Positions 1 through 64,000 of a stretch of 64,000 nt of DNA are shown one piece after another. The stretch covers positions 29,767 through 93,766 of the forward strand of contig CAVXIY010000023.1 in assembly GCA_963761955.1 (NCBI GenBank), read 5' to 3'. Position numbers and translations under genes: made by a program. Under the pieces are notes generated by a model. It made no database searches and was not told the origin of the DNA. It saw only the letters and a list, made by a program, of their open reading frames with translations. The first letter of the stretch is position 1. The number at the start of each line of letters is the position of its first letter. The stretch comes from an uncultured Actinomycetota bacterium. Its GTDB lineage: Bacteria; Actinomycetota; Actinomycetes; Propionibacteriales; Propionibacteriaceae.

Positions 1-144
1 TCAGGGTGGGATCCGGTCGCCTGAAGGGTTGTTGCACGTGGCGCGGCACTCCGGGTGATCGGCAGATATTGAGCCATCGGCGCGTACCTCCGAACGGTGT
101 AGGTCCTCGTCCCTACCCGCGCGCGTCCGGTTAGGCTCGGGCCG

Positions 145-992
145 ATGCCGGCCCGCCGCGCGATCTTCGTCGCCCCGTTCGACGAGCTCGCCGAGCCCGG
201 CGCTGGTCGCCGAGCTCGCGGCCCGGGCCGAGGAGCGCGGCTGGGACGGCTTCTTCGTCTGGGACCACGTCGCGCTACGCGCGCGCCCGTGCGGGCGCTC
301 GCGGATCCGTGGGTCACCCTGGCGGCGATCGCCGCGGCGCACCGAGCGCGTGATCATCGGCCCGCTGGTCACCCCGCTGGCCGGCGGCGCCCGCACCAGC
401 TCGCTCGCGAGACGGTCACGCTCGACCGGCTGAGCGGCGGGCGGCTGGTCCTCGGGGTCGGGCTCGGCAGCGACCGCAGCGGCGAGTTCGACCCCGAGCG
501 CTTCGGCGAGGAGGGCGACCCAGGCGCGCGCCCGGCTGCTCGACGAGGGGCTCGACGCAGCTGCGCGCGTACTGGGCCGGCGGGTTCGAGCCGCGGCCGA
601 TGCAGCAGCCGCGCATCCCGATCTGGGTCGCCGCCGCTGGCCGAACCGCCGACCACTGCGCCGGGCCGCCCGCTACGACGGGCTGTTCCCGATCGACCTG
701 CCCGGCCCCGACGCACTCGCCGAGCTGGTCGCCGAGGTCGCCGAGCTGCGCCCGACGGTCCGGACGACCGACCGTTCGACCTCGTCGTCACCCAACCGCC
801 CGGCACCGACTGCAGCCGTGGGTCGCGGCCGGCGCGACGTGGTGCCTGACCGGGTTCGGCTCGCAGCCGACCGTTGACGAGGTGAGCGCCGCCATCGACC
901 AGGCGTGTCCCCTCTGCAGTGTCCCTCCATGCGCCCGGCGGTCTGCACTCCGAGCACGTCGAACCATGCATCAACACCGTGATGACCGGTAA
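145..992 (+). CDS. LLM-class flavin-dependent oxidoreductase (frameshifted)
   Basis: Motifs DPWVTLAAIAA, LARETVTLDRLSGGRLVLGVGLG and QQPRIPIWVA are spread over ORFs 145-849 and 600-992. Confidence 0.85.
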
Positions 993-1102
993 GACCGCAC
1001 GACGTCGCGCTGCGTGACCGGCGGCCGCCCGACGTTGAGAGCAGCACGATCGACTCGTGTGCCATGATCAACTCGTCCTTCATCTCCGGGGTGTTCTACC
1101 GA

Positions 1103-2737
1103 TCAGCCCCAGCCGAATTGCATGGGCGCCATGTCGAGGCCGGCGCCGGACTGCAGCACCGGCGGGGTGAGGGCGATCGACTTCGCTCCAGGCGCGAAGC
1201 CCAGGTATGCCATCCCGGCGTCGGCCACGCCGCTGACATCCTCGCGGGGCACCGTGATCAGGTTCAGGAACCACGGATGGTCGTCGTCGATCTCCTCGCT
1301 GGTCAGCAGGACTGACGCAGCCGCGGTGCCGAAGCGGTCGCCGCTCTCGGCGGTACCGGCCACGCCGGCAGAATCCTGCGACCACGACGCGGGCCGATTG
1401 CTCGGCTCGAGGTGGCCGTACACGTCGTACTCCGCCATCGACAGCGACCCGGCGTTCTTCTCACCGCTCAGGTCCTCCAGCGGCGCGGTCACGGCCAGGT
1501 CCACGTGCCCGCGTGGAGTGTCCGAACTCACCGGCGAGCACCGCGTTGCCGAACAGGTCGCCCGCCTCGGCCGTGCCGGGCATCCCGGGCGAGTCCTGAG
1601 TGACGGTCCGGGCCTGACCGATCAGTCCGGTGGTGTCGGACGGATCAGGGGATCTCCTTCAGGTCGAAGTAGGCGAAGGCCACCGCACCGGCATCGGACA
1701 TGCTCCCGATGTCCTCACCCGGGACGCCGATCGCCACGCCGACCACGGACGTCGTCCGCGGTGAAGGCGCCGTAGATGTCTATCGAGGTGCCATAGCGGT
1801 CCCCGGCCTCGGCCACCCCGCCCGCCCCGGGCGAGTCCTGGGTGACGATCGACAACTCGCCTCCTTCACCATTTTCAGCGCCACCGCTCCGGCGTCGGCC
1901 CGGTTGCCGACGTCCTCATGCGGTACGCCGACCATCAGGATCGGCCCTTCGCCGGAGCCGAAGACGTCGAGGACCTCCCCGAACCGATCCCCGGACTCCG
2001 GGCTCCCTGCGCCCGCGCCGCCCTGCTGGACGACCGAGACGATCGGGTGCCGCATCGGTGACCACCTCGTAGTCCCACGTCACGATCCGACCGGCATCAG
2101 TGGCTGCGCCGATGTCGCGCCCCGGCGCGCCTATCGCGATAATGCTCGAGCTGGACGACTCCGAGCGCCGTGCCGAAGCCGGCGCCGGCCTGCGTCCCGC
2201 CACTCACATCTGCTTCGTCGAACGTCTTGACGACGCCGTTCAGCCCGCCCGCCGAACCGCGAAGCTGGAAGACCTGCCCGGCCCCGGACTTGCCGCCGAC
2301 ATTCTGTCCGGGCGCGCCGACAAGCAGGTCAGCGCAGTCGTCGAGATCGTCGAACGCGGCCCCCCAGACCGCGACCGATGCGCCGAAGCGCGCGCCGGCT
2401 TGTGAGCTCAGCCCGAAGAAGTTGTCGGCGGTGTACAGCCTGCGAGCCGTGGGCGCCTTCGGGTTCGCCTGCCCGCGGCTCCCACGTTGGAGAACACCAC
2501 GATCGCTCCGGCGTTCGGCTTGCCCGGCAGGTCGTACGACGGCATCCCGATGGCGACATCGGGGCCGCCACCGTCGACGTCGGCGGGCACGTCGTCCCAG
2601 CATGCCGGAGGCGCTGCCGAGGCCGGCCCGGCGCCGAGGAAGACGGCTCCCAGCAACATCGCGCTCAGCGACGCTGCCGAGACCCAGGGCGCGCGAAGTC
2701 CGCGCCGACGATGGTGACTGACCGGACTTGCGCTCAT
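1103..2737 (-). CDS. Secreted FG-GAP/integrin-alpha-repeat protein (frameshifted)
   Basis: Signal peptide ending PASA, plus repeated ESGDRFG, DLLVGAPG, IAIGAPG and VGVPHED motifs across ORFs 2408-2737, 2097-2759, 1916-2203, 1780-2055 and 1103-1531. Confidence 0.8.
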
Positions 2738-2952
2738 GGCGGTTCCCCTTTGAATGCACGGAATCTCCTCATGGTAGGGACGACTCGCCGGTGAGAAGTC
2801 CTCCGCAACTCAACTGCAACGCCTCTCCGACGGGCGGCGCGAATCCGGTAACGGTGGCGTCAAGGCGCATCGTCCACAACCCATTGCCACCCCGGATGCG
2901 GGGGGCCATCATGGGCGGAAGTTGCCGATTCGTGACGTGAGCGGAGTGCCGG

Positions 2953-3558
2953 ATGTTTCTGCAGGTGATCAGGGGTGCGGTCTTCGAGGCCACGGCGATC
3001 AGATCATTCGACGATCGCTGGATCGCCGAACTCAGTCTCGGAGCCGACGGCTATCTCGGCAGCACTGAGGGCGTGACGGCCGACGGCACGTTCGTCGGGC
3101 TGGTCCGGTTCGAGTCAGCCGACGCGGCCAGCCGCAACAGCAACCGGCCGGAACAGGGCGCCTGGTGGGCCGAGGCCCAGCAGTGCTTCACCGGTGGGGT
3201 GACCTTCGCCGAGTTCGACGACGTGACCGACTTTCGCGGCGGCGGCTCGGATGAGGCCGGCTTCGTCCAGGTCATGCTGGGCACGACGACCGATCCGGCG
3301 AGACAGCGGGAACTGAGCGCAGTCGTGTCCAGACTCGGCGGCGACTATCGGCCCGATCTGCTCGGCGGGATCATGGCCTTTGCCGATGACGGGTCGTTCG
3401 TCCAGGCGTTCTACTTCACCTCCGAGGCCGAGGCTCGGATCGCCGAGCGGGAGGATCCGCCCGCGGAGTTTCGCGACGCGTTCGCCGAAGCGCGATCGCT
3501 GGTCACCGACCTGACGTTCTACGACCTCACCGACCCCTGGCTGCACTCGAAGAACTGA
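2953..3558 (+). CDS. Conserved hypothetical protein with two internally similar halves
   Basis: Intact 201-aa ORF with normal composition; FLQVIRG/FVQVMLG and RFESADAA/YFTSEAEA repeat pattern. Confidence 0.75.
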   Translation: MFLQVIRGAVFEATAIRSFDDRWIAELSLGADGYLGSTEGVTADGTFVGLVRFESADAASRNSNRPEQGAWWAEAQQCFTGGVTFAEFDDVTDFRGGGSDEAGFVQVMLGTTTDPARQRELSAVVSRLGGDYRPDLLGGIMAFADDGSFVQAFYFTSEAEARIAEREDPPAEFRDAFAEARSLVTDLTFYDLTDPWLHSKN

Positions 3559-3738
3559 CCGAATCGGCTGCGATCCACGCCGATCGGCCGCCGTCGCGCG
3601 GATAGATTGCCTCCTCGCCGAGGGGATGAGGACCGTCCGCTGCGATCCGTCCTCTTCGTCAGGTCGCCCTGGGCGGCATGATCATTGCCGGTATTCAGGT
3701 CTACACGATAGAGTGAGCACGGCCGGGGACCGTCTCAC

Positions 3739-4249
3739 TTGGGCAGTATCTCGGCACCAGCGACTTCGTCGAGGCGACCTTCGAGACTGGGAGCGCGTTC
3801 CTGCAGATGGGATGACGTGGTCCTCACCGCCTACCTGTTCCAGCGAGGATCCTCCGAATCCAAACCGATCGACGAGCCGGCGCCGCAGGACGTGGATCAC
3901 GACTCGCCGACGACCCGACGCACCCTGGCCGGTCCGCCGGGTGGCTGGTGGCTGAAGGTCTACGAGAATCGCTGTCCGGTCTGTTCTTCGTCCTGTTTCT
4001 GGCGTCGTTCGCGGCCCATGCCGCCGGTGGGGCGCGGGCGTACAGCGAGGAGAATCTCCTCACGGCCAACCGGCCGTCAGCTTCCTCGGCTATCTCGGCA
4101 CGTCGCAGTTCTGGTTCGAGTCCTTCCAGAACTGGCAGAGCGAGTTCCTCGCCGTCGCCACCATCGTCGGCGCTTCGGTCTACCTGCGGCAGCGCGGCTC
4201 GGCCGAATCGAAGCCGGTCGCCGAGCCCCACGCCAAGACCGGTTCCTGA
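3739..4249 (+). pseudogene. DUF6766-like membrane protein, 5'-degraded or frameshifted
   Basis: Fragments LTAYLFQRGSSESKP and LFFVLFLASF, then (read across frames) SQFWFESFQNWQSEFLAV...YLRQRGSAESKP ending at TGA 4247-4249. No clean N-terminus found. Confidence 0.65.
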
Positions 4250-4315
4250 GCAGTTCACCGGCCTTTGGGTGGCAACGGACCGATAGTCGAGCGACCGGCC
4301 GCTCCCGTGCTGCCG

Positions 4316-4894
4316 TCAGGCTGGACTCCGACGATGCACGTCGAGGATGAAGTTGGTGTCCAGGTGATGGGTGGTCTGCGTCCAGCCCGATCGACGTAGT
4401 CCGCCGGCGATCTCTCGCTGCACACTCTCACCGCTCAGCCACCCGTCGTGCGGCTTGAAGCGCCAGTGCACCGACAGAACCTCCCCGTTGCCGGCCGCGA
4501 CCGAGTTGATCATGGTCATCATGCTGCGCCGATCGGCCGCCTCGAGGTAGTAGCAGAACTCGCTGAGCACGATCAGATCGAGGTCGGTGCACGGCGGCGG
4601 CAGCGGGAGGCGCAACTGGGCCACCTCGACACCGGTCCGGTCCGCGCAACGCTGCCTGGTCAGCGCGACCGCTTCAGCCGAGGCGTCCGTGGCCAGGACG
4701 TGCGCCGCACGATCGGCGAGCTGAAATGCCAGTTCGCCCACCCCGCACGTCGGGTCCCAGGCCGCTTCGTAGCGGGGGCGGTTCAGGCAGGCCATGATGA
4801 TGGACAGCTTGCGCTGCTCGTAAGGGCTCGTCCGGACCGACCAGGGGTCTGGCTCAGCCCGGTAGAGCGCGTCGAAGTCAGGTATCTCGGTCAC
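4316..4894 (-). CDS. SAM-dependent methyltransferase, NodS-like
   Basis: FDALY..DPW....SPYEQRK, WDPTCGVGELA and DLIVLSEFCYYL motifs; GTG start at 4894. Confidence 0.85.
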   Translation of the reverse strand: MTEIPDFDALYRAEPDPWSVRTSPYEQRKLSIIMACLNRPRYEAAWDPTCGVGELAFQLADRAAHVLATDASAEAVALTRQRCADRTGVEVAQLRLPLPPPCTDLDLIVLSEFCYYLEAADRRSMMTMINSVAAGNGEVLSVHWRFKPHDGWLSGESVQREIAGGLRRSGWTQTTHHLDTNFILDVHRRSPA

Positions 4895-4921
4895 GTCACC
4901 CGCCCGGCATGGTGCTCGAAA

Positions 4922-4934
4922 TTTACGTCGTAAA
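4922..4934. promoter_or_regulatory. AT-rich palindrome TTTACG-T-CGTAAA, candidate operator
   Basis: Perfect inverted repeat about 28 bp upstream of the methyltransferase start; a near-identical copy lies at 5831-5849. Confidence 0.5.
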
Positions 4935-5483
4935 CTCAGCCTACCGCCGAGCGGAAGGGTGAGTCTCGGTGAAGGCAGTGACCTGGCTCGGGGACGCGAC
5001 GTCGCCGCGCGGACGTGCGAGCCGATCCCAGGATCGAGCACACCGACCGATGCATCATCAAGATCACCAGCTTTCGCGTCCAGGTCCAGTCGCGGCCACG
5101 GGGTGACCACCTCAAGCGGTCGCCGGATCCTCTCAGCTACTCAGGGATTCCCGGTCACGGACGACACCCCCGCACCAGGTCCACCCGACCGCTCATCGGG
5201 TGTCTCCTATCGCCGTCCGCCCGACTCCCCAATTCCTCGCCCGCCCCCTACCCGGGCCCGCGACCCCCCCCCCCACTCCCCCGACCCTCTGACCCCCCGG
5301 AAGGATGACGCTGCTCGGTCGGTCGCGCCCGTCCCCGCGTACGGCGATGTTGATGATCGGACCTCTCTGCCGGGTGGAGAACCGCCGTTGCCCCGATCAC
5401 GCGTCGGCCGCAAGAACCCTTGTGTCAAAGCAAACTGGCTGGTTCGTGCCACCGAAGCGTAGCCGGTCTGCAATGATGCGGGC

Positions 5484-5774
5484 ATGGCGAACAGCGGCGC
5501 GGTACGGTCCCGTCCTTCGATCCTGTCCTACGTGCTCGGTGGTCTCGCCCTGGCCGCACTCGCGGCGATGTCGATCTTCTTTTTCGCTGCTGGTCTGATG
5601 GCACCGTTGTGGGCTGTGATCGTCTTCGTGGCCGTCTGGTTGATCTTGTTCATCCGGGGCTGTCTCTGGATTCGGCGGCATCCGCTCCGGGTGCTCATCC
5701 TGCCGGTGATCGCCGCAGCGATCTGGTTCGGCGGCATGACCGCCGGCGAGCAGTGGCTGGGATGGACCGCGTGA
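5484..5774 (+). CDS. Small integral membrane protein (about 3 TM)
   Basis: 96-aa strongly hydrophobic ORF. Confidence 0.75.
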   Translation: MANSGAVRSRPSILSYVLGGLALAALAAMSIFFFAAGLMAPLWAVIVFVAVWLILFIRGCLWIRRHPLRVLILPVIAAAIWFGGMTAGEQWLGWTA

Positions 5775-5830
5775 CCCCCCATTCGCAACAAACTTCGGCC
5801 GGTTCGCAGTAGGGTCATAGTTCAGCGATG

Positions 5831-5849
5831 GAGTTTACGTTGTAAACTC
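5831..5849. promoter_or_regulatory. Palindrome GAGTTTAC-GTT-GTAAACTC, candidate operator
   Basis: Perfect 8-bp arms upstream of the 26-aa sORF. Confidence 0.55.
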
Positions 5850-5917
5850 TAGGCTTGGTTCATGGGCTCGACCCGGACTCGAGAGAGCCGCGTCAGGAGC
5901 AGGGAGGAGGGCGATCC

Positions 5918-5998
5918 ATGAATAGAGGAATTATCGGCACCATTATCGGTGTGCTGGTCATCATCATCTTGGTGATCGTGATCTTGCAGCTCACCTGA
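5918..5998 (+). CDS. 26-aa single-TM small protein MNRGIIGTIIGVLVIIILVIVILQLT
   Basis: Strong RBS AGGGAGGAGG at 5901-5910, ATG 5918, TGA 5996-5998, followed by a terminator. Too short for the ORF track. Confidence 0.75.
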   Translation: MNRGIIGTIIGVLVIIILVIVILQLT

Positions 5999-6005
5999 GC
6001 CGAAG

Positions 6006-6050
6006 GGCCGGGGCGTCCAGAAGACAGGCCAGTCGCCCCGGTCTATCTTT
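6006..6050 (+). terminator. Intrinsic terminator
   Basis: GGCCGGGGCG...CGCCCCGGTC stem followed by TATCTTT. Confidence 0.6.
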
Positions 6051-6410
6051 CCTGGATGCCTGAGTCAGGGCCGCATCGTCGGGTCGGACCCGAGATGATC
6101 ATGGCCGCTGGCGTCCTCGAGGGCGATCAAGTGGTGTCCGGCCGTGTAAGCTTCGTGCCGAAACCATCGTCCTCAGCACGGTCAGCAATTCGCCCACTCG
6201 TACCCTCCGCACCGCCCGACCCTCCTCCCCCAGCAGGGGTTCACTGTGCCTCAGCCCGCCGAGCACCCCGATCGAACGCGGAAAGGTCGCGTCGTCTGTC
6301 CCCGCAGCCGGCATCCGTGCAGCGTATCGACCGAGGTTCGCCTCAGTGGCCGATTAGCCAGATTGCCTGTCCGGCTGCGGAAAAGCGCCTCGCACTCGCG
6401 CGACACGAGG

Positions 6411-7764
6411 TCAGCCGCCGCGGGTGAGCACGATCGTGACGACTCGATACAACTCGGGCGTCAAGTCCTGCTCGGGCACCGTCAGGCGCCAGTCGCCGAA
6501 CTCCAGCGTGTACACGAACCGGTCCGGCGCCGGAATGCTGATCGAGAGCTGCTCCGTCTCGACGAGCATCAGCAGCTGCCGGATCTCCTCGCCCTCCGGA
6601 TCGCTGTTCAGGTCGAGTTCCCCGGTACGGGTGGCGCCGGCGAAGCCTCCGCTCCGGCGGACGGCAACGACACTTGGGGTGCCGGGCGGTGCGGCGGCTC
6701 CGGATTCGGCCGGGGGGTCGCCGAGTGCTATCTGGTCCCCGAGCACCCCCACCGTCGTCCAGGCCGCCTCGACCTTCGCCGCCACCGACTGATCATTGCC
6801 GAACAGCCGCCGTGCGGAACTGAGCGTGGCGCGGGCGAAGGACTCGAAGTCGGCTGTCGGCGACAGCTCGCCCGCCACCAGGGCGTCGTACCAGATCTTG
6901 CCCGCCACCGACCAACTCTCGCCGCCCAGATCAACCGCCAGCAGCGCGAACGCGCGGTTGGGGATGCCGGAATTGAGGTGCACGCCGCCGTTGTCCGCGG
7001 CGGTGTTCACGTAGTCGGCCATCGATCCGACCTGCGGATCCTTGCCGAGCTGCGGATCGTCGTACGCGGTGCCGGGCTCGCTCATCGACCTGAGGGCTCG
7101 CGCATTGACGCCGGGCAGGAAGATGCCCTCCCCGATCAGCCAATCCGCATCGCCGGCGCTCTGGCCGAGAGCGCGCTGCTTGGCCATCGAGGCAAAGGCA
7201 TCGCTGATGCTCTCGTTCAGTGCGCCGGATTGCCCCTGGTAGATCAAGCCGACGGTGAACTGGGTGACCCCGTGGGTGAACTCATGGGCCATCACGTCCA
7301 TCGGCTTGGTGAACCGGTCGAAGATCTGACCGTCGCCGTCGCCGAAGACCAGCTGGGTTCCGTCCCAGAACGCATTGTCATAGTTGCGCCCGTAGTGGAC
7401 AGTGATGGACAACGGGCTTCCGTTCCCGTCCGCCGACTGCCGGGCGAACTGGCTGGCGAACAGGTCCAGGACTTGACCTGAGGAGTCGAATGCCTCATCG
7501 ACGGCAATGTCCCCGCTGATCGGATCACCGTCAGCCCGGACGAGCTCTCCGGGAAGCACCTCGGTGTTGTTCGCGTCGTGCACCTGGCGGGTGACGCCGG
7601 TGACGACAGGGGTGACCGTGACCTGCTCCGGCACGGCATCCCGGCGTGGCTCGCAGTCGATCGTCGACAGCGAGAGTGGCTTCGCTTGCGGTGCTCGCAA
7701 GCGGGTTCTGGGCCCGCTCAGCAACATTGCGAAGTAGGTATGGGGGGACGAATTGGCAACTCAT
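6411..7764 (-). CDS. Protealysin-like M4 metallopeptidase fused to a C-terminal emfourin-like inhibitor domain (one frameshift near 7640)
   Basis: Propeptide CQFVPPYLL, NAFWDG, HEFTH, GALNESISD and GGVHLNSG; C-terminal VRRSGGFAG...PDRFVYTL. Confidence 0.88.
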
Positions 7765-7856
7765 GGGACACCCTTTCTCGAGAACGGTCATTCGCCGGCG
7801 GATCGGGTGCTGCCGGTCAATCGCGAAGTTCGCGGTTTCACCGTAGTCGGTGGGTC

Positions 7857-7866
7857 TGACATGTCA
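7857..7866. promoter_or_regulatory. Palindrome TGACATGTCA upstream of the protease
   Basis: Perfect 10-bp palindrome; a 9/10 copy GGACATGTCA lies at 8161-8170. Confidence 0.45.
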
Positions 7867-8143
7867 CTTTTCGGTTCCAAGTTGGTTTGTTGCCGGTCAT
7901 CTCGGAGTGGTCGGCTTGACGGCTGGGCAAGGAGAGTTCAGGCTGACCAATGAACGGGTTTGCAACCGCTGACACGTCGGGTTAACCTGTTCTGTGGGTC
8001 GATTGAAGACACGCAATCGGTGACGGCCACTCATCATTGGGGGGCGATTCCTTGGCCACGGGGGCCAGGGACCGGGAACGCGCGCGGAGGTCGACTTCCG
8101 CGATCGGACGCGTTGGAGAGCCAAAGAGGCACCTAACGCGATT

Positions 8144-8174
8144 TTGTCATGTCCACTTTAGGACATGTCATAAT
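8144..8174 (+). promoter_or_regulatory. Promoter/operator of the peptide gene
   Basis: Inverted repeat CATGTCC-ACTTTA-GGACATG (8148-8167) overlapping TTGTCA (8144-8149) and next to CATAAT (8169-8174). Confidence 0.55.
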
Positions 8175-8293
8175 ACTGCTATCGGATCCGCGTGACTGCA
8201 GCGCAGCCACTGCGTAGGTTCCTTCTTGAAACGTCAGGATTCCCACCATCGACCGCAGCAAGCGGGGTGGCTGGGCCAAGGAAGGAAACTCTC

Positions 8294-8459
8294 ATGCGCA
8301 ACTCCAACACTGCCCGTCGCCTTATCGGCACGGTCGCCGCCGGCGCCGTCACCCTGACCGCCTGCGCGGTGGTCATGCTGGCCCCGACCAGCGCGGATGC
8401 GGTCAACTCGCTCCAGGATCAACTCGCTGGTCCACTCGCTGAAGGTCAACTCGCTCTAG
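8294..8459 (+). CDS. Secreted repeat-containing peptide precursor (about 54 aa after correcting one extra base)
   Basis: RBS AAGGAAGGA; 36-aa Sec signal ending ADA; then VNSL and, in the +1 frame, INSL-VHSL-K-VNSL-TAG (8457-8459). The uncorrected frame runs to 8515. Confidence 0.7.
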
Positions 8460-8696
8460 AGCTGGCCTCCTCCCACCAGACGGCAACAAGGGCGCGAAAA
8501 GTGCGGAGCAACTAGTGAAATCGAGCGCGAAGTTCGATAGTGTCTGTGTCAGGCAGACCGTCTCTAGATCTTCCATCAGGAAGCCGGGATACCTGACGTT
8601 CCCGGGTCGGTCAGGTGGTGTTGTGAGCGCCACCGCGCCTGTAAGGCCGCGTAGGACTTTCCCCGAGGATCTGCGCGGATCTCCTCCCCCTGGGCG

Positions 8697-8728
8697 ACGC
8701 CCGCGGTCCGGATTCGGACCGCGGGCGT
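8697..8728. terminator. Strong hairpin between convergent genes
   Basis: Perfect 14-bp stem ACGCCCGCGGTCCG-GATT-CGGACCGCGGGCGT. Confidence 0.75.
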
Positions 8729-8745
8729 AGCTTTCTCGCGAGCGT

Positions 8746-9726
8746 TCAGGTCAGGCTGGCCGGCTCCGGGGCGAAGATATCCGACCGCACGAGCGCGGCC
8801 CCCAACTGGAGTCGCGTCGTCACTCCCAACTCCTCCATAAGTTCCGAAATCCACCGCCGTACCGAACGCACGTTCAGGTTCAACGTGTTGGCGATAGCCG
8901 AATCCGTGGACCCGGTCATCAGCATGGAAATCAGCATTTGCCGGCGCGGGTCGGTGTCTGCTGAAAACGATGTCATGATCGGCACAGACGCGTCCCATAC
9001 CGCTTCGAAAAGCCATTGCAGGGCTTCCACGAGCAGGGGGTGGCGAACAATTGACGCCCGCAGTTCGTGGCCGGGATTGTAAGAGCGCATCGATGGAATA
9101 AGCGCGACGTGCGAATCGACGAGAATGAGCTTCATCGGAACCAGCGCCGTGCGGGATCGTTCGCCCCGTCCGGCGAAGAGGGCCAGCTCCTGGAGCCGGT
9201 CCGGATCGAAACCGGGATGGTAGACACCGCGTAGCACGACGTCGCGCTCCAACGCCTGCCACTCCGGCGTGGTGCGCAGCAGCGCCTCGGTGACCTGGTG
9301 CCGGCTGGTGACGTAGGGCGGCTTGTCGAACGCGCAGATCTCCTTGCGCGCACTGGCGAGCAGCTCACGATGCGCCTCGACGATGGCCTCACGCCCGATG
9401 AGGATCTTGACCCCTTCCTCCTCGTCCTCCTGGGCGGCGAGGAGGTGGCTCTCCAACGACTCGGCCGCGACGCTGGCCAGCTCGATCTCGGAGAATCGCT
9501 GCGCCTTGAGGTGGTTCACGACCTCGAGCAGGGGGAGGGTCCGCCACTGACTCTTCGATGCCTGGGTCGCGAGACCGAGCTTGCGCAGCTCCTCGAGCGC
9601 ATCGACGACGTCGTCCTGGCTGACCGCCGCGAGCTTCGCCAGATCACTCACCGACGCCGATGCCAAGGGCCCGAGTGCGATATATACGGCCTCGGCTTCA
9701 GCGCTGATGCCAAGCGGCTGAAGCAT
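8746..9726 (-). CDS. TrmB-like N-terminal HTH / ligand-binding domain / LuxR-type C-terminal HTH transcriptional regulator
   Basis: MLQPLGIS..AEAVYIAL, PMKLILVD..VALIP and GSTDSAIANTLNLNVRSVRRWISELMEELGVTTRLQLG; RBS GGAGGGG before ATG 9726. Confidence 0.88.
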   Translation of the reverse strand: MLQPLGISAEAEAVYIALGPLASASVSDLAKLAAVSQDDVVDALEELRKLGLATQASKSQWRTLPLLEVVNHLKAQRFSEIELASVAAESLESHLLAAQEDEEEGVKILIGREAIVEAHRELLASARKEICAFDKPPYVTSRHQVTEALLRTTPEWQALERDVVLRGVYHPGFDPDRLQELALFAGRGERSRTALVPMKLILVDSHVALIPSMRSYNPGHELRASIVRHPLLVEALQWLFEAVWDASVPIMTSFSADTDPRRQMLISMLMTGSTDSAIANTLNLNVRSVRRWISELMEELGVTTRLQLGAALVRSDIFAPEPASLT

Positions 9727-9863
9727 CCTGCCCCTCCCAGTCCCGATGTCGCGTGCTGTCATTATCGGCGAGAACTGCTGGGATGCCGAACGATACGCTG
9801 AGGCAACGATGCAGCGAACCGCTCGTTGGAGGATCGTTCACAATGGCTGAAGGAGTTTCGTAG

Positions 9864-11300
9864 ATGACTGAACTCGCCCAGATCGGTGTCACCGGCCTCG
9901 CTGTCATGGGCCGCAACCTCGCCCGAAACTTCGCCCGACACGGGCATCGGGTCGCGATCCACAACCGCAGCTACGCCAAGACCGAGTCGCTGCTCGCCGA
10001 GGCCGGCTCCGAAGGGACCTTCATCCCGTCCGAGTCCATGGCTGACTTCGTCGCCTCGCTGGAGCGCCCGCGCCGGGTGTTGATCATGGTCAAGGCGGGT
10101 GGCCCCACCGACGCGGTGATCGACGAGCTGATCCCCCTGCTGGAAGAGGGCGACATCGTCATCGACGCGGGGAACGCGCACTTCCCGGACACCATCCGGC
10201 GCGAGGAGAAGTTGAAGGAGCACGGCCTGCACTTCGTCGGCACCGGCGTCTCGGGCGGCGAGGAAGGGGCCCTCAACGGTCCGTCGATCATGCCCGGCGG
10301 TTCGCGGGAGTCCTACGAGTCCCTCGGACCGCTGCTGGAGAGCATCTCCGCGAAGGTCGACGACACCCCGTGCTGCACCTACGTCGGACCCGACGGCGCC
10401 GGTCACTTCGTGAAGATGGTGCACAACGGCATCGAGTACGCCGACATGCAGTTGATCGCCGAGGCGTACGACTTGATCAAGCAGGCGACCGGGGCGAGCG
10501 CCGCCGAGATCGGGGAGATCTTCAAGACCTGGAACGAAGGTGATCTTGAATCCTTCTTGATCGAGATCACCGCCGAGGTGCTCGGCCATGTGGACGCCGA
10601 GACCGGCAAGGCCTTCGTGGACGTCGTTCTGGACCAGGCCGAGCAGAAGGGCACCGGTCGCTGGACCGTGCAGAACGCTCTTGATCTTGGTGTGCCGATC
10701 ACCGGGATCGCCGAGGCCACCTTCGCCCGGGCCCTGTCGGGCTCGGTGCCGCAGCGGCAAGCCGGCCAGGCCAGACTGGCCGGGAACACCGGGGAGTGGA
10801 ACGTCCAGGACCGCGACGGCTTCGTCGAGGATGTCCGTCAGGCGCTGTACGCGTCGAAGGTCGTCGCCTACTCCCAGGGCTTCGATCAGATCGCCGCGGC
10901 CAGTGCGGAGTTCGGCTGGAACATCGACCGCGGCGCGATGGCCAGGATCTGGCGGGGCGGTTGCATCATCCGGGCCCGCTTCCTGAACCGGATCACCGAG
11001 GCGTACGAGCGCGATGCTGATCTTGCCCTGCTGCTCGCCGACGACTACTTCGCCGATGCCGTCGGCACCTGCCTGGCGGCCTGGCGTCGAGTGGTCGCCG
11101 GTGCCGCCCAGAACGGCATCCCGACGCCGGCGTTCTCCTCGTCGCTGGCCTACTACGACGGGATTCGCGCCGAGCGACTGCCGGCGGCCCTGATCCAGGC
11201 GCAGCGGGACTTCTTCGGTGCGCATACCTACCGCCGGGTGGACAAGGAAGGTTCCTACCACACCGAATGGACCGCCGACCGCAGCGAGTCGACGGTCTGA
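9864..11300 (+). CDS. gndA: NADP-dependent 6-phosphogluconate dehydrogenase (decarboxylating)
   Basis: GLAVMG, VKMVHNGIEYADMQ and QAQRDFFGAHTY; intact 478 aa. Confidence 0.97.
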   Translation: MTELAQIGVTGLAVMGRNLARNFARHGHRVAIHNRSYAKTESLLAEAGSEGTFIPSESMADFVASLERPRRVLIMVKAGGPTDAVIDELIPLLEEGDIVIDAGNAHFPDTIRREEKLKEHGLHFVGTGVSGGEEGALNGPSIMPGGSRESYESLGPLLESISAKVDDTPCCTYVGPDGAGHFVKMVHNGIEYADMQLIAEAYDLIKQATGASAAEIGEIFKTWNEGDLESFLIEITAEVLGHVDAETGKAFVDVVLDQAEQKGTGRWTVQNALDLGVPITGIAEATFARALSGSVPQRQAGQARLAGNTGEWNVQDRDGFVEDVRQALYASKVVAYSQGFDQIAAASAEFGWNIDRGAMARIWRGGCIIRARFLNRITEAYERDADLALLLADDYFADAVGTCLAAWRRVVAGAAQNGIPTPAFSSSLAYYDGIRAERLPAALIQAQRDFFGAHTYRRVDKEGSYHTEWTADRSESTV

Positions 11301-11318
11301 GGGCCGGCGACCACGTCC

Positions 11319-12540
11319 ATGGCCCGCGTGCCCACTGCCGTGGTTCGCGCGGGCCGGCTGGCCCGGGTGGCCGGCGCCCGCATCCGCAACGAACTGCGCG
11401 CGCGGGACTTCGCGGACCGGGCCGGCGCCAACGGCATGGTGCCCAACGGCGGGGTCGCGGTGTTCTTCGCGACCGGTCCGGAGAATCTGTACCAGTTCGA
11501 GCAGTGGCGCCGACCACTGGAACGGCTGGCCGAACGGCTGCCGGTGTTCGTGATCACCGACCGGGCCGACACCGGCGAGCGTCTGCTGCAGACCACGTCG
11601 CTGCCGCTGGCCTTCGCCCGCGGCAGCGCGCCGCTGGAGAGCCTCGTCGAGGAACGTGACGTGCGGGTGGTCCTGTACCTGAATCAGGTCGAGGCGAACT
11701 TCCGGATGCTGCGGTTCGCCGCGCCCGTCCACATCCAGCTCGGGCACGGGGAGAGCGACAAGGGATCGAGCATCTCCAATCAGCACAAGGCCTACGACCT
11801 GACGTTCGTCGGCGGCGCCGCCGGCAGCGATCGACTGGGCGCGGCCCTGCGCGACTTCGACGCCGGACGCACGCACCGTCCAGATCGGCCGGCCACAACT
11901 CGATCATGACTATCCGGGCGCGCCGGAGTGGTCGCGAGGTTCGGGGCTCCGGGTCTGGTACGCCCCGACCTGGGAGGGCGACCGGGCGAGCATCGCGTAC
12001 GGCTCGCTGGCCAGCCACGGGCTGGCGCTGGTCGAAGCCCTGATCGCCGATCCGCGGATCCGGGTCATCTACCGGCCGCATCCACGCACCGGGACGGCGT
12101 CGGCCGCGCACGCCGCGGCCGACAAGGCGATCCGTGCCCGGCTCGACGGTGAGGACGGACGGCACCTGATCGACGAGGGCGGATACGGCTGGCAGTGGGA
12201 TTTCGCCGACGCGTGCGTCACCGACATCTCCGCGGTCGCGTACGACTGGCTCGCGACCGGGAAGCCGCTGGTGATCACCGACCCGGACGAGCCCAAGGCC
12301 TATCGGCCGCCGTCACCGATCCTGGACACGATGCCGCTGCTGCCGGGGACCGACGCCGGGAAGGTCGTCGACTGGCTGACCGACCGCGGCTTGGGTCGTG
12401 GCGAGGGCACCCGCGATCCGCAACTGATCGCGCTGGCGGAGTACTACTTCGGTGACACCGCTCAGCAGGCGAGCAGCGCGCGATTCAGCGCTGCCATCGA
12501 CCGCGCGCTCGAGGCGGCCCGCCCGACTCGCGCAGCTGAG
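11319..12540 (+). CDS. CDP-glycerol glycerophosphotransferase family protein (frameshifted)
   Basis: LYQFEQW and HGESDK...SNQHKAYD; later frame gives IGRPQLD, YAPTWEG, YRPHP and TDISAVAYDWL. End approximate. Confidence 0.75.
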
Positions 12541-12546
12541 CCGCTA

Positions 12547-12804
12547 CTAGAGGCCGCGGAGGAAGTCCACGTCGTCGTCGGGCGCCTTCGGTCGGTCGGG
12601 ATGCTTCTTGGTACCGAGCGATTCGGCATTCGGTCGGCCGAGGAAGAGCCAGCCCACAGCACCAGCGAGCGGAAGGCAGATGACTGCTGTGGCCCACAGC
12701 CAGCGAGGCATCCGGCGCACCGCGTACGGCTGGGCTTGGGCAACCTCGACCACGCAATAGATCGTGAGCAGCGCCACGACGATGAACGGCAGATACCGGC
12801 CCAT
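12547..12804 (-). CDS. PLDc_N-domain small membrane protein
   Basis: IYCVVEV...RRMPRWLW...LPLAGAVGWLFLGRP...APDDDVDFLRGL. Confidence 0.85.
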   Translation of the reverse strand: MGRYLPFIVVALLTIYCVVEVAQAQPYAVRRMPRWLWATAVICLPLAGAVGWLFLGRPNAESLGTKKHPDRPKAPDDDVDFLRGL

Positions 12805-12932
12805 AATCCAAGAGTATGCGTCGCGGCGGTCGTCGGCACAACAGTTCGTCAGATCGCTGGGACCGCCACCGCCCACGGAGCCGGCGGGCGTGGCGCAGAT
12901 GGGGGATCGAGCCGACACCCTAGGCTGGCGGG

Positions 12933-13727
12933 ATGCCTGATCCGGGGCGGCCCGCCAATCCGACCATCGCGCAGTTGCGCGAGGTCACCCAGCCGCCGAG
13001 CGTGCGAACCCGGGCCGGCGCGGAGCACTGGGTGGCCCACGCGTACCTGCGGGACATCTCGCCGTACCTGACCCGCATCCTGCTCAAGGCCGGCTTCTCG
13101 GCGAACGGCGTCACCTGGCTGATGATCATCGTCGCCGCCCTGGCTGCGGTCTCCACGGCCTGGCCGTCGATCTTCGGCGCGATCGGCGTGGTGATCTTGG
13201 TCCAGCTGCAGATGCTGATCGACTGCAGCGACGGCGAGGTCGCCCGCTGGCGGCAGACCTCGTCGCCGCTGCGGGGTCTACCTGGACCGGGTCGGGCACT
13301 ACGTCGCCGAGTGCGGAATCGCCGTGGCACTGGGCATCCGAGCCTCCGGCGGTCCGCAGCTCAGCGGCATCTGGATCAGCGCCGGCCTGCTGCTGGGCCT
13401 GCTCGTCGCCTTGAACAAGGTGGAGAACGACCTGGTCCACGTCGCGCGGCACTACGCGGGGCTGCCTCAGGTGCGTGACGCCGAAGAGGTGAAGGTGCCG
13501 CAGCGCGGGGGCTTGCGGTCGGCCCGGCGGATCGCCCGATTCGTGCCGTTCCATCGGGTGTTCCACTCCGTCGAGCTGTCGATCCTGGTGCTGCTGGCGG
13601 CGGTGCTGGATCTGTTCACCGACGGGATGGCGACCAAGGTGCTGCTGACCGGGCTTGGTGGTCTCGGCCGTGCGTCACCGTCGTCGGTCACCTGGCCGCG
13701 GTGCTCGGTTCGTCGAGGCTGCGATGA
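12933..13727 (+). CDS. CDP-alcohol phosphatidyltransferase family protein (frameshifted)
   Basis: SANGVTWL and DCSDGEVARW...G.YLD signature; TGA overlaps the next ATG. Confidence 0.85.
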
Positions 13728-14602
13728 GCCGACCGATCGGCCGCGCTACGGGGTCGTGGTGTTGACCATGGGCAGCCGGCCGGCTGACCTCGATCGCGGC
13801 CTGCGCTCGCTGCTGGCTCAGCGTGATGTCGATCTGGACGTCGTGGTCGTCGGCAACGGGTGGCAGCCGACCGGGCTGCCCGACGGGGTCAAGGCTCATG
13901 GATTGCCGGAGAACCTGGGGATTCCGGCCGGCCGCAACGCCGGCGTGCCGCTGGTGTCGGGTGACCTGCTGTTCTTCCTCGACGACGACGCGTCGCTGCC
14001 CGCATGACGACACCCTGGCCACGCATGGCCGCGCAGTTCGCCGCGGATCCCGAGCTGGGACTGATCCAGCCGCGGGTCGTCGATCCCGAGGGTCGCGAGG
14101 CGCCCCGGCGCTGGACGCCACGGGTCCGCGTCGGGGACCCGGCCCGGAGCAGCGCGGCGATGAACGTCTGGGAGGGGGCGATCGCCATTCGACGGGCCGC
14201 CTTCGACTACGCCGGCGGCTGGCCGGAACGGTTCTGGTACGCCCATGAGGGCATCGAACTGGCCTGGCGGGTCTGGGACGGCGGCTGGCACGTGCGCTAC
14301 GACGGGGAGATCGAGGTGCACCATCCGGCGATCCAGCCGACCCGGCACGCGGAGTTCTATCGGTTCCAGGCGCGCAACCGGGTCTGGTTGGCGCGCCGCA
14401 ACCTCCCGCTGCCGATCGGCGTGCTCTACGTGCTGGCCTGGGCCGGCGTCGGAGGTGTCCGGCTCCGGTCGACCGAAGCCGCCAGCGAGACCCTCCGCGG
14501 CTACCGGATCGGCCTGCGCGAACCCGGCCGGCGAGCGCCGCCCGATGAGCTGGCGCACGGTCTGGCGGATGACCCGCGCCGGCCACCCGCCCCTTCTTAT
14601 AG
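13724..14602 (+). CDS. Glycosyltransferase family 2 (frameshifted)
   Basis: VVVLTMG, ENLGIPAGRNAG, FFLDDDA, FWYAHEGIELAWR and ARNRVWLARRNLP. Confidence 0.88.
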
Positions 14603-14609
14603 GGCTACC

Positions 14610-14848
14610 GGCTCGCGCTCGGTCGCGCGCCTGTCGATGCTGCCCTGCCTCACTCGCTCGCAGACGGAAAAGCGTTGTCTGCTCGCTCGGTCGTCAGACA
14701 GCATCGCGCCCGACCTTGCCGACGCTCGCCCCCACGCCTGCTTGGCCGCTCGCGCTCGTCGGGCTGATGGTTCCTCGCTCGAGGCCGAACTCGTCGCTCG
14801 ATCGGTCGCCTGTCGATCGGTGCCTTCCCGACGTCGACAGGCTCGGGC
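14610..14848. repeat. Intergenic palindromic REP-like composite
   Basis: GCCTGTCGA (14808-14816)...TCGACAGGC (14834-14842), a further GCCTGTCGA at 14629, and several GCTCGCTCG/GCTCGCGCTCG units. Confidence 0.55.
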
Positions 14849-14878
14849 GAGTGCTGACGGCTCACCTAGCGTGGCGGC

Positions 14879-15951
14879 ATGACGGTCAGTGATGGGCGGG
14901 CGTGGTCGGCGTGGGCGATCGGGCAGGTGGAGGCGGACGCGAACCGGAGTGCCGACACGCACCTGCATCCGTTTCCGTTGCCGCCGGAGTGGGGGATCAG
15001 CCTCTATCTCAAGGACGAGTCGGTGCATCCGACGGGGAGTCTGAAGCATCGGCTGGCCCGGTCGCTGGTGCTGTACGGGCTGTGCAACAACTGGATCGGC
15101 GAGGGCACGACGCTGGTCGAGGCGTCGTCGGGGTCGACCGCGGTCAGCGAGGCCTATTTCGCGCGGTTGCTGGGTCTGCCGTTCGTGGCGGTGATGCCCG
15201 CGTCGACGGTCAAGGAGAAGTGCACGCTGATCGAGTTCTACGGCGGGCGCTGCCACCTGGTGGCCGACCCCGGTCAGATCTATCAGGTGGCTGCAGACCT
15301 GGCGGCCAGCACCGGCGGGCACTACCTGGACCAGTTCACCTATGCCGAGCGGGCGACCGACTGGCGCGGCAACAACAACATCGCCGAGTCGATGTTCGCC
15401 CAGCTGAGTCGCGAGCCGTTCCCGGTGCCGGCCTGGATCGTCGTCGGTGCCGGCACCGGAGGGACCAGCGCGACGATCGGCCGCTACCTGCGGCTGCAGA
15501 AGTATCCGACCCGGCTGTGCGTGGTGGATCCGGAGAACTCGGCCTTCGCGCGCGGGTGGCTGGAGCGTGATCTGACGGTCACCGCCAGCGGCTCGCGGAT
15601 CGAGGGGATCGGCCGCCCGCGGGTCGAGCCGAGCTTCGTCGGCTCGGTGGTGGACCGGATGATCAGCGTTCCCGACGCGGCATCCATCGCCGCCATGCGC
15701 TGGTGCACCCCAAGCTCGACCGCTGGGTCGGTGGCTCGACCGGCACCAACATCTGGGGCGCCCTGCAGCTGGTCGCCGAACTGAGGGCCGCAGGCGATCC
15801 GGGGAGTGTGGTCACGCTGCTCTGCGATGACGGCCGCCGCTACGCCGAGACCTACTACAGCGACACCTGGGTCGCCGATCGCGGCTGGGACCTCGGGCCG
15901 CCCACCGCAGTCCTCGAGCAGTTCATGATCACCGGCGGTGGACCGACGTGA
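14879..15951 (+). CDS. cds1: PLP-dependent cysteine synthase family, Cds1-like cysteine desulfhydrase (frameshift near 15705)
   Basis: [31 protein letters not shown] and [23 protein letters not shown]. Confidence 0.8.
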
Positions 15952-16050
15952 CCTGAGCGTGTCCTGAGCCGTCGTTTGCTCAACTTGTCCCTGAGCGTGG
16001 CTCGAAGAGGTGCGACGGTCGCAGAGCTCAGGCTCGCAGATGACCCGCGA

Positions 16051-16940
16051 TCACCAGGCCAGGCGAGTCCGACGGCGGCGGCGAGCTCGGCCAGGCCGGT
16101 GGATTTCAGCACCGGGATGAGCGCCGGACCCAGCGCTCCCGCGGTCACCGCGCGTACCGCGGGAACGATCAACACCAGCCCGGCGAGGCCGAGCAGCGCC
16201 CACCAGGAGGTGAGCGCGGCGACGATGATGATCATCGCCGCCGCCAGCCACGATCAAGATCAGATACAACCGGCGGGTGCGCGGGTCTCCGAGGCGGGTG
16301 GCGAGGGTGCGCTTGCCGGCGGCGGTGTCGCCGTGGATGTCGCGCAGGTTGTTGGCGACCAGGATCGCGCAGGCGAGGGACCCGATGCCGACGGCCGTGA
16401 GCAGGGTCGCGACGCTCACCCGGCCGGTCTGCAGGTAGGCGGTCCCGCAGACCGCGACGAGACCGAAGAAGACGAAGACGAAGAGTTCGCCGAGCCCGAG
16501 ATAGCCGTACGGCCGCTTGCCGCCGGTGTAGTACCACGCGGCCAGGCACGCACGCTGCGCCCGACGGCCAGCAGCCACCAGTGGTCGGTCATGATCACCA
16601 CGATCAGCCCGGCGATCGCGGCCACCCCGAAGCTGACGAACGCGGCCCGCTTCACCGCAGCCGGCTCGGCCAGGCCGGAGCCGACCAGTCGCAGCGGGCC
16701 GACCCGGACGGCGTCGGTGCCGCGTACGCCGTCGGAGTAGTCGTTCGCGTAGTTGACGCCCACCTGCAGGGCCACGCTGACCAGCAGGGCCAGGGCGGCG
16801 ATCGGCAGCGAGAACCCACCCTCGAAGAAGGCCAGGCCGCTGGCCGCGATCACCGGGGACAGGGCGGCGGGCAGCGTTCGCGGCCGGGCGCCGGCCAGCC
16901 ACTGGCTCGGGGTCGGCCGGCGGCCGGTCTCGGCGCTCAT
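16051..16940 (-). CDS. menA: 1,4-dihydroxy-2-naphthoate polyprenyltransferase (frameshifted)
   Basis: [27 protein letters not shown] and NNLRDI..D..AGKRTLA. Confidence 0.93.
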
Positions 16941-18119
16941 GGCGTCACCCGCGCAGCGCGGTCGTTCATGATCAAGTCGCGGATGGCGATCCGGTCGGGC
17001 TTGCCGCTGGACAGTCTCGGCAACTGCTCGAGCCGGGTCAGGGTCCGGGGCAGCGCGTACGCCGGCACCCGGTTCCGGAGATGATCATGCAGCTCCTCGA
17101 GCGAGCCCGCCGTGGTGCAGGCGGCGGAGATGGTGGTACCCCAATCGGGATCCGGGCAGCCCGACGACGAAGCCTTCGCCACCGCGGATCGCTGCCCACT
17201 GGTCGACCTGACGCTCGACCTCGGCAAGATCAACTTTGCGGCCGCCGGTGATCACGACCTGGTCGAGCCGGCCGAGCACGACGAGTCGATCATCCTGCCA
17301 TCGGCCGCGATCCTCGGTGCGCAGCCAGCCGTCGCTGAGCGTGCTCGCCGTGAGCTCGGGTTGCAGCCGGTAGCCGGAGAACGCCGAGCGCGGTGTTGAT
17401 CATGATTCTGCCCTCGGTCGGACCTCCCGGCGGTTCCAGTTCGACGCGGGTGCCGGCGAGCGGAACGCCGTCGTAGACGCAGCCGCCGCAGGTCTCGCTC
17501 AGCCCGTAGGTGGTGACGACGGCGATGTCGCGGGCGCCGGCCCGCTCGAGCAGATCCGGGTCCGCCGGTCCGCCGCCGATCAGCACCGCATCGAAGCGCG
17601 CCAGTGCCCGGCTGATGTCCGGGTGGTCGAGGGCCCGGCCGAGCTGAGTCGGCACCAGCGAGAGGTAGCGACGACCGCCGAGCCGGTCGGCGACGGCGGG
17701 CAGATCGAGGAGGTCGCGTCGGACCGGCATCGCGGCGGTGCCCCCGACGATCGCCCGCGCCAGCACCATCAGACCGGCCACATAGTGCGTCGGGCAACGC
17801 CAAGACCCAGTCACCGGGACCGCCGAGACGATCATGGGTGGCCTCGACCGAGGACCGGATCGCCGCCCGCGAGAGCACGACACCCTTGGCCGCGCCGGTC
17901 GATCCCGAGGTGGTGACGATCACCGCGGCGTCGACCTCGTCCACCGGCACCGTCGGGCTGGAGCATCCGGAGTGCTCGGCTGCGCTCGATCGCATCGCTC
18001 GGCAGCGGCGCGACGACGGGCCCGCCGGCCAGCGCATCGGCAAGGGCAGCCGGCGTCTCGTCGGGTTCGACGGTCCGCAGAAGGTTCGGCTCGGCGCCGG
18101 CGGTGGTCACGGGGCACAA
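16937..18119 (-). CDS. menE: o-succinylbenzoate-CoA ligase (frameshifted)
   Basis: [39 protein letters not shown] and [11 protein letters not shown]; men-cluster context. Confidence 0.88.
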
Positions 18120-18140
18120 GAGTATTGCCAGAATGAGCGG

Positions 18141-19108
18141 GTGCCGACCGAGCCTTGCGCGTACGCGATCGGCTTGCGCATCCGGTTTCGCGGCATCACC
18201 GAGCGGCAGGGCATGGTCTGGCGCGGAGCGGCCGGCTGGGCCGAGTGGAGCCCGTTCCTCGACTACGACGGGCCAGAGCTCGTGCCCTGGCTGCGGGCCG
18301 CGGATGAAGCGGCCGACCTCGGCTGGCCGGAGCGCGCTCCGTACCCGAGATTCCGGTCAACGTCACGATTCCGGCCGTCGGCCCGGAACAGGCCGCCGCG
18401 CTGACCGCGGCCGCCGGCTGCCGCACCGCGAAGGTCAAGGTGGCCGAGGCCGGACAGACGCTCGCCGACGACCTGTCCCGAGTCGAGGCGGTGCGTTCCG
18501 CGCTGGGCGCCGGCGGACTGGTCAGGGTCGATGCCAACGGGGCCTGGGGCGTCGAGCAGGCCGAGACGGGCGATCCGGCAGCTGGCCCGATTCGGACTGG
18601 AGTACGTCGAGCAGCCGTGTCGCACGGTGGAGGAACTGGCCGAACTCCGCATCCGGCTGGCGCGCAACGGCATCGATGCGTTGATCGCGGCCGACGAGTC
18701 GATCCGGCGGGCGGAGGATCCCTACCGGGTCGCCGAGCTCGAAGCGGCCGACGTCGCGGTGCTCAAGGTGCAGCCGCTGGGCGGCGTCCGGGCCTGCCTG
18801 GAGATCGCCGAGCGGATCGGGCTTCCGGTGGTGGTGTCCAGCGCGTTGGAGACCTCGATCGGCATCCGCGCCGGGGTGGCACTCGCCGCGGCGCTGCCGG
18901 AACTGCCCTTCGCCTGCGGGCTGAACACGGTCGCTCTGCTGGCCGATGATCTGGTGCAGGATCCCGCTGGTCGCCGTCGACGGCGTTCTCGACGTGCGCG
19001 ACCTGGTCGTCGACGACGAGGCGCTGCTGCGCAACCGGGCCGGCGAGGACGACCAGGCGTTCTGGCAGTCTCGTCTCATGAGGACGAGGCGGCTCGCGGA
19101 TGGGTGAA
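18141..19108 (+). CDS. menC: o-succinylbenzoate synthase (frameshifted)
   Basis: [40 protein letters not shown] and VVSSALETS. Confidence 0.92.
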
Positions 19109-20739
19109 GCGACGCTGTGCGCGCGGGTGATCGTCGAAGAGCTGATCGGCCGCGGCGTGACCGACGTCGTGCTCGCCCCCGGCTCGCGCAGCGCACCGCT
19201 GGCGTACGAGCTCCTCGAGGCCGACCGGATCGGGCTGCTCCGACTGCACGTCCGGATCGACGAGCGCACCGCCGGCTTCCTCGCCCTGGGCCTGGCCAAG
19301 CACTCAGGCCGGCCGGTCGCGGTACTGACCACGTCGGGGACGGCCGCGGCCAATCTCCACCCGGCCGTGCTCGAGGCGTGGTACGCCCACCTGCCGCTGG
19401 TGATGATCACCGCCAGCCGCCCGCGATCCATGATCAACACCGGCGCCAACCAGACCGCCGACCAGGCTCAGCTCTTCGGCCGGCACGCTCGCGGGTACGC
19501 GGCCCTCTCCGATCAGACCGCCGATCCGTGGGCCTGGCGCTTCGAGCTGGCCCGGCTGATCACCACCGCAGCGGGAACCCGCACCGGAATCCCCGGCCCG
19601 GTGCAGCTCAACGTGGAGTTCAGCGATCCGCTGGTGCCGGTCGGGTTCGTCGCGCCGGCGTCGATGCCCGAGTTGTCCATCGCCGACACCCCGCACGCCG
19701 GACACCCCACCGAACTCCCGTCGGGCCCGCAGACGGTGATCATCGCCGGCGACTGCCCGCCGGCCCGTGGCCGCGCGGTGGCCGCGCTCGCCGAAACCGC
19801 CGGCGTCCCGTTGCTGGCCGAGCCGTCGAGCAACGCCCGCCGCGGCCGAGCCGCACTCGGCACCCAGCGGCTGCTGGCCGGATCCAGCCTGGCCGAGGGG
19901 ATCGAGCGGATCGTGGTCTTCGGCCATCCGACGCTGTCCAGGCCGGTCGGCCGGCTGCTGGCCCGCCGGGACCTGGAGTTGATCATGGTCACGTCGGACG
20001 CCGGACTGGATCGACCCCGGACTGGCGGCATCGAGCGTGGTCGACGCGGTCGCCTTTGCCGAGGCCGGCGATCCGGCCTGGCTCGGTGCCTGGCAGGCGG
20101 CCGACGCCGAGTTGCGTCGGCAGCTCGATCAGCTGCTGTCGGGCCAGCAGGAATTCAGTGGGCCGATGCTGGCCGCGCGGCTGTGGGCGGCCCTCGACGA
20201 GCGCGACATCTTGTTCGTCGGTTCGTCCAATCCGATCCGCGATCTGGACCTGGCCCGGATCGCCGCCCGCACCGGCGACCGTCTACGCCAATCGCGGCCT
20301 CGCCGGGATCGACGGCAGCATCTCCACCGCGGTCGGCATCGCGCTGGCCGCCGAACAACCGACCCACGCGTTGCTGGGCGACATCACGGCGGTGCACGAC
20401 GCCACCGGCCTGGTCATCGGGCCCGGCGAGCCGTCGCCCGATCTGCGGATCGTGGTCGCCAACGACGACGGCGGCAGCATCTTCGCCACCCTGGAACACG
20501 GGCTGCCCGCCCATCAGCGCTCCTTCGAGCGGATCTTCGGCACGCCGCACCGGCACCCAGTTCGCCACCCTGGCCGAGGCGACCGGAGCCGCCTATCGCC
20601 GGGTGGCGAACTCCGAGGAGCTGGCCGAGGTGCTGCAACGAGCCGCCGGTCGGCATCGAGCTGGTCGAAGCGGTCATCGACCGGAGCCAGCGCCGTTCGC
20701 TCGAACGCCGCGATCACTGCGCTCGCAGCCACGCTCTGA
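19100..20739 (+). CDS. menD: SEPHCHC synthase (frameshifted)
   Basis: [48 protein letters not shown] and NDDGGSIF. Confidence 0.95.
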
Positions 20740-22481
20740 GCTGGCTGGTGGCGCTGACGTCGTCCTCGTTGTATTCCAGCACCCGGGTGCGCGCCTGGGC
20801 CCGGACCTCGGGCGTCGACGCCGTGCACCGCCTCGGCGAACCACAACTGGGAATTGAGCCCGCCGGGATCGTCGTCGCGCCAGCTGAAGCCGGCGTGCTT
20901 GGCGATCAGCTTCAGACCGAGCCCGCTGACGCCGAAGAAGTGGGCCTTGACGATCTCCAGCAGGTCGACGAACTGCTCCTCGGCATACTCGGCGGCCCAG
21001 TCCAGCACGGCGTCATGCTCCCGGTCGGCCAGCGCTTTGATCTTGGCCGTCTCGTAGCCGCTGTAGTGGTAGACCGCGACCGATGCCGAGGCGTCGATCA
21101 TGCTCCGCAGCCAGGTGAACGCGTCGACGGCCAGCGCGGCCTCGGCGGCATCGTCAAGATCGTCGAACCGGCTGAACTCGTGGTAGACCCCGCCCGGTGC
21201 CGCGGCGTGCTGGACCAGGAATCCCCACAGGTAGATCCGGCCGTCGGCCGAGCTCTCGATGTCCAGGTCGATCTCCACCTCGGCGTCGGGCACCGTGATC
21301 AGTCCGTCGGTCTCGCGCGCGAACGAGCTGCCGTCCAGCAGCATCCGGGCCCGGCGGGCGGCGACCCGCAGCCGGCCCTCGGCGCCCGGCCGGTGGGTGA
21401 CCTCGGGGAGATACCAGGTCAGCAGCTCGTCCAGATCGGCGCCGACCAGGTCGGTGATCGTCGAGATGCCGTGCCGGCGCAGCGTGGCGATCTCCCGCAT
21501 GTCGAGCGGACCCTTGTCGATCCGCAGGCTCACATCTTCGGGCGTCGAGCTGCGGGCGGCAGTGCTCCCACCACTGGCAGCGGCCGCACTCCGCATTGAC
21601 GATCGGCTCGACCAGCAGGCGCGGATCGCGTCGTGGCGTCGCCGGTCTGCTGTTGCGCGACCGCGGCGATGTCCACCCGGAAGGCGTGCTCGTGGTCATA
21701 GCGTTCGAGCGGGCTGCGCAGTCGCCAGCCCTCGGGCCGGCTGCGGGAGAAGGTGCGGAGCATCGGCTGGTCCAGCGTCGGCCCAGACGAGCACCGGGCG
21801 CGGTCGTCACCGTGTCCGTGCCGATGATCGCCCCCAGCGGCGGGCTCGCGGCGTGCCCGCAGGCCTCGAGCATCCGGTGGTAGTGCGCGAGCTGGAGCAG
21901 ATCGGCCCACCGGCTGCCGGTCCGCAGCCCGTGTCCCGCGAGCTCGATCGCGTCGGCGGGCGCCGGCTGCTCGAGCGTCGAGTAGCGAAGCGCCGGCGGT
22001 GCTTCGCCCTCGACCGCCGGACGGCGGACCCGCTCGATGATCTTGTGCCACTTCACCTCGGCCGGGTGGTAGGCGGGTGCGCCGGACGGCGTGTCGGCGC
22101 CACGGACCAGCAGGTCCGGATAGCCCACCCGATGCCCGGCCAGATCGACCGGCAGGCAGCCGCCGATGATCACCGCCGCCCCGGATTCCATGGCCCGGAC
22201 GCAGGCCTGGATCTGGGTCGCCCGGGTCTCGGCGGCCAGCAGCCGCAGGTCGACGACGCGCCCGCGGGTCGACGGTGATCAACTTCTCGAGCACCACCGC
22301 CTCGAAGTGCGCGCCGCCCTCGAACAGCTCGGCCAGAGCGTCGCTGGGCTCGGCCCGCGGCAGGTCGACGGTGGGATCGAACGCGTTCTGCGTCTTGACC
22401 GGGCAGCTGCGCGCCGCGTACGCGCCCAGCAGGATCGAGGTCGTCGGCGTCGCCGGCGACCGGCGGGTCGAGGGCGATCAC
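20714..22481 (-). CDS. TM0106-family RecB-like nuclease with C-terminal RNase H-like domain (frameshifted)
   Basis: [54 protein letters not shown] and LGLKLIA...GFSWRD. Confidence 0.85.
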
Positions 22482-23202
22482 GTCGGATGCCTGCGCTCGG
22501 TGCAGGGCGACGATGCCGCCGGAAAGGTTGCGCCACTCGACCTGCCGCCAGCCGGCCGCACCGATCAGGTCGGCCAGGGCCGGCTGGTCGGGCCAGGCCT
22601 GGATGGACTCGGCCAGATACTCGTACGCCACCGGATTGGACGAGACCAGCGAGGCGATCTTGGGGATGGCGGCGACCAGGTAGTTCGCGTAGACCGCCCG
22701 GAACGGCCGCCAGGTCGGCGTCGAGAACTCGCACACCACCAGGGTGCCGCCCGGCTTGGTCACCCGGCGCATCTCGGCGAGTGCGGCCGCGGTGTCCTCG
22801 ACGTTGCGCAGCCCGAAGGAGATGGTGACCGCATCGAAGCTGGCGTCGGCGTACGGCAGCTGCAGCGCGTCGGCGGCAACGAAGCTCAGGTCGGGCTTGC
22901 GCGGCCTTGCCGACCTGCAGCATGCCCAGCGACAGGTCGGTGGGCACGACGATCGCGCCGGCGTGGGCGAACGGCTCGCTCGACGTGCCGGTGCCGGCGG
23001 CCAGGTCCAGGATCAGCTGGCCGGGTCGCGGCGCGACGGCCTCGACGACGAGCTTGCGCCAGGCCCGGTCCTGACCGAGGGAGAGCACGTCGTTGGCCAG
23101 GTCGTACCGGGCGGCGACGCGGTCGAACATGGCCGCCACGTCGCCGCGGCGCTTGTCGAGGGTGGCTCGGGCGGGTCCGCTACCGGCTGCGTGATCTGGC
23201 AC
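22478..23202 (-). CDS. menG: Demethylmenaquinone methyltransferase (frameshifted)
   Basis: RATLDK...[33 protein letters not shown] and [14 protein letters not shown]. Confidence 0.93.
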
Positions 23203-23276
23203 GGCGACAGCCTGTCACGACCGACTGACAGTTTCTGTCCCGCTCGCGCTCGCGGACGTTCGCGACGCGCGCGCTG

Positions 23277-23315
23277 GCCTGTCGAAGGGCGACGTCGGCC
23301 TTCGACAGGCTCAGG
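23277..23315. repeat. REP-like palindrome GCCTGTCGAAGG-N10-CCTTCGACAGGC-TCAGG
   Basis: Perfect 12-bp stem; same core as 14808-14842. Confidence 0.7.
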
Positions 23316-23334
23316 ACCGTCGCGAGCGGGTAGA

Positions 23335-24120
23335 TCAGATGTCGCGGTGCCCTGGATGTCGGTCGGCTGCTGGGCGCCGCCGGCGGGCTCGATGCTCACG
23401 GCCAGGCCCGACGAGCCGGCGACGTCGCCCCTGAACCATTGCTTGCGACTGCCGCCACCGGCGACCAGGTTGTCCGGCACGGCGCCGGCAGCGTTCAGGG
23501 TCCACAGCTGATAGGTCTTGTCGCTCCCGGTCGCGGGCAGGTCGTCGCTGACGAACAGCGCCCTGTTCAGGCTCTTGGAGACGACGAACGACATCTGGCC
23601 GCCGTTCTTCATCGTCGAGCTGTGGACCTTGACGTCCGGTGCGCTGAACAGCTGGGTCTCCAGCGCCTGGTCGGCGACCTGGCTCTGCTGTTCGCGGACC
23701 AGCGAGAACACCCAGCCGCCGAGGCCAGCGCGACCACCATGACCGCGGCGACGGCCAGCGGTGAGGACCGGGTACGCCGTTGCTGGCGCCGGAGGGCCAG
23801 CTCGTCGACCGGTGCCGGCGCAGTGGTCGGTGCGTCCTGGACGCGGCGCCGGCGGCTGCGGTCGGCTGTTCGGGCTCGACGTCCTCCAGCGGCGGCAGCA
23901 CCCGGACCTCGGAGATCGCCGACAGGATCGAGCTGCGCAGCTCAGGCGGCGGGGCGGTGGCGGTGGCCAGCAGGGACAGCTCGGCGGCCGTCTCGCAGAA
24001 CTCGACGACCTCCCGGCTGCAGGTCGGGCAGACGGCGAGGTGGGCCTCGAACTCGTCGAGCTCCGCCGGGTCCAGCGCATTGACCACGTAGGAGCCGACA
24101 GCTCCGTGGATCTCGCTCAT
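23335..24120 (-). CDS. rskA: Anti-sigma-K factor (frameshifted)
   Basis: FEAHLAVCPTC zinc-finger-like N-terminus, a TM segment, KTYQLW and AVSIEPAGG.QPT. Confidence 0.88.
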   Translation of the reverse strand: MSEIHGAVGSYVVNALDPAELDEFEAHLAVCPTCSREVVEFCETAAELSLLATATAPPPELRSSILSAISEVRVLPPLEDVEPEQPTAAAGAASRTHRPLRRHRSTSWPSGASNGVPGPHRWPSPRSWWSRWPRRLGVLAGPRTAEPGRRPGAGDPAVQRTGRQGPQLDDEERRPDVVRRLQEPEQGAVRQRRPARDRERQDLSAVDPERCRRRAGQPGRRWRQSQAMVQGRRRRLVGPGREHRARRRRPAADRHPGHRDI

Positions 24121-24741
24121 GCTTCCACCCCCAAGGCGTCTCGCAGGCCGATCAGGCCGTCACGGATGCGGGTCTTCACCGTGCCGAGCGGCAGCTTGAG
24201 CAGCTGGGCCACCTGGCTCTGGGTGTAGCCGCCGAAGTAGGCGAGCGTCAGCGCTTCGCGCTGGATCGCGGTCAACGAGGCCATGCCTTTCCGGACTCGC
24301 TCGACATCCAGCCGTTGTTCGACGCCTTCCCAGACGTGGTCGACTTCGCGATCAGCGGTGGCGAAGGCGTACTTCTCGTCCCGAGCGGTCTCGCTGGTCA
24401 CCGAGCGGACCCGATCGACGGCCCGGCGGTGGGCCATCGTGGTCATCCAGGCGAGCACGCTGCCCTTGTCGGGCGCATAGCGGGCCGACTGCCGCCAGAC
24501 CTCGACGTAGACCTCCTGGGTGACCTCGGCCGCATGGTCCGGCGACCGCAGGACCCGCAGGATCGATCGCGTAGATCCGGCGCGAGGTGAGGTCGTAGAG
24601 CTCGGCGAAGGCGTCCTCGTGACCGCGGGCCGAGCGGGCCATCAGGTCGGCCAGGTGCGCTGCGTCGGCCTCCCGACCGCCGGACCGCCCGGGCCGGGAG
24701 GACTGGCCTCCCGGCTCGGGCGGAACGGACGAGATGTTCAT
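24117..24741 (-). CDS. sigK: ECF sigma factor SigK (frameshifted)
   Basis: AFAELYD, AW.TTMAHRRAVDRVRS, QREALTLAYFGGYT and LGTVKTRIRDGLI.LRD. Confidence 0.9.
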
Positions 24742-24776
24742 GACTGCGACGCGTCTCACAGCGATTCGGTGATGCA

Positions 24777-25439
24777 TCAGGACTTCGGCAGCAACACGCT
24801 GTCGATGATGTAGACCGTGGCGTTGGCGGTCTGCACGTTGCCGCACAGGACCTTGGCCTCGCCGTTGACGGTGAAGTCCTCGCCGGAGCCCTCGACGGTG
24901 ACGCCCTGCTTCTTGTTCAGGCTGTCGTGGTCGCCGGCGAGCATGTCGGGGGTGAGCCGGCCGGGGACGACGTGCTCGGTCAGGATCGCGGTCAGCATCT
25001 TCTTGTCGGCCAGGACCGTCTTCAGGGTCTTCTTGTCGATCTTGGCGAAGGCGTCGTTGGTCGGGGCGAAGACGGTGATGTCCTCGGCGTTGTTCAGCGT
25101 GTCGACCAGGCCGGCCTCCTTGACCGCGGTGACCAGGGTGCTGAGCAGCGGGTTGTTGCTGGCCGCGGTGGCGACCGGGTCCTTCGACATGCCGTCGAAC
25201 GAGCCCTTGCCGGACTTCGGAACGGCGGAGCAGGCGGCGCCGAACGGCTCGTCGACATCGGATTGCGCTGGCCGACGGGTGACTCCATCGGCGGCGGACG
25301 ACGGGCGCCGAGGCCGAGGCGGTGCCGAGGAGGCGGCGGGGGCCGCGCTGGCGCCGACGCGCCACAGGCGGCGAGGGCCAGCGGGAAGGCGAGGCAGCGG
25401 CCAGGCGGCGAACTTGGCGGTGCGGGAGGTTGTGGACAT
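24777..25439 (-). CDS. Fasciclin-domain MPT83/MPT70-like exported protein (N-terminus frameshifted)
   Basis: PFGAAC, DPVATAASNNPLLSTL, ITVFAPTNDAF and CGNVQTANATVYIID.VL.P. Confidence 0.92.
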   Translation of the reverse strand: MSTTSRTAKFAAWPLPRLPAGPRRLWRVGASAAPAASSAPPRPRRPSSAADGVTRRPAQSDVDEPFGAACSAVPKSGKGSFDGMSKDPVATAASNNPLLSTLVTAVKEAGLVDTLNNAEDITVFAPTNDAFAKIDKKTLKTVLADKKMLTAILTEHVVPGRLTPDMLAGDHDSLNKKQGVTVEGSGEDFTVNGEAKVLCGNVQTANATVYIIDSVLLPKS

Positions 25440-25523
25440 GGAGAGTCCTCCTTCGAGGATGGTGATGTTCTGCGAGCGGATCGGATGCGCTGTGACGGAC
25501 TCTTGGCCCGTCGCTCATGGGTC

Positions 25524-25551
25524 ATTCGGCGCGGACCGGCCAGCGGGATTG
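25524..25551 (-). promoter_or_regulatory. Putative SigK promoter CAATCC-N16-CCGAAT
   Basis: Resembles the mycobacterial SigK consensus (CATCC...CCGAAT type); upstream of fasciclin-sigK-rskA. Confidence 0.7.
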
Positions 25552-25698
25552 GTGCGGAGCCGGATTGATCGATCGTATTCGTCTCGCTGGCGCGCACGCA
25601 GACCGGCGAGTGACTCCATGCGACGAGCTCGCGACGCGTGCCGGCAGCGAGAGACGTGTCGCGGATCTCGCGGTCCGAAGCGAGGCAGAATCGCACCC

Positions 25699-26343
25699 AT
25701 GGCCAAACGCGCGACCATCCTCAAGGTGACCGGTCTCCGCCGGGCCTTCGGACCGAACACGATCATCGACAAGTTCAACCTCGAGGTCCGGGCGGGCGAG
25801 GCGATCGCGCTGACCGGGCGCAACGGCGCCGGCAAGTCGACCCTGCTGCGCTGCCTGGTCGGCGCCGACCGGCCGGACGACGGCACCATCAAGGTCTGCG
25901 GCAACCCGATGTCGGAGACGTCGCCGGAGATCCGCCGCGACGTGGCGACCGTGATCGACGACCTCGACTTCTTCCCCGACCTCAGCGTGGTCGAGCACCT
26001 CGACCTGCTGGCCCGCGCCCACGGCATCGCCGAGCCGGACGCACTGGTCGACGAGGTGCTGGAGGAGGTGCAGCTCGTCCCGCAGTCCGGCCAGCTGCCC
26101 GGCACGCTGTCGTCCGGGCAGCGCCGCCGGCTGGCGCTGGCCACGGCCTTCGTCCGGCCGCGGAAGCTGTTGATCCTGGACGAGCCGGAGCAGCGGCTGG
26201 ACACCGAGGGCGTGAGCTGGCTCGCCGCGCGGCTGAAGAGCGAGCGGCAGAAGGGGCTGGCGATCGTCTTCGCCAGCCACGAGCCGACGCTGGTCGAGAC
26301 CGTCGCGACCCGGGTGGTCGAGCTCGGAGCGCCGCGCGGATGA
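25699..26343 (+). CDS. ABC transporter ATP-binding protein
   Basis: GRNGAGKST, LSSGQRRR and LILDEP. Confidence 0.93.
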   Translation: MAKRATILKVTGLRRAFGPNTIIDKFNLEVRAGEAIALTGRNGAGKSTLLRCLVGADRPDDGTIKVCGNPMSETSPEIRRDVATVIDDLDFFPDLSVVEHLDLLARAHGIAEPDALVDEVLEEVQLVPQSGQLPGTLSSGQRRRLALATAFVRPRKLLILDEPEQRLDTEGVSWLAARLKSERQKGLAIVFASHEPTLVETVATRVVELGAPRG

Positions 26344-27998
26344 GCACGGTCGACGCCGACGATCTGACCTGGCAGCAGCCGCCGGACCCCGAGCCGCTGG
26401 TCCCGGCCACGCCGCGCGAGCTGAAGGGGCTGATGAAGGACTGGCGGTCGGGCCGGGCCACCCGCAACGTGCTGCAGGCGATCAGCGACGCGTACGTGGC
26501 GCTGATCGGCGCGGTGATGATCGGCGCGATGCTGGTCAACGTCGTCCTCAAGGCGCAGAGCACCGTCGCCGCAGTGCAGCACCGCGTCCTGCCTCTCGGC
26601 GCGGACCATGCTGCCGCTCGCCGCGTTCGCCGCCGCGGTGGCGGTCGCGCTGGCCGCCAGCCGGCTGTTCGGGCCGGTGCTCGCGTCGGCCGCCGAGGGC
26701 TTCTGGCTGCTGGACGCGCCGATCTCGCGGGCGAAGCTGCTGCAGTCCCGGCTCGTCGCCGCGATCGTGGCCGCCTTCGTCGGCGGCGGGGCGATCGGCG
26801 CGCTGATCTCGGCGCTGACCGGGTCGAGTTCTCGCGGCGTGCTGGTCTGGGCCGCCGCGACGGGGCTGTCCGCCGCGGCTTCGGTGTCCTTCGCGGCGGC
26901 GCAGCAGGGCGCCGAGCGGCACCGGCTGACCCATGCGGCGTCCTACTTCTTCGGCCTGCTCGGCCTCGCCGCGCTGTTCGGCGTGGTGGGGGTGGCCGCC
27001 GGCTGGTTCGACCTCGGACTGAGTCCGCGACCTCGGCGTCGAGCTCGGCGCGATCGTGATCGGCTTCTCCGGCGCTGGTGCTGATCGCCAGTGCCGTGCT
27101 GGCGCGGATCCGGCTCGGACGGATCCGGCGTACCCGGCTGATCAGCGGCGGCGCGCTGGTCAGCGGACTCTCCGGTGCCTTCTACGCGCTCGACATCGGC
27201 CTGGCCCGCGACATCGTGGTCGAGCGTCGCGCGCAGGAGATCGGCCACGTCAAGCCGAAGCGCGGCAAGGGTCTCGGGCTCCAGGCCATCATCTGGCGGG
27301 AGTGGCAGCGGCTGCTGCCGGTTCCCGCAGCCGCTGCTCGTGCTGGCCGGCACGGTCGTGGTCCCGTACGCCGCCGATGCGCTGGGGATGAGCGTGCTGA
27401 CCCCGGTCTTCGGCGCTCTGGCGCTGTTCGGCGCCCTGATCCCGCTGCTCGGTGGGCTGCGGGTGCTGACCCGGACCGGCGGCCTGGCCCGCTGCCTGCC
27501 GTTCTCGCTCGCCCGGCTCAAGCTGGCCTCGATCGCGGTGCCGGCGGTGCTGGCCGCGATCTGGGCCGCCGCTGGTCAGCGGCGCCTTCGTCGGGCTTCG
27601 GCGTGGGATCGCGAGCACCGCAACGTCGTCGACGCCGTCGATGATGGCCATCGCCACCGCGGCGATCGGCCTGCTCGGCGCTGTCCGCTGGACCTCGGCG
27701 AAGGGCGTCGACTACGGCGTACCGATGGTCGTCCAGCGGCGCCGGCGCCTTCCCGCCCGGGCTGTTCCTCAACCTGTTCCGGGGCTTCGACGTCTGCCTG
27801 ATCGGCACGGCGCCGATGGTGCTGGGCTGCTCACCGCTGTGGTCGCTGGCCATCGCCGCCATCGCGGCCGGCATCCTGCTCAACTCGATGGACGCCGAGT
27901 CGCTCCGCGCCCAGCAGGCCGAGCAGCGCAAGCTGCTCGAGGAGCAGAAGAAGCAGCGGGCGGCCGAGCATGGCCTCCCGAAGCAACGCAAGCGCTGA
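26340..27998 (+). CDS. Multi-TM ABC exporter membrane partner, DUF6297-like (frameshifted)
   Basis: Hydrophobic segments over five partial ORFs; ATGA coupling to the ATPase. Confidence 0.7.
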
Positions 27999-28036
27999 CT
28001 CGCATCGCCGAGAGCACTGGACCGCAGCGAACGCGC

Positions 28037-29636
28037 CTACTCCGTCGTGAACTGGATCTGGTGCCAGCCGGTGGCGCCCGAGGGGAACACCTTGGTCCGC
28101 TGTCTCGGGCTGGCGTCTCGCCGCTCAGGTCGGTGGCCCGCACCTGGGCGCTGTGCAGCCCGGCCGGTCCGTCGTAGACGTAGGACCACTGCCGCCACAG
28201 GTCGATCCCGGCGTCGTCGGCGAGCTTGGCCTCCCGCCAGTCGCCGTCGTCGATCCTGATCTCGACCTTGTCGATGCCGCGGTGCTGGGCCCAGGCCACG
28301 CCCGCGATCACCGCCTTGTCCTTCGGGCACGGTGCTGAGTGACTTCGGCACGTCGATCCGGCTCTGGGTCAGGATCGGGGCGTCGGTCGCCCACTTGCGG
28401 TCGGTCCAGTAGGCGGAGCGCTTGGCGTACGTGGTGAACTCGATCCGCTTCAGCCACTTGGTGGCCGAGACGAAGCCGAACAGGCCGGGCACCAGCATCC
28501 GGGCCGGGAAACCGTGGGCATCGGGCAGCGGCTCGCCGTTCATCGCGACCACGATCATCGCGTCGCGGCCGTCGCTGACCGCCTGGTACGGCGTGGAGCA
28601 GGTGTAGCCGGAGTCGGAGGAGTAGGAGTACACCTGATCGACGCCCGGCTGCACGCCGACCCGCTTGATGATCTCGGCGAACGGCACGCCCAGCCACTTC
28701 GACGTGCTGACGTACGGCCCGCCGACCTCGTTGGACACGCAGGTCAGGGTGATGTTGCGCTCGATCATGCGGCATCTTCAGCAGATCGTCGTAGGTCAGG
28801 TGCAACGGCTTGTCGACCATCCCGTCGATGGTCAGGGTCCAGCCCTCGACGTCGACGCGCGGGGTGACCAGGCTGATGTCCACCCGGTAGAACTTGTCGT
28901 TCGCGGTGATGAACGGGGTCACCTGTCCAACTGGGCGCCGGCCGGGATCGCTGTCGCCGCGGACGCGGGCGCCGGAAGTCCCACCATCCGCCGCGCGGCC
29001 GAGCCGGCCTGGCGGACGCGGTCGAGGACGATGCCGCCGCCGCCGGCGACGGCCGCGAGCAGCCCGGCGCCGCCGAGCCCGAGCAGGAACCGTCGCCGCG
29101 TCGCATCAGACATCCGGATCGGATCGGGTATCTCGACCGAGCGGGTGCCGGATCGGCGAGTTCGTCGGTCCGTCGGTCGGATCGGGGCGCAGGCTGGTCA
29201 TGATCGACAGAGCGGCCACGCCGACCGCTCCGGCGACCAGGGACGGGATGGCGTCGATCGCCGATCCGCGGTAGACCGCGGCGGCCATCCCGGCGACGCC
29301 GAGCAACGAGATCCCGATCAAGGACACCGATCGACGGCGCCAGGCGATCAGTCCGAGGGCGGCGGCGAAGACCAACAACACCACGCCGATGCTGCTGATC
29401 AAGATCGGCTTGTCGTAGGTGCCGAAGGTGCGGACGGCGAACTCCTTCGCCGGCGTGGGCGCGGCGTCGATCAGCACCGAACCCACCGCGATGATCGGTG
29501 AGGCCGGTGGATTGATCATGGCGGCCATGCCGTGGCCGACGCCCACGGCGGCCAGCGCCGCAACCACCCCGGCGAGCGCCCGGAGCGCCGGCCGGGGCGG
29601 GGTGACGGCAGGAGCGGTGGACGCGGGATGGGTCAT
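28037..29636 (-). CDS. Membrane-anchored molybdopterin-dependent oxidoreductase, sulfite-oxidase family (frameshifted)
   Basis: FYRVD, TLTCVSNEVGG, HGFPARM.VPGLFGFVSATKW and GVAWAQHRGI; N-terminal TMs and an internal TRRRFL twin-arginine motif. Confidence 0.9.
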
Positions 29637-29643
29637 GGTGACA

Positions 29644-29670
29644 GTTCGTCGCGCCGGTCCAGTGAGATTG
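29644..29670 (-). promoter_or_regulatory. Second putative SigK promoter CAATCT-N15-ACGAAC (probably leaderless)
   Basis: Same architecture and similar spacer as 25524-25551; the -10 element ends 7 nt before ATG 29636. Confidence 0.6.
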
Positions 29671-29719
29671 GTCGCACCGGCACCGGACCGGGCAAAGGCC
29701 GGCCGCTCGCGGCTAGGCT

Positions 29720-30985
29720 GTGCCGGTGACCCCGGCGGAGGATCTGATCGCGCCTCGGCTGCGCGTGCAGGACGGTCGAGATCGCAGACCCTGGATCACT
29801 GCTCGCCCTGCTGCCACCGAAGGACGCGTACGCCTGGGTGCGGCACGGCGACGGCATGGTCGGCTGGGGCGAGGTGGCCCGGCACAAGCCCGAGCAGCCT
29901 GGACGAGGCCTCGGAGTGGCTCGACGATCTCGTGGCGCACCTGGAGGTCACCGCCGAACTGGACCAGGCGCCGGCCGGCGCCGGTTTCATGGCGTTCGGC
30001 AGCTTCACCTTCGATCCGTCAGTCACCGCCGCCCAGTCGACGCTCGTCGTGCCGCGGGTGGTCGTCGGCCGGCGCAACGGCCGTTCCTGGCTGACCACGA
30101 TCGGGCCGGCGACGGCCGAGAGACCGCTGGCCAGCCGGCCCGCGCCGCCGGAACCGCCGCGCAACGTCTCCTTCGCCGACGGCGCGCTGAGCGGACCCGA
30201 GTGGGAGGCGGCCGTTGCCGAAGCGGTCGAGCGGATCAGCCGCGGCGACCTCGACAAGGTGGTGCTGGCCCGCGATCTGCTCGCCTTCGCCGACAACGAC
30301 ATCGATCCGCGCTGGCTGGTCGGCCGGCTCATCGCGCAGTATCCACAGTGCTGGACCTATCTGGTCGACGGCCTGGTCGGTGCGACCCCGGAGATGCTGG
30401 TCCGACTGGAATCGGGCCTCGCGACCTCCCGGGTGCTGGCCGGAACCATCCGGCGAACCGGTGATGATGATCATGATCTCAATCTCGCCGCCGCGCTTTC
30501 CCAGTCCAGCAAGGATCTCGAGGAGCACGAGTACGCCGTGAGCTCGGTGGCGCGGGCGCTGGCGCGGATTCTGCTCGGGCATGCACGTCCCCGAGTCGCC
30601 GTACGTGCTGGAACTGCCGAACGTGCTCCATCTGGCCACCGACGTCACCGCGGTCGCCGATCCGGGCGCGAGCTCGCTGCGCCTGGCCGCGGCGCTGCAC
30701 CCCAGCGCCGCCGTCTGTGGCACGCCGACCGATGCCGCCCGCTCGTTGATCGCCGAGCTCGAGCAGCTGGACCGCGAGCGGTACGCCGGACCGGTCGGCT
30801 GGATCGACGCCCGGGGTGACGGGGAGTGGGCCATCGCGCTGCGCTGCGGCCAGCTCAGCGAGACCGATCCGCGGCAGATCCGGCTGTTCGCGGGCTGCGG
30901 GATCGTCGCCGGCTCCGATCCGATGGCCGAACTGGCCGAGTCCAACGCCAAGCTGATCCCGATGCGGGACGCGTTGGGCGACTGA
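29720..30985 (+). CDS. menF: Isochorismate synthase (frameshifted)
   Basis: KVVLARD, GATPEML, LAGT, SKDLEEH, LHPSAAVCGTP, RYAGPVGW and AGCGIVAGSDP..E..E...K. Confidence 0.92.
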
Positions 30986-31147
30986 GCCCGGTCGGAATGA
31001 CACGCTCAAGTTGGGTCCGGAAGTAATTCCGCGTGTTACCGTTTTTGCACTCCGGACGTTGGGGAACGGCCGGCGACCATGCGGATGTGAAGCGGACAGT
31101 ACTCAGGGGTCTGGACCTTCCTTGACGATGTCAGGGGTCAAGACTCC

Positions 31148-32477
31148 ATGAAAAGACTGTTCAGCCTGCTTGTCGCCGTGGCCATGATCAGCATTGCGAT
31201 GGCCGCCGGGCCGCCGGATGCTCGTGCGGCCGATCCAGCACCGACCACTTCGGCAGCGAAGCCGAAGCCGGTGTTCACACCTGCCGCCGGTGCGCATCTT
31301 CAACAAGCCGCGGGGAACCGCGGCCGAGCAGTTGGTGATCATGAACCTGCTGGTCAAGTCGACCCGCAGCGCTCCGCCCGGTTCGACGATCCGGATCGCG
31401 GTCTACTCGTTCACCTACACCCCGTTGGCCAGCGCCCTGATGAAGGCATTCCGGCGCGGCGTCATCGTCAAGATCATCATCGATGACCACGCCGTTCCAC
31501 GGACCGAGGAAAACCTGCGGCTGCGCAAGGAACTGAACGCCATCAGCACCGACGCAAGCTGGGTCAGCACGTGCAAGTTCGGCTGCATGTCGGCCAAGCC
31601 GTCGCTCATGCACGCGAAGCTCTACCAGTTCTCCCGCTCCGGCACCGCCAACTACGTGACCATGATCTCGTCGGCGAACCCCGCCTTCGGCTCGGCCATC
31701 TCTTCGTGGAACAACAACTGTACACGCATGATCGGCGACGTGGCGACGTACGAGTCGAACCGGAAGTACTTCAACGACATGGCGAAGGACAAGACCAACA
31801 CCAACTACTACCGGGCCACGACCAGCGGCCCTGGTACGAACCTACTTCTTCCCGAGGGCTGGCACGACGTCGAAGTCCGACAACATCTACACGACGCTCG
31901 ACGCGGTCAAATGCAAAGGGGCGAGCCGCCGGACTACGGCAATGCCAAGAGGCGCACGATCATCCGGATCATCGTCCTGCGAGTGGACCTACGCTGCGGG
32001 CGAACATCGCCAAGCAAGCTGGCGGTCCATGGCCAGCCAGGGTTGCGACGTCCAGGTGATCTACTCACGGGACACGAACCCAGGCTCCGATCCCGGCGAT
32101 CCTGCTGAAGAAGAAGATTCCGACCTACGACTCGCGCGTCGACCTCAACGGTGATCTTGCGCCCGACCTCTACGCACACAGCAAGTACGTGTTGATCAAC
32201 GGCGCAGTCGGCGCGGACACGCACGCCAAGATCGTCTACACCGGCTCGGCGAACTTCACCCGGAACAGCCTGCGCGAGTCCAACGAGATCATGATCCGGA
32301 TCGATCGCGACGACATCTACAACCAGTACGTGGCCAGACTTCAACGAGATCCGCAACGGCTGGACTACGCGGCGTCACCAAGCGTGCCCACGCGCCAACC
32401 GATGTCGACGAGTGCCACTGGACGAGAACGATCCGAGAGCCAACGACTACCGACTCGATCCGAACGAGGACGATTAG
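31148..32477 (+). CDS. Secreted phospholipase D-like domain protein (frameshifted)
   Basis: Signal peptide, IRIAVYSF, two HxK motifs (MHAKLY...SSAN; AHSKY...TGSANFT...NE). End approximate. Confidence 0.8.
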
Positions 32478-32480
32478 GCC

Positions 32481-33704
32481 ATGTCTCGAAGTTTCCTGCG
32501 GCGGGAGGTAGTCCCCGCGTCGCTGTCGTCGTGCTGGCCGGCGGGAGATCTCGCCGGTTCGGCACCGACAAGCTCGCGTCACGAGGTCGCCGGCCGGTCG
32601 CTGCTGGACGCACACGCTCGACGCCTTGCCGGCCGACGCCGACGTCTATCTCGTCGGGCCGCCACGACCGGCGTCCCGGCCGTTGGTCATCGTCCGCGAG
32701 GAACCGCCGGGCGGCGGTCCGGCCGCGGCGCTGGTCTGCGGTCTCGACGCCGCACTCGAGGCCGGTGCCGACCTCATCGCCACGCTGCCGGGGGACGCGC
32801 CCCAGCGCCGGATCGGCGGCCGATGGTCCTCCTCGACCGACTCCGCAGCGATCCAGACGCGACCGCCGTCGTGGGCGTCGATCCCGATGGCCGCGAGCAG
32901 CCGCTCCAGCTCGCCCTGACCCGCACCGCCGCGGCGCAGATCATCGCCGCCGCCGGACCGACCCGGGGAGCCGGCCAGTCCGCCCGGGCCCTGGTGCGGC
33001 GCGCTCCAGCCGCCGGCGGTCCGGTGCGGGTGGATGGGGCCGCGGTGTTCGACATCGACGACCACGATCAGCTGACCGCTTGGCAGCTCGCGCAGTCTCC
33101 CGCGATCGAGGACGTGCTGTCGGCAGTCGAGCGGCGCGGCGGCGCCGACCGCAGGCACCCGCTGGTGGTCGCGCTCGACGGCCCGAGCTGCGCCGGCAAG
33201 TCGATCCTGGCCACCGCCCTGCGACTGCGGACGTCCGCGACGCGTGATCGAGGGCGACGACTTCTACGGCACTGACCTGCCGTCGCTGCACCGCGATGGA
33301 GCGAGAGGCGATGAGCGATGCCGAGGTGGCGGCGGCGGTGATCGACTGGCGACGGCTGCGCGACGAGGCGCTCAGCCGCTCGCCGCCGGTCGGCCGGCGC
33401 GGTTCCAGCCGTACGACTGGTCGGCCGACGACGGCCGGCTGGCGGCGGAGAAGGTCCTCCGGCCCGCCGACCTGATCATCGTGGAGGGCGTCTACTCGGC
33501 CCGTCCCGAGCTGGCCGACCTGGTCGATCTGGCGGTCCATGTCGACGTCGATCCCGAGCGTCGCGGATGCGGCGACTACGCCGAGCGCGGCAACGATCCG
33601 GAGTGGACCCGGCTTGTGGGAGCGGGGCGAGGCGCTACTACTTCGCGCGGGTGCGGCCCCCGGAGTCCTTCGATCTCCGCCTCCGGTCACCGGAGGTCAG
33701 CTGA
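32481..33704 (+). CDS. MobA-like nucleotidyltransferase fused to a uridine-kinase-like P-loop domain (frameshifted)
   Basis: VVLAGGRSRRFGTDK, REEPPGGGPAAA and DIDD, continuing in one frame into VVALDGPSCAGKS; then EGDDFY and IIVEGVYS. Confidence 0.7.
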
Positions 33705-34954
33705 ACGGCGGCCGGGAGTCGCGCGCGTGGCTCAGCCGGCCGGCGGTCCGCCAGGCCCGGGCGACCACGTCGCGGTCCTCGTCGGTGATCAGGTTGCCCA
33801 TCACCCGCAGGGCGACGGTCATCAGCACGCGCGAGCCGCATCCCGATCGGCCCGAGCCGGCCCAGCAGCCCGGGCACGGTGATCAGCCCGGCCAGCCGGC
33901 GGGCGATGCTGAACGGACGTCCGTAGTGCGTGCGCAGCAGCGCCGGCCAGGCGCGGCCGAGATCGTCCTCGCCGAGCAGGTCGGCCACGCAGCCGGCCGG
34001 TCTCCAGCCCGTAGTCGATGCCCTCGCCGTTCAGCGGGTTGACGCAGGCGGCGGCGTCGCCGATCAGCGCCCAGTTCGGCCCGGCCACCCCGCTGACCGC
34101 GCCGCCCATCGGCAGCAGCGCCGAGGTCGGCATGCCGCAGCTCGTCGCCCAGCTCCCACTCGTCGCGGCGCTGCGCGGCGTAGAAGTCCATCAGCGGCCG
34201 CAGGGCGACGTCGGCCGGCCGCTGCGCGGTGGCCAGGGTGCCGACGCCGAGGTTCACCTGGCCGCCGCCGAGCGGGAAGATCCAGCCGTAGCCCGGACAG
34301 CAGCTCGCCCTGCTCGCCGCGCAGCTCCAGGTGCGAGGAGATCCACTCGTCGTCGCGGCCGGTGTCGAGATAGCAGCGGGCGGCCACCCCGTACGCGGTG
34401 TCGCGGTGCCAGGTCCGGCCGAGCAGCCGGCCGAGCGGGGAGCGGACGCCGTCGGCGACGACCAGCCGCCGGCAGCGCACCGTCACGCGGCTGCCCGGCC
34501 GATCTCGAAGACCACGCCGGACGACCCGGTCGCCGTCGCGGACGACGTCGACGGCCCGGGCGCCGGCCAGCGGCGTCGCGCCGGCGTCCAGCGCCGCGGT
34601 CGCGGATCTGGTCGTCCAGCTCGGTCCGCGGGACCGCCGAGCCGTGGTCGGGCAGCGAGCCGCCCGGCCAGGGCAGCTCGAGACCTGAGCCGAAGCCGTG
34701 CGCCCGCAGCCCGCGGTTGACGACGTGCGACCGGGTCCACGTCGCCGAGCCCCAGCCGGTCGAGCTCGGCCATCGCCCGCGGGGTCAGCCCGTCGCCGCA
34801 GGTCTTGTCCCGGGGGAAGGTCGCCGCGTCGGCCAGCAGTCACCTGGCGACCCGAGCCGGGCCGCCCAGGCGGCCGCGGACGCGCCGGCCGGGCCGGCGC
34901 CGACGACCAGGACGTCGGTCTCGGCGTCGGTCGAGCCCGGTCACCCGCCGTCAC
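33697..34954 (-). CDS. menJ: Geranylgeranyl-reductase family, menaquinone reductase MenJ-like (frameshifted)
   Basis: DVLVVGAGPAG, FPRDKTCGDGLTPRA, VADGVRSPLGR and IGDAAACVNPLNGEGIDYGLE. Confidence 0.85.
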
Positions 34955-35123
34955 CCACGGAGCGCGATTGTTCCACCGGTCGTCGGCGCAGGCGCGGATT
35001 TCGCACCGAGATCGTTGCGTAATTCGAGCGCGTTTGCCCTAGTGGGCGTGCTCATTGGTCTGCCGGTCGGTCGGGTCGCGCTCGTCGTTCCGCGGAGATG
35101 GTCGTAGAGTGGGTCCGCGGACT

Positions 35124-35141
35124 TAGTGAACGAATTCACGA
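35124..35141 (+). promoter_or_regulatory. Rex operator upstream of the nuo operon
   Basis: TAGTGAACGAATTCACGA versus consensus TTGTGAA-N4-TTCACAA (2 mismatches), just downstream of -10-like TAGAGT (35105-35110). Confidence 0.75.
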
Positions 35142-35256
35142 GCGACGCCGGTTCGGGTCCCGAGCCCGGGCGGAGCCGCCCACCAGGAGAGCACATGACG
35201 GTCAGTTCGCCGCGCCGCGCGGCAGCGTCGATGGCCATGCGGCGGACGGGGGCGGC

Positions 35257-35616
35257 ATGAGCCCCTACCTCGGGATCGTGATCCTGCTGGTGATCGCCGC
35301 CGGCTTCGTGGCGCTGACGATCATGACCAGCCTGCTGGTCGGGCCCGGCCGCTACAACCGGGCCAAGTACGACTCGTACGAGTGCGGCATCGAGCCGACC
35401 CCGCAGCCGGTCGGCGGCGGCCGGTTCCCGGTGAAGTACTACATCACCGCGATGCTCTTCATCGTCTTCGACATCGAGATCGTCTTCCTCTACCCGTGGG
35501 CGGTCACCTTCGACCAGATGGGCACGTTCGCCCTGGTCGAGATGGTCTTGTTCATCGCCACGGTCTTCGTGGCCTACTTCTACGTGCTGCGCCGCGGCGG
35601 ACTCGAATGGGACTGA
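35257..35616 (+). CDS. nuoA: NADH-quinone oxidoreductase subunit A
   Basis: YECGIEP and [15 protein letters not shown]. Confidence 0.96.
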
Positions 35617-35628
35617 GGATGCTGACAG

Positions 35629-36187
35629 ATGGGCGTTGAGGAGAAGCTGCCGACCGGGGTGCCTGCTGACCACGCTGGAGGACCTGTTCGGCTACATGCG
35701 GAGCGCCGCCTTCTGGCCGGCCACCTTCGGTCTGGCCTGCTGCGCGATCGAGATGATGACCTACGGCGCGCCGCGCTACGACTCCGGCCGCTGGGGCCAG
35801 GAGGTCTTCCGGGCCTCGCCGCGGCAGGCCGACCTGATGATCGTCGCCGGCCGGGTGAGCCAGAAGATGGCCCCGGTGCTGCGGCAGATCTACGACCAGA
35901 TGCCCAACCCGAAGTGGGTGCTCGCCATGGGCGTCTGCGCCAGCACCGGCGGCATGTTCAACAACTACGCGATCGTCCAGGGCGTCGACCACGTCGTGCC
36001 GGTCGACATGTACCTGCCCGGCTGCCCGCCGCGGCCCGGAGATGCTGATCGACGCGATGTTCAAGCTGCGCGACAAGGTGCGGCAACACCCCGATCGGCC
36101 TCAACGCCACCATCGCGGCCCAGGAGGCCGAGCAGCGCCAGCTCGAGGCGCCGGCCGCTCAGCGAGCTGAAGGGTCTGCTGCGGTGA
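35629..36187 (+). CDS. nuoB: NADH-quinone oxidoreductase subunit B (frameshifted)
   Basis: [18 protein letters not shown] and YLPGCPPRP. Confidence 0.96.
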
Positions 36188-37084
36188 CGCGACGGACGAC
36201 ACGCGCCCCGAGTCCGACCGCGAGCCGTCGAAGGCGCTCAACGCCGAGTCCGACGCGAAGGCGCCGGTCAAGGGCGCCGATCCGCAGGGCGAGTCCGAGC
36301 CGGACGCCGGCACCAAGGCCGAGCAGCAGACCGGGTCCGCGCCCGAGGTCGCCTCGGCGGCGACCGAGGCCGAGCAGGACGTCGCCGAGCGACCGGGCGA
36401 GCGACGTCGCCGTGCCGGAGCGCAACGACCGAGGTGCTCGAGGTCCGCAAGGGCATGTTCGGCGTCAGGGCACCGGCGACACCTCCGGCTACGGCGGCCT
36501 GACCCGGACGATCGAGTTCCCGGCGCCGTCCGACCAGCCGTTCGGCGGCTGGTGGGACCAGGTCTACGAGCGGATCGGCGCGAGCTCGAGGGGTCGCCCG
36601 AGGACCTACCTTCGACGTGATCACCAAGGTCGTCATCCACCGCGGCGAGATCACCTTCCACGTCGCCCGCGAGCACCTCGCCGCGCTGGTCCGGCACCTG
36701 CGCGACGACGCCCACCTGCGGTTCGAGTTCTGCAGCAGCGTGTCCGGCGTGCACTACCCGGCCGACCAGGGCCGCGAGCTGCACGCGGTCTACCACCTGC
36801 AGTCGATGACCCACAACCGCCGGATCCGGCTCGAGGTCTCGCGTCCCCGACACCGACCCGCACATCCCGTCGGTGGTGCCGACCTACCCGACCGCCGACT
36901 GGCACGAGCGCGAGACGTACGACATGTTCGGCATCGTCTTCGACGGCCACCCGGCGCTGACCCGGATCCTGATGCCGGACGACTGGCCCGGCCACCCGCA
37001 GCGCAAGGACTACCCGCTCGGTGGCATCCCGGTGGAGTACAAGGGCGCCACCATCCCGCCGCCGGATCAGAGGAGGTCCTACTC

Positions 37085-37088
<4 letters not shown>
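36184..37088 (+). CDS. nuoC: NADH-quinone oxidoreductase subunit C (frameshifted)
   Basis: [29 protein letters not shown] and [11 protein letters not shown]. Confidence 0.95.
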
Positions 37089-38462
<1,374 letters not shown>

Positions 38463-38614
38463 CGCTCGACTGATCGGACCGACGCTCGGGCGCGCTCGGC
38501 AACCATCCGCCCTCGCAGGCTCGGGCTCCCGCCAGACCCATCCACGCTCGCGACGCCGGCCGACGCCGCCTCACTCGGACAGCGCTCCCGGCCGGATCGA
38601 GGAGAGGTGGCGTC

Positions 38615-39458
38615 ATGACTGAGCTGATCGAGCCGCGGGTTCCGACTCCAACGGGCATGCGGGTGGCGACATCGGGTCGGAGGAGCTGGTCGGGCGGCTG
38701 ACGAGTGATCATGAAGCGCCGCACGGGCACTTCACGACGCACTTCGACGAGCCGAGCCTCGACTTCAGTGCGACCGAGACCAAGATCACCGAGACGACGC
38801 TGGCGGAGCTGCGGTCGATCGCGGCCCGCTATCCGCAGGCCCGGTCGGCGCTGCTGCCGATGCTGCACCTGGTGCAGAGCGTCGAGGGGCGGGTGACGCC
38901 GGCGGGGATCGAGGCGTGCGCCGACATCCTCGGGCATCACCGCCGCCGACGTCAGCGGGGTCGCGACCTTCTACACGATGTACAAGCGGCGTCCGGTCGG
39001 GGAGTACCACGTCGGGGTCTGCACCACCGCGCTGTGCGCGATCATGGGCGGCGACGAGGTCTACGCGAAGCTGCAGGATCATCTCGGGATCGGCAACGAC
39101 GAGACCACCGACGACGGCAAGATCACCCTCGAGCACCTGGAGTGCAACGCGGCCTGCGACTTCGCCCCGGTGATGATGGTCAACTGGGAGTTCTTCGACA
39201 ACACCACGCCGGAGCGGGCGATGCGAGGTCGTCGACCAGATCCGCGGCCGGAGCCGAGGTGCACGCCGACCCGCGGCGCCGAGGTCTGCACCTGGAAGGA
39301 GGCCGAGCGGGTGCTCGCCGGCTTCCCCGACGGCCGCGCCGACGAGGGCCCGACCGCGGCCGGACCGTCGCTGCTGGGCTTGAACATCGCCCGGGAGCGC
39401 GGCTGGAGCGCGCCGCGGTCCGCGCGCGATGATCATGGAACCGATGGGGGCGAGTCGA

Positions 39459-39466
<8 letters not shown>
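38615..39466 (+). CDS. nuoE: NADH-quinone oxidoreductase subunit E (frameshifted)
   Basis: RSALLPMLHLVQS, VCTTALC and ECNAACDFAP; RBS GAGGAGAGG. Confidence 0.93.
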
Positions 39467-40903
<1,437 letters not shown>

Positions 40904-40907
<4 letters not shown>

Positions 40908-43338
40908 CGTCAGCGCGACGCGGGAGTCGAGAAGCGCGACGACCTGGTCACGCTGACCATCGACGACGTCGAGGTGTCGGTGCCCAAGGGCACGCTGGTC
41001 ATCCGGGCGGCCGAGCTGATCGGCGTCGAGGTGCCGCGGTTCTGCGACCACCCGCTGCTCGATCCGGTCGGCGCCTGCCGGCAGTGCCTGGTCGAGGTGC
41101 CCGACGCGCGGCAACGGCCGGGCCGATCCCCAAGCCGCAGGCGTCCTGCACCCTCGAGGTCGCGCCGGGATGAAGATCAAGACCCAGCTCACCTCGCCGG
41201 TGGCCGACAAGGCGCAGCACGGGAACATGGAGTTCCTGCTGATCAACCATCCGCTCGACTGCCCGATCTGCGACAAGGGCGGCGAGTGCCCGCTGCAGAA
41301 CCAGGCGCTGTCCCACGGCTACGCCGAGAGCCGGTTCACCGACGTCAAGCGCACCTACCCGAAGCCGATCAACATCTCGGCCAACGTGCTGCTCGACCGG
41401 GAGCGCTGCGTGCTCTGCGCCCGCTGCACCCGGTTCTCCGAGCAGGTGGCCGGCGACCCGTTCATCGCGCTGATCGAGCGCGGCGCGCTGCAGCAGGTCG
41501 GGATCTACGAGAAGGAGCCGTTCGAGTCCTACTTCTCCGGCAACACGATCCAGATCTGCCCGGTCGGCGCGCTGACCAGCGCGGCGTACCGGTTCCGCTC
41601 GCGGCCGTTCGACCTGGTCAGCACCCCGTCGATCGCCGAGCACGACGCCTGCGGCTCGGCCATCCGGGTCGACCACCGGCGCGGCCAGGTGATGCGCCGG
41701 CTGGCCGGTGACGACCCCGAGGTCAACGAGGAGTGGATCACCGACAAGGACCGGTTCGCCTTCGCCTACGGACGCGGCCGACGACCGGCTGACCCGGCCG
41801 CTGGTCCGCGACGGGCGGACGTGCTGCGGCCGGCGTCCTGGCCGGAGGCGATCGACGTCGCCGTCCAGGGGCCTGCAGGCGGCCGGGCCGGCTCCTCGGC
41901 GGTGCGTGCTGACCGGCGGCCGGCTGACCGCTCGAGGACGCGTACGCGTACGCCAAGTTCGCCCGCACGGTGCTCGGCACCAACAACATCGACTTCCGGG
42001 CCCGCCAGCACTCCGACGAGGAGGCCGACTTCCTGGCCCACGTCGTGGCCGGCACCGGGCGCGGGGTGACCTTCGCCGACCTGGAGACCGCGAGCTCGGT
42101 GCTGCTGGTCTGCTTCGAGCCCGAGGAGGAGGCCGGCGCGGTCTTCCTCCGGCTGCGCAAGGCCAACCGCAAGCAGGGGCTGAAGTCCTGGACCGCTCGC
42201 GCCCTACCTGAGCAACGGCGCCCGCAAGATCGGCGCCCAGCTGCTGCCGGCGGTGCCCGGCGCGCGAGGCCGCCGCGCTCGACGCGCTGCGGCTCGAAGG
42301 TCCCGCTCGACGCGAACTCGGTGATCCTGGTCGGCGAGCGAGCCGCCGGGCTGTCCGGCACGCTGAGCGCGCTGCTTCGGCTCGCCGAGCGGACCGGCGC
42401 CCGGCTGGCCTGGGTGCCGCGGCGGGCCGGTGACCGCGGCGCGGTCGAGGCCGGCTGCCTGCCCAACCTGCTGCCCGGCGGCCGACCGGTCGCCGATGCC
42501 GCCGCCCGGGTCGACACCCAGACCACCTGGGGCGTCGACTCGCTGCCCAGCCTGGAGGGCCGCGACGGCGACGAGATGCTGATCTCCGCCGCCGACGGCG
42601 AGCTGGCGCGCGCTGGTGGTGGCCGGGATCGACCCGAGCGACTTCGCCGACCCGCAGTCGTGCTGGAGGGGCTGGAGGCGGTCGACTTCGTGGTCAGCCT
42701 GGAGACCCGGGCCTCGCTGGTCACCGAGCGCGCCGACGTGGTCTTCCCGGTCTCGCTGATCCACCAGCGGGCCGGCAGCTTCGTGAACTGGGAGGGCCGG
42801 GTCCGGTCGTTCCAGGCCGTCATCAACGAGCCGACCGCGATGTCCGACCTGCGGGTGCTGGCGGCGCTGGCCGACGGCTTCGGTGTCGATCTCGGCTTCC
42901 GCACGGCCGCCGCAGGCGCGGGCCGAGCTGGAGGAGCTCGGCGTCTGGGAGGGCGACCGGGCCGCCGGCCCCCGACTTCGAGCCCGGCGAGGCGAGCCGG
43001 CCGGACGACGGGCAGGCCGTGCTCGCGACCTGGCGGCTGTCGCTGGACGACAGCCGGGCCCTGGACGGCGAGCCCTTCCTGCGGGCGACCATCCGCCCGC
43101 CGGTCGCCCGGGTCGGTCCGCGTACGCGGCCGAGGCACTCGGCTCGGAGGTGGCGATCTCGCAACGACCGCGGGTCGCTGCGCTTTCCCGTGGTCGTCGA
43201 CCCGACCATGGTCGACGGCGTCGTCTGGGTGCCGAGCCGAGCGCCGGAGCAAGTGGGTCGGCGCCGGCAGTTGGCGGCCGCGGCCGGCGACCGTGGTCGA
43301 CCGCTCGAACCGCTCGACAGCTGGAGGTGGCGCCGTGA
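40904..43338 (+). CDS. nuoG: NADH-quinone oxidoreductase subunit G (frameshifted)
   Basis: [30 protein letters not shown] and [11 protein letters not shown]. Confidence 0.96.
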
Positions 43339-44674
43339 CTCCGCTACGACCTCGATGTCTTCATGAACGACCGTGGTGGGTGGTGCTGCTCAAGGCGCTG
43401 TTCGCCTTCGTGCTGCTGCTGGTGCTGACGCTGTTCACCATCTGGTACGAGCGGCGCGTGGTCGCGTTCATGCAGCACCGCAAGGGCCCGAACATGAACG
43501 GCCCGTTCGGCCTGCTGCAGTCGCTGGCCGACGGCATGAAGCTGATGTTCAAGGAGGACTTCACTCCCGACCGCGGCCGACAAGGTCGTCTTCATGCTGG
43601 CGCCGTTCGTGGTGGCGATCCCGGCCATCACCGCGTTCGCGGTGATCCCGATCGCCGGTGAGGTCCGGGTCCCGTTCACCGACATCACGACCCAGCTCCA
43701 GGTCACCGACCTGCCGGTGTCGGTGCTGTTCATCGTGGCGATCGCCTCGATCGGGGTCTACGGCATCGTGCTCGCCGGCTGGTCGTCCGGCTCCACGTAC
43801 GCGCTGCTCGGCGCCCTGCGCTCCAGCGCCCAGGTGATCAGCTACGAGGTCGCGATGGGCCTGGCCCTGGTCGCGGTCTTCCTCTACGCCGGCTCACTGT
43901 CCACCTCGGAGATCGTGGCCAAGCAGGCCGAGCCGGCGACCGTCTTCGGCGTACCGCTGTGGTTCGCCGTGCAGCTCTTCCCGTCGTTCGTGATCTACCT
44001 GATCTCGATGGTGGGGGAGACCAACCGGGCCCCGTTCGACCTGCCCGAGGCCGAGGGCGAACTGGTCGGCGGCTTCCACACCGAGTACTCCTCGATGCGT
44101 TTCGCCATGTTCTTCATGGCCGAGTACATGAACATGATCACGGTCTCGGCGCTGGCGGTCACGCTTGTTCCTCGGCGGCTACCACGCCCCGCTGCCGTTC
44201 AACCTGATCCCGGGGGCGGACGACGGCTACTGGGGTGTGCTCTGGTTCGTCCTCAAGGTCCTGGTCATGCTGTTCATCTTCGTCTGGCTGCGCGGCACGC
44301 TGCCGCGGCTGCGCTACGACCAGTTCATGCGGTTCGGCTGGCGCTGGCTGATCCCGATCTCGCTGCTGTGGACCGTGATGATCGCGGTCCTGCGGCTCGG
44401 GCAGCGCGAGGGCTGGTTCAGCGGGACCGGATTCTGGGTGGCCGCGGTCGCGGTCTTCGTCGTGCTGGTCGGCCTGACCTTCTTCGGCGGCAAGGAGGAG
44501 CCGAGGAGGTCGACGACGGCGACGCCCGAGGCGTTCGACGCCTTCGCCGGCGGCTATCCGGTGCCACCGATGGGCAACCAGGTGCTGCCGGAGTTCTCCC
44601 AGGTGCTCAGCCATGACGAGGATGCCGAGCCGGCGCCGCCGGACCGCCAGCCGATGAAGGAGAGTCAGACCTGA
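43335..44674 (+). CDS. nuoH: NADH-quinone oxidoreductase subunit H (frameshifted)
   Basis: [29 protein letters not shown] and [11 protein letters not shown]. Confidence 0.96.
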
Positions 44675-45274
44675 TGGGCTTCCTCGATCCGATCGCCGGC
44701 TTCGGCGTGACCTTCAAGACCATGTTCCGCAAGACCTTCACCATCGACTATCCCGAACGCGCCGCGGGTGACCGCGCCGCGGTTCCACGGCCGGCACCAG
44801 CTCAATCGCTGGCCCGACGGCCTGGAGAAGTGCGTCGGCTGCGAGCTGTGCGCCTGGGCCTGCCCGGCCGACGCGATCTACGTCGAGGGCGCGCAGAACA
44901 CCGAGGAGGAACGGTTCTCCCCCGGCGAGCGCTACGGCCGGGTCTACCAGATCAACTACCTGCGCTGCATCCTCTGCGGTCTGTGCATCGAGGCCTGCCC
45001 GACCCGGGCGCTGACCATGACGAACGAGTTCGAGCTGGCCGACGACTCGCGCAGCAAGCTCATCTACGAGAAGTCCGACCTGCTGGCGCCGCTGCTGCCC
45101 GGCATGGAGCAGCCGCCGCACGAGCGCAGGCTCGGCGACGACGAGCAGGCGTACTTCCTCGGCCTGCCGGCCAGCGGCCAGCCCGACGACCGCGCGGGTG
45201 ACATCAGCGGAGCGCCGCAGGTGGTGCCGAACCAGGGATTCATCAACAAGCGCAAGCACGCGGGTAAGGGATGA
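44674..45274 (+). CDS. nuoI: NADH-quinone oxidoreductase subunit I (frameshifted)
   Basis: Two CxxCxxCxxxCP motifs. Confidence 0.96.
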
Positions 45275-46098
45275 TGATCATGGTCGTGATGCCCATGGTG
45301 ACGGGCGCCTCGGTGGCCTTCTGGCTGCTGGCGCCGGTGATGATCTTGGGCGCGCTCGGGATGATCCTGGCGCGCAAGCCGGTGCACTCGGCGTTGTGCC
45401 TGGCCGCGGTGATGATCTCGCTCGCCGTGCAGTACGCCGCCCAGGACGCGCCGTTCCTGTTCGCCGTCCAGATCATCGTCTACACCGGCGCGATCTTGAT
45501 GCTGTTCCTGTTCGTGCTGATGCTGGTCGGCGTCGACTCCGCGGACTCGCTGGTCGAGACGATCAAGGGACAACGGCTGCTCGCCATCCTGGCCGGGCTC
45601 GGATTCGGCGGCCTGCTGGTGTTCGCCGTGGGCAACGCGATCGTCAGCCCGACGGTCGGGCTCACCGCGGCCAACAGCGAGTTCGGCGGCAACGTGCAGG
45701 GCATCGCCGCCCTGGTGTTCAACCGCTACGTCTTCGCCTTCGAAGCCACCTCGGCGCTGCTGATCACGGCCGCGGTCGGCGCCATGGTGCTGGCGCATCG
45801 CGAGCGGCTGGGCAAGAAGAGGTCCCAGAGCGATCTGTCGCTGGAGCGGATGCGGCGGTACGCCGAGACCGGCGAGCACCCGGGCCCGCTGCCGACTCCC
45901 GGCGTCTTCGCCCGGCACAACGCGGTCGACACCCCGGCGCTGCTGCCCGACGGCAGCGTCTCCGAGCGGTCGGTCTCGGCCACCCTCCGGGCCCGCGGCA
46001 CGATCTTGGACAGCACGGATCTGGTGAAGCCGATCGACAAGACCGTGCGGGCGGTCGCGCCCGAGCAGACCTCCTCCGAGACCGAGGGGCAACCGTGA
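45271..46098 (+). CDS. nuoJ: NADH-quinone oxidoreductase subunit J
   Basis: PVHSAL and [19 protein letters not shown]. Confidence 0.95.
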
Positions 46099-46394
46099 AC
46101 CCGACGAACTACATCGTGCTCTCGGCGATCCTGTTCACCATCGGGACCGTCGGTTTCATGATCAGGCGCAACGCCATCGTGGCCTTCATGTGCGTCGAAC
46201 TGATGCTCAACGCCTCCAATCTCGCGCTGGTCACCTTCTCCCGGATGTACGGCGCCCTCGACGGTCAGGTCGCGGCCTTCTTCGTGATGGTGGTGGCCGC
46301 CGCCGAGGTGGTCGTCGGGCTGGCGATCATCGTGACCATTTTCCGCACCCGACGCTCGGCTTCGGTCGACGACGCGAATCTGCTGAAGTTCTAG
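46095..46394 (+). CDS. nuoK: NADH-quinone oxidoreductase subunit K
   Basis: MCVELMLNA and [12 protein letters not shown]; 99 aa. Confidence 0.96.
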
Positions 46395-46403
46395 AGGACG
46401 CCG

Positions 46404-48331
46404 ATGAACCCCTTGGATGTCGTCATCCCGGCGCCGGCGACCGGCTTCCTGGCGTACGCCTGGCTGCTGATCGCGATCCCGATGGCGTCGGCCGCCGTGC
46501 TGCTGCTGGTCGGACGGGCCGGTGATCGCTGGGGCCACTACCTCGGCACCGCTGGCCCCGATCGCCTCGTTCGTGGTCGGCGTCGGCTGCTTCGCCGGAC
46601 TGCTCGGCCAGGCGCGAGGACCAGCGCGCCGTCTCGGTTCCGCTGTACGACTGGATCTCGATCGGTCAGTGGCACATCGAAGCCGGGCTGCTGGTCGATC
46701 AACTGTCGATCGTGTTCGTGCTGTTGATCACCGGCGTCGGCAGCCTGATCCACGTCTACTCCATCGGCTACATGGCCCATGACGAGCAGCGCCGCCGCTT
46801 CTTCGCGTTCCTCAACCTGTTCGTCGCCTCGATGCTGCTGCTGGTGCTGGCCGACAACTACCTGGTGCTGTTCGTCGGCTGGGAGGGCGTCGGCCTCGCC
46901 TCGTACCTGCTGATCGGTTTCTGGCAGCACAAGCCCACCGCGGCGACCGCGGCCAAGAAGGCCTTCGTGGTCAACCGGGTCGGTGACATGGGCATGTCGC
47001 TGGCGATCATGCTGATGCTGGCGACCTTCGGCTCGTCGGCCTTCGTCGACGTCAATGCCGGCATGGAGCGGGCCGGACGGCACGACCGCCACCGTGCTCG
47101 GGCTGTTGCTGCTGCTGGGCGCCTGCGGCAAGTCGGCCCAGGTTCCGCTGCAGTCCTGGCTGCTCGACGCGATGGAGGGTCCGACGCCGGTCTCGGCCCT
47201 GATCCACGCCGCCACCATGGTGACCGCGGGCGTCTATCTGGTGACCCGCAGCCACGAGATCTTCATCCACTCCGAAACGGCCAGCACGGCCGTGGTGATC
47301 GTCGGCACCGTCACGCTGCTGTTCGGCGCCTGGATCGGCTGCGCCAAGGACGACATCAAGAAGGTGCTCGCCGGCTCGACGATGTCCCAGATCGGCTACA
47401 TGATGCTCGCGGCCGGTATCGGTCCGGCCGGCTACCCGTTCGCGATCTTCCTCCTGCTGGCCCACGGCTTCTTCAAGGCCAACATGTTCCTCGGCGCCGG
47501 CTCGGTGATGCACGGCATGAATGACGACGTCAACATGCGGCACTACGGCGCGCTGTCGAAGGCGATGCCGATCACCTTCTACACGTTCGCGGCCGGCTAT
47601 CTGGCGATCATCGGGTTCCCGTTCTTCGTCCGGCTACTACGCCAAGGACCACATCATCGAGGCCGCCTTCGAGTACAACCCGATCGTCGGCGTGCTCGCG
47701 CTGCTGGGTGCCGGGGTGACGGCCTTCTACATGACCCGGCTGATGCTGATGACGTTCTTCGGCCAGAAGCGCTGGCGCAAGGGCGTGCACCCGCACGAAT
47801 CCCCGCTGGTGATGACCGTTCCGTTGATCATCCTCGGCGGCGGGCTCGGTGTTCGGCGGCCTGGTGCTGAACAACTGGATCGGTGGCTGGCTCGACCCGG
47901 CGGTGGGCGGCGAGCACGCGGCCGGTGAGCAGCCGGGACTGCTGCACTTCTCGCTGATCGGCGTGCTCACCCTGCTGGTGGTGGCGGGCGGGGTCGCGAT
48001 CAGCTACGTGCTGTTCGGCCCCCGACGGACCATCCCCGACACCCAGCCGGCGACGAGTTCGCCGTTCATCCTCGCCGGTCGCAACGACCTCTACGGCGAC
48101 GCGTTCAACGAGGCGGTGCTGATGCGCCCGGGCCAGCGGCTCACCTCCGGTCTGCTGCGGCTCGACGACTCCGGCATCGACGGGACGGTCAACGGCACCG
48201 GCGCGGTGATCAGCGGGATCTCGACCCGACTCCGCCGCGCCCAGAACGGCTTCGTCCGCACGTACGCACTCACCATGCTGGCCGGGGCCGCGGTCGTCGG
48301 CGTCGTCATCGTTCTCGGCCGGCTGGGCTGA
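46404..48331 (+). CDS. nuoL: NADH-quinone oxidoreductase subunit L (frameshifted)
   Basis: [16 protein letters not shown] and [29 protein letters not shown]. Confidence 0.96.
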
Positions 48332-48347
48332 GGGGACGGAGACGATC

Positions 48348-50029
48348 ATGACTTTCCCCTGGCTCACTGCCCTGGCCGTGCTGCCGGCGCTCGGCGCGGT
48401 GTTCGTGATGCTCTCCGGCCAGCGGCTGGCCAAGCAGGTGGCGCTGGCCGTCTCGGTGATCACCTTCGTGCTCGCGGTGATCATCGCGGTTCAGTTCCGT
48501 CCCGGTGGCGGGATGCAGTTCGCCGAGCAGGTGAGCTGGATCAAGCCGCTGGGCGCCTACTACGCCCTGGGGCTGGACGGCATCGGCCTCACCCTGGTGC
48601 TGCTGGTGGTGATCGTCACCCCGGTGGTGATCATCGCCTCGTGGCGGGACTTCGAGTTGCCCGAGGAGACGCGCCGAGCTGGTCGACGCGATGGCCGGCA
48701 GCGCTTCGGCCGGCTCAGGGCTCGTGGCCACCGGCTCGGGGGTCGTTGCCACCGCGTCAGGACGCGCTGCGACCGGCTCGCGGCGGGCTCGGCCGGCGCG
48801 GGGCACGCTCCGGAGCAAGTGCCGCCCAAGTTCGGCAGCAGCGTGTTCTTCGCCCTGGTGCTGGCGGTGGAATCCAGTGCGCTGTTCTTGTTCCTGGCCA
48901 CCGACGTCTTCTTGTTCTACGTGTTCTTCGAGGTCATCCTCATCCCGATGTACTTCCTGATCGGCGGCTTCGGGCCGGGACCGCGCCGGACGTACGCGGC
49001 GGCCAAGTTCTTGATCTTCGGCCTGCTCGGCGGCTTCGTCATGCTGGCCTCGGTGATCGGCCTCTACGTCCAGTCGGCCAAGGTGGGCGAGGCGAGCTAT
49101 CTGCTGAGCACGCTGAGCCAACTGGACTACGCGACCAACACCGAGCGCTGGCTCTTCCTCGGCTTCATGTTCGCCTTCGCGATCAAGGCGCCGCTGGTGC
49201 CGCTGCACACCTGGCTGCCGGATGCGGCCGAGGAGTCGAGCCCGGCGGCGCCACCATGATGGTCGGCGTGATGGACAAGATCGGCACCTTCGGCATGATC
49301 AGGTTCTGCCTGGGACTGTTCCCCGAGGCCAGCCAGTGGGCCACGCCCGCGGTGCTGATCCTCGCCACCATCTCGATCATCTACGGCGCCGTGCTCGCCA
49401 TCGGCAGCCGCGACATCATGCGCTTCATCGCGTTCACCTCGATCAGTCACTTCGGCTTCATCGTGCTGGGCATCTTCGCCTTCACCAGCCAGAGCCTGGT
49501 GGGCTCGACGCTGTACATGCTCAACCACGGGCTGTCCACGGCCGCGCTGTTCGTCGCCGCCGGCTATCTGATCAAGCGTCGCGGATCGCGCGACATCAAC
49601 GCGTACGGCGGGGTGCAGAAGGTCGCCCCGGTGCTGGCCGGACTGCTGCTGTTCGCCGGCCTGTCCACGTTGTCGCTGCCCGGTCTGTCGAGCTTCGTCT
49701 CGGAGTTCATGGTGCTGGCCGGGACCTTCAGCCGGCACCCGGCGTACGCGGTGATCTCGACGCTGGCGATCGTGCTCGCCGCCCTCTACATCCTGATCAT
49801 GTACCAGCGCACGATGACCGGGCCCGTCACCCCCGAGGTCGCCGACAAGGTCACCGATCTGAACGGCCGGGAGCGGTTCGCCATGGCCCCGCTGGTCCTG
49901 CTGATCGTGGTGCTCGGCCTGTTCCCGAAGCCGATGCTGTCGATCATCGAGCCGACGATCACGGCCACCATGGAGCACGTCGGCGTCACCGACCCGCCAC
50001 CGCGGGTCAGCGCGGAGGGAGGACGCTGA
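48348..50029 (+). CDS. nuoM: NADH-quinone oxidoreductase subunit M (frameshifted, with loop insertion)
   Basis: FYVFFEVILIPMYFLIG, KAPLVPLHTWLPDA and SISHFGF. Confidence 0.95.
48712..48780 (+). repeat. Imperfect 21-bp tandem repeat (3.3 units) inside nuoM
   Basis: ggctcagggctcgtggccacc / ggctcgggggtcgttgccacc / gcgtcaggacgcgctgcgacc / ggctcg. Confidence 0.65.
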
Positions 50030-51625
50030 TGAGCAGCACCTTGATGTTGCTGCCGCTGGATCTCAGCGCGCCGATCATCCACTACCGGCTGCTGGTGCCG
50101 ATCTTGATCATCTTCGGCGCGGCCTGCGTCGGCGTGCTGATCGAGGCCCTGGTGCCCCGCGCGCTGCGCCGGGCCGCCCAACTGGTGATCACCTTCGTGG
50201 CCATCGCGGCGCGGTCTGGTCAGCACGCTGTGGAACTGGTGGTTCGAGGCCGACACGCTCAGCGCCGTCGGATCGCTGGCCCTCGACGGCCCGACCTACT
50301 TCATGTGGACGATCCTGCTGATCTTCTCGGCGGTGTCGATCATGATGTTCGCCGAGCGCAAGATCGAGGTCGGGGCGAGCGCATTCGCCGCGTCGGCCTC
50401 GGCCGTTCCCGGCACCCTCGCCGAGCGGGAGGCGATCGCGGCGCGTTCCGAGCACACCGAGGTGTTCCCGCTGGCGCTGTTCGCGCTGTGCGGGATGATG
50501 ATCTTCCCGGCCTCCAACGACCTGATCACCATGTTCGTCGCCCTGGAGATCTTGTCGCTGCCGCTCTACCTGCTCTGCGGCCTGGCCCGCAAGCGCCGAC
50601 TGCTGTCCCAGGAAGCGGCGCTGAAGTACTTCCTGCTGGGCGCGCTCTCCTCGGCGTTCTACATCTACGGCGCCGCGCTGCTCTACGGCTACTCGGGCTC
50701 CTTCACCCTCTCGGCGATCGACGACGCGCTGCGCAACAGCGTGCAGTCACCAGGTCTGCTGCTCGCCGGCATGGGCCTGCTCGGCGTCGGACTGCTGTTC
50801 AAGTTCGGTGCGGTGCCGTTCCACTCCTGGACCCCGGACGTCTACTCCGGCGCGCCGACGCCGGTCACCGGCTTCATGGCGGCCTGCACCAAGATCGCGG
50901 CCATCGGCGCGCTGATGCGGGTCTTCTACGTCGGGCTCGGTGGCGACCGCTGGGACTGGCAGCCGGTGATGGCGATCGTCGCCATCGCGACGATGGCGGT
51001 CGGCTCGGTGCTGGCGATCACCCAGACCGACGTGAAGCGGATGCTCGCGTACTCCTCGATCGCGCACGCCGGGTTCATCATGACGGCCTTCGTGGGCGCC
51101 TCGCAGGCAGCGACCGGCAGCAAGGCCGGCGCACTGACCAGCGTCTCGTCGGTGATGTTCTACCTGGTCGCGTACGGAGCGGCGACGATCGGCGCGTTCG
51201 CGATGGTCACCATGGTCCGCGACACCAGCGGCGAGGCGACCCTGCTGACCAGTTGGGTCGGGCTCGGGCGCCGCTCGCCGCTGGCCGCGGTGATCTTCTC
51301 GCTCTTCATGCTGAGCTTCGCCGGGATTCCGCTGACCAGCGGCTTCATCGGCAAGTGGGCGGTGTTCGCCGCGGCCTGGAGCGGCGGTGCGCACTGGCTC
51401 GTCGTGGTGGCCGTGGTGATCAGCGTGATCGCGGCGTTCTTCTACGTCCGGGTCATCGTCTTGATGTTCTTCTCCGAGCCGAGTGGCGCCGACACCCAGG
51501 TCGTCCGGCCCGGTTGGACCACGCTCGCGGCGGTCGGAGTTGGAGCGGTCGCTACGTTGGCCTTCGGAGTCTTCCCCGGACCGCTGCTGGAACTGGCCCA
51601 GCACGCCGGGGAATTCATCCGGTAG
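50029..51625 (+). CDS. nuoN: NADH-quinone oxidoreductase subunit N (frameshifted)
   Basis: EAALKYFLLG, FK.GAVPFHSWTPDVY.GAP and KRMLAYSSIAHAG. Confidence 0.96.
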
Positions 51626-51653
51626 CAGGCCGGCGCAGGCGAGGTGGAGGGAC

Positions 51654-52634
51654 ATGCTGGCAGAACAGACCCGTGACGAGGTGTTCGCCGACTCCGTGCG
51701 CGCCCGGCTCAGTGAGATCGAGTCGGCCCTGCTGGCGGCGGCGGAGGCGGACTCCGCCATGGTCACCGAGGCTGCGCAGCACATCATCGCCGCCGGCGGG
51801 AAGAGGTTTCGGCCGCTCCTGGTGGTGATCGGCGCCCATCTCGGTCCGGCTGCGGTCGAGGAGGACGTGATCAAGGCCGCCGTCGTCGTCGAGCTGACGC
51901 ACGTGGCCAGCCTCTATCACGACGACGTGATGGACGAGGCCGGGATGCGCCGCGGCTCCGAGAGCGCCAACGCGCGCTGGGGGAACACGGTCGCGATCCT
52001 GGTCGGCGATCTGCTCTTCGCGCGCGCGTCCGACATCGTCTCCGACCTCGGTCCGGAGTTCGTCCGGCTCCAGGCGCGGACGTTCTCCCGGCTCGTCCAG
52101 GGTCAGATCGCCGAGACCGTCGGCCCGGGTCCCGAACACGATCCGCTCGACCACTACCTCAAGGTCGTCGCCGACAAGACCGGCTCGTTGATCGCCACCT
52201 CCGCGCTGTTCGGCTCCAAGCTGTCCGCCGCCGCTCCCCAGGTGCAACAGGTGATGGCGGACTTCGGCGAGCAGATCGGCGTGATCTTCCAGCTCAGCGA
52301 CGACATCATCGACATCACCAGCGACGTGACCGGCAAGACGCCGGGCACCGACCTCCGCGAGGGCATCCCGACCCTGCCGACCCTGCTGGCCCGCCGGTCG
52401 ACCGATCCCGCCGACGCCCGGCTGCTCGAGCTCCTCGACTCCGACCTGCGCTCCGACGACGCCCTCGCCGAAGTCCTGGCCCTGCTCCGCCGCCACCGCT
52501 GCATCGACGAGGCCCGCGCCGAAGTCCGCCGTCGCGCCGACCTCGCCCGCCTGATGCTCGAACCCCTCCCCCTCGGCCCGGCCCGCTCCGCCCTCGAAGA
52601 GCTCTGCGACACCGTCGTCACCCGCTCCGCCTGA
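51654..52634 (+). CDS. Polyprenyl (heptaprenyl-type) diphosphate synthase
   Basis: GGKRFRP, HDDVMDEA..RRG and FQLSDDIID. Confidence 0.93.
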   Translation: MLAEQTRDEVFADSVRARLSEIESALLAAAEADSAMVTEAAQHIIAAGGKRFRPLLVVIGAHLGPAAVEEDVIKAAVVVELTHVASLYHDDVMDEAGMRRGSESANARWGNTVAILVGDLLFARASDIVSDLGPEFVRLQARTFSRLVQGQIAETVGPGPEHDPLDHYLKVVADKTGSLIATSALFGSKLSAAAPQVQQVMADFGEQIGVIFQLSDDIIDITSDVTGKTPGTDLREGIPTLPTLLARRSTDPADARLLELLDSDLRSDDALAEVLALLRRHRCIDEARAEVRRRADLARLMLEPLPLGPARSALEELCDTVVTRSA

Positions 52635-52673
52635 CCTGCCGCGCCGCCCCGCACGCCCTCCTCCCGTACCCGG

Positions 52674-52758
52674 TGTCGGTTTTGCACGGTACGTGTTAAA
52701 CCGTCGCTTACCGCGGCGAATTTGATGCGGTAGGCGACCAGTTGCCGCGGTGAGTGGC
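52674..52758 (+). repeat. Left arm of long inverted repeat
   Basis: 52674-52736 is the reverse complement of 53892-53954 with 3 mismatches in 63 bp; the inner 12 bp (52747-52758) matches 11/12. Confidence 0.92.
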
Positions 52759-52775
52759 TCGGGCGAACGCGGCGT

Positions 52776-52817
52776 CTGTCCACAGGCCGATGGGGTACGC
52801 CGCGGCGTTCATCCACA
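52776..52817 (+). promoter_or_regulatory. Two DnaA-box-like 9-mers (CTGTCCACA, TCATCCACA)
   Basis: Each is 8/9 to TT(G/A)TCCACA; same orientation at 52776-52784 and 52809-52817. Confidence 0.45.
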
Positions 52818-52867
52818 GATTCCGCGAGCAGCGGCACGAAACGCCTCCGCGTACGCAAACTCACGGC

Positions 52868-53854
52868 ATGGAAAACGAGACACTCTGGGACCTGACCCGG
52901 ACCAACGGAGGCTTCTTCAGTCGCGCCGACGCGTTGCGCTGCGGTGCCACGGATCGCCAACTGCGGATCGCCCTGCGTCAGGGCGATGTGGTGCGGCTTC
53001 GACACGGCATGTACGCCAACGCCGAGGAGGTCAGCCCGCTGGACGCGAACGCGCGGCACCTCCTGCTCGCCCGCGCCGTCGTGGCCTGCCAGGAGGGCCC
53101 GGTCGCGCTGACCGGGCCGTCGGCTGCGGTGCTTGCACGGGTTCACCGTCTACGGGCACGACCTCGAAACGGTCCATCTCATCCGGCTCGACCGAGGCAC
53201 TGGACGCCGGCAGGCCGGGGTCAACCATCACGAGTCGATGACCGACTTGAGCGGCGCCATCGAGATGAGGCACGGGCTGGCGACGATCAACGCCGCCCGG
53301 ACCGTGTGGGAGATGGGGCGCATGTCCGACCTCGAAGGCGGCGTCTGCACGGCGGATTCGGCGCTCCGCCTGATGCCTGAGCTGCGCGGACGCCGATCGA
53401 AGAACTCGCTGAGCGGTACCACCGGTATCCGGACGCGAACAGAGCGAGGCTGGTCATCCGACTCGCTGACGGTCGGTCTGGTTCAGCCGGCGAGTCGGTC
53501 ACCCGAGTCCAGTTCTATCGCTACAGCGTGCCGAAGCCGGACCTGCAATTCGAGGTGCGCGGTCGCGACGGTGAGTTTCTCGGCTTCTCCGACTGGGGTT
53601 GGGACGGCCACCGTCACCTCGGCGAGTTCGACGGCAAGGTCAAGTACCTGAAGTATCTCCGGGAGGGCGAGACGCCCAGCGCGTGCGTCTTCCGCGAGAA
53701 GCGACGCGAAGATGCCATGCGGGCGGAGTACTTCGGCATGTCGCGCTTCGTCTGGGAGATGGTGATGCCTCGCTCGGCCCGCCGCACCATGGAGCGTCTT
53801 CGCTACGACCTCGAGCAGTCGCGCCGCCTCTACGTCATCGGTCGCGCCGCCTGA
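52868..53854 (+). CDS. AbiEi-type N-terminal HTH protein with C-terminal Vsr/DUF559-like domain (2 frameshifts)
   Basis: GFFSRADAL..G, VRLRHGMY, SAAVLHG, ARTVWE, ADSALR, DGRSGSAGESVTR, P.LQFEV, GEFDGKVKY and EKRRED. Confidence 0.85.
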
Positions 53855-53869
53855 TTCTGCTGGCCGCAC

Positions 53870-53954
53870 GCCACTTACCGCACGATGTTGCCGCTTACCG
53901 CATCAAATTTGCCGCGGTAGGCGACGGTTTAACACGTACCGTGCAAAACCGACA
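53870..53954 (-). repeat. Right arm of long inverted repeat
   Basis: Reverse complement of 52674-52758. Confidence 0.92.
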
Positions 53955-53995
53955 TGGTCCCGGCCGGAGCGCGATGCCACGGTTACAGTGCGGTG

Positions 53996-54458
53996 ATGAA
54001 CGAGCAGCCCTGGTCGGACGCCGTGGTCGAGTACGGACGGATCCTGGTGGTCACCGACAACCCGATCAGCCGGGCGCTGGCCGAACTCGGCGCGACCATC
54101 GGACGCGAGGTGCGGATCCTGCCCGACGACTCCGCCCTGGTCGATCTCGAGCAGGCCGGGCTGCGCAGCGCCGATGCGGTGGTGCTCTGCGATCATGATC
54201 ATCCCGATCGCGACCGGATGCTGCGCACGGCACTGACCGGGCCGGCCGGGTACGTGGCCATGCTGGGCAGTCGGACGCAGGGCGCAACGCACGTTCGACG
54301 ATCTGGCCCGGGAGCTGCCCGACGAGACTCTGGCCAAGCTCCGGGTGCCCGCCGGGCTCAACATCGGGGGCAAGCATCCCGGCGAGATCGCCCTCTCCGT
54401 GCTGGCCGAGATCGTCGCGTTCTCCCACGGTCGCGACGGCGCGCCCATGCGTCGCTGA
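53996..54458 (+). CDS. XdhC-family C-terminal (Rossmann) domain protein (frameshifted)
   Basis: VVLCDHD, GYVAMLGSR and PAGLNIGG..PGEIALSVLAEIV. Confidence 0.85.
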
Positions 54459-54461
54459 TCG

Positions 54462-55427
54462 TCAGCTGTTCAGCGACTCGCGGAACGAGCAGTCGTACGC
54501 CGAGCTGACCGGATCGTCGAGGCTCCGGATGAACACCGCGTGGAAGTCGCTCCGCCCCGAATCGAGCAGAGCCCGCCAGGCTTCCAGATTGGGATGGCTG
54601 ATGCCCGGGCACTGCTCCGCCGGGCTCAGCAGCGTGATCGCCCAGCCGAGCTGCTGCCGGCTCACCGGCACCGTTGCCGTCGACCGTCGTGCTTGATCAC
54701 CGAGGCCGAGCGCGACCGCCGCCAGCCCATGGCGGCCGCCGGGCCGATTGAGCACCGGCTGCGCCTCGTCATCGACGACCGTCCAGGCGACCGGCGGCGA
54801 CCACCCGTCGATGCTCGCGGCGATCCGTTCGCGGATCCGGGCGAGGCCGTCCAGACTCGACCAGTCCTCTGACGGCACGTCGAAGTCGTAGGCCGGGAGC
54901 CCGTCGATGCTGACCGGGTTCTTCTGCCGTCGGTAGTCCGCCGACCCTTCGACTCCTTTGCGGGCGAAGAACGGCGCCACCAGATCGCGCTCGCCGACGT
55001 GGTCCATCAGCGGCACCGTCCAGCCGCAGGAGTCCGAGACCCGTTCGACGTCGACGATGATCACCGCTCGGGCTCCCGGTACGTCGGCGAAGCGGCCCGC
55101 CCACTCCGCATACTCGTCGTCGTAGATCGTCACCACGCGTCCGGTGCCGTGCAGCCGGACGATCTTCGGCGGCCCGCTGAAGGCGCACCACATCAGGGTG
55201 ATCCGGCCGTTCTCCCGGAGGTGGGCGACGGTCTCCGCACCGCTGCCGCTCAGGTCGAGCCAGGCGAATCTCAGGTCCTCGACCACGCACGAGGTGCCGG
55301 CGACGCCGCGCGGGGAGATGTTGACGTGGCCATCGGGCGACAGCGGTGCAGTGGCGACGAAGAACATCGGCTGGCGTTCGATGAACGCTCGCAGCCGGCC
55401 GTCGATCCGGTCGTAGACCTTGCTCAT
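54462..55427 (-). CDS. Pyridoxamine 5'-phosphate oxidase-like FMN-binding protein with C-terminal extra domain
   Basis: FIERQPMFFVATAP, NISPRG, GSGAETVAHLRENGRITLMWCAF and SCGWTVP. Confidence 0.85.
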   Translation of the reverse strand: MSKVYDRIDGRLRAFIERQPMFFVATAPLSPDGHVNISPRGVAGTSCVVEDLRFAWLDLSGSGAETVAHLRENGRITLMWCAFSGPPKIVRLHGTGRVVTIYDDEYAEWAGRFADVPGARAVIIVDVERVSDSCGWTVPLMDHVGERDLVAPFFARKGVEGSADYRRQKNPVSIDGLPAYDFDVPSEDWSSLDGLARIRERIAASIDGWSPPVAWTVVDDEAQPVLNRPGGRHGLAAVALGLGDQARRSTATVPVSRQQLGWAITLLSPAEQCPGISHPNLEAWRALLDSGRSDFHAVFIRSLDDPVSSAYDCSFRESLNS

Positions 55428-55478
55428 CGGTCAAGTCTCGCCCAGGTCGGCTGTGCTTGGCGACCGCGATTCGGCCCG

Positions 55479-56090
55479 TCAGCTTCGCCCGGCGAGCACC
55501 ACCTCAGTGTTCCGATCGTGATCGATCGAATCGCCGCCCTCGATCAGGAAGTCGGCGTCCAGCCAGGGCTGATGCTCGGCGACGTACGCGTTCTCCTCGA
55601 CCATCCAGCGCAGATAGCCCGACGGCGTGGTCTCGCCGGCCGCGATCCGCACCGCGTCGCGCGCCGCCCGGGTCGGTTCGTCGGTCTCCACCCAGATGAC
55701 CACATCGAGCTCACCGCGGACCGACGGCTGGCTGGCGCCGACGCCTTCGATGATCAAGAAGTCCAGCTCGCCGGCCAACTCGACCGCACCCTCGCGCCGG
55801 CGCTGCTCCCAGGCCGGCGGCCGATAGCGCAGCGGCCGGCCCGACCGGACCACCGGCAGCACGTCGTTGATCAACAAGACATCCCAGGCGAAGACGCCCT
55901 GATGCCAGGCGATGTCGTCGGTGTGCAACACGTCGGAGGAATCCAGGGCGGCCGCCAACCGCCGAGCCAGCGTCGTCTTGCCGCTCGAGCTGTGCCCGTT
56001 CACGGCGATCATCGCCGGCCGGGCGGTCGCTCGAACGCGGATCTGGTGAACAAGATCATCGAGCGGGCGTACCCGCCAGTCGAGATTCAC
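55479..56090 (-). CDS. Uridine-kinase-like P-loop protein
   Basis: IAVNGHSSSGKTT, HTDD and IIEGVGA; GTG start overlaps the upstream stop. Confidence 0.8.
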   Translation of the reverse strand: MNLDWRVRPLDDLVHQIRVRATARPAMIAVNGHSSSGKTTLARRLAAALDSSDVLHTDDIAWHQGVFAWDVLLINDVLPVVRSGRPLRYRPPAWEQRRREGAVELAGELDFLIIEGVGASQPSVRGELDVVIWVETDEPTRAARDAVRIAAGETTPSGYLRWMVEENAYVAEHQPWLDADFLIEGGDSIDHDRNTEVVLAGRS

Positions 56091-58052
56091 CAGATCTTCA
56101 CGCGTTGATCTTCGTCCAGCCACAGCGCGTCGTCGGGGCCGACGTCGAACGCGTCGTAGAACTCGTCGATGTTGGAGACGATCTGGTTGCACCGGAACTC
56201 CGCCGGTGAGTGCGGGTCGGTCGCCAGCCGCTGCAGCAGCATCTCGGTGCGGATCTTGGTCTGCCAGACCGCGGCCCAGCTCAAGAACAGCCGCTGCAGG
56301 GGGGTGTAGCCGTCGCGGTCCGGCTCGTCGTCGTCGGCCCGAGCGATCCGATAGGCCTTGCAGGCAATGGAAAGGCCGCCAAGATCACCGATGTTCTCCC
56401 CGATGGTGAGCTTCCCGTTGACGTGACGACCCGGCGCCTGCGCCGGCTCGAGCTTGTCGTACTGCTCGACCAGCGCGCCGGTCAGCTCCTCGAAGGCCTC
56501 GCGATCCTTCTCGGTCCACCAGTCCCGCAGCGCCCCGTCGCCGTCGCAGGTCGACCCTTGATCATCGAAGCCGTGCCCGATCTCGTGCCCGATCACGGCT
56601 CCGATGCCGCCGTAGTTGACCGCATCGTCCGCGTGCTCGTTGAAGAATGGCGGCTGCAGGATCGCTGCCGGGAAGACGATCTCGTTCTTCAGCGGGTGGT
56701 AGTACGCGTTGACCGTCTGCGGGGTCATCAGCCATTCCTCGCGGTCGATCGGCTGGCCGATCTTGTTCAGCGAACGGTCGAGTTCGAAGCTGGCGACCCG
56801 CATCACGTTGCCGATCAGGTCATCCGGCGCGATCTCCAGCGCGGAATAGTCGCGCCACTTGCTCGGGTAGCCGATGTGCGGCCGGAACTTCGCCAGCTTG
56901 GCCAGCGCCTCGTCCTTGGTCTCGGCCGTCATCCAGTCCAGATCGGTGATCGACTGGCGGTAGGCCTCGATGAGGTTGGCGACGAGGTTGTCCATCCGCT
57001 CCTTGGCGGCCGGGGAGAAGTGCTGCTCGACGTAGGCCTTGCCGACCGCCTCGCCCAGCGCGCCCTCGACCAGCGCCACCCCGCGCTTCCAACGCTGCCG
57101 CAGTTCCGGCGTGCCCGACAGCACGGTGCCGTAGAAGCCGAAATTGCCGTCCACGAAGGCCTCCGACAGGTACGAGGCCAGGGAGTTGATCACCCGCCAC
57201 TTCGCCCACGCCTGCCAGGCCGGCAGCCGTTCCGGCGTGATCAGGGCCGACACCTCGCCGAAGAACGACGGCTGCATCACCACGAGCTCACTCATCGCGG
57301 CCTCGTCGATCCGGGCGCCGGCGAGGAACTCACGCCAGTGCAGATCGGGGTAGCTGGCGATGAACTCGTCCAGCGGCAGCAGGTTGTACATCTGCCGGAT
57401 GATCACGGCAGCGCACCTTGTCCCAGTGCGTGCCGGCGATCAACGTCTCGAGGTCGAGGACCCGCTGCGCCTGGGCGGCGGGATCGTCGACGCCGGCCAG
57501 CTCGAACGACGCGGCGATGTGATCTTGATACTGGGCCCGGATCTCGGCGTAGGTGTCGAGCCGGTAGTACTCCTCATCGGGCAGTCCGATCCCGCCCTGA
57601 CCGGCGAACATCACGTAGCGGTTGGGATTGCCGGGGTCGGACTCGGTGTCCACGCCGATCAGCCCGCTGACCGCGGACCGGGCGAAGCTCCCGAGCAGCC
57701 GGATGAACTCCGTAGGCGTCTCCACCGCATCCACCGCGGCGAGCAGCGGGGACAGCGGCTGCGCTCCGGCCGCTTCGATCGCCGACTCGTCCATGAAGCT
57801 GGCGTAGAGATCGGCGATCTTGGTCTGCTCCGGACGCGATTCATCCGGCTCGATGGTGGTGATGATGTCGCGTACCGCCGCCTCGGCGTTGTCCCGAAGG
57901 GCGATGAACGCGCCGGTCATCGGCTTGTCCGCCGGTATCTCGGTGACCTCGAGCCAATGGCCGTTGACGTGGCGGAACAGGTCGTCCTGCACCCGGGTAT
58001 CGGGGTCGAACGAGGAGAAGTCGATCGCCGGCGCGGTCGCAGAATCAGTCAT
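56087..58052 (-). CDS. M13 family zinc metallopeptidase, Zmp1/PepO-like (frameshift near 57405)
   Basis: QDDLFRHVNG.W, VNAYY, GHEIGHGFDDQG, GENIGDLGG and DPHSP. Confidence 0.95.
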
Positions 58053-58095
58053 CCGGCCATGGTACTGAGCCGTGGCGGCGCGACCGGCCACCCGG

Positions 58096-59462
58096 CTACA
58101 AGGCCACCCAGATCACCTTGCCGCTCGGCTTGACCGCGGACACGTTCGCGCCCACCGCGCCGCTTGACCCCGCCGGAGCAGGTGGCCGCCCGGCCGCTCG
58201 AGGTGCAGTTGGCGTTCATCTCGACGTTGATCTTGATCCGCACCGTCGCCAGGGTGCTGATCAGACTGACCTTGGCCCTGCGGAAGGGATCCGGACCCTT
58301 CTCGGTCCACTTGATCGTGCTCGTGGTGATCTTGAAGCTGCCGGTGGTCAGGCCGAAGGGGCAGCCCTTGGGTGCGACCTTCTTCTGCTTGAGGCACTTC
58401 GAATAGCTCCGCTCGGCCGCATTCGTCACCGACGTCGTGCCGGCCTTGGTCAGGCTCAGCTTGATTCCGCTGGTGCTCGGCAGGTCACTGGGACCCCTGA
58501 CGAGGATGGTGTTCTTGGATCCGTAGCTGACCGTCTTCCGGCCCGAGGTGAGCGCGTACGAGCCGGGGAAGACCGAGACGACGTCGCGACTCACCTTCGC
58601 GCCGTTGATCCTCAGCGTGACGCCCTTGTACCGAACGCCACCGAGGTTCAGGTCGGCGACCACCCGCTGCAACTTCCAGTCGCTGCCGGACTTGATCACG
58701 TCGAACGACTCGGACACGGATTTCTTGCCCAGCTTGTAGGTCGCGTCGACGGTCACGGCGTTCTCGTCGTCCACCGCCGGTACGTTGATGGCCCGCAACG
58801 GAGCGCGCTTGTTGGACTGGGCGAGTACCGAATCCGTGAGCGTGCCGCCCTTGGTGAGTGGTTCGGCCGAGTAGGCGATGGCCGCATCGGCGTCGGCGGC
58901 CGCGAGCGCCTTCAGGTAGCCGGCGACCGCGTCCGAAGCCTTGGCGGCCGGCGGGTGCCGTGGTCGGGGGCGGCGCGGAGGTCGGCGGTTCAGAAGGCGG
59001 CGCAGCAGCGGTCTGGCTGGGATCGGCGGCCTGGGTCTGGGACGCCGACGGCTGGGGCGTGGCGCCGGGATCGTCGCGGTTGGCCAGCACGATGCCGGTG
59101 GTTCCGAGGGCCAGCACGACGGCGGCCGCGGCGGCGATGATGGCGATTCTGGCCTTCGATCGCTTCGGAGGCTCCCGGGGGGTTGGCTGCGGCGCGGCTG
59201 TGGGGGGTATCCGGGCGGTGGTGGCGCACCGTAGGAGCCGGGCGGTGGTCCACCCTGCGGCCCGCCCGGCTGGGATCCGGGTGCGAACGGCCCGAACGTA
59301 TAGCCCGAGCCCGTGCGGCGGTCCGCCGGCCGGCGGTTGCTGGGGGTATCCATACGGCCCGCCGGCGCTGGGCTGCCCGGACGGCGTGCCGCCCTGGCCG
59401 GGATTCGGGCCCTGCCCTGGCTGACCTGGATACGGTCCGCCGTACGGATTATCTGAACTCAT
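58096..59462 (-). CDS. Membrane-anchored protein with Pro/Gly-rich N-terminus (frameshifted)
   Basis: PYGGPYPGQPGQG N-terminus, TM IAIIAAAAAVVLALG, then a Lys/Ser-rich extracellular region with Cys pairs. Confidence 0.7.
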
Positions 59463-59517
59463 CTCACTCCTGACCCAAATCCCCAACTGATGCAGCGAAC
59501 TCTAACGAGCAATCCGG

Positions 59518-60510
59518 TCAAATTCGCTCAGACTGATCCGAAAGTGTAAGGAGTGGCGTCAGTACCGCTACGCACCGCCGACGCGGTGTCTCGCGGGTCG
59601 GAACAGCCGATGCGACCGATCGGCGCCGGACGGTCGCACCGCGGACACCGAACACGCTCAAGATCACCAGCGCCAGCCAGACCAGGGTGAAGCCGATCCA
59701 CCGCCCGGCCGACATGGCCTCGTGGAAATAGAGCACGCCGAGCAGGAACTGGATGGTCGGGGCCAGGTACTGCAACAGACCGAGGGTGCTGAGCGGCAGC
59801 CGGGTGGCGGCGGAGGCGAAGAACAGCAGCGGCACGACGGTGACCAGTCCGGTGGCGGCCAGCAGCAGGCTGTGCGCCCAGCCGAGATGGCCGAACGTCA
59901 GCTGCCCGCGGGTCTGCAGGAAGATCAGGTAGCCGAGGGCCACCGGGGTCAGCACCGCCGACTCCACGGTCAAGCTCTCCACCGCGCCGGCGTTCAACTG
60001 CTTCTTGATCACGCCGTAGAGTCCGAAGCTGACCGCGAGGACGAGGGCGATCCACGGCAGCCGGCCGTAGTCGATGGTCAGCACCACGACGGCCGCGGCG
60101 GCGAGCCCGACGCAGATCCACTGCAGCGGGTGCATCCACTCGCGGAGGAAGATCACGCCGACCAGGATCGAGAAGATCGGGTTGATGTAGTAGCCGAGCG
60201 CGGTCTCCACCACGTGGCCGTGGTTGACCGCCCAGATGTAGGTGCCCCAGTTCACCGACACGACTGCGGCGGCAGCCGTGAGCATGATCAGATTCCGGCG
60301 GGTGCCGATCCTCGCCCACCAGCCGCGCGGCACCACCGTGAGCAGCAGGATCGCGCAGATGATCAACGACCAGATGACCCGGTGGGCCAGCAACTCCAAC
60401 GCGCTGGCGCTCTTGACGAGCGGCCAGAACAGTGGAGCGGCACCCCAGAGCCCGTACGCGGCCAGCCCGTAGCCGATTCCCCGCCGCCGGCGAGCCTCCG
60501 GATCATTCAC
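59518..60510 (-). CDS. rarD: EamA-family transporter RarD
   Basis: AYGLWG, HRVIWS, ALGYYINP and GLLQYLAPTIQF. Confidence 0.93.
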   Translation of the reverse strand: MNDPEARRRRGIGYGLAAYGLWGAAPLFWPLVKSASALELLAHRVIWSLIICAILLLTVVPRGWWARIGTRRNLIMLTAAAAVVSVNWGTYIWAVNHGHVVETALGYYINPIFSILVGVIFLREWMHPLQWICVGLAAAAVVVLTIDYGRLPWIALVLAVSFGLYGVIKKQLNAGAVESLTVESAVLTPVALGYLIFLQTRGQLTFGHLGWAHSLLLAATGLVTVVPLLFFASAATRLPLSTLGLLQYLAPTIQFLLGVLYFHEAMSAGRWIGFTLVWLALVILSVFGVRGATVRRRSVASAVPTRETPRRRCVAVLTPLLTLSDQSERI

Positions 60511-60516
60511 CGATCG

Positions 60517-61611
60517 TCAGCGCACCAGCCAGGTGTCGCCACCGTTGATCACGGCCTGCAGCGCATCCTGATCGGATCCCTTGCCGGCCGCCAGGGCGAC
60601 CTGCTCGCGGGCCAGGTCGTCGTACGTCGGGGCTTCGACATCGCGGAAGATGCCGATCGGTGCCCGGTGCAGGACACCGGCGTCGGTCAGCCGGGACAGC
60701 CCGAAGGCGAACGACGGGTCATCCAGATGGGCGTCGTGGACGGCGAGCGCCTCCACGCCGACGTCAGCCACCTCGACCACCGAGAACGCACCGGTCCGGG
60801 GATCGCGGACGACACCGAGATGACCGTCGGTGCCGAACCGGATCGGCTCACCGTGGGTCAGCGGGATGATCGCGTCCGCTGAGGTCTGCGGATCCTTCAT
60901 CGCCGCGAAGGCGTCGTCGTTGAAGATCGGGCAGTTCTGGTAGATCTCGACGAACGAGGTGCCGCGATGATCGGCCGCCGCCCGCAGCACCGAGGTGAGG
61001 TGCTTGCGATCCGAGTCGATGGTCCGCGCCACGAACGTCGCCTCGGCGCCCAGCGCCAGCGAGATCGGGTTGAACGGATTGTCCAGCGATCCCATCGGGG
61101 TGGACTTGGTGATCTTGCCGATCTCGGAGGTGGGGGAGTACTGGCCCTTGGTCAGCCCGTAGATCCGGTTGTTGAACAGCAGGATCGTCAGGTTGACGTT
61201 GCGGCGCAGCACGTGGATCAGGTGATTGCCGCCGATCGACAAGGCGTCGCCGTCGCCGGTGATCACGAAGACCGCGGTGTCGGCGCGCGCGGTGGCCACG
61301 CCGGTGGCGATCGCGGTGGCCCGCCCGTGGATCGAGTGCATGCCGTAGGAGTCCACGTAGTACGGGAAGCGCGAGGAGCAGCCGATGCCGGAGATGATCA
61401 CCGTGTTCTCACGCTTGATGCCGAGTTCCGGCATGAAGCCCTGGAAGGCCGCCAGCACGGCGTAGTCGCCGCACCCGGGGCACCAGCGGACTTCTTGATC
61501 ACTGGTGAAGTCCTTGCGGGTCAGCGGCTCCAGGGAGAGCGGCACACCGGCGATGCCGCGGAAACTCGTGGTCTGAGCCTGCTCGGCGCGCGGCTTGTCC
61601 GCGGCGGTCAC
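60517..61611 (-). CDS. korB: 2-oxoacid:ferredoxin oxidoreductase beta subunit
   Basis: WCPGCGD, SGIGCS, GDGDALSIGGNH and IYGLTKGQYSPT. Confidence 0.95.
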   Translation of the reverse strand: MTAADKPRAEQAQTTSFRGIAGVPLSLEPLTRKDFTSDQEVRWCPGCGDYAVLAAFQGFMPELGIKRENTVIISGIGCSSRFPYYVDSYGMHSIHGRATAIATGVATARADTAVFVITGDGDALSIGGNHLIHVLRRNVNLTILLFNNRIYGLTKGQYSPTSEIGKITKSTPMGSLDNPFNPISLALGAEATFVARTIDSDRKHLTSVLRAAADHRGTSFVEIYQNCPIFNDDAFAAMKDPQTSADAIIPLTHGEPIRFGTDGHLGVVRDPRTGAFSVVEVADVGVEALAVHDAHLDDPSFAFGLSRLTDAGVLHRAPIGIFRDVEAPTYDDLAREQVALAAGKGSDQDALQAVINGGDTWLVR

Positions 61612-63496
61612 AGTTGCTCCCCTTCCAGTTGGTCGATCTCGAACTCGAGGTCGCGGGCCAGCTCGCTGAGCGAGATCGGCAGGCCGCGGACCCGGGAGTA
61701 GCTGTGGATGTCGATCAAGAACTTGGCCCGCAACAGCATGGCGAGCTGGCCGAGGTTCATCTCCGGCACGATCACCCGGTCGTAGCTGCGCAGGATCGCC
61801 CCGAGGTTGGCCGGGAACGGATTGAGATGCCGCAGATGGGTGTACGCGACCTGGCGGTCCGTCTTGCGGACCCGGCGTACGGCGGCGACGATCGGGCCGT
61901 AGGTCGAGCCCCAGCCGAGCACCAGAACCCTGGCGTGCTTGCCGTCCGGACCGGCCGGATCGTCCACCACAAGATCAGGGATGTCGCGGACGATGCCGTC
62001 GATCTTGGCCTGGCGGAGTCCGGACCATCTCTTCGTGGTTGGCCGGGTCGTAGGAGACGGCGCCGGTGTCGCGGGCCTTCTCGATGCCGCCGATGCGATG
62101 CTGCAGCCCCTCGGTGCCCGGGATGGCCCACGGCCGGGCCAGGGTCAGCGGATCGCGTCGGTACGGCAGGAAGACCGGCTTGCCCGCCTTGTCGGTGGCG
62201 TTCGGCTCGGTGGCGAAATCCGGGTCGATCGTCCGGGATCGCGCTGATGTCGGGCACCGGCCACGGCTCGGCGCCGTTGGCGATGTAGCCGTCGGACAAG
62301 ATGATCACCGGAGTGCGGTAGGTGATGGCGATCCGGACGCCCTCGATGGCCGTCTCGAAGCAGTCGGCCGGGGACTGGGGGGCGATCACCGGCACCGGCG
62401 ACTCGCCGTTGCGGCCGAACATCACCTGCAGCAGGTCGGCCTGCTCGGTCTTGGTCGGCATCCCGGTGCTCGGCCCGGCCCGCTGCACGTCGATCACGAC
62501 GAGCGGCAGTTCGGTCATCACCCCGAGTCCGATGGTCTCGGCCTTGAGGGCGACGCCGGGGCCGGAGGTCGTGGTGACACCGAGGTGGCCGGCGAAGCTC
62601 GCGCCGAGCGCCGCGCCGACTCCGGCGATCTCGTCCTCGGCCTGGAACGTCGTGACGCCGAAACGCTTGTGCTTGCTCAGTTCGTGGAGCACGTCGGAGG
62701 CCGGGGTGATCGGGTACGAGCCGAGGAACAGCGGCAGCCCGGCCTTCTTCGCCGCCGTGATCAGCCCGTAGGCCAGGGCGAGGTTGCCGGAGATCTGCCG
62801 ATAGCGGCCGGCCGGCATCGGAGCCGGCGCGACCTCGTAGGTGACCGCGAAGACCTCGGTCGTCTCGCCGAACGCGTACCCGGTCTTGAAGGCGGTGATG
62901 TTGGCGTCGCGGATGTCGGGCTTGTTCGCGAACTTGGTGGAGAGGAAGCTGACCGTGCCCTCGGTCGGCCGGTGGTAGAGCCAGGACAGCAGCCCGAGCG
63001 CGAACATGTTCTTGGCGCGCGACGCGTCCTTGCGGGACAGCCCGAACTTCTTGACGGCCTCGACGGTCATCCCGGTCAGGTCGAGCGGGTGCACCTGGTA
63101 GCCGTCGAGCGAGCCGTCCTCCAGCGGGTTCGCCTCGTAGCCGACCTTGGCGAGGTTGCGCTTGCTGAAGTCGGCCGTGTCGGCGATGATCACGCCGCCG
63201 CGGGGCAGGTCGGCGATGTTGGCCTTGAGCGCGGCCGGGTTCATCGCGACCAGCACGTCCGGACGGTCGCCCGGAGTCATGATGTCGTAGTTGGCGAAGT
63301 GCAACTGGAAGCTGGAGACGCCGGGCAGCGTGCCGGCCGGCGCACGGATCTCGGCCGGGAAGTTCGGCAGGGTCGAGATGTCGTTGCCGAAGACGGCCGA
63401 ATCGGCGGTGAACCGGTCGCCGGTCATCTGCATGCCGTCGCCGGAGTCTCCCGCGAAGCGGATGACCACTCGGTCGAGGGTGTGGACCTGTTTCAC
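61608..63496 (-). CDS. korA: 2-oxoacid:ferredoxin oxidoreductase alpha subunit (frameshifted)
   Basis: FAGDSGDGMQ, YPITPAS, QAEDEIA, QRAGPSTGMPTK and PEMNLGQL. Confidence 0.95.
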
Positions 63497-63845
63497 CCGG
63501 ACAGGCCTTCTTCCTCATGTGCCGCCCCGTCGGTGCCGACGTGGCGTAGTCGTCCCCTGGCTTGGGGTCAGGGGTGTCGGACCACGATGAATGCGTAACC
63601 GGAACGTCCGTCCGCGGGCATCTGGGCCGACTCCATGATAAGGCGACCGGCGCCCCCGCTATTCCCGTCTCGTGTTAGGCAGCCCTATCTTTCGCGCAAC
63701 CGCACGCGCACCTCACGCTGCGAGCGTCGGTACGGCGCGCCGGTGAACGGAGGACCGAGGAGCGAACACGCTTTTCCGTTCGCGACGAGCGACGACCTCA
63801 CCGGCACCAGCGCCGTCTCGCGCGAGCAAGCGTCTAAATAGGAGC

Positions 63846-64000
63846 ATGCTGTGGCGGGATTGGTACGGCGACGGGTCACTTTATGTGACCGATGTCGCAC
63901 TCGCCTGTTGCGCGCTGGAGTTCGAGGCGGCCAGCCTGGCCGCCGGCGAGGCGACCACCGAGCCTCCCGCTGATGCCCGGCGGGCGGTCGTCATCTCGGG
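63846..64000 (+). CDS. 5' part of a divergent NuoB-like protein (runs off the window)
   Basis: RBS AGGAG; MLWRDWYGDGSLYVTDVALACCALEF...AVVISG; absent from the ORF track. Confidence 0.7.
   Translation, partial: MLWRDWYGDGSLYVTDVALACCALEFEAASLAAGEATTEPPADARRAVVIS

Follow-up and report, generated by a model that had tools for sequence, protein, structure and literature searches.

The closest described systems are the RRNPP signalling pairs of the Bacillota, such as Rap-Phr, NprR-NprX and PlcR-PapR, in which a small Sec-type propeptide is encoded beside a cytoplasmic regulator of 250–500 aa (PMC10075063, PMC5199041). In these systems the short active word is often C-terminal, word repeats occur within a gene, and many allelic words are found (PMC10075063, PMC5199041). 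One of the two papers places quorum sensing by peptides and cytoplasmic receptors in the Bacillota and gives the signals of Actinobacteria as typically small molecules (PMC10075063).

The locus considered here lies in a 64,000-nt stretch of DNA from an uncultured member of the Propionibacteriaceae (the window), and in several respects it resembles an RRNPP pair. The precursor, 54 aa long in the orthologous locus L001, falls within the RRNPP propeptide range of 10–100 aa, and the adjacent regulator, at 326 aa, falls within the receptor range. RRNPP propeptides carry a Sec signal peptide (or use the SHP/PptAB route). The leader of the cassette looks Sec-type from its hydropathy and A-x-A site, and about 25 relatives are leaderless. 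The features of the locus are as follows.

6411..7764, minus strand: M4 protease of the protealysin type with a fused emfourin-like inhibitor domain; divergent neighbour, 5' end frame-broken in the assembly
8141..8174, no strand assigned: operator-like palindrome with its TGTCC-N6-GGACA core at 8150-8165; the putative start site is about 70 nt further downstream
8192..8238, plus strand: putative promoter, with GTGACT at 8192-8197, TAGGTT at 8215-8220 and the conserved AACGTCAGG at 8230-8238
8278..8285, plus strand: purine-rich ribosome-binding site, from the sequence
8294..8459, plus strand: precursor gene, its frame broken in the assembly by one extra C at 8413/8414; 54 aa in relatives
8294..8401, plus strand: predicted Sec signal peptide, 36 aa, with an A-D-A end, from sequence and hydropathy
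8402..8456, plus strand: four tetrapeptide copies, VNSL, INSL, VHSL and VNSL, the last abutting the stop
8515..8543, plus strand: putative further promoter-like element preceding the RNA (GTGAAA ... TAGTGT), with conservation limited to the close clade
8568..8738, plus strand: conserved five-hairpin non-coding RNA with a C-rich loop and linker, between the two stops, ending in a 14-bp hairpin at 8697-8728
8746..9726, minus strand: regulator, 326 aa, with a winged HTH, a long helix, a predicted dead PLD-like domain (about 103-252) and a LuxR-type HTH

As assembled, the precursor gene is divided between two frames. The motif TC[AC]ACTCGCT is found at 8403, 8419, 8431 and 8446, with copy 1 in the frame of the ATG at 8294 and copies 2–4 in the +1 frame together with the TAG (8457-8459), an arrangement reported in the first-pass annotation and recovered when the motif positions were re-derived; the 3.05-Mb genome holds 20 copies on both strands, four of them inside these 55 bases. 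The leader, judged by eye and by hydropathy, has a basic N-region, a hydrophobic core and the A-D-A end immediately before the first word. Removal of one base had been proposed to restore a repeat-bearing tail, and L001, whose regulator is 98% identical, indeed lacks the extra C and encodes a 36-aa leader followed by INSL-R-INSL-VHSL-K-VNSL-stop. The extra C is also missing in contigs of DNA runs X3 and X6 and RNA runs X15 and X18 (these four runs come from four studies and are 4 of the 8 public runs examined; no other listed contig piece spans the site), and past the break the substitutions between L001 and the window are silent in the corrected frame only. Comparison with L001 over 6.5 kb gives the window 14 single extra bases and 4 single missing ones, so single-base insertions are common in this assembly, as had been supposed, although some may be strain differences. 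Because L001 and the four runs lack the base, the intact gene would encode the signal peptide followed by VNSL-R-INSL-VHSL-K-VNSL, and the frame break is most likely an assembly error. The uncorrected tail, QDQLAGPL, whose conservation in homologues the first-pass annotation had set down as the sign against a repeat-bearing gene, was rejected on the evidence of L001 and the contigs of X3, X6, X15 and X18 and is absent from the precursors of all relatives.

Peptide words were assigned to loci by eye. They follow the pattern x-[N/H/R/T]-[S/T/G/N]-[hydrophobic], and 27 different words were labelled, VNSL, GHSL, ANGL and GRGV among them, a variety that, from the sequences, appears as expected for diversifying signals. 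The word forms the exact end of the ORF in 81 of 92 intact precursors. Of the 66 precursors with a leader, 20 have their first word directly after an A-x-A-type site. An identical four-residue stretch is thus delimited by the signal-peptidase site on one side and by the stop codon on the other, and the unit is probably a tetrapeptide. A pentapeptide of the type (K/R)[VI]NSL, which had been the unit suggested earlier, was dropped on this direct A-x-A adjacency, on the presence of K/R before only 184 of 586 motif copies, and on the common abutment of copies with a period of 4 (e.g. ANGLANGL). Copies per precursor range from 1 to 52, with spacers and copy number free to vary and the word conserved, and some relatives' precursors exceed the 54 aa of L001. 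At the divergent loci L089/L136, L090/L137, L133, L161, L163 and L165 the precursors are 138 to >400 aa long with 16–52 xNGx copies, and at L028, L029 and L035 two leaderless GHSL-repeat ORFs lie in tandem downstream of the regulator.

A clear leader is present in about 65 precursors, including that of the window, often with the cut site exactly at the word. The signal peptide is absent from about 25 precursors of the GHSL and GHTL types, from the nearest large clade, and export is thus not universal (a script counted 26 leaderless precursors, with L024 mis-started, L090 atypical and L061 misfiled the opposite way). Leaderless precursors are almost pure repeats and are restricted to one GH[ST]L region of the tree (3 changes). 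They retain the regulator and, since they also keep the ribosome-binding site, palindrome and RNA and recur in many separate assemblies, they look real.

Of 118 genomes from the genus of the window, 110 encode the regulator (E < 1e-50), among them 66 of the 68 of good quality. It is nearly always a single copy, and a family-wide draw has it in 2 of 40 genera; the named relatives are Microlunatus, Friedmanniella and Propionibacteriaceae. From a first set of 75 distinct orthologous loci, 71 had sufficient flank, and these were scored by a strict rule calling for a short ORF whose C-terminal three residues recur. Downstream on the opposite strand 55 of 71 loci match (1 spurious), compared with 4/71, 2/68 and 2/68 in the other quadrants and 7 in 1000 random kb. 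Once single-copy, internal-copy, very long and frame-broken cases were read by eye, a convergent precursor was seen in 70 of the 71 loci; in the remaining one, L027, a mobile-element-like sequence was read in its place. A second set of 38 loci yielded 29 intact and 2 partial precursors, with none in L129, L134, L135, L158, L159 (which has a short contig), L160 and L164 (7/38). Orthologues of the regulator therefore have the linked small ORF that the first-pass annotation led one to look for, convergent and with a word that is usually repeated and ends at the stop, in 70/71 and 31/38 loci. The stops of the two genes are 286 nt apart in the window.

Upstream of the regulator, gnd is present in 67 of 68 loci, and with so fixed a chromosomal place part of the linkage is plain synteny. 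A tblastn search found no phage homologue. The distant homologues L092-L119 and most of L223-L251 mostly have no adjacent peptide in a flank scan, so the fold needs none next door. Five distant homologues (L240, L241, L242, L248 and L250), all from large multi-paralogue genomes and with the same regulator architecture, occur with secreted peptides in which Trp motifs are repeated or form the end (NDWQ, SKWD, MIWG, NEWD and EPSWE); unlike these, the genus cassette is a convergent core locus present in one copy, and its words have the form x-[NHR]-[STG]-[LVI].

Pfam searches with the regulator matched HTH_36, with TrmB (below cut-off) and GerE as weak matches, and gave no TPR match at E 0.1. An AlphaFold2 model (mean pLDDT 77.5, pTM 0.54) has TrmBL2 as its best structural match (E 3e-12), and model residues 102-252, a predicted alpha/beta domain, match the PLD-family folds of NucT (Z 16.8, rmsd 2.8 Å, 134 residues aligned) and Nuc (Z 16.2), as well as the TrmB sugar-binding domain (Z 14.9). 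The lack of a TPR match and the PLD-like model matches (Z 14–17) agree with the earlier proposal of a receptor fold unlike TPR. Active PLD/Nuc nucleases have the motif HxKxxxxD with a catalytic His. In all 96 regulator rows the HKD-like motif is instead P-M-K-x4-D, with Pro197 replacing the catalytic His and Lys199 and Asp204 kept, and by sequence the protein thus falls outside the active PLD/Nuc class. Residues F133, D134, P137, Y138, E155, R166, Y169, P197, M198, K199 and D204 are invariant over the 96 rows. From the model we infer that the central domain is a catalytically dead nuclease fold reused as a putative pocket. Leads from the ESM Atlas were all under 0.9, and a complex prediction pairing the central-domain dimer of L012 with its own 33-residue mature peptide gave a score of 0.02, which speaks neither for nor against binding.

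Covariation between peptide and receptor, which the first-pass annotation had put forward as a test, is seen in the counts at regulator residue 167. Among the first 66 labelled pairs, residue 167 is G/A/S in all 11 with a V/I/L-first word and C/V in 54 of 55 with a G/A-first word. The rule fixed on these 66 rows held in 10/10 bulky cases (G/A/S) of 29 later pairs, which also show Cys in 11 of 16 G/A cases and Ser in 5 GRGY/GRGF cases of one clade. When pooled, G/A/S occupies the position in 21/21 V/I/L-first and 4/4 Ser-first pairs, the latter with Ala or Gly, and C/V in 65/71 G/A-first pairs; C/V and a bulky first residue never occur together in the 96 rows, and column 167 is the best predictor of the first peptide residue among all columns. 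The residue shifts with the word across 5 to 8 tree changes, for example between the sisters L017 (word ANGV, Cys at 167) and L068 (word VNGI, Gly at 167), and a GRGY/GRGF clade of 6 breaks the converse of the rule. The count pattern is not significant after correction for kinship: the pre-set rule leaves 3 supported pairs (p 0.25), and a post hoc regrouping of Ser gives 5 same, 0 opposite and 1 tie (p about 0.06), in trees that leave out unlabelled loci and the frameshifted or partial regulators L041, L054, L063, L065, L067 and L069. We regard the correspondence between residue 167 and the size of the first peptide residue as suggestive, a hint and not proof. Covariation of peptide position 2 with residue 139 also gave good counts and was rejected, with 2 supported pairs and p about 1.

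Two parts of the cassette, the palindrome and a structured RNA, are absent from the first-pass annotation. In 82 of 102 loci the TGTCC-N6-GGACA palindrome stands before the peptide gene, and after it, at distances that hardly vary, come GTGAC, a -10-like box of the TAG/TAA type and often AACGTCAGG. Its position upstream of the -35-like box would fit an activator site, of which the regulator is the putative owner. A sigma-70 scan recovered neither of the putative promoters and no U-rich terminator. The strict palindrome pattern occurs 0–11 times per genome on both strands of ten genus genomes, with 1 control match in all, and outside the genus 5 times in 3 of 10 genomes. Additional sites at orthologous places in different genomes suggest a small regulon.

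Other operator-like sites, in genome G000 (C16:191300-191760) and at L186, L188, L204, L213 and L216, have another short motif nearby. In G000 this motif resembles GATGAACCCCCGAGC, and at the five loci it is similar; it is possibly another C-rich small-RNA family of the regulon, and in G000 a secreted-protein gene comes after it. Another operator-like site, conserved in three genomes (G000 C28 near 91824 on the minus strand, L187 and L200), precedes a long leader and a small gene resembling Hpt (Pfam E 0.034, under the cut-off), and the G000 C28 leader contains a stretch complementary to the C-rich linker of the five-hairpin RNA. The palindrome at G000 C29:77171 was rejected as an operator and is more probably the hairpin of a terminator. 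In the window, the interval from the protease to the palindrome contains a further conserved non-coding stretch (7960-8130), which has matches in about 40 of 75 loci and is possibly another structured RNA or a promoter.

The 14-bp hairpin noted earlier between the convergent genes has its arms at 8697-8710 and 8715-8728 and proves to be the last stem of a larger structured RNA, with a folding score of z -3.96. An alignment of 25 sequences chosen by hand has 95.6% of its cells paired, and both partners vary at 13 of the 40 pairs, most of these in helices 3–5; the covariation lies above 500 shuffles and all slid controls, with the structure drawn from the same 25 sequences. A pattern search over 112 loci detects the RNA in 65 and not in the other 47. 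A cmscan search of Rfam at E up to 5 gave no 6C match and no family, with 4 weak matches far below gathering scores. The AACGTCAGG of the peptide leader is the complement of the second loop of the RNA. A genome-wide search gave no convincing mRNA targets, the counts being 14 sites seen against 19 expected for AACGTCAGG and 6 against 1.4, partly look-alike modules, for AGGGGGAGGA. Contigs from RNA runs cover the peptide gene and the RNA, one of them spanning 8268-8694, and show neither strand, level, ends nor a single transcript; run X17 has no contig over the peptide gene. Repeated C-rich modules like the fourth hairpin and linker of the RNA lie at G000 C29:76600-76900, between genes judged by eye to be tig-like and clpP-like.

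Taken together, these observations lead us to propose, with a probability of roughly 0.6, that the cassette is a peptide signalling system comprising export, trimming to tetrapeptides, re-import, binding by the PLD-like domain, activation at the palindrome, feedback and a C-rich RNA output. Beyond the gene anatomy, we infer every step. In RRNPP systems the matured peptide returns into the cell to bind its receptor. The precursor is predicted to be exported through its Sec-type leader, signal peptidase would free the first word and other proteases the rest, and an oligopeptide transporter would import the VNSL-type tetrapeptides; an SBP_bac_5 binding protein, a generic feature, is present in the genome. 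The dead PLD-like domain would supply the pocket, in which residue 167 would leave space for the side chain of the first peptide residue, and the regulator would bind TGTCC-N6-GGACA upstream of the -35 element and activate the peptide gene in a positive feedback. The C-rich RNA would be the post-transcriptional output.

Three other explanations have to be weighed against peptide signalling by export and re-import. The narrowest concerns this copy only and holds that the extra base is genuine in the source strain, so that a broken allele, a signal-blind producer or cheater, retains one N-terminal VNSL word. L047 and L048, which bear one word directly after the leader and then an unrelated tail, give it some precedent, but five independent near-identical sequences without the base and further single-base extras within coding DNA (7557, 7646) make it very improbable. 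A broader alternative keeps the peptide as ligand of the regulator and does without normal secretion: the peptide would be cytoplasmic, or released by lysis and cut by the protealysin-like protease, and would report proteolytic state or kin death, not density. The roughly 25 leaderless repeat precursors, with a good ribosome-binding site and with regulator, palindrome and RNA retained, point in this direction, as does the M4-emfourin gene, a neighbour of the cassette at 53 of 61 loci. One source describes protealysin as intracellular (PMC9505478). We nevertheless think this quite unlikely, as leaders are clear in about 65 precursors, the leaderless forms occur in only one GH[ST]L part of the tree, and the protease is divergently transcribed and absent from 8 of 61 loci. 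In the window the protease apparently starts at ATG 7764 (MSCQFVPPYLL), with the extras near 7557 and 7646 relative to L001 breaking its frame; it may process or clear the peptide or be there by plain synteny, and its membership of the system is uncertain.

A third explanation is that the repeat peptide, secreted or on the surface, is a mere output of a regulator that senses a small metabolite. Archaeal TrmB senses sugars, and the fold match to TrmB/TrmBL2 includes the TrmB sugar-binding domain; many distant homologues lack an adjacent peptide, and a palindrome before the peptide gene would suit a simple target gene. This explanation, however, accounts neither for the changes of residue 167 with the first peptide residue (5 to 8 changes; L017/L068) nor for a conserved four-residue word amid free spacers and copy number, and we consider it unlikely. 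Returning to peptide signalling, we would give even odds to a wider proposition, that peptide communication with a dead PLD fold as receptor extends across the Actinomycetota and that in this genus tetrapeptide dialects cut from polyproteins signal through C-rich small RNAs, with one clade lacking the signal peptide and using another release route.

If true, the proposal would give direct access to kin recognition in the abundant Propionibacteriaceae of soil, through a single-copy system spread over the genus that combines 27 words with a new fold of receptor, a candidate operator and an output by RNA. Testing it would be inexpensive, as cultured Microlunatus species bear the locus (L023, L044, L057 and L066) and the ligands have four residues, and the single receptor position 167 yields a sharp prediction of specificity. 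We found no description of the cassette in the literature searched, which included few subscription papers and main texts without supplements.

The 6C sRNA of Actinobacteria is described as stem-loops whose single-stranded C-rich stretches pair with mRNAs (PMC6486639). The cassette RNA likewise has stem-loops and single-stranded C-rich stretches, but it has five hairpins, is without an Rfam match and is tied to the cassette. In the arbitrium system AimR-AimP-AimX, a single cassette encodes the receptor, its peptide and, downstream, a small RNA or effector; the present cassette also joins receptor, peptide and small RNA, but it is a chromosomal core locus beside gnd, with no phage homologue by tblastn and with an unrelated receptor fold. 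Like archaeal TrmB/TrmBL2, the regulator has a winged HTH, a long helix and a PLD-like domain, but it is 16% identical and has an additional C-terminal LuxR HTH; to our knowledge, TrmB proteins have no known peptide partner. In comparison with RRNPP systems, the genes are convergent, the word has four residues in up to 52 copies, a subgroup is leaderless and the host belongs to the Actinomycetota. The RRNPP TPR domain is lacking, and the receptor has instead a predicted PLD-like domain between its two HTHs; the cassette would therefore work like an RRNPP system without being a member of that family.
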